Shown in pieces: positions 1-64,000 of a stretch of 64,000 bases of DNA. Position 1 is the stretch's first letter; each line of letters starts with the position of its first letter. A program made the translations under genes and the position numbers. A model generated the notes under the pieces. The model saw nothing but the letters and a program-made list of their open reading frames with translations. It had not been told where the DNA came from and made no database searches. This stretch comes from Lophium mytilinum (taxonomy: Eukaryota): assembly GCA_010093605.1 (NCBI GenBank), contig MU004189.1:1495834-1559833 (forward strand), read 5' to 3'.

Positions 1-423
1 TACAAGATGATTCCTAAAAATCTACCAGCTCGTTTCACTACAGGATATGGATGCGTTGCTATCTCTTACAGTATTAGGGAATAGCTATGGAGGAAGGACA
101 CGGAAAAGCTCACATTTTTTCTTCTCTCATTTGGCCTCGGAGTATACGATGGCGGGGTTTGGCATGGGCAACTATATACCCCTACTTTATCGACGGCGGG
201 GATGGAGCACGGTACATTAAAATTGCATCACGTGGTTCGGGGAATGGCGTCCGGTCATGAGTACATCCACACATCTTGCGGGGGAACAGTTTATCAGTGC
301 GAATATAGTTGTATATACATGCTCGAGATACTCATCTTAATACCAGTTAATAATTTCTGCTTCCATAAAGACGGCAGGACGGCTTGTAAACATGTGACCC
401 TTAACTTTTGTGGCCCGTGCGTT

Positions 424-441
424 ACGCGAGACGCGACGCGT
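424..441. promoter_or_regulatory. Cluster of MCB-like (MluI cell-cycle box) elements upstream of MSH2
   Basis: ACGCGA (424-429), ACGCGA (431-436) and ACGCGT (436-441) lie ~70-90 nt upstream of the MSH2 ATG. MBF control of repair/replication genes is established in yeasts. Confidence 0.55.
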
Positions 442-512
442 TCTCTTAGATGATCTCCGCATTTCTCCAAAGCCACTGCAAACCGTCGCGGTAACCTTGC
501 TACTGAATCAAT

Positions 513-3489
513 ATGGCCTCGCGACCGGAACTCAAAGTCGAAGACGAAGGCGGCTTCGTCAGGTTCTTCCGGAACCTACCCTCAGATGGCGGCGATACAA
601 TCCGGATATTCGATCGAGGCGACTACTACACAGCTCACGGCGAGGATGCTACCTTTGTTGCTAGGACGGTACAGTACTCTCAATCTTTATCTTTGATAGG
701 GCTTTTGGCTAATTGACCCAAGGTCTACCGCACCACCTCCGTCCTCCGCAAACTGGGCAAAGAACCAGGTCTCGAATCCGTCACCATGTCGATTACAGTG
801 TTCCGTAACTTTCTCCGCGAAGCGTTGTTCCGCCTCAGCAAGCGCATTGAGATATGGGAGTCATCGGGCAAGATGAACTGGAAAGTCAAGAAACATGTAC
901 GATTGATAGACGGCCCTTAGAGATGTGGAGCAATGCTGACCAGCGTGGATAGGCATCCCCAGGAAACCTCCAGGACATCGAAGAAGAGCTCGGCGGACAG
1001 CTCGAGAGCGCGCCCATAATACTAGCAGTGAAAGTCACAGCGAGGGCTTCTGAAGCCCGGAACGTTGGTGTCTGCTTCGCGGATGCCAGTGTGAGGGAGC
1101 TCGGGGTGAGCGAGTTCCTGGACAACGACCTCTACTCCAACTTCGAATCTCTCCTCATCCAGCTCGGGGTGAAGGAGTGTCTGATACAAGCGGATGGCAC
1201 GAAAAAGGATGTGGAGCTAAACAAGCTACGGACGATTGCAGACAACTGTGGATGCGCCGTTTCGGAGAGGGGGTTCGCGGATTTCGGCACAAAAGATATC
1301 GACCAAGATTTGGCCCGATTGCTGCGTGATGAGATGGCCGTTGGAAGCCTCGCGCAGACGGATCTCAAGCTAGCGATGGGTTCGGCGGCTGCGCTGATCA
1401 AGTATCTAGGCGTCATGTCGGATTCGTCGAATTTCGGGCAATATCAGTTGTACCAGCACGACTTGTCGCAATACATGAAGCTGGATGCGGCAGCGCTGAA
1501 AGCTTTGAATCTGATGCCTGGGCCAAGGGATGGCTCTAAGACTATGAGTCTGTATGGGTTGTTGAATCATTGCAAGACTCCTGTGGGCAGCCGTCTGCTA
1601 GCGCAATGGCTCAAGCAGCCCCTTATGAACGTGGAAGACATTGAACGAAGGCAGCAGCTGGTTGAGGCTTTTGTGGAGGATACGGAGCTACGACAGACCA
1701 TGCAAGAGGATCATCTGCGGTCTATCCCGGATCTTTACAGACTTGCGAAGAAGTTCCAGAGGAAAGTGGCAAACCTGGAGGATGTTGTTAGAGCATATCA
1801 GGTGGCTATCCGCCTCCCTGGATTTCTCGGAACCCTTGAAGGGATCATGGACGAGCAGTACAAAGACCCGCTAGAGGCTGAATACACTTCAAAACTACGA
1901 GTACGTCCAAAATATATCATCTCTTCCCTATGGAGTCCACTAACATCTCTAGGAATACTCGGACAGCCTAGCGAAACTTCAGGAGATGGTTGAGACTACC
2001 GTAGATCTCGACGCACTTGACAATCACGAATTTATTATCAAGCCAGAGTTTGACGACGGGTTACGAACAATCAGGAAAAAACTAGACCGTCTAAAGTATG
2101 ACATGGGAGTTGAACATAGTAAGGTTGGAAAAGACCTTGGTCAGGAGATCGACAAGAAGCTGTTCTTGGAGAATCACCGAGTGCATGGATGGTGCTTCCG
2201 TTTGACCAGGACGGAAGCTGGGTGCATTCGGAACAAGAAGCAGTATCAAGAATGTTCGACTCAGAAGAATGGCGTCTTCTTCACTACTTCAACACTTCAA
2301 GGACTGCGGCGAGAGTTCGATCAGCATTCTGATAACTATAATCGCACACAAAGCGGGTTAGTCAATGAGGTCGTTGGAGTCGCTGGTAAGCTCGCATACT
2401 TCGAGTAATCTGGGTGACAGTAACTAAACTGGAATAGCATCCTACTGCCCTGTCATCGAGAAGCTGGCCGGCGTTCTTGCACATCTCGATGTCATTGTAA
2501 GCTTCGCTCACGTTTCAGTCCACGCTCCCACCGCCTATTCGCGCCCCAAGATGCACCCTCGAGGCACCGGAAACACGATTCTCAAAGAAGCCCGTCATCC
2601 CTGCATGGAAATGCAAGACGATGTTCAATTCATCACAAACGACGTGTCTCTCGAACGCGGCAGCTCCGAGTTCGTCATCATCACCGGACCCAACATGGGT
2701 GGTAAATCCACCTACATCCGCCAAATCGGCGTCATCGCGCTGATGGCCCAAATCGGCTGTTTCGTGCCTTGCTCCGAGGCCGAGCTGACCATCTTCGACT
2801 GCATCCTCGCCCGTGTCGGCGCCAGCGACTCGCAACTGAAGGGCGTCTCGACCTTCATGGCTGAGATGCTGGAAACCGCCAACATCCTCAAGTCGGCGAC
2901 GAAGGAGAGCCTCATCATCATCGACGAGCTCGGCCGCGGCACAAGCACGTACGACGGCTTCGGGCTCGCATGGGCCATCTCGGAGCATATCGTCAAAGAA
3001 ATCGGCGCCTTTGCCCTCTTCGCAACCCACTTCCATGAACTCACCGCCCTCAGCGACACGTACCCACAGGTTCAAAATCTCCACGTCGTGGCCCACATCA
3101 GCGACTCGCCCCCTGACGGCGCCCATGCGGAGAGCAGGCGCGAAGTGACGCTGCTCTACAAGGTGCAGCCGGGCGTGTGCGACCAGTCGTTTGGCATCCA
3201 CGTTGCGGAGCTGGTGCGTTTTCCAGCCAAGGTTATCAACATGGCGAAGCGGAAGGCGGATGAGCTGGAGGACTTCTCGGGCAAGCATGAGGATGGGTAT
3301 GTGGCGGCGGAGCAGGAAGACGTGGAGGAGGGAAGCCGGCTGCTGAAGGAGGTGCTGGTGAGGTGGAAACGGGAGGTTGAGGCCGAGGGGTTGAGTGGGG
3401 AGCAGCAGGTGGAGAGGATGAGGGAGCTCGTCGGTGCGGACGAGAGGTTATTGGCGAACCCGTTCTTCAAGGGGGTAAAGGCGTTGTAA
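513..3489 (+). CDS. MSH2: DNA mismatch repair protein Msh2 (5 exons; introns ~669-722, 897-952, 1901-1952, 2386-2437)
   Basis: N-terminal [11 protein letters not shown], Walker [30 protein letters not shown] and DQSFGIHVA motifs. Canonical GT-AG introns join the ORF fragments in frame. Confidence 0.97.
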
Positions 3490-4100
3490 GAGACGACTAG
3501 GTGGACTGATTGCGAGATATTCGATAAGGAGCTGTAACGGCGTTCAAAGGTGGGCACTGGCGTATGGGGTCTGGAAGTATTCTTCGACGTATACATGGCT
3601 ATGTACGATTAGCTCTGTTACATAAGCTATAATATCGAGGCCTGAAAAGAGTCCTACCGTCCGGATTCATATTGAGACTAAACTCAATATTGCCGTAAGT
3701 AGACTATGCGGCTGGAAAAGTCTCAAGATATCAATTAGCTAAGAAGAAAGTAGAACACTTATCTGAATATACTCGACACCCTAAGCTAGATGTGTGTAGC
3801 CTCCCCTTGTCTCCTTTCCTGCTATCGAGACGTCCAGCGTATCATAACCAGAGCCTATCCAAAGCCCACCCCGCCGACTAGCATTATTAGAGGTGTAAGG
3901 TATTCGCATGCACGAACTTCCGCTTTGACCCTCTAATGTATTGGAAATTAGCCTGACTTGACAATCTAATTTGGGGTGTGCTATATGACTTTTAGTTCTC
4001 GCCCTCTAGTCTGGCCTATTCTAATCTTCGCCAAGAATCCGTGGAATATTTCCTGTCCATTTCTACCTTCCAGCTGTCAAAAACCTTTATACACTCCTGT

Positions 4101-5608
4101 CTATTTCCCAGGTAAAAAAGGTGAGCCTCCATGCTTCCTATTCCCTGAAGCTCCAACCGACACTACCTCTCCAACCCCCTCTCCAACCCCCTCCTCAACA
4201 AGGCCAACCTCCATCACCGCATACCTCCTCACTCTCGGCGGCTCCACCACTCGGAGCACCCTCAATCTCACATCAACTGCCCCCAACAACCCCTCCCAGT
4301 CCTCCCTACTCCGCTCCCGCGCAGCACAAAGCACCCACATCGTCAGATCCAACGACCTAATCTGCGCCTCCTCATACATCCCCAGGGTCCCCGGCTCCGG
4401 CACCACCACATCCACGACCACGATCCGAGACTTCGGTCCCATGGCATCGACAACATGCGCTAGGATCTACCGACAGTGTGCGTCAGACCAATCGCGGAGG
4501 ATGTTGCGGAGGAAGTAGACGGCGACGTTGCGGGTGATAGCAGGCTGGGGAGTGAAGAAGTCGTGGGGGAGGAAGGTGAGGCGGGAGGCGATGGGGGCTG
4601 ATAGGGAGGCGATGTGGGCATTGGCCTGGGGGGCGAGGCTGGGGCGGTCTTGGACGAGGAATTGTAAGTGGGGGTGGGCGGTTGCGATGGCGGCGGAGAC
4701 GTGCGATAGACCGCCGCCGATCTAGAAAACGGTACCGGTTAGCATGTCTCGTCGGAGTCGATGTTACGGGGGACTCCGTGCGGTTGGGCGCAGGGAGCAT
4801 GGAATAGGGGACTTACATCGACAGCCAACCCCCTTTCCTCTACGTTACGCCAGCCATACACCGCGGCACTCTCCTCCACCTCGTTCCCACTCGTCACCGC
4901 CTTCATCAAGTGAGCGAATTTCTCTCTCCGCTACGGCTCCTTCTCTAGGTGCGCGAAGAACAGATCTCCAACCGCTACCGCATATGGCGCTTCTTCCGGC
5001 CTCGCAGAGTCCCCAAACCGCGTCACCGTCTCCAGCGCCTTTGAGCACGCAGCGAAGAACATGTCTGCGCGAAGCCATGCACAGGCGTGGTAGCCCTCGT
5101 CCTCAGCCAAGAGTCGTGAGCCAGCAGTGTGCGCTGCGAATCCGGGCGCGGGTTCGAGGAAGTAATGGTGTGTGGTTGCCATGCTGAGACAGCGAGCTAG
5201 AAGGGATTCGCTCAGGCCAGTCTTCTCGGCAAGCTCGCCGAAAGCGATTGGGGAGTTGAGAGGGATTGCTTGGGGAATGTTGAAGTGGCAGAGGACTTGG
5301 AGGCTGGTGAGGAGGTAGATTTCGCTCATGCAGATCCATTACAGTTCCTCCGCTGGGCCGATTATGAGCTGATTCAGAGTTCTAGAGGCGTTGATTAGGG
5401 CGCCTCGGGCGATGATGACGCTTTCTTCTGATGCTGGGATGGCGAGGTCGATGGGGGCAGAGCGCTTGAAGGAGGGTTGTTGGAAGCCATTGCGAGTTAG
5501 GTAGTCCTCCAAGATTGTAGCATTCTTGGAGATGTCGGCTGCAAGCTGTGATAGCAGGCTTGAAAGTAAAAAGGGTTGTGGATGTACCGAGTGAGTGAGG
5601 TAGAACAA
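4101..5608 (-). pseudogene. SAM-dependent O-methyltransferase (Methyltransf_2 type) pseudogene
   Basis: Spliced frame (intron 4722-4816) gives VD|IGGG, HDFFTPQP, YFLRNILRDWSD and ARERS..DW. In-frame stops at 5339-5341 (TAA), 4931-4933 (TAG) and 4467-4469 (TAG). No ATG at the expected N-terminus, so the 5' boundary is approximate. Confidence 0.85.
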
Positions 5609-6627
5609 GCCAGAGCTAAGAGCAGGACTTGAGGAGTTTTAAGCAGGTAGGTGGAAGTGAGTGAGGTAGAGTAGGGTCGTAGAACCAAATACAGAATTTG
5701 ACGAGAACTGGAGAGGTCTGCAGAGGTACGGATGAAACTGAGGCAGAGCAGGCTAGATTCATGAAGCTATGCTGCATATGGACTATTATAGATAGGAGTG
5801 ATCGATGAGAACAGGAAAGTCAATGTATAAGTCGGCCCTCTATTTGTACAAATTGGAAGTCGAGATAAGCAGCAATACTTACGATAGGGGATCCCTTACC
5901 GTATATCTCCATTCTACTCCATACATGCTCATTTATACACCAGCTGTCATCAGCTATGTAATTTTGATCGTCATCCCAACAGTATAACTCTTGACACTAA
6001 GGCACACTCATAATGCGATCTTAGTAAATAGCTAAGCCGTCAGCTGCAATTTGTTGTAAGGTATAGTCTATCTAAGACACCCTTACAGAACCCAGCTGTA
6101 GTTGTGCAGGAATGTTCACCTTACGCAGTAGATGTGGAAAGATCCCTGAATTGAAGAGACACATTCATGTATAATTGAAATCGATCTGGGTGGAAACTCT
6201 AGCTCCAAGTTTTTATATTGAAACTTTTGCAGTAACAGCTGTATACACTAATCATATCGTGAGAATTGTTCTTCTGGGAAGGATCGAAGCCTTCCAAGAC
6301 CATATATTGCATGTTGGGGCCTCTAGCTCGCCGCATGCAGGTGGTCTTCCGCAGGGCGGGGGAAATGCGTAATTTGAATAGTATTGTGCTCTTGCCAGTA
6401 AGAGGATGTTTGCTTTATTTCTCTCGATGAGTGCCAGTGTCGAGCCGACGTCATCGCCGATGATGATTTACGGATAAGAGGTCTCGAAGGAAAAAGCTGA
6501 AGTATTCTAATGTCATGTGATGACTTAGCATAAGCCCAGGTAGGCAACAGCCTCCAAACAATTACGCTGCATCCAGAGTCGCATTCCGTCCATTGATCTT
6601 TTGCTACATACTTGCCATAACACCATA

Positions 6628-7421
6628 ATGCCCCAAGCTGCGAAACCTCTAAAGAGAAACAAGAAGAAGCGCCGCCTTTCTTCGTTTCTAGCACTCCCGC
6701 GAGAGATTAGAGATGAGATATACTACTACGCGCTCGACTGGCCCAACCTAGACAATGTATTCAAGAAACTTGAACAACAAGAGAAGAGGGCCGGAGAAGA
6801 GCACCAAAAGCTCCATAACAAGCAGCCGCGATGCCGGATCCCAAGGCCACATCCCCAGCTCCTAACCCCGAGCCTGCTTCTCGTCAGCCGACAACTCTAC
6901 ACAGAGGCAATTGACGTCCTGCGCCAGAAGCCGCTCGTGATCCCAGGGCCACCGCCACGCTGCTATGCAACCGGGGTTGACCTCGGAATCACAGAGGTTG
7001 TCGGCGAGGAGACGCTACAGAGTGCTCCCTATGTGACGCTTGAGATTGACTTCCTCTACTGGTCTTGGGACCGTGTTCTCGAAACCCTTCTTGACGTCTG
7101 GAACGTGAAGCAAAGCCTTAAGATGCTAGTTGTCCGGGTTTCAAAGAAACCAATCGCTGGTCATGTAGCTTTGGATCTACCTCCAGAGTCACAGAAGTAT
7201 CATTTCGGCCCACGCAGACATGGCTATGTTCATGCAACGATACTGTCCAGGGTGAGCAGTCGTGCTTCTTTGTACAGTGCCTTCTTTTGACAGATTCTTA
7301 GCTTCTGCATCTGAGTTACGATGTGCCACTCATGATGGAGAGGTTGGGAGGGGAACTGTTCGACTATAGAATGGTGAATGATTACCCTCATGGTGGAGGT
7401 GGTCCTTATCATTCTCTATAA
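6628..7421 (+). CDS. Fungal F-box-like-motif protein, function unknown (intron ~7252-7301)
   Basis: SFLALPREIRDEIYYYAL and LLLVSRQLYTEA are typical of this fungal family. The last exon is inferred from GTGAGC...TTGAC...TAG. Confidence 0.7.
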
Positions 7422-7829
7422 CTACATTCGCACAGACTGCGATATGTTATATGGGGAGCACTAAGATGAGTAGCCGATAGTTAGTGCACGATCGTAGTTA
7501 ACACCACAATTTACCGCATAGAATCTGGTATCTGGCATCAAGAGAAGTCCCCATTGCACTGATATACCACTTCCAAAAGCCTCGGATTCTCCTCGCTTCA
7601 TGAGCCTCTGGACAACAAGGTGGAACTCTGCTCTACAACCTAGAGACAGGGTCACAAACTGCACCGTCGCGGGGGATTGAATATAGGATGTAAGTGCAGA
7701 ATCTGTAACCAAGGTGGTGGGTGCTTTGACTGCTACCACGGCCAAGCTTCTAAGACGTGCGCGTAGCTAGTGTCGGCGAATACCCCTAGAGAATACTAGA
7801 TGACTCTCCATTATGCTACGCTAATTGAT

Positions 7830-9228
7830 CTAGTCAAATCTAACGCCCATCCGCCCTTGGGCTTTATGCGAGTTCTGCGAATATTGTTAGCGGAGTGCTG
7901 TTAAAGGAACAACGCTTAATCATCGACTAACCATCAGTTCAATCATCTTCGGCACCTCTTCTAACTTGTAGTGCGTTAGATGTGCATTGATGTTGTGCTT
8001 GGCGCTGAACTCAATACACGGCCTCATGTTGTAGCATGCTATCACGAAATCAGCCGTAAGTCATCAACTCCCTTGTCTGGAACCACTTACTCCCGTTATT
8101 ACTTCCCCGCACCCGATATCTGCCCAATGCAATATCCAGCGCGTTTAGCTCAATCGGCTTCTGCGGGATGCCAACCACCATTAGAATGCCAGAACCTGGG
8201 CGGATGATAGCAGGCGCATCATCGTAGGATTTCTTAGAAGCAGTGAAGTTCACAGCCGCATCCACGCCACCGTCGGTAAGCTCGATGACCTTCTTCTGCC
8301 AGTCCTTGTCCTCCAACGTGTTGAAGACGTGATCAGCGCCAGATTCCTTCGCAGCGTCGAGAGCTTGAGGCGCAATATCTAGGCCGATAACCTTAAGGCC
8401 CATCGCCCTATTCATCCACAGTCAGCTTAGCCTCCAACACCCACTTCCAGCACCCAACCCCCCCTGACCATCCCTCAACCCCAAGAGAAAAGAAACAGCC
8501 ACACTTACTTCGCATATTTAATCCCCAAATGCCCCAACCCCCCACACCCAATCACCGCCATCCACTTCCCCTCCTCCAACCCACAATCCTCCACCCCATG
8601 AAACGCCGTGACCCCCGCACAAAACAACGGCGCCGCCTTATACACATCCAACCCCTCCGGCAGCACCATCGCCGCGCGCGCATCCACACACACATACTCC
8701 TGGAAATACCCATTCAGCGTGAACCCCTGCATCTTCGTCTTCCCCGTCACACACCACGAGTTATGCACGTTGCGGCACGCGTGGCACTCGAAGCAGCAGT
8801 CGACCGCGCACAGGAAGCCAACTTTGTCGCCTTCTCTGAAGCCGAGGTCGGCGACCCCTGAGCCGGACGACACGACGAACCCCGAGCCTTCGTGCCCGAT
8901 GGTCACGCAGGGGTCCGAGCTGAGGATCAGGCCTTGGTCGTTGGGCTCGAAGAGCATGACGTCCGAGTGGCAGAGCGAGGCGCACGCGACTTTGACGAGG
9001 AGTTCGTGCGCGCGCGGGGTTGGGATGGGGATTTCGTTGAGGTGGAGTTTGTTGTCGCGCGCGTCGTATCTGGAGGTTGAGTATGTAAGTTTGTGGGGGA
9101 TCGGGAGGCGCGAATGGGTGGTTTTTGGGGGGATTGAGATTGAAGAGAGGCTGGATAGTCTGGAGGAGATGTAGATGTACTCACTGTTGCGCCTTCATCG
9201 TCTTCTTGGTTGGGTGGAGGGACCCCAT
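7830..9228 (-). CDS. Zinc-dependent medium-chain alcohol dehydrogenase (5 exons)
   Basis: CHSD, GHEG, Cys cluster CFECHAC and Rossmann motif GCGGLG. Splicing restores the C-terminus ...QGRMGVRFD*. Confidence 0.92.
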
Positions 9229-10579
9229 TGTGTCAATTGAATTTCTGGAATTAGCTTCGAAGGAGAGTCGTGACTTTGACGAGGTCAACATGAAATGAGA
9301 TTTTTGATTGTTTGGCCTTTTCGCACGCGTTACGTGCCTACTAGCGATTATATGCAGTTAACGCGGGAAAGCTCAGCCGCGGGAAGGAGGGTGGACGGGT
9401 GACGTTAATGGCGGGGAATAAGGTTTCCGGCGGACATGTTCGTACGGTAGCTCCTACATGGTTCCACGGTGGCCCGAATTCTAGTTTCGCGAGAGTCCTT
9501 ATGTGGTATTCTTGAGCAGTGGTTGGCGATGAAGATGTGAAGTCGCAACGTTGGCTCATCCTGTTTGGAAACTTCGGCCACTCCCTGGACGCCAGATGGA
9601 CAGCAAGTTGTTGCCATTGTGATATGCTCACACTAATGGCGAGTTTTGTTCCTGTAAGCTGTATGTGACAGAGGACAGGAAAAGCTGCGGCATTTGCATG
9701 AGATCCACAGCCAGCTATACCCCGCCCCCCGCAACCCCACAGATACAGTTCTCATGACTCGCGCCGTATCGACTGGTTACCCCCTTGAATCAGTCACTAG
9801 CCACAAAGAACAAACTCATAAAACAAACATTCGATTGACTACCTATCTGACCTCGCCGCTTGCATCGTTGCTCATCTGCCTCCAATCTGGTATCCAATCA
9901 CCTGGATCTCGACCTCAAACTCCCAACCCCCCAAAGAAAATCCAATGCATTGCTTTCAAACATTAAGCACGTCTAAAGCATTCGCCACACGTATCCACGT
10001 TGGATCGGTATTGAAGAAAGGTAGGGGGCCGGGGTATAGACAAATATAACAGAAATAAGATTGGACCGCCACGAGAGAACCCTTCCAAGAGCGAAAGGAA
10101 AAGAATAGGCTTAGAAAGGCAAGTAGACTCGGCCAATAGAAATGCGAGAAAATAAAGTAAGCCAACCGACGATATATCAATACGCCTGCGAAGGTGGTGA
10201 TGTCCAGCGCCAGGTTAGGCATATGAATCCGCGCCAGCTCTCATCGAGGTCGATTTTTCGTGTTTATAAATAGCGGTAGGGGACTTGGTCCGAATATCGA
10301 AGAGAATAAGGACGAAAAGACGAAATAGAAGTTAATAACTTTAGGCCGGTAGGGCAACGCAAAGAACATAGGGTAGTGGAGCGTGGAGGAAGACCAGATA
10401 GTGTTGTTGCTGGATCAAATCTTCCTTCTTTCAATTCCAACTTCCGGAGATCTCGATTTCAACGCAAATACAAAAAAAATGCATAACCGTCTCTCATAAA
10501 ACAATGCACCATGTCGCTTCACTCATTCATCTTTGCAAAGTGAAAGGTTGCTTGGATCAAAGAGCAGCGAGGCTCATGG

Positions 10580-12612
10580 TCATAGAGCCATCCCAGGGAC
10601 TGGCTTTCTCGCAGGTAGAGGGCCGCCTAGAGGATTTGGATTCATAGGGCTAGGCCCAGGGGGTGAGTCGCGACGCGCCCTAACTTGGCTGGCTGAGTTG
10701 GAACGGCGGCGTCCGCCTGGCACAGGAATAGGAGCCTGAGGTCCACCGCCATAGGGGCCGGGCGACATGGAGCGTGGGTGACCAGCGTAGGGAGCGTTGC
10801 TATTTGAACGACCGCGTGCGCCTGGAGGTGGGCCGTACGGGTTTGGCGAGTTGCGGCCCCTTGCTGGAGACATCGGTGGGCCAGCAAAGGGACCTGGAGA
10901 GTTACGGCCTCCTGCTGGAGACATCGGTGGGCCGGCAAAGGGACCTGGCGAGTTGCGCCCGCCAGCTGGGGACATGGAGCGAGGCTGGCCACCAAAGGCA
11001 GGAGAGTTACGGCCGCTGGGAGTGAGTGGTCGTGGTTGGGGGAAGCCGGGGCCCATTGGAGGAGGGCCACGCATCCTACCACCTGGTGGAGGACCTTGGC
11101 GCGGAGGGCCGGTGCGAGGCTTCACCGGGTGTTTCGAGAGACAAGTGCGAGGCACGACACCTTGCTGAGACTTATCAAGACGGGTGCAAAGAGCCTGGAG
11201 GACAGGTTAGTTCTACTGTGTATATGGGATCTTTGGCAGAGTAATCTTACCCAACCATCATCGTATTCGTGCAGCATGCGAACCAACTGACCAGCGCGCA
11301 GCTCAAGCTCATCCTGCATAGATGGCTTAAAATCCAGTTGAACACGATGGACATTGTTAGCAAGTGGAGCAGCAACGGGTCCTCCAGCGGCAGCCGCAAT
11401 TGGTGGGGGCCCTGTGGGAGCAGGACCTGGAGAGGCAGGAATATCCTCAGTCCAGGTTGGGCTGGGGGTAGGACGAGACGCTTCTAATTCGACGGGAGTA
11501 GCACGAGGCGCATCCAGCTCGACGGGAGCGGGCTGTGGAACTTGCTTTCGTACTACAGGGGCAGCAATAGGAACGACAGCAGCCGCAGCGACTGGAGCGA
11601 GGTGGTCTGGAGCATCCGAAATTGCAGATACGGGACTGCTTGGGGATGAGTTTTCGACAGTCTCGGCATGGATACCAAAGGGATTCGAAGGGTCCGTGGC
11701 GGCATTTGCAGCACCTCGTCGCTCCCAGGCGCTAGATGGCTGAGGAGATGGAGATAAAAAGTCGCGGGAGGCGGCGTTGGAATTGGCTGCAGGGGCAGCA
11801 GCGGCGGCCATGTCTAAGGCATTTCCTGCACTCCTGCGGTTTCCGGCTAGGTTGGGAGAGAACTGAGTAACTGGTCGAAGGCTCAGACGAGGTGCGGTCG
11901 ACATGGTTCGTGCGGTTCTAATGCTAGCAGCGGGGGCTGGAGCATTGTGCACGCTGGATTTCTCGTCGTCCATTTTCTGATGCTCCATAGCTCGCTTCTT
12001 CTTGCGGTAGAACAGAAGAATGCAAGCAAGGAGGGCGGCAATGGCAACGAGAATGCCCAAGGCAAGCCCCGCCTTTGCTCCTCCGGACATTCCCTTGGAG
12101 GAAGACGCAATGGCGGTTGGAGACGCCGAGGTGGCAGCAGCGACAGTAGCCGACAGAGTCGACGACGCAGCGACCAATTTGTCGACTGAGGTTGTAGCTG
12201 CCGCGATGTTGCCGGTCTCTGATGCAGAGGACTTGGCCTTGGCTGTTGACGAGCTATCATCTTCAGAGGAGTGTTTATGACTAGAATGAACAGCTGCTGC
12301 GGAAGTTTCAGCTGCCGCAGTGCTCTGGGCCTTCGCAGAGGTAGCCTTAGGTTGCTCGCTGCTCTGTGCAGGTGCGTCTTTCGATGAGGCTGAGGCTTGA
12401 ATGGGAACTCCGAAGGCCGTTTTGGTGACGGGGACGTAGGTAACCTTCCCAGTGTATGTGTTTGGTAATGTCGCGGTGACCACATGGAATATCGTCTTGA
12501 TGCCATTTGCAATCTCGTGGGCCTCGCTCAATATCTCGTTCCCGAGGTCGCGATTGTCCACTTTCTCCACCTCTCGCTTCGCCGCATGCACACGGCGATG
12601 GTGGTGAGGCAT
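10580..12612 (-). CDS. Single-pass membrane protein with Ser/Thr/Ala-rich ectodomain, SH3 domain and Pro/Gly-rich tail (intron 11195-11250)
   Basis: TM segment GLALGILVAIAALLACILLFY followed by RKKK. SH3 reads RVQLDFKPSMQDELEL...YDDGW|ALCTRLD...GVVPRTCL across the intron. Confidence 0.88.
10845..10980 (-). repeat. Coding tandem repeat, 51-nt period (PPMSPAGGRNSPGPFAG, ~2.5-3 copies)
   Basis: Visible in both the DNA (GGAGACATCGGTGGGCC recurs 51 nt apart) and the translation. Confidence 0.85.
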
Positions 12613-13915
12613 GATTGCGTGACGATGGACTGGGCGCACTCAGAACGGGGTGTTTGTGCGCTGCGATGTGTTGTTGTAGTAGTTAAGGTGGTATTGTCCG
12701 GGGTGTGGCGTCATCCAACGGTAACTGTTGTCGCACCTTCACTTCGGTAGCACGTGGCCAATATTGTTGTTATTCGAGGTCCGACGAAGAATTGACTATT
12801 GCGTGAACTCGCAGGATATTATGGCAACTGGCTTCTCGGGCAAGGGAGTTCTAGACGGCGATGGACGGGCGCAAGGAGTAAGGACGGTTCCGGTTCAGGC
12901 GACAGGTCGGAATGAGGGTGAAACGAATGTTGGGTTGGAGAAAAGAGTGGATGCGACGGCTACGGTCGATAAACGAAGGACGAACGACAGCCGGGCCGCG
13001 AGAGAGAAGGGAATTATCGAGAGGATTCGTAGAATGAGCGACGGTGAGGTGTAGGAGAGACAGTCGCGATGGGCAGCAGAGGCGGAAATGAGACTCCAGC
13101 TGGCCCTGCCCGCAGCCGCGTTCCTGAATGTCGGGCTACGGCGAAACGAGCGTAGAACAAGACTTGGACTCAGGTACCGCAGGGCGCTGATTCGGCACAA
13201 CCCTGGCGCTCCCTTCTCCAGGGCTGTGCGCCAATCCATGGCGTCGGCGAGGCGCTCGTGCAAGGTTAAGCGGCTGCTATTTTCAATTCGCCAGCCGTGT
13301 TTTGTCCCTCATCTCAGGCGTGCCGCTGTCAGGAGTCTCCCAGGTCCCCTCTCCACGACCTCCCGCGCCCGACCTCCAACGGCCTGCTGCGCCTCACAGA
13401 TCGAAAGCCGTCCCGTCATCCGGTTCAGCCGGCAGAATCCCGCACTCAGATTGCGCGGGTTGATCTGCACCCACGAGAAGGCTGATATAACCGCCTGCTT
13501 GGCCTGCAATTCGCCTGCAATTCAACCGCTTGGCGCCCTCTATTGCCCTGTGCCTCTCATTTCTAGACCCGAGTTCGCACCGCCACTCCATTGTTTGCTT
13601 TGTGAAAGGGACTCGGCGCACCGGGCGGTGTAAATATCACTCTCGAAAGTTGCGCTGTACCGCTGTCTGAGGTAGCTTGACGAGATTGTAGATTGTCCAA
13701 GTGATTGATGTGAGCCTCTTGCAACCTCCTTAGAATGTAGCAAGATAGTTCAATTAGTGATAAACCGTTGTGCACACTGACCAAGATTCTCTCGGGATCC
13801 CGGCGCTGCGAAGGTCACCGTCACAAAGAATAGTAGTACAGCGTATACTTCATTTACCGTTATGATAGCACCCTTGATTAATGCCGGCGAAAGTCAGTCG
13901 GCAGTGCCTCGGGTA

Positions 13916-15436
13916 TCAGATTGATTGCTCCTTAATACTGTCCTTATTTTCCTTCACGGGATCCCCGGCCCACGGCGGCTCTCCATCGTCATCAAATTCT
14001 GCCCATTGGAAAAAGGAACATCTACCTTTCGTTAAATTCTCGCCCTCTTCAAGAGACTGGAGTTTCACTACTCACCCTTCTTTCCTAGGAGTATAGTTGG
14101 TATGACACATCCACATATATCTACCCCGGTTTTCCGTTCGTTTCTGCACACATCGAAGCACTGTCGGCACCCCGCATTTGCATTTCGGCGTAAATCGTGG
14201 ATGCAGGCTTTCCTTGTAGCATCGATAGGTGATGTTGATTCTTTTGTTCTTGGCAATTGGATGAGGGTCGATAGCCTGAGCCGGCGCAATCGAGTGCTTC
14301 CATTCCTCCTGCATTTCTGCATGCATCACGAGAAGGGAGTTGTGCGGTAGGTGAATTGAAATCTGCCCCTCTTTATCGGCTCGAGAGACATCCACCTTCT
14401 CTCCACCGCTGTCGCGAGGGATGACTTTTCGCACCCGGAACTCTCGTGCTACACCAAGACTGAGGCTCCCGATGACCGCCCGTGGGCCCAGGTACGTCAA
14501 TTGATCCGAGTGGTATCCCACGCTATTGCCGTTGTCAACGTCTATCATAATCCGGAAACGAAGCATGTTCACAAACCTCTGTGCTCCACCGTCATAGCAG
14601 TTCACAAAAGCCGCATTCGGCGCCCATGGATGTGGAGACTGGAACTTAAGCTTTTTAGCCTTGGGATAGAATGTCTTGATCCGTCTCTGTATCTCCTCAT
14701 TGACGGCAGCCTGTACTTTCGAGCCAACTTGTCGCATTTCTGGCAGTGTTTGCCGAATATCCTGACTAACCTCAGCACTTCATCAGCCAGCAACGCTCAG
14801 AAAATGACGCACCTTGATATAACTTCCATTGTAAACATACTCTGTTTTCTGCGCCTCTGCTTCGTCCCATGAGTTCGCATAAAAACACATCGTATGAGGA
14901 CTTTCTACTGTATTGCCAAACAACTGAAACGTCTCCCTTTGAAATGTCGGGGCTTCCTCCAGTAGCTCAAGCAATAGCGCATCGGCTTCATGGGAAGGGA
15001 GGAAATTGTGAATAATCGAGCACGGCGTATGCGTCTCGATATCTTCTGGGGCAAACAGATGCAAGGTTTGGCCCTTCTTGGTCAGAACCTTCTTTGTGCT
15101 TCCTGATAATCCGGATTGGCTTTCCTTGCTTGTGGTAAATGCTGATAACGATGATTGATATCCGATTCCAGTGGCGATTTTCTTCCGTGGAGAAACTGCC
15201 ATATTGCTGTGCTTTAGTGCCTGCGACGCGAGATCGACTGAGCCTTCTGACATTAGCAAGGTCTCCAGGAGTGTCTCTTCGTCACAGTGGGGATGAAGCG
15301 ATGCCAGCAGTGCCAACTTGAAGTCTGTAGACTCATCGTCGGTGGCGGGGTCTATCTGACACCGGGTTGATGCAGTCGATACATACTCCCGATCGTCAGA
15401 TAGTCTCCTCCTCTTTCTGGAAATAAAGGTATCCAT
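13916..15436 (-). CDS. AlkB-family 2OG-Fe(II) dioxygenase with CUE-like N-terminal region and C-terminal GRF zinc finger (4 exons)
   Basis: SVGYHSD (HxD), WKHSI, RINITYR, and CKCG...NRGRYMWMC...CSFFQW. Confidence 0.9.
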
Positions 15437-15704
15437 CGCGGCAGTTGACGTGTTGAAAACGCGTGAAGTTGGAGCCTGCTCTAGGTGCTTTGGGAGACAC
15501 GACAAGGCGTCATCTCGTGATCGGCAAATCTAAGACACCTCGGCTTGCACTTTATCGATAGAGCTACAGCGCTTGAACTCCACCACATGCCATACGCTCG
15601 CTCTTTGCCGTCCAGTCATGATAGAATTCGACTGCGACTATATGCCTTCTCATTACCGGTAGTCCCCAGATATCCCCACGCCGCGTCGGCGTGAATAGCT
15701 CAAT

Positions 15705-16832
15705 ATGCTCGAATTCCGGACTCAAGGGTATAACGGGTACTCGGTCAAGTACTCCCCCTTCTTCGACTCGCGCATCGCAGTCGCGTCTTCCGCAAATTTC
15801 GGACTTGTAGGGAATGGGCGTCTCTATATATTAGGGCTCACAGCGAACGGCATCGTGGCCGAGAAATGGTACCTACAACACACTTACCCACCCCTCCACC
15901 AGTTCGCAGCTAACCTTCTCCTCTACTCCAGGTTCGACACCCAAGACTCCCTCTTCGACACCGCGTGGTCCGAATCCCACGAGAACCAGATTCTCACTGC
16001 CTCCGGCGACGGCAGCATCAAGCTCTTTGACATCTCCTTAAACCAATTCCCCATTCAATCCTGGACCGAACACGCCCGCGAGGTCTTCTCCGTCCACTGG
16101 AACCTCGTAGCTAAAGATACCTTCCTCTCCTCCAGTTGGGACGGCACTATTAAAATCTGGAACCCAACCCGCGCCGAGTCTCTCGTCACGCTCCCCACCC
16201 ACAGCTGCACATACTCCGCCCAATTCTCCCCGCACAACCCCAGCCTCCTCAGCGCCGTGAGCAGCGACTCCCACCTGCGCGTATTCGACCTGCGCACGCC
16301 GGCGAGCGCATCAAACCACCTTACGCTCAGCGTACCGATCCACACACCCCCGAAAGCTCGAATGGGCGTCGCGCCCCCCGTCGGCATACCCCCCAGCGAA
16401 GCGCTCACGCACGACTGGAACAAGTACCGCGACAGCGTCGTCGCGACCGCCGGCGTGGACCGCTGCGTCCGCACTTTCGACATCCGCGCGCCGGGCGCCG
16501 GCCCGGTCGCTGTCCTCCCAGGCCACGAGTATGCGGTGCGCAAGGTGAGCTGGAGCCCGCATCTCAGCGACATCCTGCTCAGCGCGAGTTACGACATGAC
16601 ATGTCGCGTGTGGACGGACGGGAGCGCGATGGGGGTTGGGCAGCAGGGTGCGCAGGGCCAGCAGGACCCGATGGTGTTCGGGAATGGGCGGGAGTTGGGG
16701 AGAATGGGGCGGCATACGGAATTTGCGACGGGGGTGGATTGGTGTTTGTTCGGGGCGGAGGGGTGGTGTGCTAGTGTGGGGTGGGATGAGAGGGTTTTGG
16801 TTTGGGATGTACGGGCGATTATGGGGCCATGA
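15705..16832 (+). CDS. PEX7: Peroxisomal PTS2 receptor Pex7 (WD40; in-frame 63-nt intron 15869-15931)
   Basis: YSPFFDSRIAVASSANFGLVGNGRL N-terminus and WD repeats (SSSWDGTIKIW, SASYDMTCRVW). Confidence 0.96.
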   Translation: MLEFRTQGYNGYSVKYSPFFDSRIAVASSANFGLVGNGRLYILGLTANGIVAEKWYLQHTYPPLHQFAANLLLYSRFDTQDSLFDTAWSESHENQILTASGDGSIKLFDISLNQFPIQSWTEHAREVFSVHWNLVAKDTFLSSSWDGTIKIWNPTRAESLVTLPTHSCTYSAQFSPHNPSLLSAVSSDSHLRVFDLRTPASASNHLTLSVPIHTPPKARMGVAPPVGIPPSEALTHDWNKYRDSVVATAGVDRCVRTFDIRAPGAGPVAVLPGHEYAVRKVSWSPHLSDILLSASYDMTCRVWTDGSAMGVGQQGAQGQQDPMVFGNGRELGRMGRHTEFATGVDWCLFGAEGWCASVGWDERVLVWDVRAIMGP

Positions 16833-17953
16833 AGGGTATGAGATGGACTCTGGCGTTTGGATGGAGATGTTGAATGCTTATGTTGGGTTGCATAGCGCGT
16901 ATTGTGATGGGATTATGGGTTTTGACAGATGCTGTCCAAAATACGACGTTACGTTTGTTGCATCACGTCCGGATTTTCTATGATATGTTGGAGGGCCTCC
17001 AACAGTATCAGACGAGTGCGAAAAGAAAGCTCTGTTAGCAGCCTGATTTACAGCGTAAGATGACTGGAACTAGTCCTATCATTTACAATACACTGTGGTC
17101 ACTTAGAAGGTGCTAAACGGGAGTCGTAAAGTGTTCATATGAAACCTCCATGGCCGGCCTACTATTCATATCCAATGTAATACCAGAACCGTGACAACTC
17201 CTCCTAATCTAAGGAATGAAATAGTATGTCGCACGCGATGAAATGTATTAGACCGCCCCCGTCCTCTACAGTAGACTAGAGCACTGGATCCTGTGCGTAT
17301 ACGGAGAATTATGAATTGCTTCAAGACGTCATATTTGCCATGAAAGGACAAGTTTGTAAAAATATCGAATGGTCTTGAATGTCTCTAGGCTTGGTATGAG
17401 CTGGGTGGTTTTGTGTGAATGTCTTCCCTGGCTAGACAGCCAACAGCATCACTTTTCAAACGTCAGTTGATTCCACGCTGTGGGACTTTTGAATGTCGAT
17501 GGCCTAAGATTTTGAGACAAAGTCAAACTTACGACGGCAAAACATAGACTGCATTAATGTAGAATCGATCTATACTTCACTCAGTGGATACATCCTCTCT
17601 TAGAGATATCAATTTTTTTTCGAGACTATGGCATGCTCACATGCAGAGTTCGGAACATTAACATGGCAGCCAAAATAACGTACCCATACATTAAAGTAAT
17701 CTTTCATAATAGGGCTTGCAATGTATTAATACGTGGCCTCCTGCTCAATTCAGCCTATCATAGCTTAGTAGCACCGTTGAACCACGGAATGAGTGAAGAA
17801 TAAGTGAAACGTAACCATACTGAAATACATTTTCATGACTCAATGCTTGTCAACCATGGTACGGCGAAAATCCCCACACATCGCCTACCTGTATGATATT
17901 CTCCAACCCTCTCTCCTCCTTTTCTCCTTCGTCCCCCGCGGGGGCCACACCAG

Positions 17954-18003
17954 GTACGTAGCCTTCCCCCAATATCCTAATTCAACAGCTGACTACACTC
18001 CAG
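17954..18003 (+). other. Predicted 50-nt intron in the 5' UTR of the capping-enzyme gene
   Basis: CAG|GTACGT donor, GCTGAC branch site and CTCCAG acceptor, just downstream of a CT-rich tract (17900-17930) typical of fungal transcription starts. Confidence 0.7.
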
Positions 18004-18496
18004 GTTCATAATCCGTACCCCAGGCGAAAGGGTGACCATGCCAGCCCCAAGGCGAAAGGGTAATCATGCCATACTAACCACCTCTCCTGCCGGCAGAGAA
18101 ACCGCCGGCACCCAGCTGCTCAACGGAGGGAACCGGTACGCAAAAGCAGTCACGAACGCGCCATGCAGTCCGCCACATGGAACTTCGCGACTGTCTGGAG
18201 GGGAGCCGGGCTCGCCGCGGTTCAGAGTGTCCATCGTGGCATAAGGGGTGTACCTAGTTGGGTGGACTGTGATGAGAGGGACCACCCAAAAGGGGCGAAT
18301 CGCCGTCCGGGATATCAACGTGCCCGGCGTCAAGGTCTCTCTCGGTAGGTCGTTCCTGAGGTGATAAGCCGCTAGGTACAGATGTTGTATTCCCCTGGTA
18401 GGATGCGTGTATGCCATTAGACGCCTGGTAACCAGCCCGGGCGCTCGACGCGGGATGTCTGCCTTCACGGATCCCGCTCAGTAGCACATAACAGGC

Positions 18497-19978
18497 ATGA
18501 CGACTTTACAGGCCCCGTTTTCGTTGGCCTTTGCGAGCCAGGATTGTCAAGGTCAAGGTGAGTACTGCCCTCCCCCTCGTTTACAGCCAGACAGTGTCGC
18601 GCGGCATCTACGTAAGGGCCTGGAGGCCCTTCTCGGGCACGAGCCGAGGAGGAAGTTCCCTGGGGCGCAGCCGGTGTCTCTCACTCGAAAGCACTTGCAT
18701 AGCGACCTCTCGGGGTATATGGTGTGCGAGAAAACAGATGGAATCCGAGCATTCTTATGGTACACCAAGGATTACCGGACGGGGGAGCAAGCCATATTCT
18801 TGGTTGATCGCAAGTACTGCTTCTACCGTATTGATACTCGTACTACCCACGCACAGGCCTGCGACGACGTCCTTCTTGACACAGAGGTAATTCTTCACAA
18901 GGATGACACGTGGTCCGGCGTTGTTTTCCTCGTTTTCGACTGTCTCGCGTATGGTGGCGCAAGCATCGTCCAGAAGAAGTTGAAGTCGAGGCTGGGTTTT
19001 GCATCAGCATTTGAGGGGGAACTTCGAAGAAGAGCTGCTCCGATGCCAGTAGTGGTGACGGTAAAGAAGTTCCTGCCATTTAGTGGCGTGGAGAAGTGCC
19101 TGAAAGAGATGGAGACCGCCCCCCACGGGACTGACGGTCTTATACTAACCCCTCCGCGTGAGTACCGGTTCCATACGGATGGCGATCTGTTCAAGTGGAA
19201 GCCGGCACGGGAGAATACGGTGGATTTTCAGGTATGTATGGCCCCCTCCCCACCTACTAATTATAAGATGTGGCAGCTCGGTCTGTCTTTGTTCTATGGC
19301 AAGGGAGGACACGAGCTGTTCACTAGCCTCTTCTGGAATGAAGAGGAGTTCACGGCCATGGTCGCTGCGTGGAGGCCAGGTAAGGAGGCTGTACTGGAGT
19401 GTTGGAGAGATGAGAGAGGCCGCTGGCGGCCGAAGCTCGACAAGATCAACCAAAACGACGTCCCTCGGTTCCGCGACGACAAGGAAACTGCCAACTTCTT
19501 CAAGGTAGCCGAGAACGTGATCGCCTCTCTCGAGGATAACGTCACCGAGCGCCAGTTGAAGCTAGCAGCCAAGCGGTCCCACGTCAAGCCGGGTAGCTAC
19601 TTCGAACTCATGGGTGGTCGTGAGCGTGAGGCACAACAAGCTAAGTATGATCACAACGCCCGCTTTTTCGCTGATCGTCGATCTATGAGCCCGGGCAAAT
19701 ACCGACCAGTGTCTCCGCCTCCATACAGGAAATATGGCACTCAGTGTGACATACAACCCTCGTGGAGAGGCCCAAAAACGACAACATCCAGCTCCTCAGC
19801 GTCCGGATTGTGCCCGTCAAGCTCTGTCGTCCCGAGAGCGAAGCGTGAGCGGTCAGCCTCTACTTGTTCATCGCTTCAATCCCACCCTTCGAGCCCGGTT
19901 GGCCACGACTCGAAGCGGAAACGGTCGGATTCGGGCGTTTCTACGAGCTTCGCCGCCGCCTGCGAGGCGCCCATCTAG
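18497..19978 (+). CDS. mRNA guanylyltransferase (capping enzyme alpha subunit, Ceg1-like), divergent, no coding introns, Ser/Arg-rich C-terminal extension
   Basis: FPGAQPVSL; motif I VCEKTDGIR (Lys codon 18731); III LLDTEV; IIIa FLVFDCL; IV DGLILTP; V LFKWKPARENTVDF; VI RFRDDKETAN. Confidence 0.9.
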   Translation: MTTLQAPFSLAFASQDCQGQGEYCPPPRLQPDSVARHLRKGLEALLGHEPRRKFPGAQPVSLTRKHLHSDLSGYMVCEKTDGIRAFLWYTKDYRTGEQAIFLVDRKYCFYRIDTRTTHAQACDDVLLDTEVILHKDDTWSGVVFLVFDCLAYGGASIVQKKLKSRLGFASAFEGELRRRAAPMPVVVTVKKFLPFSGVEKCLKEMETAPHGTDGLILTPPREYRFHTDGDLFKWKPARENTVDFQVCMAPSPPTNYKMWQLGLSLFYGKGGHELFTSLFWNEEEFTAMVAAWRPGKEAVLECWRDERGRWRPKLDKINQNDVPRFRDDKETANFFKVAENVIASLEDNVTERQLKLAAKRSHVKPGSYFELMGGREREAQQAKYDHNARFFADRRSMSPGKYRPVSPPPYRKYGTQCDIQPSWRGPKTTTSSSSASGLCPSSSVVPRAKRERSASTCSSLQSHPSSPVGHDSKRKRSDSGVSTSFAAACEAPI

Positions 19979-20055
19979 GCCGTCGATTCCGGGAGGAGGT
20001 TGACAGTCCCCTACCGTGAGCGGAGGATGGTGGTGAGATGAGCGTAGTTCCATTC

Positions 20056-20105
20056 GTAAGTACTACTGCTGTTTCTCACCATAGCCTTGTCACTAAATCC
20101 AATAG
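20056..20105 (+). other. Predicted 50-nt intron in the 3' UTR of the capping-enzyme gene
   Basis: GTAAGT donor, CACTAA branch-like site and AATAG acceptor, starting 77 nt after the stop codon. Confidence 0.6.
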
Positions 20106-20135
20106 AATGCCTTCTTACGAACCTTAGTTGGCCTT

Positions 20136-20364
20136 GTCGGGAGGCGGTCTAAGGCCCCTGCTGCGATAGTGCAGGTTGGGTGGCTACTGGCTCTCGATCC
20201 TTTTTTAAGTCTTACCACCACCTCTCGCACTTTGAATGGTGCTAGGTCTTCCTTTACTACCGTTCTTGGAGCTCGTCGGGAGGTGGTATTAGGCCCCTAC
20301 TGCGACACGTCAGGTGGATGGTGGCTATCACATCTCGCTGTCTTTTGTAAGACTTACTGCTACC
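20136..20364 (+). repeat. Diverged direct repeat (two ~90-nt copies, 139-nt period)
   Basis: GTCGGGAGGCGGTCTAAGGCCCCTGCTGCGA...TAAGTCTTAC at 20136 versus GTCGGGAGGTGGTATTAGGCCCCTACTGCGA...TAAGACTTAC at 20275. Confidence 0.85.
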
Positions 20365-20663
20365 CTTATTAGCCACGTCACTAATTCTCTCAGAAAGTAA
20401 CCGAAGGATACCAGATGTGGGCGACGATGAACGGGTACTAGGTAGTGTAGCTCTTTTTGGCAATTTGAACTACTCCCCCGCCCCCGAAAACACTCTTGAT
20501 CAATGTCCTCAACCTGTTGTCTAATGCTGTATTGCTGTGATGTTGTGATATTGTGAATTTATTGAACTAAATGTGTGGCTGTTCTGCGCAGTGCCGTAAC
20601 AGTTTGGAGGTACCCTGGGAGGTCGACCATTTACGGCGTGTGAAGTGGATTATTGGTAGCTGT

Positions 20664-20777
20664 GTAATGGGAGTAATGGGAGCAATGGGAGTAATGGGAG
20701 TAATAGGAGTAATGGGAGTAATGGGAGTAATAGGAGTAATAGGAGTTATAGGAGTAATGGGAGTAATGGGAGTAATA
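20664..20777. repeat. 9-bp minisatellite (GTAATRGGA) x ~12.5
   Basis: Read directly from the sequence. Confidence 0.95.
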
Positions 20778-21257
20778 TAAGAAATTCGTTAAAAATGTTG
20801 GATATCTTTTTAGTCGTTGTTGTCGGAAGTCCTGTATATAGCGTTCGAAAATATTAGTTCAACGTTAAAACTCTAGACTGGCAACTGGAGTATTGCCTAC
20901 GTTGATATTCTGTATGGCCACAACATTGCGTGGTGCCCTGGCGTGCTTCTCGAAATATGGGAAGCTGTACCGATCCAGGCACTGTATGTCAGACCGCCGG
21001 ATCTTGCACTGAATTGCTACCAATTGCAAGCGTCGGGGGAGCTTCACAGGGTTAAGTTTTGCGACGTGCAATGTCAAATCAAGAGACTGTAAATTGGAAG
21101 ACTACTTTACGAATAGATTTTCCAGCGGTATGAAATTGCTAGGAGTGCCCCAACGCCATATAAGTACCCGCACTCTGACCCAAGTATCGTACCAAATCTC
21201 TATTCTTCCCTATAGCCATAGTCACAAATTCCGAAACGTCAACTCAGCCCGATTCGT

Positions 21258-22090
21258 TCAAACTTTTATCTCGGGCAAGTGCCCACTGAACTTGTCTCCG
21301 GCCTTGCTCGGTGGCGCATAGGACGATGACATTGGCTTAGGTTTTCCCGCCTTTACTGCCGTCTTTTTTCCCGACCCTGGGGTTGTACTCGTTCCCGGGT
21401 ATGGCTTGTCTGCCCCCTTCGATACGGACGCTCCACCAATTGGCTTTTTCGATGGATAGGTAGTCGTGCCCGGGTACGGCTTCGGCTTTGAGGCATCGGG
21501 CTTCGAGCTCGAGCTTGGGTAAGGCTTAGGCGCACTAGCCAACGCTGGCTTCTTCGTCGCAGCTGGCTTAGCTGTGGGTAAAGACTTGTTCGTTCCGCCA
21601 GGGTACTTGTTTGCGCCGATAGGAGTCGCAGAAGTCTTCCCGCCGATGGACTTGTTTGCGCCGATGGGAGTTCCCCCGGTCTTGCCGCCAGGGTATTTGT
21701 TTGCTCCGATAGGGGTCGAGGTCTTCTTCGTAGATGTAGATGCAGGACTCGAGTATGATCGCTGCACACTGGCGGGCTTTCCAGCGGTTATCGACTTCTT
21801 AGGTACGCTGCCCTTGATAGTATTGGCAGCGGCCTGGCCTCCGATCTTGGTAGCGTAGCTTGCTGCAGCGCCTTCTACGCCTATAATACAACGCGTTAGC
21901 TTTCGATATATGGACTAGGAAGAGCGCAAAGCTTGCTGTTGGCCGTACTCGTTCCGACGCCGCGTCCAGTATTCTCAATCAAGTCTCCTGCTTTGATCAA
22001 TGCATCACCCGCGAATCCACCTGCTGCTCGAGTCCCCGCGTCGACGAAGCCAGCGACGCTGTTGGATATGATGTTGGAAATGAAGTTCAT
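21258..22090 (-). CDS. Uncharacterised Lys/Pro/Gly-rich protein (2 exons) with 15-aa TPIGANK repeats
   Basis: ATG at 22090. A GTACGG...GCTAAC...ATAG intron (~21882-21948) joins MNFISNIIS... in frame to the 21258-21767 ORF. Confidence 0.75.
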
Positions 22091-22691
22091 GATGGTGAGA
22101 TATTTGGAAAGGAAGAGTGTGGAAGAGAGAACGACGGTTTTGGTGGAATGGAAAGAGACGCCACAGATCGATGGAGCTGTGGTTGGCCTTGTGGCATCCT
22201 GGGGATTCTTGTTCTGGAGTGATGCATCTTGCCTCAAAATGACGTCGAGCGGCTGGGATGCAAGGGTTGAGTGCGGAGGATTGGCCCAACGCAGATCATG
22301 GTCACGTGCTGTACGAGGTGTTACATTTACTACTCGAATGCAATATACGAGAAGAGCGTTGGAACGATTAGCTATCAAAACTGTAGTGCAGATGTTGTAG
22401 TGTAGAGAAGGACGATTCGAAGGCAGAGAAAGGGGTATAGCTTCATGTGGCACGTGCATTTTGATAAGCTATTCTTGTTCCTCGTGACATTGGTATACAA
22501 ATTTTGATCTCCGTACTTCGATCCTTTCATGTACCCTACAGAATAGCAGCATAGCCCGGCAAAAACATGATTGCTGCGTATATCAACCATGTTAATCGAC
22601 AATCCCATCAGCCCAATGCCCCAAAACGCCGTGCTAGACACATTATCATACAAAAATCATCAACTGTTTGATAGTACATTTACAAACAACG

Positions 22692-25071
22692 TCAAGTCGT
22701 TAGCTTTTTAGGTGCAGATTTAGGAGCTTGGATCTTTGGCGGGCCGCTTGAGGCTGGCTGCTTCGTCGTCGTTGGGGCCTTCTTTGGAGTGGCACCATTC
22801 AGCTGAGAGCCAGCTGCTTTCGCTGCAGGCTTAGGTGCAGTGGCTGGCTTCTTGATGGGAGGCTTTTGAACAGCTAAACCTTGGTTAGCCTTTGGCTTCT
22901 GCTGAGTCGGCTTCAGTGCTGTTGGCTTCGTCGTCGGTCTGACTGCCGGCTTCTGAGGTGTTTGGGGACCAGCTTTTGCTAAAGGCTTTTGCCCATTACC
23001 TGAGACTACCGGGTTGGACTGCTTTTTCACTGGGTTACCAGTATTTGAAGATACTTGGATAGTAACGCCAGATGCCGTGGTGAAGGTTCTGCCGCTTTGC
23101 GCTTTCTCCACTTCGCTTTTGGAGATGTGAATTGGAATGCCTGACTTCGTCATAACCACGCCGCCGCCTTTCACTTTTTCAACCTCACTCTTAGCCACTT
23201 GGATTGGAACTCCTGACTTTGTCATGACAGTCTGCATTGGGCCTGACGGTGCTGGCTTTGCCTTTAAGGGAGGTGCTGGTTGTTTCATAGCAGTGGTTGG
23301 ACCTTTCGTACTTCGAAGATTTGCCACGCTTTGCGCTTTAGGAGGATACTTCTGAGTACCAATTGGGGTTCGTCTTGGGGGCCCTACGGTAGATACGGCC
23401 TTGCGCTTTTGGCCTACTGTCGGGAGACCATTCGGCAAAACCATGCCATTCTTGATGGCACTCTCTTTCACCAGCTGAGCTAGATGCTCTTGTGTCAGTC
23501 TTTGCACCTTGTCCTGATTCTTAGGTTCGACGGTCTGCGCAGCTGACATCTTAGCCGCTCCTTCAATGAGCTTCTCCATTTGTTCCGGATTGGGCGGTCC
23601 TTTCATTGCTGCGTCTCCCGCTCCTAAAAGAGCTCCCATTTGCTGCGTGAGGAACTCCGTCCCACCCGGGATAGGTAGATCAGCGGGAGAAGCTCCATAT
23701 GCGAGAGTAAGTGCCATCATGACACTCGTTATCGGAGCAAATATCTTGACAAATTCGTTCCAGCTGCCAGACTTGACCTCGGTCTCAATCATGCGAGCTG
23801 CTGGAGCCACGTTCCTGATGCTATGACTACCCGAGCTCGTATCGCTGACGTCGAGCTGATCCTTCCAGTAGTCGTCAGCTGGGAACTTGCTGTGGCGTGT
23901 GAAGTATTCAAGAAGGTAATCCTTTTCTCTCCATCGATTCCTGAGCCAGACGTCGAATGCCTTGGGGTTGTCTATTGGGATGGAGTCGACGTGGAATCTT
24001 CGCCATTGCATATTGACTGACTTTGGAGGACGACCTTCGAAGAAAGAGGATCGAAGGGTGAAGATGTCTTGGCCGAACTGACCGGGACTTAATCGCAGAT
24101 TAGTATACCGGTGCGATCAAAGATTGGGTTTGTAGCTTACGGGACACCTTCGTAAGCAATGGTGCAATCATAGAGCCAATGACTGGTTTCCCGCAATTCC
24201 TGCAAGCAAAAGCGCAACCCAGTGCTCCGCGGGAGGAGCTGATGTTTCATGTCCTGCAATCCGTTCTTGTCTGCCCATCTTTTGCTGGCCTCTCTCGTAG
24301 ATTGAGAAAGATTAGTTCCTTCGGGGAATATGAGTAACCACATCGGGTCCTTTGGTTTGTTCAAAGTTGCCAGATGCTTCTTGAATTGGTTCTTGTCGTC
24401 TTCCCACTTCCGGGATAAGAAGATGAAATTGTAGAATTGAGCACCCCAGCCAAGGATTGGAATGTTCTTCAAAGACTCCTTCAGGATGATGTAGATATAG
24501 CCATGCATGCCGTTCGTGTAGGCGATCCACCAAAGATATAGCCAATCAGTATAGAGCTGGTGCCGTTAGTCTGGCTACTTCAACGCTAGGAAAGTGTCTT
24601 CGTCGTGTCACTTGCCTGGTGGTTTGCCATCATAACCATCCGATCGGAGAAGTTGCATTTCAGACTCCCATCCTTCATCTGTGAGAGCTGGCCGGTCATG
24701 CTTTCGTCTCCACTGACGCGCACCACAGTTGGGGCCCACCATTGTGTCAGACAGGTAATCAGGATCGCGAACGACTCTTTCGTGTATGCCATGTAACCAT
24801 CGTAGAAGGTGGGATCGATGAGCTTCAGGGGCGCACCGAGGAATTGGGATGCGCTTATACTGGTCCCGAATGTTACTTCTTGTGCTTCTATTCACGGAAG
24901 CGAGGAGTCTTACGCCAAAACCCCCGACATAAACGTTGACGCCAATGTAAAGGCTCGTTCAGCCTGCGACAGCTCTCCATGCTTCGGCGGACCTGCTGGG
25001 TGATTCTCGACCGTCTTCTTCGCAACGTTCAGGCCTGCCCCGAGGTCGGTCTTTTTTGGTTTCGGGGCCAT
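22692..25071 (-). CDS. Lysophospholipid acyltransferase (LCLAT/Cst26-like PlsC family) with long low-complexity C-terminal extension (4 exons)
   Basis: NHQ|LYTDW, ILKESLK, FIFLSRKW, LLIFPEGT, LLPRSTGL and YDCTIAY motifs. Confidence 0.92.
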
Positions 25072-25563
25072 GTTCGCGATGTTGTTGATTGAAGGCACCA
25101 GAGCGTAGTCTAGGTCTAGTAAGAAGGCAACATAAGTCGACAACCAGCGGCACAACGGGCACTACTTGAGAGCGTTTTCTGTCAGAGCGGGCTAGGTCAA
25201 CAGCTACGTACGATCTACAGCGATGGAGAGGTGGTTGCACTCACACCCCTGTTCCCTACCCCAGATGACGTAGTCCGTGGCGCGCAAATGCCAACTTTCT
25301 GTGGCACAAGCTTGCACCCCTTCATCATATCCCCTCTCGCTGTCTCCTTACATACTCTCACCTGTCTTCATATTTCAATCAAATCTGGTAGGCTTCATAC
25401 AGTTTCCTATTCTCTTACGACACAAGTCAGCATTTACATATCACGCGGAGGACTCTTGTCGCCCATTCAAGAAACACGCGACCAATATCCTCATTCTAGT
25501 GCTAATTAGGTCAGACCTCAAGAATCATCTCTCATACCAAATCCCTCATACCAAAAAAGCACA

Positions 25564-26129
25564 ATGCCTGCTGTCAACGGAGTCTCCAACGGCGTCGCCC
25601 GACCCAAGAAGCCATCGACGAACGGAGCCAGCGCCGTCCCCCAGCACATCCCGTCGCCTTACGAGGTGATGGCCTCGAGAATCGCAAACCGCGTCGCTGA
25701 GATGGCGGAGAACATTACCTTCGTGGAGCGTGAGAGGTACGTTCACCTTCTTCCAAATTATAGCCTTTCGCCCCTATCAATTCCAACCCCCTCTTTTCGT
25801 CTCAATCCCGGATTGACACAACCTCCAGACCATCCCAACAACCCGCCTCCCCAGCTCCGAAAGCCAAGAAGCCACCACGCAAGCTTGAAATGCGTCTGGG
25901 CCAGAACAACGGTTCCTCGCCGACCAACATTACCTTCAGCGCGCCGTTCCTCGACAACACCCTTGCCAAGATGCTTTCGCTACAGGACCGGATGCTGAAG
26001 GTGGGCCAGGATCTCGCAGCGAGCGAAGACGTCGAAGAGAGTGTGAAGCAGGAACAATTCAAGCAGAGTGCGGAGCTGAGCCGGATCATTGCATTGATCT
26101 GCGCGGAGAAGGCGAGGCAGGGGTCGTGA
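25564..26129 (+). CDS. Uncharacterised 157-aa protein (exons 25564-25736, 25829-26129)
   Basis: A GTACGT...TTGAC...CCAG intron joins two ORF-track frames into one 474-nt CDS. Start context is ACAATG. Confidence 0.7.
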
Positions 26130-26778
26130 GCCGACGAAGTAATCGAGAAGCATCGAAGCGCAGGCTTGAAGTTACTTGAGTAATGCGATCTATGGGCTTG
26201 ATTTTAGTGTGAGGTTCTGGAAAGCAAGTTTGTGTGTTTATGATGCTTGGATCTCATCTTTCTTTCGACGACAGCATTGCGGCAACAGATTAGTTATGGC
26301 GAACGGAAAGTTTCCTTTATGTAGTGTCTCATGATGTACTATTATCAAAAATCGGTTCGGGTGTTTTCATGGTTTACATATATTGAGTACCCCTTGATCC
26401 AGTCATCCTTTTCCCGAGTCCGCTAGCCCGGGCTCCATTCCCCTCCCCCACGATCGGCTTGTGATGCCCGCTTCGTCCTAGCCCTCCAGGCCTAGACATT
26501 ATGTGAATTGGATTGGCGATAGCTCTCGGAACTTCTTGAAAAAATCCGTGGCGGCAATCAGGAGATGGGGGGTAGAAACATCACTTAAATAGTGATGTAC
26601 CGCGCGTCGTAAGGTGATTTCTGGATCATAGTCTAGTCATTACTGCATCGCTATTGACTGTTCCCAGAACTATACACATATATATATCTTGAAGCTCTGC
26701 CTTCGAAACGGTTCACCTAGACCAATACAGCCAAACTCCTACTCTACACGAATCGATCAGCTCACAGTGATCGCCACA

Positions 26779-27317
26779 ATGTCGAGGTATCATTCTCCCC
26801 TTCCTCTACTAACAACATAATAAGCTAACACCCCAACCCCATCAACAGCCCCTCCGAAGCCTTCATCGCCCTCACGCAACAAACCGGCAGCATCCCCGAA
26901 CCCACCCTCCGCGCCGCCTTTGAAAAGCTACCCGCCATCACCGACCCCGCCTTCCTGTACGGCGACTGGAAAGGCGGCAGCTTCGAGAACGACCATCCAG
27001 GCCACAAAATGCTAGCCGCGATGCGCTGGGCGGGGAAGAACTTCCGCGCCGTCAACGACGTAGACCCGATCGTCGTGTACGACGACCAAGGAAAGCGGGT
27101 GGTTAGTGAGGCGTTTGGAGCGAGTGCCGCGCGCCTGCGGAAAGTGGAGCTGTGGGGGACGCTGAGTGTGTCGATGGTGTATGATAAGAACCCGATCATT
27201 GATCAGTTTCGGTGGGTGGGTGAGGATTTGGTGGCGGGGGCGATGGATGTGAAGCCGGATGAGGGGAGGGTGTATTATTTTTATCTGAGGAGGATTAAGG
27301 AGGGGGAGAAGTTGTAA
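26779..27317 (+). CDS. GXWXG / DUF4334-domain protein (intron 26787-26848)
   Basis: LYGDWKGG, HPGH, MRWAGKNF and MVYDKNPIIDQFR motifs. The first exon is 8 nt (ATGTCGAG). Confidence 0.88.
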
Positions 27318-27559
27318 GGGCAGGTGAGCGGTGGAGGAGATGGGGCGGGGTTGAGAGATGAAAGTGGATGGTTGAGATGGGAAGGGTGGATTTATGTGAA
27401 TTGGAGTAGAATATAGTGACAGGCTATAAATTTGTGCATGCTGGCTCGTCACCGGTTGGGGTACTCGCACAGGATTTCAACGATCCAAGGGCGATGCTGA
27501 GTTTCAGGCAGTGTAGATCGGACTGCCTCTTTACTAACTAGCGCGAGGCTATCCGTATA

Positions 27560-27804
27560 CCGTATTGACTGAGCGTATACAAACGCCAGGCTTGGCAGCG
27601 CTAGTAGATCCCCTAAACCCATGGGCGTATAGTTGCGCACGCTATCTTAACCTTACTCGTTGAGCGTATCAGCTCACCGCAATCGCACCGACAAGTGGGT
27701 CCATCGGCATCCATCGGCGCCTGACAAGTCAGCTCCGGGCCCTTTTATCCTCGATAGGTTTAGGCGCGCCAAGCCTGGCGTTTGTATACGCTCAGTCAAT
27801 ACGG
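27560..27804. mobile_element. 245-bp MITE, Tc1/mariner(pogo)-type
   Basis: Perfect 37-bp terminal inverted repeats (27560-27596 and 27768-27804), flanked by TA on both sides, with no coding capacity. Confidence 0.92.
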
Positions 27805-28094
27805 TACTGTTGAGTGAGTAGCATAAGAGTTAAGCGAAGTCGAATCTGTGCGGGCGGACTTGTGGTCTAGTACTGTAGAGACACCAATGGAAAGTCGTCA
27901 CAGTGCTGTGGCACTAGTGCTGAGGTAGAGAAGTGCTTTCAAGTCCAAATGAACCTTCAAATGAAATGATTGAAAGAGAATCATGATGGCCATAGGAGAA
28001 GTGAGAAGGCCTGCCTATTCGGGAAGCGTACAGAATGTTACCCATCCTGCACCAATCCACATCTCATAGCTTCGTATCTGAAGCTGTCAAGAGC

Positions 28095-28584
28095 TTAGTA
28101 CTTGACGGAGAAGCCACGCTCGCCTTGCCTCGCTTCCATGTCTGATTGCTCAACGCCCGTCACACGAGCGGCTCGGGGCCCTTTGTTGAGATGCTGGACG
28201 AACTCCTCGAGGACAGTCTCGCTGCCCTGTGCTTCGCCTTTCACCTTTGAGGCAGGTCAGAGTACAAGTTGATTCTACGAGGGCAGGTAGTAGCTTGCCG
28301 TTCCATCGGATGCATTCTGGACGAAGCCTTTGACGCCCAGCTTTTTAGCTTGTTGTTGGGTGAAGTCACTGTCAACGGTGAGAACGTGTTAAGGCCATTT
28401 TGCAGGTGTCGAGTTCACCGAAAGCAGACGCCTATGGGGTCCAGATTAGCGACGATATGCCTGGGGTGGAGCTTGCAATGGCTGACCTTGGACCTCTCCG
28501 TCGACTTTGTACGCAATCTGAGGAGCATTAATACGTCTGATATAGGTTGTATATGGAGGGGCATCTCACTCGCTTGTCGGCCAT
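28095..28584 (-). CDS. Acylphosphatase (5 exons; missed by the ORF track)
   Basis: Spliced product MADKR|IAYKVDGEVQG|VCFR|DFTQQQAKKLGVKGFVQNASDGT|VKGEAQG...KGPRAARV contains the VQGVxFR loop and GxVxN..DG.V motif. Confidence 0.9.
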
Positions 28585-29169
28585 TTTGACGGTAGATGAG
28601 ACGGAATTTCCCATAAAATGTTGACAGGAAGTCTCTAGGAGAGTAGTGCAGGCAGATGCAGTTATAGTACGAGAGCCTTATAAGGGTCCGGCGTCAAAGA
28701 ATGAATTCTAATCGACGTCATAAGACTACTACCCGCGCGGAGCTGCTTAGCAGCCCTTGACCGCACAACAGTGTGACGGCGTCCGCAACCTCAACCTTCC
28801 AGAAGGCCCGCCCCAGCAGCACATCCCGCATTCTTACGATAGGGCGGATTGCTCTGGCGGCAGGCAAAGACCTCGGGCTGGCCTGTGAATGCAGCGCGTG
28901 GTTTTTTCCGGCGACGCGTTGATCGCTTGGCCGGCATCTTTGGCCACCTCATCTCCGAAACGTATTCGCGCTTCGTTCATGCGTTGAGCCCCCTTCCACA
29001 CCACCTTCTACCTGAAACCCACCGCGATACCACGTACATCGACACAGCATCTACGCGCTCCATAATCTGCAGTCTCTCGAATCCTCTCCATTGCCCTCAT
29101 CTTTGGACCGTACCTCCAGTCAGGCGCTTGGGATGCCCGCGGCCTCCTCCGCGCTTTTGCCAGATCACC

Positions 29170-30720
29170 ATGACTGACGACGCTCTGGCTTCACCTACCG
29201 TCGAAAGACCCTCTTCGCCTTCACCATGGGTCTCGCCCTCACTTGCAATAGGAGCATGCCCTCCACTGGACCGCTCGATTTCGACAGCATCCTCGGTTTC
29301 CTCCGTCTCAGGTCGATCCTCCAGCTCGCGCCTTTCCGATAGCGGCTTACCGGGCAGGCGGCGGGGCTACATGCGACCCGAAGGCACAAAATTCGCAGAC
29401 TCGGCCAGGCATCGAGAGAGCGTTCAGAACCTAGGCACCATTGCGCATCTGCAGTACTATTTTGCGCGAACGGGCTTGCTGGATGGGAAAGGGGCACAAC
29501 TGGCCAAGGCACGGAAGTCTGGAGGTGGAAGCGGCTCCGAGTCGCCGTCTGGTGCGGTGGAGAGCATGTCTCCTCTGACCATGCTCTCGGATAGGGATGC
29601 GGCATTCGATAGGTCGGAGCTTCTGCTGGGTGACTCGCAGAGTGGCGACGGGCTTGTGGAGAGCCCAATTGACCAAGAAGACGGCTCGAGCAGCTGGGGC
29701 GATTATCAAGAGCCGATGATGCTCCCTCCGACTGTGAGCACGTACAAAAACACGCCTGTTTACGTCCCGCCGCCACCAGATATGGTGGTCTTGAGAAGGG
29801 AACTACGCGAAGCTATGGAAGACGCACTGCAGCTACTAAAAGAGCTGGACAAGGCCAGCGGAGGGGATAAAGATGGTGCTACCGCAGGCGCTGCTGTGGA
29901 GACGGAAACACAAGGGTGGTACGAGATACAGGGCCTGCATTTCCTCGACATTGTCACACTTGCTATCCGAGCCGCCAAAAATTATTACACCGCGCATGAA
30001 CAGCCGCAACGTTTATATTCGATCAAGTCTGAGCGACAGATCCGGAAGGAACTGTACGAAGTTCTAGATATCCTAAAGCGCATAGCCACACGCAATTTCG
30101 CAGGGGGCATCAAACCCTCCGAGCGGGAGGCGATCTTGACATGGGCGTCGGGGATTGGTAGGCTTCTCGACACGGAAGAAGAGAGGGAGAGGGTTGAGAT
30201 CGAGCAGCGCGAGAAGTGGCGCTGGCGAGAAGGTAATTGGAGCGGCAAGGAGCGAGATCGAGAGTTGCTCTTCCTGCGTTCTTTCGACCCCGATTCTGAG
30301 GAGCTTCCAGACTGGACAGAGCCAACAGAGGGAGCTGAATTGCCGACTCCGTTCCTCAATTCACTGCAGAATGGCTTACGTCTCGTCCATCTCCACAACG
30401 CGCTGGTCAAGAAGTCCCGCCGGCAGTTCGAGGAGATCAAGCATTACCACACAGACACAGCCAAACCATACCGATGTGCAGACAATCTGCGATACTGGAT
30501 CAAGGCTGCCCAGCTGAGATGGGACGTCAAGCTTGACCTACTCGACGTAGACGTAATGGCTGTGGTACACGGCGACGACGCAGCAGCATGGAGGAAATTT
30601 GACGAGGCTGTTCTCAAGTGGTGCAAAGGTGTACGAGAAGAGATCATCACAGAGTGGCAAGAGCACAGAAAGGCCTCGCAGTCGAAAACTCCCACGCTTC
30701 GGACCTCGTTTGCAGCATAG
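29170..30720 (+). CDS. Uncharacterised fungal protein (~516 aa, single exon)
   Basis: Long ORF with first ATG at 29170 (ACCATG). Globular-looking segments (LGTIAHLQYYFARTGLLDG; KPYRCADNLRYW). Confidence 0.8.
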   Translation: MTDDALASPTVERPSSPSPWVSPSLAIGACPPLDRSISTASSVSSVSGRSSSSRLSDSGLPGRRRGYMRPEGTKFADSARHRESVQNLGTIAHLQYYFARTGLLDGKGAQLAKARKSGGGSGSESPSGAVESMSPLTMLSDRDAAFDRSELLLGDSQSGDGLVESPIDQEDGSSSWGDYQEPMMLPPTVSTYKNTPVYVPPPPDMVVLRRELREAMEDALQLLKELDKASGGDKDGATAGAAVETETQGWYEIQGLHFLDIVTLAIRAAKNYYTAHEQPQRLYSIKSERQIRKELYEVLDILKRIATRNFAGGIKPSEREAILTWASGIGRLLDTEEERERVEIEQREKWRWREGNWSGKERDRELLFLRSFDPDSEELPDWTEPTEGAELPTPFLNSLQNGLRLVHLHNALVKKSRRQFEEIKHYHTDTAKPYRCADNLRYWIKAAQLRWDVKLDLLDVDVMAVVHGDDAAAWRKFDEAVLKWCKGVREEIITEWQEHRKASQSKTPTLRTSFAA

Positions 30721-31982
30721 AGGTGGCTGGTTTGAGACCCCACCCCATGTGCGTATTACCCTTCTGGGAGTCTCAGTACGACGTTATTCGACCGCAACGA
30801 CTATCGGTTGGCCTGCATGGCGGGCTGAGGTACAAGCCGGGGTTTGAGCACAGTGGAGGCATCGCAGCGGGCGTTGTTCTATCTTTTCTTCCCAGACATT
30901 TGTCTGATGACAGAGGCATTTGCCGTTTATTAGCACCCACAGTTTGAAGATACCCCTAACAGCATCTTATTTACATAGCGCGGACGGAACAGTCTCCAAT
31001 CAATCTTAATGCCAGAGAAAGGCAAAATGAATCAGAATGGACCGCGGCGTGCCCAGTGCTGTGAACCATACCGCACTCCCATATCAACTCCTCATGCAAG
31101 GTGCGGTGGCGGCGATCATGGCATGGAGCCACCCCCTGGTTCGTGCAGCGGGCTGCTGTCCGTCTGCCCATGATCGAGTCTCAGCGGGCGGAGGGACGGC
31201 AGCGTTGACAGGCCTGCAGAGTATACAGTGTTGTCGCGAACGTGTTGTTCTTATGCAGCTCCGGAGTGATACTGTTGGCTCTTGTTGGCTCTTGTTTATG
31301 TCCGCTGGTATTCTACAAGGAAGGACCTTATTCGTCAAACGCGAGCGCGTCTCTAGGCCGGTAGACCCTTGAAATCTCCGGAGGTCACGGGTCTGCTAAA
31401 CTGCCTCACTTAGCGTGCGTTCTGAGAGGTTGTGCAGCAGTAGCGTGGGGCAGTATAGAGGGCGTTGCAGTCGTCGATTCGAGTATCATAGGAGAAACGC
31501 TGCTTCTCTAGACCAGGTTATAGTCTCATAGCCTCCTTATACGTGTGCCTACGGTATACATATGTGAGAGCTTCTAGCCTACAACGAATCCAAATAGCGC
31601 CTGCCAGATAGGTGGTGTAGATTGACGGTTCGCAACGGCACTACGGCACCTCTAGAGCGTCACCGTACTGTAGTACGAATTGTCTCGCGCGGTCTCATAT
31701 TAAGCTGAAGGATCCCCTTCACATCTTTCAACGCGAGACTTGCTCATCATTGTCGGGTTGCTGGCATGAATTCCAAAAGAATTTACTACGAAACCGCGCA
31801 TCATCGTGCCCTCCACTAAACCGTGTGGCTGCTGGCGAAGTTGTGCACGCCAAGCTTGCCCATTTTACAGACTCCCGATTCCTGGAGGGCTGCCTGTTCG
31901 CTGCGCAACGCTGTTATTATCCCCGACCTCCTCCTTCACCTATCCATTCACTCCTGTACCTCAGCAGAGCCCGCGCTCCCCC

Positions 31983-34900
31983 ATGACGGGCAGCCCGGAC
32001 TCCACCCATCTCCTCTCCCCCAATACACCACCTCGCCCGACTACTGCGCCGTCCATCTCCGATGCCAACCAAGCGAAGCCAGCTGTTCGACCTCACTCCC
32101 ACATAGGCTCTCTCACCACATCCCCGCCCGCTCGGACGCCAACCACCCTTAACGAGCCTGCACTAGACGGCCTCTTCGTCTCTCGCAAAGCCTCCCCCGG
32201 CCTATTGGCCCGCATGAAACTGCTGAACCAGCAAAAGAGCCGCGTTGTCTCGTCGCCCATATTCGGACAGGATAAAATTGGAAAGATCCCAGAGAGCCAG
32301 CTGCGGGAGCTGGACATCCTGCACAATAGGGACGGCTCCATTCGCATCCAGCGCCTGGGACGTGCTTGGACTGGTATCGGGCCCAACCCGTACCTAGAGC
32401 CTCAACACACCGGCGACAGCCAGCCGGCAATGGATCAAGACCCGTCGCCCGGCTTCGACAGCGACCACTCTTCTGTTATCAGCACCAGTGATCGCGTCGT
32501 GCCTTCGGACTCAGAACAGGATGATACTCCAGACACACTAGGCGAGGATACGCAAAAGTACCGTCTGCCGGACATCACCAAGACGAAGAGCCTTTCGCAG
32601 TCAATCACTGAGACGCAGTCAATTGCCGAGACCCAGAACAACTCGGAGCAGGATGAGCCTGGGCCCACTCCTCCGCCAAAAGACACACCCGTCACTCAAG
32701 CGCAGAGCCTCGATGGCACTGAGACGGAGGAACAAATAGACGTTGCGTCGTACTTCACGCGTCGCAGCCACATCGCCCGTGCAGCCTCCATCTACACCCT
32801 CTCCCGCGTATCCTTTACAAACCAAATACAGCAATTAACTTCCATCTCCCTCCCACCCGCCGCCTCCCTCTCCTCCAGCATCTCCGCCATCCCTACTTCA
32901 ACCGCCGCCGGAAGGGCCTTGCATGATGCAGCAGGACAAATAAGACTATGGATGACCAAAGCGTCCGAAGTTCTCAATGGACTAGATGCAGAAGACGACG
33001 TCGAATGGGCTGCCGCTGCAGGGCGAGAAGGTCTCGCCGAGGTGGATATTGCAATTGGTCGGTTTGAAAGTTTAGTCAACGTCTACATCACCGCCATCGA
33101 GGAACTGCAATCCAGATCAGATATTGCAAGCCTGCCTGCAAAGGCCTTGCAAGGGCTCATGGCACAAATGGACGAGGTAGTTCGTGACTGGAATAAGATT
33201 AAAAAGACGCTGAAAGAAATTAAGAGCCAAGTTGAGATTGCAATGGAATGGGAAGAGCTGTGGAACGTCGTCTTGGGAGAGATTGGTCTCGAGATTGAGA
33301 ACTTGAGCCGGCTGGTCTTTGAGATGGAGGAACGTCGACACCGAGCAATCACCGAGTCTGTCTCTGAGTCTGCTGAGAAGTTCGACATTGCCGAATTGGA
33401 GACCATCGTCGAAGAGACCCCTCGACAAATCAAGACGAGTAACCGATTCAGTCTTCCTCCTACCTTCTCAGTCAGCTCCCCCATCTCGCCAATTCCGCAG
33501 ATGGAGCAAGAAAGCTCAAAGTTGCTCGCTTTATTCGCCCGTATGCAACCACTACGAGCCTCTCTCGATTTTCTCCCCATGCGACTCGCTTCCTTTCAGA
33601 ATCGGGGTATCAAGGTGTTCCCCACAGCTTGCGATGATCTCAACCGGCGCAAAGAAATATTGGAGGCCCAAGAGAAGCAACTGGAGGCCGATGCCGATGC
33701 ACTACGACAAGAACTTGGCGAAGACAAATGGGTACACAGTTTCAGGCAAGCAGGCAGTAAGGCACTTGCTATGTGGACGTCACTCACAAAGAGTGTCCAA
33801 AAAGTACGACAGGCTATCGATGAGCAGGACGATGAAAAATTGGCTAGTAGGATCTCTGCTTATAACGACAAAAAGGAGCATTACCCGCCATCGATGAGGA
33901 GAGTGTTGGAGCTTATTGATATCGAAATGAGAAACCGTTCCACCGTGAACGGTGAGATCTTAAGGATTCAACAAGACGTCCGGCAGAAGGTCACAGAGAG
34001 CGAGAGAGAGATTCAAGAGATTGACTCAGTTCTTGACTACTTTCACTCTAACAAGGCATTGCGAGACTCGGTGTCTACGGTCTTTTCAGGCCGAACAGAG
34101 ATGTCTGGAAGTGCAATCGACACTCCAGGCAGCTCGCCAGCATCTTCAGTCATACTTATGAGCCGCAAGGGCAGCGAGAATGGCCCTCAGACGCCCAACG
34201 CCGGGAGGAAATCCCGTCAAGGAAGCACAGCGAGCAGTGCGAAGTCGGTACCCTCAAACAGGAGGTATTCAAGCCTACCGACGAGCGTCAGCGGTGTAAG
34301 TCACATTCCTCGCCACTCCCTAGGTTCACGACTCGAGTCGATGTCTATATCCCCTTCTCGTGGGAGCTCGCACACTCCTTCTGTGCACTCCAATACATCC
34401 CGATCTGACAGGTCGGATGGTACAAAGCCCCGCTGGAATGCGTCTGTCAACATGAACGACACGGTCGTGGGACACAACTTCAAGCCTCTTTCGGCGACCA
34501 CCCCATCGCCCCATCGAAAGTCTTCAGCCATGCTTCGGTCGATGTCGACACAATCTGCGATTCCCGTCCGCAGTCCGCTGAGTCAATCGACGGCGTCACC
34601 CCCTCCTTCGAAAGCCCCTCGACCTACTTCTACTACGCCTTCTCAACGGCCGTCTGCCAGTAAGCGCACCTCCTTCATCCAGGCTCCCTCGACCCCATCA
34701 CGGGTATCTGCTCCCCGCACGAGCTCGGCGTCGAAACTGTCGGCCAGTGTCACACAATCTGGTCGCCGCGTTAGTCCGATGCCAGAGGAGCACGACGAGA
34801 ACGACACGGTCGAAGAAAGCCCAACGACTCGGCCCAAACTCGCAAGACCATCGAGCTCGATGAACGGACGGAGGAGCAGCCTGCTGCCGCAACCCAAAAC

Positions 34901-35042
34901 CCGACCCATCAGCGAACGTGTTGTCAGCACCGGCGGCCGCGAGAGTCGTGTTGGTGGTGCAGGACGTGAGAGCCGCGTTGGCGGCAGGATGTCTAGCATG
35001 GGCAACAATGCCGGTGAAGATCGACCGCGGTGGAAGGGCTAG
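31983..35042 (+). CDS. KAR9: Kar9-domain cortical/microtubule-capture protein
   Basis: ~1019-aa ORF with helical core (MEWEELWNVVLGEIG, LFARMQPLRASLDFLPMRL) and a basic Ser/Pro-rich tail with SxIP-like motifs (SHIP, SAIP). Family recognised from memory. Confidence 0.75.
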   Translation: MTGSPDSTHLLSPNTPPRPTTAPSISDANQAKPAVRPHSHIGSLTTSPPARTPTTLNEPALDGLFVSRKASPGLLARMKLLNQQKSRVVSSPIFGQDKIGKIPESQLRELDILHNRDGSIRIQRLGRAWTGIGPNPYLEPQHTGDSQPAMDQDPSPGFDSDHSSVISTSDRVVPSDSEQDDTPDTLGEDTQKYRLPDITKTKSLSQSITETQSIAETQNNSEQDEPGPTPPPKDTPVTQAQSLDGTETEEQIDVASYFTRRSHIARAASIYTLSRVSFTNQIQQLTSISLPPAASLSSSISAIPTSTAAGRALHDAAGQIRLWMTKASEVLNGLDAEDDVEWAAAAGREGLAEVDIAIGRFESLVNVYITAIEELQSRSDIASLPAKALQGLMAQMDEVVRDWNKIKKTLKEIKSQVEIAMEWEELWNVVLGEIGLEIENLSRLVFEMEERRHRAITESVSESAEKFDIAELETIVEETPRQIKTSNRFSLPPTFSVSSPISPIPQMEQESSKLLALFARMQPLRASLDFLPMRLASFQNRGIKVFPTACDDLNRRKEILEAQEKQLEADADALRQELGEDKWVHSFRQAGSKALAMWTSLTKSVQKVRQAIDEQDDEKLASRISAYNDKKEHYPPSMRRVLELIDIEMRNRSTVNGEILRIQQDVRQKVTESEREIQEIDSVLDYFHSNKALRDSVSTVFSGRTEMSGSAIDTPGSSPASSVILMSRKGSENGPQTPNAGRKSRQGSTASSAKSVPSNRRYSSLPTSVSGVSHIPRHSLGSRLESMSISPSRGSSHTPSVHSNTSRSDRSDGTKPRWNASVNMNDTVVGHNFKPLSATTPSPHRKSSAMLRSMSTQSAIPVRSPLSQSTASPPPSKAPRPTSTTPSQRPSASKRTSFIQAPSTPSRVSAPRTSSASKLSASVTQSGRRVSPMPEEHDENDTVEESPTTRPKLARPSSSMNGRRSSLLPQPKTRPISERVVSTGGRESRVGGAGRESRVGGRMSSMGNNAGEDRPRWKG

Positions 35043-37073
35043 ATGGTACGGATGCTATAGTACTGTTGGTACTGTAAGCTGTTCCGTTCTGTTCTGCTCT
35101 GTCCGCCCTGTAGTTGTACGCGCAAAACGAAACGTGGTTGGACGTGTTTCTTCTGGCTGTGGTGATGTATACCCAGACTACTCGTTCTAATACCCTCTTA
35201 CGCTTGCTCCTCTCCCTCTCCATCTCCATCTCTGCTCTTCTTGTTGCGTTTGGCGAATGTGGAGCGTTCTCGTCTCATCTCATATCGTCCATTTGTCTGT
35301 TCGGCGCTCGGAGTTGGCATGTCATGGCCTGGAGGTGGCCGGGTATGCTATGTGCTGGAGCGTCGTGGTTTTGCGAAATGCCTTATATGGCTATTCTTCT
35401 CTTCTTTCTTCCATTTCGGTGGACTCTTTTCGAGGATTACTTCGTTTCGATGTGGATACTTGGGGCGAGGATAGCATTTCTGCCTATGGAAGAAAAGGGG
35501 GTTGTGGTTGTGTTCAGCCATATCAGGGGGCGAGACATGTTAGGGATCAGATATTTTGCCAGACGGGAACCACTAGGTATGGGAGATATTGGGACATGTG
35601 TTTGTCGGTCTGGGATTAGGTAGCGTGATAGTTTGGTGGTGGCATTTAGTTAGCTAGACTACCTATACTATCTACAAGCATCGTCAATACTTCGAGTCGT
35701 TCATGTGATAGTCTCCGAGGAAGTCTTGGAAGTAGATACCTATCGACTGCCGAACTCCAGCTTGCCACGACAACTTCCGGCTATCTACCTATCCGCTGCA
35801 AGCTGCACACCCCCAAATTCACAGCCTCGCATCTCTCTAACCGACATGACTATCCCATCCTACCTACAACCGAAGTTCGTTTAAGCACTCAGCCATCGAT
35901 CGCCAAACCGCGGAAGTTAAACAACCCGCGCCACAGCTGCACCGCCACAGGCCGCCACACCTCGCTTCCCGCGGCTCCACCCTGTCAGATGAAAGTGGGT
36001 CGAGGAATCACGGTATCGGTCAATACTTCGTACGTATATGCTTAGGCGCGTTATTGAACGCGTCAGGTGGAGGCAAGCCCTTAATGAATCGATCGTGCTA
36101 CTGCACGGCGGGTAGACTATTGGCATTGAGGGGGACGGGTTGAGGGTGTGCACTACTATCCCGAGGCCTCGGGGGAGGGTGTGAAGGTGGACGTGGTTTT
36201 TGGCTCAGGAACCGAACCCACTTTCTGCTCGATTCCAAGGCCCCCGGACTGGGCCACAGGGCCAACGGAGAAGCCGTTATCGCGTCCAGGAATGACGGGC
36301 TCTTGCAAGCGAGGCGCACAAGGGCTGGTTGGGTAAATGGGAGGACTCCGTAGCTGGCGCAATCTTCACCAATCCCATCTCTTGCTGCGAAATACCGGTC
36401 TTTAAATTGCCATGCTTCTGACGTCTGCACCGCGGCTCCCTGACAGTTGTCAACCGCCGGCGCAACGCCCGCATGGATTCGCTGTGGGGAGCAGCCAGTC
36501 GCCGACGCCGTCGAGCGGCTCCTGGCTCGAAGCGGCAAGGGGCCGTGGAAAGATCGTTGCCGGTTTGGGCGGTGGGTATGACGTGAAGGGTGTAGAGCGC
36601 AATCAACCCACGACGGGGGCACGAGCAGGGAATCGGGGCTAAGTGATAATAGTGAGTTGCTGCTGCGGCTTGGATGCCTTATTTTTCTGCCTTCTGCAGT
36701 TGTTGTTCTTGTTGTTAGGTCAGTCCGTCACGTTTGATTTCTCAAGGACTCGAGACCACGTATTCCTCAATTCCCAACGAGGCGATCCCAATTGCGGGCG
36801 GAAGCGCCACATTTCTATTCTCGGCCCAGACTACCAAGACACGAGTGGCGAGTGACTGATCCATCCCGTGGTGATCTGGTGCTCCGCGATCCCGCCTCCG
36901 AGCTTTATGCTACCGTTTCACGCGACGCTTCCTGAGTCCACAAAGTCTCTGTCCTCTCGTTTTCTACACCTTTCACCGTCGCTATTGAGAGCTTCACTCG
37001 CTTGATAAACTGAGGAGCTCGAATTCCTGGAGGTTTAATATTAAAACAAAGTCGCGTTGAACGCCCCATCACT

Positions 37074-39816
37074 ATGGCGCAGCCCACCGCTGCGTACCCG
37101 GATAATTCTTCGAGCATGAAGACTGGAACCGTAGAACAGCCAACCCGCCGCCGCTCCGTTTTCATGGAAGTCGGCCTCGTCGACGAAGAGGCCTTCGCCG
37201 CGGAACGCAGACCCCATACCCCGACTCTCATACCAAACCCATCGCCAAAACGCTCGCGCCCAGCCCTGAAAGTACGCTTTCGCAGCGAAGCCGATATCTT
37301 CGGCCACAACAAGGACGAGGACGCAGAAACAAACACCGATTCTGAAGCAGAGGCCGAAGTGGGAGACTATGACTCGCTGGCAACGACGACGCTGAGCTCG
37401 GTCCCAGAGACCGGAAAGACATATTCCCGGCTGTATCGACTAGGCATTCTCGCGTTTGTGCTGGCTGTACTGCTGCCGTTACTGCAGGGGAACTCTGTGA
37501 CCGGAGCGAGTGAGCGGACGCTGTTTGGGGCGAGGGGAGGCGTCATCCCGAGGCATGATAGTGAGATTGTGGTGGAGGATGGGTTCGTAAAAAGGGAGGA
37601 TAGTCCCACGACGGTTTGCAAAAGATGGAGCCACCAATGTGAGCATGATAGGAATTGGAATTGAGAGGAAGCTGGGCTAACTCAGGGTAGCTGCTATTGT
37701 CAATGGAACGCTCTACATATACGGCGGGCGGGTGACTACTGATGCCCAGCAGACCGATAATACATGGAGTATGTTCATGATCTTCCCTCAAATATACTCT
37801 TGGAAACATGGCTAATTGCGGTCTCTTAGCGAACGACTTCCTGACCCTGGACCTAACTAAGTCATGGCAAATCGGGTCTCCCTCTCTAACAGGCCTGGCT
37901 CAACCTTCCGGACCACCAGCTGTTGCGAACGGCTATCTCTGGAACTCTCTCAATTCTCTGTTTCTCTACGGCGGCGAGTTCTCAGACACCCCCGTCGAAA
38001 CCCCGACTGCGTTCTCGACGTGGGAATACGATATCCCCTCATCTACCTGGAAGGAACACACCAGCCCTAAGAGTTCTGGCGGCAAGAACGCTGAAGGCGA
38101 TGGTCAGGCTATCCAGCGCGCAGCTGAAGGTGCTGGCTTTGGCGTCTCAGCCTTGGGAAGAGGATGGTACTTCGGCGGCCATTTGGATTACCTCACCACC
38201 GAAGGATGGAGCATTGATGTCGCGCGGGTGTATTTAAGGAGCTTAGTTGAATTCACTTTCCCGGGATATTCGAATGATGCTGTCACGAGTCTTGAGAACG
38301 GCAAGACGGCTGGGGAGGAGGGAGTGTATCGGAACATTACAGAAGGTGGATTGCAAGACGAGGCGGGTTTCACTGAAAGAGCCGATGGGTTGTTGCTTTA
38401 CGTCCCTGGTTTCGGAGCTGAGGGTATCTTGCTCGGACTCACTGGGGGTACTAATGCGACCTTTGTGAGTATGAGAAGCAGATGATGTGGTGCAAATGCT
38501 AAGAACATGCAGACCCAAATGAACGTCATTGATGTTTATGATATCGCCAATTCAACGTGGTATAAGCAACCTACAAGTGGGAAGACGCCGGAGTACAGGG
38601 TCAACCCGTGTGCTGTAGTTGCAGCCGCTGCTGAGTAAGTCACTGATACTTTCATATGAATCATCCCCATGTTTCCCTTCTACTTTCTGGTAATAATTGA
38701 CTAACCCCCTTTAGTGGCTCCTCCTACAACATCCACATGTTCGGCGGCCAAAACCTCCAACCCTACAAAGAGCAAACCCAATACAACGACACGTGGATCC
38801 TCTCCATCCCCTCCTTCACCTGGATCCCGGTCGACACCTCCTCGCAAGCCGTCCCCTACTCCCGCGCCGGCCACAGCTGCAACGTCTGGGACGGCCAAAT
38901 GATCGTGGTTGGCGGCTATGTCGGACAAGATCTCTCTTGCGACTCCCCCGGCATCTACGTCTTCAACATGTCCTCCCTCGAATGGGGAACTCAATTCACC
39001 GCCCTGACCGGCGACGCCGCCACAAAGGCCTGGTCTGGCGGCGGAGACGGCGACGCCTCCAACCCGCTCAGCCAGCAGGGCAACCAGCGCGGCTTCAACG
39101 CCTCCTCCGGTCTCGAAGGCTCCTACGGCTACCAAGTCCCCGCTGTCGTGCAATCCATCATCGGCGGCAACGCGACAGGTGGCGCAACGCTCACGGCGCC
39201 CGTCCAGACTCCCACCGCCGGTCCCTTAGCCACCGGCAAACCAATCACCTACACGATCACCGGCGCAAACGGCGCAACCGTCACCACAACCGCTGCCCCG
39301 GTTGCCGCGGCAGCAGGGAAGAGCGGGCCAAACATCGGTGCTATCATCGCTGGGGTCATCGCGGGCGTCTTCGCAGTCATCGCGGCGTACTTCGCGTTCT
39401 GTGCGTGGGTCTACCGCAAGCGTGTCATGTTGTGGAAGGACCACGCGCAGATGGCGCAGCGGCAGAACGAGAAGAACGACACCGTAGCTGCGGGTGCAGC
39501 CCTAATCCCACCGAGCAGCTCTGGGGCCGGGGGACGGAGAAGCGGGAATGGGAGCGCGAAAGTTAGTAGCGAGAGGCCGCCGGGGAGTCTGGCGGGGAGT
39601 GGGGTGGTTACGGGATCTAGTGGGGCGGCGACGGGGAGCTCGGGGGTGGATGGGATTGGGCCTGTTGGAACTGGAGGTGGGGGCAGTCTGGAGAGGAGGA
39701 GTAGTGCGGAGAGTAGTACGGAGGATTTGCTTATGGGGCAGGAGCCGACGTTTTGGGGCACGAGGGGTGTTTTGCTGAATCCGAGGAGGAGTTTGAGGGT
39801 TATTAATCGCGATTAG
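37074..39816 (+). CDS. Kelch/galactose-oxidase-repeat membrane protein (multi-exon)
   Basis: Kelch-type LYIYGG, LFLYGG, WYFGG, MFGG and IVVGG motifs. N-proximal hydrophobic segment and C-proximal TM IGAIIAGVIAGVFAVIAAYFAF. Confidence 0.85.
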
Positions 39817-40393
39817 GGGGTGTGAGTTTGTCATTTTGGATTACCCGAGTATTTTGGATGGTTGGTCGTTATAGCGATTTACGAGTAATGGAATGTTTTG
39901 AAGTGAGTAAGACGCAATGGCGAGAGGTGATGTGTTGGGACATAACTTCGAAAGTGTGAATTACGCGTCAATCTGAAGTACGCCTAGGTTAAGTTGACGT
40001 TGCCGACCTTCGAACTCGTAAGAAATTGATGGGTGAACCGTCAAAGTTCTCATTTACTACCCTCGTTAGTTCAATCTTCCACGTATTGAAACATAACTTC
40101 ACACGGTTTTGCTTCTCAGACTAGTGATATTTTAAGTCATGATTGAATCTAATATAGAGACTGTACTTTCTTCTGCTTGAATGAACTCTTTTTTCCAATC
40201 AGAATTTCTCTATCAATTTGATCTTGAGTAGTAATGTGTATGAGGTTGTGATACGTAGTAGGTTGTGATCGAAGGATTGTGGCTGTGAAAAGCTCCCCGC
40301 AAGTGTGGCTTCGCCGAAACTAACGGTGTTCCAGCTAGGTAGGTATCCAAACTCTCCCTCGACAACATCCTCACAAAGCAACAGCAATTCACG

Positions 40394-42409
40394 ATGTCTA
40401 TAGTATCTGGTATGCTCTTACCCTCTGCTTAGTCTATCATCGCCTAACTGAGATCAATAGAGGCCATTTGGGCCGCATCTCCCACCACCACTCGCGGCCA
40501 ACCGACCCCACTGTCGTCAGATCCCAAGGGTGAGAGGATAGCATATGCGGTACGACGCGTACTTTACGCCCATATAACCCCAAACTAACGCACAACCTTC
40601 AGTCCAACAAGTCAATCTTCCTACGAAACATCGACAACCCAGCCATCAGCAAACAATACACAGCCCACACCACCCAGACCTCCGTCGCCCGTTTCTCACC
40701 ATCAGGCTACTACGTAGCTAGTGGCGATGTCTCTGGTACCGTAAGGGTATGGGATTGCGTAGGAGAGGGCGCCACAAAAGGTCATATATGCCCCGCAAGC
40801 CTGCCCCATTTTGTGGCTGATTCCTGAAAGAGGAACCACGCTGACGGCCCTCTTTCTTCCTGCAGGCGAATACCACATCATATCCGGCCGCATCAATGAT
40901 ATTGCATGGGATGGCGATAGTCAACGGATAATTGCTGTCGGCGACGGGAAAGAACGCTTTGGTCACTGCATCACGGCCGACAGCGGCAATAGCGTGGGCG
41001 AAATCTCCGGACACTCTTCGCAGATCAATTCGGTTTCTATACGCCAGCAGCGGCCTCTGCGTGCGGTGACCGGGAGTGACGATACGAGCTTGGTCTTCTA
41101 TCACGGCGCACCTTTCAAGTTCAATACGAATCTGCGAGGCCAGCACAGTAGATTTGTGTTTGGGACCGCGTTTAGCCCGGATGGAAGTGTGTTTGGGAGC
41201 GTTGGTGCGGATAAGAAGATCTGGCTGTTTGATGGCAAGACTGGTGAGCAGAAGGTGGCGGTTGGGGACGGTGTTCACACGGGCAGTATCTTCGGGATTT
41301 CTTGGTCGAAAGACTCGAAGCAGTTCGTCACAGCGAGCGCCGACCAAACCGTCCGAATATGGGACGCCGAGGCTGGAAAGGCTGTGCAAAGATGGAGAAT
41401 GGGCGAAGAAGGCGTCGTCAGCATTCCCGATCAGCAGATGGGAGTAGTCTGGCCCTCTGGACGGAGCGATGGCCTCGTCATCAGCGTTGACCTCGAAGGG
41501 AATCTCAATTATCTGGTCCCAGGATCGCAGAAGCCGACGCAGGTCGTCCGTGGGCACCAAAAGAACGTCACTGCTGCCGCCATATCTGATTCAACATTCT
41601 TCACCGGCAGTTTTGAAGGCCGCATTCGAGCTTGGGACATCGCTACCGGCCTTGCTGACAAGGTAGATGGCGACGGCCACTCGAACTACGTAGCCGGCCT
41701 CACTGCAACCTCCGCAAAGGGCGAGCCCCAAGTCTACAGTGTCGGCTGGGACGACTCCCTCCGCTCTATCTCCGTCCCTACCAAGACCTTCACGGGCTCC
41801 AGCACGTCCCTCAAGTACCAACCAAAAGGCGTGACCACTACCTCCGGCACTATCCTCATCGTAGCACCCGAATCCATCGAACTCTACAACGACGGCGAAA
41901 CCGTAGGCTCCTTCCCCGTCAAATACACCCCCACCGCCATCGCGGCCTCTGGCTCTACAGTCGCCGTCGGCGGCGACGACAAACTCGTCCACATCTACAC
42001 CCTCACCGGCACCACTCTCAAAGACACCTCCACCGAGCTCCGCCGCGCCACCTCCCCCATCTCCGCTCTCGCCTTCTCGGCAAATGGGGAGCGTCTCGCC
42101 GTGGGAGCTGCGAATGGCAAGATTTACGCCTACGAAGCGGGTGGGGAGTGGAAACTCATCACGGACCGGTGGAGTGCGCATACGGCGCGGATCACGAGTC
42201 TAGCGTGGGATGAGGGCGCTGAGGCGGCGGCGAGCGGGAGTCTAGATACGAATGTGATGGTGTGGAGTGTGAAGGATCCGGGAAAGAGGATCAAGGCGTT
42301 GAATGCGCATAAGGATGGGGTTACGGGGGTTGCGTGGGCGGGGGCGGGGAAGGTGGTGAGTACGGGGGGTGATGCGGCGGTGAAGGTGTGGAAGGTGGGC
42401 GGGTTTTGA
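40394..42409 (+). CDS. AIP1: Actin-interacting protein 1 (WD40; 4 exons)
   Basis: PTTTRGQPT, ARFSPSGYYVASGDVSG, QRPLRAVTGSDD, FYHGAPFKF and ASGSLDTNV motifs. Confidence 0.93.
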
Positions 42410-44977
42410 TGAGGGGATAGGGGGAGGGTGTAGTATGGGGGAACCTTTGGGCACTGTTCGTAAGGGCCGTCATCTCAGACCTTTTGCGGGTGTATTCCAC
42501 CACCACAGCTTAGTCTACCCAAAAAGACTAGGAGTTACTTCTCAGGAGTTTAAGAGAGCAGCTCGCATAGTTTTCGAATAGTACGAGTTGTGTAGTAGAT
42601 TTCCATCTTAAAAGCAGATTGAATAGCAAAACGAAAAGGTTAGATGTGACCTCTCTATTTGCAACGTCTACCCCAAGTCATGTCTAAAAGTCCTTAGACG
42701 CTCCACAGAGGAATTTGGGGTGTACCCCTGAGGGGGTCTAGACTATTTTGTATCGCTAGTTAGACACAGCTCGTAAGAGAAGACGGCTCTCATGCTTTCC
42801 GAATTGGGAGTGCGCTAGGCATGTTTAGTGCCACCTTTATTTGTACCACGACGACAATGCCTCTTCACAGCTACATCGTGAACGCTCTGCGTCCCATAGA
42901 CGCAGATGACCATTGCTACTATCTCGTATATTAGTAAAATTACGTGTTTGTTATATCGGCTCGATGCTAGGCAACACCACCATTCTTGGCCAGACTTCCA
43001 TTGGTGCGTTCATTTGTTCCAGTTACCTAGTACAGTCACGTTTTCTTCATGCTATGCCACTTCAAATTCTACGAGCTGGCTTCTAGAACACTTCATATAC
43101 CTTTGAAAAGAATAGCAAGTGTGAAATAGAGATTGAGGTTAATGCCTCGATGCTTATACGTCAACAGTACCCCTCTCATGTAACTTCTCTCTGCACATAC
43201 GGGACAAAGGCCTCTACCAATGATAGTTTTCCTCGGTTCAAACTGGGCAACAGCTACTGAACCCCCTGCAACGGAGCATTCAGACATGTCTCGACGTGGG
43301 CGTATTCTGCAAATGCTTGCATTACTTCCAGGAAACGATATATACATGCCTGACCGTCTCGCGCCGAGGCACAGGTCACGTTGTCCAACAGGGGGTGGAA
43401 GAATGACATCGTTGACTGTGCTCTTGAATACCACCATAGGGTGCTCAGGAGAGCACTAGAGTACAGCCTTAGTCTTCTGGGGATGCGGAATTGGCAGCGG
43501 CTTTACTACTGTTTGCCGGAGATATCTGCAACAGAGACATTGAGAAGACAGGCAGTTCCTTGCTATTCTCAAAGCATCATCCTTGTGGTCATGCGACAAC
43601 GGCGTTGCACAAAATTAAGCTTATTCGGCACTGCTGTGGCGCAGGGATTGACGCAGATAACCGCTTTGACGTGCAGATTTCTGATCGGGAGGCTTCGTTG
43701 CCAAACAGTCTGCTGTATCCCACACTTACGTTATCTCCACAACCTCCGAACTCCCCTCACAAAAACCTGTCTAGCGATCGATATGCGGGACACGCACCAC
43801 AGGCTCTGCGGATTTGGCCACATGCTCACCAGAGGCTGCACCTAGAAGAGTACGGAGAACCACTGCCGACACGAAGAGGGTTAGCGGAGGCGAAAGCCAG
43901 GGTGAAGACCACGACGACATCCAACAGCGGCCAGAGCTCACCGTTAGCGATAGCGAGGAGCGCCAGCCGCAGAGGGCTTACTGCTCCCGACCCCAGATGA
44001 TGCACTCCACACTTTCTCCAGCTTCCATGGCTTCTATGACCGGGGTGGACGCCTGCGGAAGCACTTGGGCATCAGCGGATATGGCAGGCCACGCGCATCA
44101 TGGCTCCCACGAGCTTGCCATAGGCAGCAGAGGCCGAAGACTGATACATGGGCGGCTTGGCCTTAATTTATTCTCGATGCTCGCGCTGGAATCTGGCATC
44201 CTGGAAACTTCGAGTGGAGCCGTCTGCAGGTCCGCTGCCAGGCCACAGTTGATGACAAGGGCGGCAGAGCACGCACATCAAGGCGCGCGAGTAGCAATAG
44301 TGGACGCTGATAAGACGTCTGTGAGCATTCATTAGGCTGTATATGGCACGGACGCGCCAGTACGAGACGGCATCCAACGACGTCGCTTTCCCCAGAGTCC
44401 CCACCTCACGCTACCCATGTACCGCGGTGCCCTCTACATACGCACGCTTGAATGCACTGTGCCCAGTGCGGCCGGCGCTGGTCGCTTGAACGCAGTTTTC
44501 CCCGGCTCCGGTGTGTGGCTGCCTCCGCCACCAGCTCTGATTGCACCGAATTGCGTGCAATTGATGTTGCGAGGACCAGGTGAGAGCCGGGCGCGTGAAC
44601 GACGGTGTCGTGACAAACCTGGCGGCCTCCACCCACACCTCCTTACCCCAGGGGCTTCTCAAACGCGTTATGATTATCTGGACCAACTTGTGGAGCGCCT
44701 GGCATGCCCTGCTCGCCGCATCGGCACCGCTCATCTCGTTCTGGTTTTGGGAACAGCCAGGCCCACAGCGATATCGATATATACTCGTCTGGCCTCCATA
44801 TGGCCGGCCGTCGAACTCACTGCTCTCTTCAAACTCCGTACCGACTTAGATTTTGGCCCACAACCGCGTTCTCGTCCTTGAAGTCAATAAAGCCTCCTAA
44901 GCCCCGCTTTGGGTTCGTACGCCGCCGCCATTTTATCTTGCAGCAGTCCCCGGCCGCCGTGCCCGCATCCACCAATC

Positions 44978-47280
44978 ATGGCTGGCGTCACTCCATCGCC
45001 AGATGTTAGTCCGGTGTCAGCAGCAACCACCAATAGCCTTTACCTGCGAGACTCGTTTTGCCTCGACCTCTCCAACCTGCCAGATGCAAGCAACTTTGTG
45101 CTCAAGTCTACTCTCCAGTCTCCTCACCTCCTAGATTCGCCGAATGGCTTCTACCAAGGAAACGGGTTTTTAACCAGAGGCTTCAAAAAGCGGCCTCGCA
45201 ACATGTCTCAATCCTCGACTGATCGGGAGATGTCCCACGATGGGCTGATGCAGGGCAATGGCCCGACCAGCAACGACTCTCGCTCCAACCCTAAGAAACG
45301 TCCAAGCAGCGACACAATCGACTATCCGCGTAGACGAGCAACAATTGCGGTAGTACCTTCCCACTAAATACTTATCAGCATTCAACTTACTTGTTTACAG
45401 TGCGAAATCTGCCGCTCGAGAAAGTCTCGTTGCGATGGATCAAGGCCAAAATGCCGACTATGCACAGAGCTCAATGCCGAGTGCGTGTATAGAGAGCCTG
45501 GTATCAAACTTGATGCGGGCGATAAACTCATCCTGGAGCACCTTAATCGTATTGAAGGTCTCCTCCATTCAAATCTAGTTGGTGGCTATTCACTGGCAAC
45601 ACATTCACCAAGTGGCAGTAATAGCACCAACGAAGAACTCCTCGCACGCAGTACCAGTAATCTATCCGTCATGGGTATGATTCCTCCCATGAATGGTCTA
45701 GGCACTTGGCATAACTTGTCGTCAAATATATCGACCATGCCAAAAATCCATACCACGCCGGCGCTGCACCTGCTCCAATGGCCGATGATACGCGATCTGG
45801 TATCGCGCCCTTATGACCCTCAAGTTCTTCTCCAACTAGAGATGGCACGGGAGCCTCTTTGCTTGGGTACTTCCCTCAGTTTAGACCTCTCAAACAACGG
45901 AACCTACGTCCAAGCATTCTTCGAACGAGTCAATGTCTGGTACGCATGCGTCAACCCACATACTTGGACGAGCTATTACCGTACTGCGCTCTCACATGGC
46001 TTTCGTGAGGGAGCAGAGAGCTGCATTGTCCTCCTCGTGCTGGCACTGGGCGCTGCCGGAGCTGCCGGGAGCATTTCTCAGCAACCAGCCGACAAGGACG
46101 CTCCTGGCTTAGCTTACTTCTCCGCGGCTTGGGCTTTACTACCAAGCCTCATGACAAGGAATACGATGCTCTCTGCTCAATGTCACATATTGGCATCTGC
46201 GTACTTGTTTTACATTGTACGACCGCTCGAGGCGTGGAATCTATTGACAAGCACAAGTATGAAACTCCAGCTGCTTCTCAGTGCGCCTGGTAGGCTTCCT
46301 GCTCACGCAAAGGAATTGAGTGAGCGAGTTTACTGGAACACTTTGCTCTTTGAGAGGTCAGTCGATTCACTTTACAAGCGGATGAGATTACGGACGGCTT
46401 GACTAATAGCGAATGGCATCGTAGTGATCTCTTAGCCGAGCTCGATCTGCCTCATTCTGGCATTGTTCAATTTGAAGAAGTGGTTGGGCTGCCTGGTGGT
46501 TTCGAAGATGAAGGTGAGGAGGCCGTAGGCAGAGATGAGCTTTGGTATTTCTTGGCCGAAATTGCTCTTCGGCGCCTCCTCAACCGTGTGAGCCATCTCA
46601 TTTACTCGAAGACCTCGCCAAACACTTCCATTGCAGCTTTGGAACCACTAGTAGCCGAGCTAGACTACCAACTGGCTCAATGGTACGAAGGACTGCCACT
46701 TCCAGTCCAATTTCCTCACAGCAGAGTCCCGCTTTCCAACCCTGTTCAGACGGTACTCAGGTTACGTTACTTTGCATGTCGTACCATTATTTTTAGGCCC
46801 TACATTTTAGCTGTATTGAACGACGAGAGTGCCGCCTTGGATCCCAATGTTCAAGAGAATTGTAGGAAGTGCCTCGAGGCCTGCATTCGACAATTAGAGC
46901 ATATCACGGCACAGTATGTTGATTTTACTTCTCGCATAGAGTTCTCGGGATCTGACGTATATTATAGCCACGCCGGACATCTTCCCTACCTATGGCAGGG
47001 AGCACTTTCGTAAGCTAACCACATCTTACGGCGGATATCGATGCTAATAGTCTCCAGAATTGTGTCTCAAACACTTCTAGTCATGGGCGCAACTATGTCT
47101 CCGTCTTTATCAGCACTCCTTCCGCCACCGCATCAGATGGATATCATTATCGACGACGTCGTGTTGGAAATCGAGCGCTACGCACATCTAGCGCCAAGTT
47201 TGAGCCTCTCCGCAGAGATTATTCGGGAAGCGGAGGAAAGAAGACAGATGTTCCTACGATCCACAGGGTTGAAAGCATGA
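44978..47280 (+). CDS. Zn(II)2Cys6 transcription factor with fungal-specific TF domain (5 exons; alternative ATG at 45203)
   Basis: RRRATIA|CEICRSRKSRCDGSRPKCRLCTELNAEC across intron 45350-45400, plus middle homology region ERVYWNTL. Confidence 0.93.
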
Positions 47281-50029
47281 GTGGTCGTATGATGCATTGC
47301 GCTGGCCGCACGAGTAAGGAAACAAGGCGGGTGGCACATGGATCAGGAGTTCTCATTTAGCCTGCTCCCATACAGCAATTCCAGCAGAGGAGGCAACCAA
47401 AAAATCCTTGCACCGACACGACATAACACCTGTTTGCCACCACGCTGGCACAACAACCTATAGGATGATAGGGGAAGATGTCCATGTTCGAAATCCGAGT
47501 CTCCCGAGTAGAACCTGGCTCGGCTATTTCGCAGTGTCGAGAGATGCGAGTTTTAAACGGAGCTCAGGGGCATGATGTGCAGGGGCGCTCAAGCCGGAAA
47601 ACGGGTCACACCAGATAGCCCAAGAAAACTAGGGGAGGAGGGTCCTGGGACAGAGGCGGTCACTGCTCCTATGGTCCGAGGGGAAAGACACGTGTAGGGC
47701 GCCAGACATGCATACAATTAGTTGCCTGCATACGGACATGGAAGAGTTGGGGCCGTTCATGGAGGAACTAGGAGAGGATTCAGGATGAGGAATATGATCT
47801 ACGAGGTGGAGATCCACGGGACACTGGACATGGTGCAGCTGCGGGCGGCTGCCGTCCGCGTGGCAAGTGGTTTCAAGGCACGAGGGCCCTGGTCGAATGC
47901 AGGGCATGGTGTCGAATAGTATCGCAATTCCAAGCCAATTTGGTCACGCAGCCACTGAAAGAAGGCTGTACTCCGTAAACGGAAGACAATGAGTTGGTGC
48001 TTCACAAGGGAGTCCCAAATTGCTGCTGCACCCCGCAAAGACAGGGCTCACATTTATCCCTGGGGCATGCTCCACATGCTTCTGGAAGAATTTATCGAAG
48101 CCACTCCGCAGCATATCCCTGGGCCATATCCCCGCACACATCCCAAAGCCTTATCCCGGGACGGAGATATGCACTCCGCTGCCCTGAATGCGGGCAGATA
48201 TCGGCTTCTAATCACAACGACGCCCAACTTGCACAGTTGTTTCTGCACCATCGCGCGCTCCGCTTGTGCTCAGACCACGCCGGCGTCATCACCAGTACTA
48301 GCTAACGCCCGTGCATTGTTCGTGGTTTCCTCTGACCTCTCTGCCGACGGTTTTGATTTCCTGGACAGCACCATCTCGTTACCCGGTTTTACTTAAGTCG
48401 CCAAGGATCGTCAATCATGCATAAGAAGTATCGTTGCAACGGCGAAGCTAGTGATGGAACGTCACCCTAAACATATGCTAGGACCTAGGTAAACTTTCGG
48501 TACTTTCACCGAGCAGTGATCAAATCTGTGCCGACATTAGCACCAGAAAGCCTGCCCTACTTGGCACCTGACCTGACAGTAGTCAAAATGTGGTTCCACA
48601 CAGTCTAGCTGCTGTCCAAGGAATGTTGAGAGAGAGGGGGGGTTGAAATACCTTCTCTTCTCTCCTCCTGCGTCCTGTGCCACTTCTCCTAACATTCGGG
48701 ATCACCATCACATCCTTGCTACGGCCGACATTACAGTCTTTCCACGTCTCCAGTATCCTTCCTGGCGTCCTCGTGCCGGCTGAGTCCTTCGATATACCAG
48801 TGCTAATAGGTGAGGTGAGGTTCATGGGGCTCTGTAGCATCACCAAACCCCCAAACCACGGCCCCCGGCCAAGCCACTACAAACATAATGCACTCTACAT
48901 TCTCATCCATGACAACCCGCAGACACGCACACTAGAAACATCTCCGCCCAATCGCACTTGATGCACTGGTCTCTCGTCCACTTTTCTTGCGCAAGCTCGG
49001 GAAGGTGGGAGCTGCCGCGATCCAGTGCCGCATCTCGGACGGTTATATTAGACGGTAAGGCGAGTCCCTGGACCAGGCACTGCCGCTTCACCTTCCCTTA
49101 CTACCTACCGTATAGGATTGTGCTGCCGCAGATGCTTGCTAAATGGTACATTAACCAACGGCAATAAGTGGGCCCCGACGACGGAGGTTTGAGTCACCTG
49201 AGACTGAGTCGACCTACCTGCATGATCTTTACGTTGCCACATGGCTACTATTAACGCACATACAACCAATCATACGACACCGCCGTAACGATCACTGACA
49301 GCGGCACACGTCCGCCTCGCCTACCCAACACTAAAACAGGCGAGGCATTACCTTCGGTCGTAGTATGAGCAGGGGCTTTGATTATACCCCTATATGTGAC
49401 TTGACGTCAGCTATAATACATAGGATACCTACCTATACTATAGTAAGCCACCTCACGAGACATGGGACTTAGCCTCACACCTCACGGCGTAGCGGCTTCA
49501 TGGGTCTAGACGAGCCTCGGTCCAAGGCATGAAAAGTTTCGTTCGCGGTTTGAAATTCCCGGGTTTTCATCTCCCTCAAGCGAATTGCGGCTTTATGCAT
49601 GGTACAATATAGTGGGCTGATGATGCGCCGACGGTGACTATGATAGAGAGGCATTCGGAGTTGCTTCTCAGAGTAGTAAGCTCATTTGTTTGAAAGCGGA
49701 CCTTGACGATGTGATTATGCTGCATGCGTCACATTTTTAGTATGGGTGGATCTCTTCTTTTCTGTTTCGCATCAAAAGACTCGGCCAGCTGTGACAACAT
49801 CTGCGTATTTCGTATGGTCTTTCGACCTGGTTCTTGGAATTCCCCTGACTCCCTCGTCCTGGACTCGAATCCTTCATTTCTACTCTCCAACATTAACAGT
49901 CATAAGGTCTCAAGTCCTCTCGTAGATACTGAAGATGTCAAACCACGTTCTCAACTCTCTCAATCAGCATACTCTAAGCTCATACCTGCTAGTACCCTCC
50001 ACCTCGAACCATGCTCTGATGTCAGAGCA

Positions 50030-50337
50030 TCATCTGCCTAAAGCCCTCTCGAGGGTATCGTCGTCACCCTCGAAGCCTATGTCAGCGTTCGCATGCACTT
50101 AAAGACAATTCAAACTGAAGACTCACTTCTCCGATAAATTTCAAAGCTCTTTGCCTTCGATAATGCCTGTAATGCCTGCTGATCGTCATTTCTTCTCCTT
50201 CTTCTACAAAGGCATGTAACTCTATTAATGGAATTTCGTACATACCTTAACGAGGGTTCTTCATAATTGGTAACATACATCGTCGTGCCGAAGAAGAGGC
50301 CGAGGGTGATTAGCACGGTTGCGAAGATGAGGGCCAT
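50030..50337 (-). CDS. Putative 85-aa small protein with N-terminal hydrophobic helix (exons 50337-50127, 50076-50030)
   Basis: ATCATGG start and MALIFATVLITLGLFFG N-terminus. Consensus intron GTGAGT...GCTGAC...ATAG (50077-50126), with a second intron-like segment (49929-49985) downstream. Confidence 0.55.
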
Positions 50338-50724
50338 GATGATGGAGAGCGAAGCGTGGGGTTTTGATATTACAGCGTAGTGATATGAAGGATAATCTTG
50401 AGAGCTACGATGATGTAGAGATTTGGAGGGTTATATACTGGACGTCGCATTCTGAGAGATTGATTGTGGGTGGACTATGAAGCGAAAAAGGGATCCGTGG
50501 TTGAGGTTGATGCTGATGATTCGAAACCCGATGAAAATTTCTACCATTTCCATGGATCATACACATGAGCACAACTTCTCCCCGGAAACACTGAGAATTA
50601 GCTTACCTGTCTTCCATTACAGCGCACTCTCAGCTCTTTTTAAAGGGCCGCACCGCCGTATTTTCTTCTTATAATCCGCTTTGTCTCACCGGACGCTCTT
50701 CACCCAAAACTACACTCAGGCACC

Positions 50725-50982
50725 ATGATCTTCTCGATCGTAGTCCCCTATATCATCCCTTACACCATCCCAATCGCCTTCCCTATCGTCTTCCCCATCG
50801 TTCTCCCTATACTCTTCCCGATCATCACATCATTGGGACCACTCGGTCTGCTGGTTCGCACCGACGGCGACTACGACCACCTCGACGCCAATATTGTCAA
50901 CAACGACAACAATGATAACGATGTCGCTGTTTATAGCGACTTTGAAGAAGATTCCGACTTTGAAGACCTTTGGATCTTCTAG
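50725..50982 (+). CDS. Putative 85-aa protein with hydrophobic Pro-periodic N-terminus and acidic tail
   Basis: CACCATG start, C-ending codon bias, 12-nt periodic Pxxx repeats and an Asp/Asn/Glu-rich C-terminus. Confidence 0.45.
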   Translation: MIFSIVVPYIIPYTIPIAFPIVFPIVLPILFPIITSLGPLGLLVRTDGDYDHLDANIVNNDNNDNDVAVYSDFEEDSDFEDLWIF

Positions 50983-51058
50983 ATGTCGAGGCTGAGGCAA
51001 GTGATAAAGGTTGCATAACTCCACGCACTGTGCTAATCGAATAAGCAGCATACAGCTA

Positions 51059-51285
51059 CAGTACTAGGCCATTAGTCTGGGCACATGAACTCAGTGCTGC
51101 TTAGCTCCAACTTGCTCACTTGACACCACTGTTCGGGGTAGCCTGGTTGCTGAACAGCCAGATTATCAAGAGATAGTCTAATCTATAGTGCTTGAACCTC
51201 GACATTGCCGCTGGATCTTGGGGTTCTTGTGGGGGTACCCCAAGCAGTAGTGAACCAATGTGCCCAGACTTGTGGCCTGTCACAG
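51059..51285. mobile_element. 227-bp degenerate Tc1/mariner-type MITE (copy A)
   Basis: TA|CAGTACTAGGCCATTAGTCTGGGCACAT ... ATGTGCCCAGACTTGTGGCCTGTCACAG|TA, an imperfect ~45-bp TIR. Confidence 0.8.
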
Positions 51286-51454
51286 TAGGTTCTTGTTGAT
51301 AAGGGAGGATGAACTTGAGCGCATCTGGGTCTTGAGGAGGACGAATTTCCTATGAGTTGTGACGAGAAAATGCGGCATGCGACAGACAATCTAAATACTA
51401 GAAATCTAAATACTTCTGAGGTTTGGATTTGCACGCCTCTACACTCGTATTGTA

Positions 51455-51833
51455 CAGTACTAGGCCACAAGTCTGGGCACACCTCACTATTACTGCTTAG
51501 CTTTAATGTTGCTCGCTCGGCACCGCTGTAGGGGGTGGCCAGGCTGCTACGGAGCTACGCAGTAAAGGGGCTGTCTAACCTGCACTACTTAAAACTCGAT
51601 ATCGCCTTCAGGTCTTTAAAACCTGTGACACGTGGATCTATTACTGCTAGGTTCTAACGTTGCCCACTCAACACCACTGTAGGGGGTAGCCTGGCTGCTA
51701 AGCAGCTCGTTAGTCAAAAGGCAGTCTGATCTATACTGTTTGAAACTCGACATTGCCTATAGATCTTCTAAGTCCCTGGGGGGTCCCCCTAGCAGTGGCG
51801 AACTCGTATGCCCAATCTTATGGCCTGTCACTG
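51455..51833. mobile_element. 379-bp MITE of the same family (copy B) with internal ~151-bp tandem duplication
   Basis: TA|CAGTACTAGGCCACAAGTCTGGGCA ... TGCCCAATCTTATGGCCTGTCACTG|TA. The internal unit starts at 51488 and again at 51639. Confidence 0.82.
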
Positions 51834-51987
51834 TACCATGACGCTCCGAGGAGTTGAGGGTTGTGATATTTGATACTGCTCACACTCTGCACTGCCTTGT
51901 GACGTGAGCATTTTGATTTATACCGAAGAAGCCTTAACCAGCTTCTCTACTTACTGTCCTATTTTCTCCACCTTAAGCCGCCCGCCC

Positions 51988-53224
51988 TTACACCCTCCTC
52001 CTCCCAAACACCCTAAACCGCTTCACGCCCCCATCCGGAATGATGACCAGTTTGAGATGCGAATACACCGCCCCCTTCACATTGACCAGCACATCTCCTT
52101 GGTACTCATGCTCCTTATCCGGCCCCGCCTTCTGCGGCACCAGCACCTGCACCCATCCCTTATCCGCAGCCCCCGGGTCACCACTGTCCCAAAGCCCCGC
52201 AAACACCTGCACCTTCTGCGGGAAATTCCCCCTGAAATGCGCCGTGTCGACCACGATCTTATCCACCTCCCCCTTCGTCCCCAGCCTGATGATCGTCCAG
52301 TCGACATGCTCGCCCCTCGTCCGCTTCGTCTCCCACCCATCGCCCATATCATGCCCGCGGCCAGGCAAGAGCAGGTTATCCTTCGTGCCGAAGTGCTGAT
52401 CCGAGCAACTCACCGCGACGCCCCCATTGACCGTCGCAGCAAGGTCGAACACGTCGTCGATGCTGGCGGGGAAGACGGGCAGCGCGACGCCGTAGAGCCT
52501 GAAGCGCGCGATGCCGCCGTCCGGGAACATGAGCAGCCGCACGTGCGTGTACGCCACCGTGAGGTCTTCTAGCGCCCACGCCTGCCGCTGGCTGGGCCCG
52601 CACTCCTGCCTCTCCAGTATGTTCTCCCAGCCCGCGTAGCCCGGGTGCTTGACCTCGTCGTCGTCGGTGCTGAAGGTGCCCTCGACGGCGATGGCGGGCG
52701 CGTGATTGCCGTCGAAGAAGGCCGTGTCGATTTCGACCCCTGCGACCCGCCCTGAGGCCACCCCGAGCCGGATCACGACCCAGTCGGCGGGCGAGGTGTT
52801 GTGGCGGCGCGTCTCCCAGCCATCGTACCAGGCGCCGGCGTGGGTGAAGACGCCGGGCTTGCGGACGGGTGCAGTGGGTGTGGTAAGGTTATCGGCGGAA
52901 GCAAACCATTCTGGCAGAGTTAGTGGATGTAAGATAGCGATCTGCAAGACTATAGTTACGAACCGTCACTGAAGGCGAGGATGCGGGACCCTAGAGGCTT
53001 GGAGATGAGATCTAGGGACACCAGCTGCTGTTAGCAAGTCACTTTCGCTTTTGGGAGAGGTAGGGGGCCCTATTTTGCTGAGTTTATCGGATGTAGGGGG
53101 TGGGTGTACCTATGTAGTGCGATCCAAGGGTTGTCGCAATCTTATCTGCAGCCACCGGGGAGGACTTAGATGTGCCAATGCTCTTGATCTTGAGGATCTC
53201 GGGGGTCACGACGGGAATCTCCAT
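51988..53224 (-). CDS. DAL2: Allantoicase (3 exons)
   Basis: Two allantoicase repeats: YDGWETRRHN / MGDGWETKR, IDTAFFDGN / VDTAHFRGN, PDGGIARFR / PDGGVKRFR. Confidence 0.93.
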
Positions 53225-53543
53225 GTTGAGTGTGGTCTGAATGGAACTTGTGGGTATTCAATTGGCTTTAAGTGGTGCAGTGAATGAAAAGTCCGGTGTC
53301 GCATGCTACCTTCAAAATGCCGTGACGAAACTACCCCGCGGCGGGGCAAGATAGTAGCTAGCGGCGGCGACGTCCGTGAAAGCAAAGGAGTATTCCGATG
53401 ATCAAAGTTTTCCCCCTATACCCAACGGAGAATTGAACAACACGAATGGAACTGATACGCTGGCCCTTACATATGCTGGAACTTGGTGGTCGTCTATCAT
53501 AATCTCTATGCCGAGACCCGTCTGAACAATGCCGCCGAAATCA

Positions 53544-56086
53544 CTAGCTGTACGACTCGTCTTCCCACTTTGAGTTTGCGTAAATATTCCCTCCGTTCTT
53601 ATTACCAGTCAAGTCGAGCTTCGCTAGAAACTCTGGTGGAACGGTAGGCAGATATTTCCGCTCTCGTTCCTTGTTGAGGCCCCCGAAGCCGGCTCCGTAG
53701 CTTATCAGCATGTCCGTGGACGTCGGCAGTGAAAACGGGAGCATTAGTGAAGGGTCCATGAGCAGATGTTCTGGGGCCTCCTCTTCCTCGTCTTCAAACT
53801 GCTTGGGAGGAGCAGGTGATGGCGAAAAAGCTTGCTGCTGTCTAGGCTTTACAGGTGTTGACGGTGAGGAATCGGCGGTTCTCTGTGCGTTTGGAGATGC
53901 GCCCGAATGTCTCCGTGGTCTTGTTTTCCGCTCTGCGGCGGCTTTCTGTAAACTAACAAGCCACTTCATCGCGTCTTTCGGCAGTCCCTTCTCCCCTACT
54001 TCTGCTCTGTAGTATTTCACCGCGTGGATGAGCTGTTGAGGTGACAGTCTCGGGAGCTGTTGAACGGTACCCTTGAGCGACTCCAAGTCACCGCCAAGGG
54101 AAGAAAAACACTGCAGCCATTGGAGTAGCTGCACGACTGGCTCAAGGTGCCGTCTGGCGGCGTCGACTGTTGCTTCCCCGGTGGAAGTCAGAGATCCATT
54201 CTCGTAGTGTTCTGGTTGTCGGTTGTTGGTCCGAGCCCATTCCTCTAAAGACGAGACGTTCATTCGAATTTGCATGGCCTTGGTTCTAGCAAGGTACTTC
54301 CTGTTAGCCATAATACGGTTGAACAGCTCCGCAGCTAGCCAATATATGAGTTGTGACAAGATCTGTGAAGTTATCACAGAGTGTATGTCGTAAAGATCGA
54401 GGACGAACAATGTGGAAGATAGTAGTGATGTGATATTCCGGGGCGATACTTGGGCTCGTCGCTTCGGGGATGGTGGACGATAGCGTTTCTCGATGGGCTC
54501 TACTGGTCTGGCCTTGGCTTTGGTGCGAAATATCTTCCACTCGTGTTGGAAGTGGACGTCCTCAAATCCAGGTATTGTTTCGTGATCTAGCATTGCCGTG
54601 TCAAGAACCTTGTCCATCCTGCGTTCGGCATCTCGTATTATCAATATGAAGATTTCGTTGATGAGCTCAGCCATTTGTAGTTGGAACTCGGATGTCGCTT
54701 GCACGAGGCCTCCGTCCTTCTTGAGGTAATGTAGAAGTAATGTGGCGTTCGACATCCAGAATGCTAAGATTGTCATATCCCACTGGTGTTTCTCAATGAC
54801 CTCGTTGATCCTGTCCATGGCAGAAACTAGCAAGGTCTCTAGTAGCTCAGGACTAGAATGGTAGAATGCGTACCGAGCACTCAGAAATAGTATGTTCGCG
54901 GGCACTGGCTTCTGTGACGGAGATCTTTGCGGCGTCATATTGGTTATGATTATGTCGAGGATGCGGTCTAACTCGTTTTCTTGAAAAACGAACATCTGAT
55001 CGTTCAGACACCGATCCCATACGAACTCCTGTACCTCTTCTAGCTCTTCGGGAGACTGCCCATAGTCAGATTCATTATCACATAGGATAGAAGCAGTCGC
55101 TTACCTCGGGCTGCTCATCTAGGCCAAGATTGCCCAAGTCAACCTCTAGATTGATGGCGCTTTCCATCATCATGCGTCGCTTCATCTCGTTCTCTGCCAT
55201 TTCCTCCTCGAATCGATCTTGTGAGAATCCGCTGGTGTAGAAGTCGCCGCCACTGACTCCAACACTGCCGATGTTATATCCACTCTCATGCAGATACTCC
55301 GAAATCTCGCTGTTCGGCTCGACGAAATCATAAGCTGTCCTTCCCGAGGATGATTTGACCTCCGGGGAGGCGCCATTATCTAGCAACAGCTTGGCTATCC
55401 CTTTATGGCGGTTCGTCATGGCCCACATCAGTGAGCTCCATCTATTCCGGTCCTGTCGGTCGACGTCTGCCCCCGCCGCAATTAGTGCGGCAACCACTTC
55501 CTCATGTCCAAAGCAGCTGGCGTAGATCAACGGAGGCGTCCCGTCGGCATCGTGGGCGTTGACATCGATGTATTCCTTCGCATCTCCGCTCACGAGGCGC
55601 TTGACCCTCTCCACGTCCCCGTTCGATGCTGCCAAGTTCAGAAGCCCCTGGAGGGCCTGCTTTTTCTCCTCCACTGAAAGGGAATCATCGGTTATGACTT
55701 TTGCCTCGTCCCCGGCGGCCGGATTGTCGCTCTTCAATCGGGCCTGATTTGCTAGCATCTGGACCAAGCGGCTGTCGCTGTCTTCGAGATTCTGAACCGC
55801 GTGCTCGTCTCCATAGCTCGGGTCATCGAGGGAGAGGTTGAAGCTAAGAGGGCGGGCAGGGACGGGCGTCGTGAGGAATTGCGACTGTCCTAGACAGTTC
55901 AGTCAACGCAAGGTCGAGCGGGAGTGCCAGGCTGCCCTCACCTTGCCAGGCATCGTACATCTCCGTCTCCTCCGCTATTATCGGCACATTCCTGCGGTCG
56001 TCGAGCGAGCGTGGGAGGTCGGCAGGGAGAGTCCGCTGCTTGGGCGGGTCTCCGGTATAGACGTGTTCATCGGTAGGCGACTCCAT
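53544..56086 (-). CDS. Ankyrin-repeat and DIL-domain protein (3 exons)
   Basis: Ankyrin repeats (GTPPLIYASCFGH, WSSLMWAMTNRH) and DIL signature (ELFNRIM...AMQIRMNVSSLEEW...QLLQ). Confidence 0.9.
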
Positions 56087-56736
56087 GGTGGCTGCCGGGC
56101 TGCATTGGCCGTATGTCCAGCTTCAACGACTGACTATGACGCATCCGGCTGTGGTAGTCTTGGTAAGGGACCAGATTTATGTATTGCCTGCGTGGATCGT
56201 GGTGGGGGCGGTGATGTGGGTCGAGGCAAGGAGCAGGACAAGCGATGGACAATGGCTCGCCTTCTCTGGTGGTGAGGTCATGAACGCTGTTGCCGATGCT
56301 GCGGAAAGTGCATCGAAGGCCGCAATATATCGAGGCCGGGCGCGATGGAGGGCGATGGTGTTGAGTTCCAGCCCTAGGGTGACCGTTATATTCCGTCCAA
56401 TGAGCGCATCGACGAGGGGAGCAGTTCCAAGGTTAGTGACGAAAGTCCAGAACTGCGCTCAAAGAGCCTCCACCTCTACCTGCGCGTCCGCCACCCTTAA
56501 TCAGCGTCACGCATCGACTAAAGTGATTACCGTCTACTGGAACCACCTCCGCAGGAAGACGACGACCATCGTTTCTCCAGCACCGCCGTATCCCATTTCC
56601 CCACGCTTCCAACTTTACCATGATCCTCGCCCCGGTCCGTTGACACCATCATCGCGCCTCCGAGTACTGCGCCGTCCGGCCGCATCGCGAGACCATGACT
56701 TGAGAGCTGTGCGAACGCGTGCGCTGCTCAGAGAAT

Positions 56737-59700
56737 ATGTCTTCATCTAGTCCCGACGCCGCAAAGCGGGCCGCACGCTTCTCCCAAATCCTCTCGCGGC
56801 TGGTTGAGGTCCCGGGATACACTTGGGATGTGGACAGAGAACCGTTCCATTCAGTGGGCTCTACCTGATTCCAGCATTCGTACTCGTACTGACAGAAATT
56901 CTGGTAGTCCTACGACAACTGGCACTTTTTTGGCTTCCAAAACACCAACTCCGACAGTCCCCAGTCGCGAGGCCGTTCCGCTCCTCCCAAGTCCTTGAAT
57001 TCCCAGTCCCACTCGAGCTCACATTCGCCGGACAGCAGTGATGCCACCGTCACGCCCACAATACCCCAAGTGCCGCACCAACGGCAGGTCATCGCGCGCG
57101 TCTCAAGACATCTGCTCCGTCTGGAAAGGGAATACCAGCTCTGCAAACTCGTAGTTGAGAAATCAGATCCCGAATGCAAACACTTTGTCCGGCCCTTGGA
57201 AATCGTCCGCCTCCCACCAAAGTCTGGAAACTCCGAGAGTCTGGTTTGCTCAATATTCGAGGCCCCAGGCGTCAATTACCTCCGCGAATTAATAGAACTA
57301 GGACCAAATTCTTTCCAGCTTGCATCCCAAACCAGTTGGGAGCTCAAAGCATTGGGCAAGAGCACCGAGCGGGTTCCTCTGCTCACGTTCCTGGACTTTG
57401 CCGTTGGTGCTACCCAGTGTTGCGAAATACTCCACCATGGAAATCGCATAGTACATGGCGAGCTGCGGGGAGATGCGTTTCACTTCAATATGGAAACACG
57501 CGTTGTGAAGATGATAAATTTTGGGTCTGGGGCGCGGTCCTTCGAGAATGGTTTGACCAGCGCAGGATGGTCCTCCTTAAGCCGCGAAGTAGGCGTTGAG
57601 CATAAGCTGCAGTTCATCGCCCCGGAGCAGACGGGACGTTTACCTGCTGAGCCAGATAGTCGCACCGACATCTACAGCCTTGGAATAGTGTTCTGGACGA
57701 TGCTAACAGGAGAGACTGCGTTTGACGGCAACAACCCTCTTGATATAATGCAAAACGTCCTCTCAAAAAGAATACCCCCGGTCTCCATAAAACGAACAGA
57801 CGTACCAGACGCGTTGTGTGCTGTAATCACGAAGATGACGCAGAAGAACATCGGCGAACGCTATAATTCTACCTCAGGCCTGAAGTACGACCTCGTACAT
57901 ATCCAAAAACTTCTCTACGAAGGTGACGGAGAAGGCCTTCAAGCATTCAAAATTGGCACCAAGGATATCTCCTGTTTCTTTAATTTACCTTCGAGACAAA
58001 TTGGACGCGAAAAAGAGCGGGCACAGGTTGTGGCAATAGTGGAAGGCGTTTCGAAACGGCAACGGCAGCCCCACCTCTCTACCAAGGGACTTAGTAGTCT
58101 TAGCTCGAACTCCTCATACTCCAACTCTCACCTTGAATCTGCAGTCCAAATCGACGATATGATGTCGGATAGCACCAGCTCCAGGGGATCCGAAAGCCGG
58201 ACGGGGAGTGGCAATGGTACCATACATATGGAGGCTACGAGATCAGTGCATCAAAAATCACAGGATAGCACCAGGAAATCTGAGCAATCTACTCCTGATG
58301 GCGTTTCAGAATTACCGGATTCGAGGCCATTGTTTATGGGAACCAGGTTTGAGAGCAGGCCCGGGCTCTCTGTCAGCAGCACAGACGGTTCATTGTCCAA
58401 CGCATCCATTCAGCGGTCAAGCGGTACTGGGACCGATGGATCGACGTCTCTTTTACGCAACGCCCAGAACATGAAAAGGAAAAGCCGCTGTGAAGTCATT
58501 ACAATCTCAGGAGCAGCTGGCCTTGGGAAGTCCTCTCTCGTGCAAAGCATCCAGATCGCAGCCAGGAGCCATGGCTACTTTGCATCAGCCAGATTTGACC
58601 AAGCAAAACGGGCACCCTTTGAACCTATCCTGAAGTTGATGTCTTCCCTCTTTCGGCAGATTTTCTCAGAGAGCGACGTGTCAACCGAGTTCCATAACAA
58701 CATACGCGCCTACGTTAGACCCGTTTGGCATCTCCTCCACAGCTACTTAGATTTACCAGAATGGTTGCTTAATTCTGGTAGTGTACCGAGGCCACAGCAG
58801 CGAGATTTGCAAGCTATCAAAAGCCCACGTCGAGCATCATCTCCGGCTATGCATTGCGGAAGTGCAGGAAATACTGCCGCAGATTGGTTGCGTTCCGGCG
58901 GCTCAACCAAATCTTCCAGGTTCATGAACACTTTCATTGAAGTCCTCCGCCTCTTTGCGGTTTGTAAATTTATTTGCTTCTGCGTTGACGATCTTCAATA
59001 TGCCGATCCGGAAAGCCTAGAGCTCATCTCAAATATTGTCTCCGGACGTATTCCGATAGTGTTCATCTTAACGTACCGAGAGGAGGATGGCTTACCGAAA
59101 GAAACTCGTTCTATGTTGCGTTCCGCAACTAGGATACAGTTGCGACCATTTGACGAGGATCACACAGCGGAGTATGTTTCCGAGACATTACATCGAGATC
59201 GCGACTATGTTTTACCGCTTGTCGCCGTAATCCAGGAGAAGACTATGGGCAATCCTTTCTTCATTCGCGAAATGCTGGATACGTGCTACCGCAAGGCCTG
59301 CGTTTATTACTCATGGAAAGATTCTACCTGGGAATATGACCTCGATAAAGTGTTCACCGAGTTCGAGTCTCAAACCTACGGATCGCAGATTAACAATGAC
59401 TTTGTCGCAAAGAGACTACAAGAGCTACCAGTCCCTACGAGATCGCTACTCGCATGGGCCTCGCTGATTGGCAATAGCTTCTCATTTAGCCTTGTCAAAA
59501 CACTGCTGGCTGGAGAAACTGTACCGTCGAACGGCTCTGAAATACCCACCTTGACCGATTCGCAAGACTCGGTTTTTGCATTGCAAGGAGCTCTGTCCTC
59601 CTACATACTGATGACCGGGGAGGACGAAGACAAGTTCAGGTTCTCTCACGATCGATACATGCAAGCCGCAACATCGTTAACAGAGTGCTACAATAAACCG

Positions 59701-62700
59701 GAAATGCACTTTGCGATAGCCAAAACCATGATCGAAAACGACTATCACGATGATTCGGTCGCCAACTCGAAAGGTCTTTATATTCGAAGCCGACACATCT
59801 GCTTAGCAGTGGATCTCATCAAGTCAAGAGTACAAAACCGTGCCCCCTACAGAGACGTGTTATATCAAGCGGCAGAGAATGCTCGAGAGTCGGGAGCACG
59901 CTCGACCGCATTATACTACTATACACATTGTCTTAACTTGCTACAGGACGACCCCTGGAACGAAAATACGCCCGACGTGTCTTACCAAGAAACGTTAACC
60001 TTGTTCACCCGATCGGCAGAGTGCTACTGGTTTCAAAGTATGTTCGAAGAAGCACTGGGCTTACTACAAACCACGTTCAGTAAAGCAAAGGATGCTGTGG
60101 ACAAAGCCCCTTCCTGGATCTTGCGTTCGCGAGTGTTCGCTGTGAAAGGTGACAGTTTCGCTGCGTTCCAAGCGCTAAAGCAATGTTTATCGGACCTTGG
60201 GGTTGAGATCGGGCGAACGACTTGGGAAGAATGTGACTCTGAGTTTCAACGACTATGCGCTGAACTGAAGAACGTTGATGGGGACGAGTTAGTAGCGAGA
60301 GCTCCGACGAACGATCGCAATCTCATGACAATGGGTGCCGTCTTTGTGGAGTTGCTCAGCGCCGCCTTCTGGAGTAATTCGCTCCTCTTCTATCAAATCA
60401 CTCTCAAAATGGTAGACATACATCTGCACAAAGGAACAGTTCCCCAAATCGGCTTGGGCTATGTTCACTTGGCATCAATCTGCGCAGGCCGATTCAATAT
60501 GGTAGAGTACGGCGTTGAAATCGGCGACATGGCTAAACGCCTTCTGGAAGTTTACCGCGAAGAGCCTTACACTGTGGGACGCGGACAAACTTTGCATGCC
60601 CTATTTATGGGTCACCTTCAAACCCATGTCCGCGATCAGGTTAGCAACATTTCTAGCTGGCGTACCCATCTTCAGAGCTCGCTAACATCTAATAGATCCC
60701 TATTCTGAATCGTGCAATGGAGGCAAGCCTTGTGGCCGGCGACCGTATCCTTTCATTGCTAAACCTAGGGGTTGTTGCCGCCTTCAGACTGTGGTCTTCC
60801 TACGATCTCGCCGAACTAGAAGCTTGGATAGACGAAGCCCCTATGGAGTTCAAGAATTGGCAAGAGGATTTGCGTGGAGGCGTCTTCCTTATCAGCGTCA
60901 AACAATATGCTCGCGCAATGCAAGGCAAGACGCACTCCCATTCCGCAGAGCTCGTAATGTCAGACGATGAACACCAGACAACAAAATACCTCGAGCATCT
61001 CGATTCAAGGGCTTCCAATTCGAAACGTCCCAGAACTATATACTTGAGCTACAAGCTCATAATACTATATAGGTTTGGATTCATTGCCGAGGCGATCGTG
61101 CTTGGAGAACTGCTTCTGCCCATGATGGAAAGTGTATGGTGTATGCGCCTTCAATATTCCAACCTTTTCTATCTCTCGTTGGCCTATCTAACTACCATCC
61201 GCGAACAATTCTCTACCATCAGCGCGTTCAAGAAAGGCAAATTACTGGATTTTGTAAGGTCTTCAATCAGCAAAATACGATCCTGCTGCGCCGTCACCGA
61301 CATCAACTACAGCATATGGCTATCTCTCCTCAGCGCTGAGCTACACGACCTTGATGGAGATCGAGTAACGGCTTTGGTGCATTACGAAGCTGCCATCGAC
61401 CACGCTGAACTTCATGGCTTTCTTCTCGACGAAGCTCTTTCGTACGAGCTTTACGCCGAATTCCTCCAGCGCGCGGGATCTACTAGGCCGGCTCGCCGTA
61501 TGCTGAAGGATTGTGTGTCGACCTACCGGCGTCTCAGCGCGTTTGGAAAATCCGATCAATTGGCTGCCAAATACGAGTGGCTCATCCAAGGGACTTCCAG
61601 CCTATCCACCATGGATGTCGCCTGTCAGACAACTATCATTGATACTGGGAATACCTCGTTCAAATTAGAGCAAAATGAAGATCAAGAGGCACGAATGCTC
61701 GGTGCAGAAACCTCGGTTGATCGGACACACGCTTGGCTTGGCCCAAGCAATTCCTCCGGCGCAGGAAAGCAATCGGCAACTCATAACGACCTTGAAGGTG
61801 GATTTTCGGCTGTCGGACTTGATATGATTGACCTCACTAGTATTCTGGAGTCGTCGCAGGTTCTATCTTCGGAGCTTCAAGTTGATCGATTGTTAGCGAA
61901 GATGACGGAGATTATTCTGGAAGCTACAGGAGCAGATCTAGGTGCCATTATTGTTGAGGATGATCAAATTCAATGGAGCGTCGCAGCTGTTGCAAGTCCT
62001 GATGGAGTCCAATCATACCCTGGTGGCCAGTCTTTGGAGACCGTCGAAGATCATGTGGCTCGTCAAGTAACGCTTTACGTTCTAAGATTCAAGGAGGTCG
62101 TGTTCGTCCAGAATTTGCTTGAAGATGACCGGTTTTCCAACGTATCAGAGTCCTACCTGAAGCGAAACCCTGTAGGCAAAGCAGTCATAGCAATCCCTAT
62201 ATTGCACGGAAACGACGACATTCTACTCGGCTCGATATACGTCGAAGGACCCCCAAATAGCTTCACTGAAAGGAACACAAACGTCCTCCGACTCCTTGTC
62301 AACCAAATTGCCATATCGCTTGCCAATGCTCTACTTTTCAAGCGGGTCGAAAAAGTGCGCGCGAGCAATGCAGCTATGTTGGAAATGCAAAAGAACTCTC
62401 TAGTCCAAGCACGGGAAGCTGAAAACAAAGCAAAGGAAGCAGAAGCCGTCGCTATTCGCACGATGAAGTTGAAAGAGGAGGCAGCCAAGGCGAAGTCCCT
62501 TTTCCTTGCGAACGTGTCGCACGAGCTACGCACGCCTCTCAACGGTGTTATTGGCATGAGTGAGCTTCTCAAAGCTAGTCCACTCAACGCTGAGCAAGCG
62601 GGATATGCAGATAGCATCCGCGTTTGTGCAGATACCCTTCTTTCGATCATCAACGACTTGCTAGACTACAGCAAACTGGAGGCTGGCAAGATGAGTATGA

Positions 62701-64000
62701 TATCGATGCCACTGAGCTTGACAGAAACAATTACCGAAGTCGTTCGTGCGTTGTCGTACACGAATGCCGAACGAGGGCTAAAAACCATAGAGCAGCTAGA
62801 ACTAGATCCCGATCTATTCGTCATGGGAGATCCTGTCCGTCTCCATCAGATTTTGATGAATTTACTCTCGAACAGCTACAAGTTCACGCCCAATGGCTCG
62901 GTTACAGTCAAAGCTACTGTGCAGCGAGAAGACGCAGACACAATTGACATCACTTGCAGCGTCATAGACACTGGAATTGGTATACCGGACGAGCAAAAGA
63001 AGAAGCTCTTCCTTCCATTCAGCCAAATCGAAAGCTCCAGCTCACGGAGCTATGGTGGTACCGGCCTAGGGCTGAGTATCTGCAAAGCAATCATCGAAAA
63101 CGTAATGATGGGCAAGATCTGGCTCGAGAGCACACCAGGAGTGGGAACTACGGTATCATTCTCGCTTAAGTTCAAAAAGATTCCTAAATCGGAGGCTATG
63201 CGAATGGAATGGGATTCGCGCGATCCCGATCCCATGGCGAAGTTTTCTGCTCAGGAGAACAATGGCCACGAGCAGCTACCAAACGGTTGTATTGATCTCT
63301 CTAAGGTTCCAAGGAAAGAGCTTCGTATTTGCATAGCCGAAGACAATCTCATCAACCAGCGGATAGCGATTTCGTTTGTGCAGAGGCTTGGGTTCATGTG
63401 CGAAGCTTGCGCAGATGGCCGGAAGACAATAGATGCGCTCGAGAAGGCAAGCGAAGAGGGTTTCCCGTTCCATCTTGTAAGCATAATTCCTGAAAGTATC
63501 CTTTGGGGGCAAAGCTGACATCCGATTTAGGTCTTGATGGACGTGCAGATGCCCGTCCTAGACGGCTACGACGCCACCAGAGAAATCCGACAGCACAAAG
63601 ATCCCGTAATCCGCAACGTCCTCATCATCGCCATGACCGCATCTGCTATTCAGGGGGACCGTGAAAAGTGCTTAGAGGCGGGCATGAACAATTACCTGGC
63701 AAAGCCAGTCCGGTACGCACCACGTCCCCTTTCTATCTCCCAGGTTACAGAAGTACATAAGCTAACGGTCGCATAGCGCCCAAACACTAAAAGCACTCCT
63801 CGAGTCCTATCTCTCCCAGCCTGAAAAGGACATGCCGGACCTCCAGCAACAGGCCAACACGCTCGCTAGACGGGTCATGATAGATGCTGAAAATGACGCC
63901 TCGGAAGTGAAAGAAAACCAGCGGCCCAAAAGCTCGAGGGAGAACACGGCGCTCCGGACGGGTGCGGTGCAGCAAGGGGCTCTCAAAGATTCGTCCACCA
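56737..64000 (+). CDS. Group X (Chk1/Mak2-3-like) hybrid histidine kinase: kinase-like, AAA, GAF, HisKA, HATPase and receiver domains; runs off the window end
   Basis: First exon from ATG 56737 (VPGYTWD...PFHS|SYDNWH). P-loop GAAGLGKS, H-box [37 protein letters not shown], and receiver AEDN / LMDVQMP / KP. Confidence 0.95.

Follow-up and report, generated by a model that had tools for sequence, protein, structure and literature searches.

Can a fungus maintain a second mRNA-capping guanylyltransferase (GTase) beside its canonical one? The capping GTase of fungi is regarded as essential, single-copy and slowly evolving, and a full-text literature search found no published second capping GTase in a fungus. 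The question is raised by an open reading frame (ORF) in the stretch of 64,000 nucleotides of Lophium mytilinum DNA analysed here (the window), which the initial annotation had read as an additional and divergent capping enzyme. Our analyses make it likely that this ORF represents a functional, lineage-restricted GTase paralogue of the Ceg1/Pce1 type, which exists alongside canonical CEG1 instead of taking its place.

The ORF and the parts of its product, referred to as the window GTase, are as follows, with the evidence for each in brackets:

18497 to 19978, plus strand: coding sequence of the divergent mRNA guanylyltransferase, 493 amino acids plus stop, intronless (ORF list and translation)
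18668 to 19201, plus strand: nucleotidyltransferase (NTase) domain, residues 58-235, with motifs I, III, IIIa, IV and V (Pfam PF01331)
18731 to 18733, plus strand: codon of Lys79, the predicted GMP-accepting lysine, in motif I, C-E-K-T-D-G-I-R (motif alignment)
18878 to 18886, plus strand: motif III core D128-T129-E130, with a rare Gly-to-Thr change (column count in the alignment)
19211 to 19558, plus strand: OB-fold domain with motif VI, R-F-R-D-D-K-E-T-A-N-F-F, residues 324-335 (Pfam PF03919)
19577 to 19975, plus strand: C-terminal tail, residues 361-493 (AlphaFold2 pLDDT, composition and motif positions)

Translation, Pfam searches and a 358-row alignment confirmed both the uninterrupted frame of 493 amino acids and the six GTase motifs reported for it. 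An in-frame TAG (18482-18484) lies five codons 5' of the ATG. Contigs from three runs belonging to two studies (X3, X4 and X5) cover the ORF and also include contigs with GT..AG joints at neighbouring genes; the RNA nature of these runs is taken solely from such spliced contigs, none being on record as RNA, and the contigs over the ORF do not fix the strand, ends or level of an RNA. Those of X3 (18238-18840 and 19024-19688) are collinear with the ORF and show 0 differences. A single X4 contig (17939-20036), from a third organism about 96.6% identical, spans it collinearly with one indel, at 18278 and hence 5' of the ORF, so that the reading frame there is free of indels. The stretches lacking X3 cover (17219-17852 and 20072-20388) were not counted as evidence.

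Both catalytic domains were recovered above the family cut-offs: PF01331 over its entire profile (positions 1-194 of 194; 97.1 bits, E 1.6e-27, cut-off 29.6) and PF03919 over residues 239-354 (61.8 bits, cut-off 26.5). In capping GTases, the lysine of the KxDG motif forms the enzyme-GMP adduct, and a lysine occupies the column of Lys79 in 351 of 356 aligned GTases. When the motif columns were compared with these 356 other GTases in the 358-row alignment, all 19 invariant or near-invariant positions examined were found to be kept, namely K79, D81, G82, R84, D128, E130, F147, D148, D213, G214, K233, W234 and K235 in the NTase part, and N240, D243, R326, D328, K329 and N333 C-terminal to the NTase domain. 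Lys79 aligns with the Lys67 motif of Schizosaccharomyces pombe Pce1, as given in PMC4066402. On sequence grounds, we consider it reasonably probable that the window GTase is enzymatically active.

The oddities pointed out in motifs III (DTE) and VI (ANFF) proved to be real and rare among the 356 GTases. Residue 129 of motif III is threonine, found in only 2 of 356 enzymes against glycine in 341, and residue 334 of motif VI is phenylalanine (12 of 356) where histidine prevails (271 of 356). In motif IV, F217L replaces a phenylalanine present in 345 of 356 sequences with a leucine present in 2. These three residues (T129, L217 and F334) set the window GTase apart from Ceg1, Pce1 and Cgt1, and changes within catalytic motifs such as G129T and F217L could have impaired or altered its activity.

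The predicted fold is with confidence that of a capping enzyme. AlphaFold2 pLDDT values mostly exceed 90 over residues 28-360, with strands predicted at 242-323. A Foldseek search with the predicted model placed 4pz6_A first (E 2.6e-31, TM 0.78 on target), the top matches being 4pz6, 1p16, 4pz8, 3kyh and 1ckm, all at E 5.6e-22 or below. By sequence, the best solved structures were S. pombe Pce1 (4pz6, E 2.1e-39) and Candida albicans Cgt1 (1p16, 1.3e-30), followed by Saccharomyces cerevisiae Ceg1 (3kyh, 1.9e-28), all of them far ahead of 1ckm (1.5e-13) and the human enzyme 3s24 (1.4e-9). The entry 1ckm is titled 'MRNA capping enzyme', comprises two conformations with GTP, and is presumably the Chlorella virus capping enzyme. 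The window GTase shares with the fungal capping enzyme alpha subunit (Ceg1, Pce1, Cgt1) the architecture of NTase plus OB domains, the six motifs, the lysine nucleophile and the fold, and differs from it in an extra conserved N-terminal leader and in a basic tail of about 130 amino acids.

This tail, described in the initial annotation as basic and rich in Ser, Arg and Pro, indeed comprises 133 amino acids, including 26 Ser, 13 Pro and 13 Arg, with a net charge of +11, and a Pfam search returned no family match for it. A helix is predicted at 374-395, and residues 397-493 have pLDDT below 50, the C-terminal hundred or so amino acids being predicted as disordered. The tail carries S-P sites at 398, 406 and 466 and two basic clusters, K-R-E-R (449) and K-R-K-R (473), which suggest nuclear import and would place the window GTase in the nucleus.

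The surroundings of the gene comprise the following features:

15705 to 16832, plus strand: PEX7 (WD40), with a 63-nt in-frame intron at 15868-15930 (Pfam WD40 families, names of peroxin-7 homologues, GT..AG joint in X3 and X4)
17939 to 18496, plus strand: 5' leader with nine upstream ATGs (X4 contig of the related organism, 17939-20036)
19979 to 20345, plus strand: probable 3' UTR (same X4 contig, continuing over 20106-20345)
21088 to 22391, minus strand: spliced gene for a Ser/Pro/Lys/Gly-rich protein of 254 amino acids, intron 21880-21947 (X3 contig with CT..AC joint; also X4 and X5)

The locus had been described as a gene-poor island. The ORF is the sole long one in the 4.26-kb interval between the PEX7 stop (16832) and the minus-strand gene (21088), although contigs of the putative RNA runs also lie over much of its flanks (16808-17204, 17939-18496 and 19979-20345), and only the isolation of the ORF stands. 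Among the 120 PEX7 matches listed of 1101, there was no protein of Mytilinidion, of Lophium or of the window. If the mRNA starts as far 5' as the X4 contig, the nine upstream ATGs would hinder translation of the GTase. The X4 joints at 20036/20106 and 20345/20397 were considered as introns and rejected, their ends (GA..AG and TG..AA) pointing to replaced segments. An imperfect 62-nt direct repeat (family D3; 20115-20176 and 20254-20315) shows 73% identity between its copies. An Rfam search over 16800-22700 gave no match, and a tRNA scan of the whole window found none.

The closest relative of the window GTase is a protein of Mytilinidion resinicola (BDZ99DRAFT_500283, hereafter P0002), with 74% identity over 98% of the window GTase; in the alignment of the two, which includes leader and tail, 356 of 446 aligned residues (80%) are identical. 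Judging from its sequence, P0002 is the orthologue of the window GTase, with which it has in common the leader, the tail and most of the unusual residues. Every other match, among the best 120 of 240, was at most 36% identical, and identity to canonical fungal Ceg1 amounts to 33-36% (33% to that of L. mytilinum, P0206). Similarly, when 1.84 billion cluster representatives were searched exhaustively with phmmer, the protein's own cluster scored 763 bits and the next one 149.8 bits (36% identity). A metagenome scan for GTases of the divergent clade found none among 61 loci, all of which were at most 50% identical, and at that over short segments. The known occurrence of the divergent GTase is so far confined to a single small group of fungi living on wood and resin.

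How far this pair of proteins has been held under constraint bears on the reading that the duplicate has abandoned capping, be it as a pseudoenzyme or regulator limited to binding GTP, RNA or the polymerase, as an enzyme whose nucleotide or acceptor has changed, or as a copy in slow decay. Of 51 columns with at least 90% conservation in the family, the window GTase retains 42, against 53 of 53 in the canonical enzymes of the same fungal family, and the nine altered columns, as well as the rare G129T, F217L and H334F in or near catalytic motifs and the nine upstream ATGs of the leader, would agree with such a loss. The same residue is, however, found in P0002 at six of these nine positions, and the family-invariant residues are kept in both species, which would be unexpected once catalysis was lost. 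P0002 has Ile at position 129; in eukaryotic ATP-dependent DNA ligases, which belong to the same superfamily, the motif III position can be occupied by Thr, so that T129 is compatible with nucleotidyl transfer, a further point against this reading. In the comparison of the two copies, the leader has 28 of 30 residues identical, the NTase domain 164 of 200, the OB domain 80 of 89 and the tail 84 of 127; conservation is thus higher in the folded core, for which the structure prediction is of high confidence, than in the disordered tail. On the other side, the deposited model of P0002 has another N-terminus and lacks 35 amino acids holding the first three OB strands, matching PF03919 at profile positions 56-114 only. 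This gap may be an annotation artefact or a real lesion, and in the latter case the argument for a conserved function would be weaker. Weighing these observations, we consider a non-capping duplicate unlikely.

The phylogenetic position of the pair was examined in a careful tree of 40 rows and 424 columns, from which 18 unnamed long or unplaced rows of an original 58 had been left out. In a quick tree of all 58 rows, the pair had clustered with other unnamed long branches, a placement that was discounted as possible long-branch attraction. In the careful tree, the window GTase and P0002 form a pair (support 100/100) inside a Dothideomycete clade (98/98), and the stem leading to them measures 3.4 changes per site compared with a median end branch of 0.38. 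An AU test rejected the canonical Mytilinidiaceae CEG1 as sister of the pair (p 0.0033) and did not reject a placement of the pair external to all 32 named enzymes of Pezizomycotina (p 0.23). The window GTase, therefore, has neither the normal branch length nor the grouping with the relatives of its species that a CEG1 orthologue would show, in agreement with the suggestion of a second, highly divergent GTase lineage. The characterization of the gene as fast-evolving, in turn, must be qualified. It is borne out by the long stem, but the two copies are now separated by a tree path of only 0.20 (0.14 between the canonical enzymes of M. resinicola and L. mytilinum, although the species pairs may differ) and most of their departures are common to both; it is the stem of the divergent pair, not the present-day lineage, that the term fits.

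The length of this stem, the AU result for a place outside the named Pezizomycotina enzymes and the very narrow distribution would also be expected of a foreign GTase, acquired from a virus, plasmid, mobile element or distant eukaryote and later domesticated. Both the sequence searches and the tree gave fungal Ceg1 proteins, and no viral ones, as nearest relatives; the best sequence and structure matches are of the fungal Ceg1 type, far ahead of 1ckm and metazoan enzymes, the best tree nests the pair in Dothideomycetes, and the metagenome loci added no member to the divergent clade. The proposed origin of the gene as a retrocopy or element-borne copy was not supported. Neither LTRs nor terminal inverted repeats were found around the gene (only four weak inverted pairs of 20-21 nt), there are no tRNA genes nearby, and element-type Pfam domains were absent from the scanned neighbours, which are housekeeping genes; the marks of a retrocopy or transposon would have been lost after an old event. 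With a GC3 of 0.64 and a codon fit of 0.024, against 0.51-0.80 and -0.001 to 0.12 in the 11 other long ORFs of the window, the codon use of the gene is native to the window. A foreign source is accordingly quite improbable in our view.

The number of capping GTases in these genomes was assessed through the canonical enzymes. That of M. resinicola (P0199, 418 amino acids) is 59% identical to the Bimuria enzyme, and P0206, the canonical CEG1 of L. mytilinum, is 83% identical to it. The two score 162-167 bits for PF01331 and 112-114 bits for PF03919; the scores of the window GTase are about 55-60% of these, at an identity of 33-36% to canonical enzymes of its class. In M. resinicola, P0002 and P0199 lie on different contigs, and both forms are consequently present in one genome; we infer that a canonical CEG1 likewise exists beside the divergent GTase in the window's own genome. 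That the window GTase is the organism's only capping GTase, a true CEG1 orthologue which evolved unusually fast, agrees with the retention of all catalytic residues but is highly implausible given the coexistence of both forms in M. resinicola and the absence of any lineage-wide acceleration, the canonical enzymes of the two species being so similar and intact at 53 of 53 columns.

The reading we prefer, a paralogue maintained next to canonical CEG1, entails a second GTase that is lineage-restricted, conserved and probably active. The gene would most likely have derived from a Dothideomycete CEG1. A very rapid phase would then have remodelled the surroundings of the nucleotide pocket (T125V, G129T, L131V, F185V, F217L and H334F), and the paralogue would have gained the conserved N-terminal leader of 20-30 amino acids and the basic, largely disordered tail, with constraint acting upon it ever since. 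In the putative reaction, Lys79 would attack the alpha-phosphate of GTP and become covalently linked to GMP, the OB domain, which carries motif VI, would close over the nucleotide, and GMP would then be passed to a 5'-diphosphate RNA end.

With regard to recruitment, enzymes of the CEG1 group bind the RNA triphosphatase and the CTD of RNA polymerase II phosphorylated at Ser5. Three polymerase-CTD contacts of Pce1 (PMC4066402) fall within the aligned part, of which R157 corresponds to Lys, G164 to Gly and H201 to Ser in the window GTase. According to the same source, the CTD contact residues differ even among solved fungal capping enzymes, and the comparison with Pce1 is therefore uninformative on CTD binding by the window GTase.

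Among other eukaryotes, the extra GTases of trypanosomes include a spliced-leader-specific capping enzyme and candidates for cytosolic cap repair or recapping, and carry fused kinase or methyltransferase domains. They belong to a different lineage, and nothing connects them by descent with the window GTase, in which Pfam detected no added enzymatic domain. Trypanosomes set a precedent for more than one capping-type GTase in a eukaryote, divided by RNA pool or compartment (PMC6597758). A more specific proposal for the fungal paralogue, which we offer as speculation and hold to be rather unlikely, is that of a dedicated second capping or recapping system, in which the remodelled pocket (T129, L217, F334) and a basic, phosphorylatable tail replacing the usual recruitment would serve a special class of RNAs (for example those regulated under stress, transcripts not made by polymerase II, or decapped RNAs in the cytoplasm) or accept another nucleotide in place of GTP, while the uORF-rich leader would control translation.

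The general importance of the divergent GTase is limited by its narrow distribution. Within the family, it offers a natural experiment for telling the parts of a capping enzyme that the chemistry requires from those that recruitment requires and, should it prove active on a separate pool of RNAs, specialised capping would be indicated in fungi for the first time.

The uninterrupted reading frame of 493 aa at 18497..19978 on the forward strand, as initially annotated, was borne out by the ORF list and by translation, with an in-frame TAG five codons 5' of its ATG. Two Pfam domains were recognized, PF01331, the catalytic domain of capping enzymes (97.1 bits over residues 58-235), and PF03919, the OB domain on the C-terminal side (61.8 bits over residues 239-354), and the Pfam scan matched no further family. 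In an alignment of 358 guanylyltransferases (GTases), comprising the window protein, its counterpart P0002 from Mytilinidion resinicola and 356 others, all the invariant residues are kept: K79, D81, G82, R84, D128, E130, F147, D148, D213, G214, K233, W234, K235, N240, D243, R326, D328, K329 and N333. The two oddities noted by the initial annotation are real and rare, namely D-T-E in motif III (column G in 341/356, T in 2/356) and A-N-F-F in motif VI (H in 271/356, F in 12/356), and that observation as a whole (ORF, motifs and oddities) is confirmed; F217L in motif IV is an additional rare state (F in 345/356, L in 2/356). The tail (residues 361-493, 133 residues) contains 26 Ser, 13 Pro and 13 Arg, with a net charge of +11.

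Among solved structures, the best matches by sequence were fungal, S. pombe Pce1 (4pz6, E 2.1e-39) and C. albicans Cgt1 (1p16, 1.3e-30), with S. cerevisiae Ceg1 (3kyh, 1.9e-28) third, and far behind these came the capping-enzyme entry 1ckm (1.5e-13), which we take to be the Chlorella virus enzyme, and the human enzyme (1.4e-9). An AlphaFold2 model based on an input alignment of 60 rows had a mean pLDDT of 77, mostly above 90 across residues 28-360, with a helix predicted at 374-395 and pLDDT below 50 for residues 397-493. Its top Foldseek match was 4pz6_A (E 2.6e-31; TM 0.78, target-normalised), followed in order by 1p16, 4pz8, 3kyh, 1ckm and the human enzyme, with DNA ligases far lower.

The best reading of the window protein is that of a Ceg1-type guanylyltransferase predicted to be active, and we regard activity itself as reasonably probable. 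Lys79 would form the GMP adduct and would pass the GMP to diphosphate-ended RNA. In this reading the surroundings of the nucleotide pocket are remodelled and the basic tail is new, and the tail's K-R-E-R and K-R-K-R clusters may play a role in nuclear import. As the initial annotation proposed, the substrates may be a special class of RNA. In our own alignment, read against the Pce1 study (PMC4066402), the Pce1 residues in contact with the polymerase CTD within the aligned region correspond to Lys (R157), Gly (G164) and Ser (H201) in the window protein; that study stresses that the manner of reading the CTD differs from one capping enzyme to the next.

By its sequence, the window protein is no ordinary CEG1. 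A word-indexed protein search returned 240 matches, and the best 120 of these included two close ones: P0003, a partial model from the window itself (100% identical), and P0002, the M. resinicola 'uncharacterized protein BDZ99DRAFT_500283' (74% identity across 98% of the query), the remainder of the 120 being fungal capping enzymes of at most 36% identity each. When 1.84 billion cluster representatives were searched exhaustively with phmmer, 1590 matches reached E <=0.001 and 16 reached <=1e-30; the top score, 763 bits, belonged to the cluster of the protein itself, and the runner-up had 149.8 bits (36% identity). None of the 61 metagenome loci returned by a scan belonged to the divergent clade. 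A distant phmmer match, P0353, joins an adenylate-kinase domain (PF00406) to a capping guanylyltransferase in a single protein of 631 aa, a layout that recalls kinase-GTase recapping enzymes. The Pfam scores of 97 and 62 bits compare with 162-167 and 112-114 bits for the canonical M. resinicola and L. mytilinum enzymes, and of the family columns conserved at >=90% the window protein keeps 42/51, against 53/53 in those enzymes, ranking 17th lowest of 358 in conserved-column retention.

With a canonical Dothideomycete enzyme, that of Bimuria (P0045), as the query, an 'mRNA capping enzyme, alpha subunit' was recovered from each of two species: P0199 (418 aa) from M. resinicola and P0206 (434 aa) from L. 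mytilinum. P0199 and P0206 share 83% identity; the window protein and P0206 share 33%. M. resinicola, with both the divergent P0002 and the canonical P0199, which sit on different contigs, therefore harbours both GTase forms in one genome. The divergent GTase is an extra copy at least in M. resinicola, the sole named genome having it, and we infer that both forms also occur together in the window's own organism. Full texts within the library searched contained nothing on a second fungal CEG1 or on the window protein; among eukaryotes with more than one capping-type GTase, the closest parallel is the trypanosomes, which have several (PMC6597758).

In a careful tree (40 rows, 424 columns, LG+C20), the pair formed by the window protein and P0002 (support 100/100) falls within the Dothideomycete clade (98/98), its placement unresolved at the base of that clade, and its stem measures 3.4 changes per site where the median end branch is 0.38. 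Together with the presence of both forms in M. resinicola, this stem supports, for the lineage, the proposal of a second divergent paralogue. Because the tree nests the pair there, yet a position outside all 32 named Pezizomycotina enzymes survives the AU test (p 0.23, no rejection), descent from a Dothideomycete CEG1 is favoured, not proven; grouping the pair with the canonical Mytilinidiaceae CEG1 was rejected (p 0.0033). The restricted distribution suggests that the gene was duplicated recently and then changed in a burst, in tension with the tree, which prefers an older split; on a branch so long, the test inherits the weakness of the model.

There is no sign that the gene came from a mobile element or a foreign genome, and the suggestion of a retrocopy or element-borne gene is unsupported: neither LTRs nor terminal inverted repeats turned up in the repeat search, the codon use of the ORF (GC3 0.64, fit 0.024) is within the range of the window's 11 other long ORFs, and the window carries housekeeping genes (MutS domain, PEX7, acyltransferase, KAR9, Kelch, WD40 and DIL domains, kinases). 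No tRNA genes or Rfam matches were found near the ORF.

Comparison with P0002 indicates how the protein has been constrained.

Identical/aligned residues, window protein and P0002
N-terminal leader: 28/30
NTase domain: 164/200
OB domain: 80/89
Tail: 84/127

As expected, the folded parts are more conserved than the disordered tail, a pattern that fits selection. At six of the window protein's nine departures from highly conserved columns P0002 shows the same residue, so these changes are old and maintained. The tree path between the two is 0.20, against 0.14 between the two canonical enzymes, although the species pairs compared may differ. The deposited P0002 model skips 35 aa with the first OB strands, reflecting either a false intron or a real lesion, and probably needs re-annotation; otherwise the gene is damaged in M. 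resinicola. It also has a 60-aa N-terminal extension without a window counterpart.

Several features surround the ORF or lie elsewhere in the window.

15705..16832, forward: PEX7, with a 63-nt intron (15868-15930) in frame and without stop codons
20115-20176 and 20254-20315: imperfect 62-nt direct repeat, 73% identity, 139 nt apart
20637-20803: minisatellite, 9-nt unit in about 13 registers, consensus close to G-G-G-A-G-T-A-A-T
21088-22391, minus: next gene downstream, spliced (intron 21880-21947), 254-aa low-complexity protein rich in Ser/Pro/Lys/Gly, with three 45-nt (15-aa) repeats at 21590-21729
57490-63518, forward: two adjoining long ORFs (the first with a kinase-like domain and AAA_16, the second with GAF, HisKA and HATPase domains), resembling a single large gene for a hybrid sensor kinase, divided by an intron or frame change

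With the PEX7 intron read through, the uninterrupted 375-aa ORF overstates PEX7 by 21 residues. The direct repeat, without an Rfam or tRNA match, lies just 3' of the GTase ORF within the stretch covered by run X4, and adjacent segments are replaced or shortened in the X4 organism. Short contigs of run X1 stop or accumulate at the minisatellite in large numbers (summed depth >12,000), so the 9-nt unit seems present at many genomic places.

Contigs of four sequencing runs were compared over 15000-24500, X1 being excluded as support since it may be the source of the assembly. The other three (X3, X4 and X5, from two studies) are taken to be RNA-derived because of intron-like joints at neighbouring genes: 15868-15930 (GT..AG) in PEX7, and 21880-21947 and 24088-24140 on the minus strand. 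X3 covers 18238-18840 and 19024-19688 with 0 differences from the window; X4 provides one 2499-nt contig (~96.6% identical), collinear over 17939-20036 and continuing to 20345, with a sole indel in the collinear span at 18278, 5' of the ORF; and X5 has three shorter contigs inside the ORF. On this contig cover, from which strand, ends and level are not readable, the GTase ORF is without an intron, and its transcription in two related organisms is very probable. The interval, described initially as a gene-poor island, is in fact partly filled by such run-covered stretches, and that description is not supported. The leader covered by the related organism's contig (17939-18496) has nine ATGs ahead of the GTase ORF, and the upstream ORFs in it are short (3 to 68 codons); if the mRNA truly includes them, translation of the GTase ORF would be regulated or weak.
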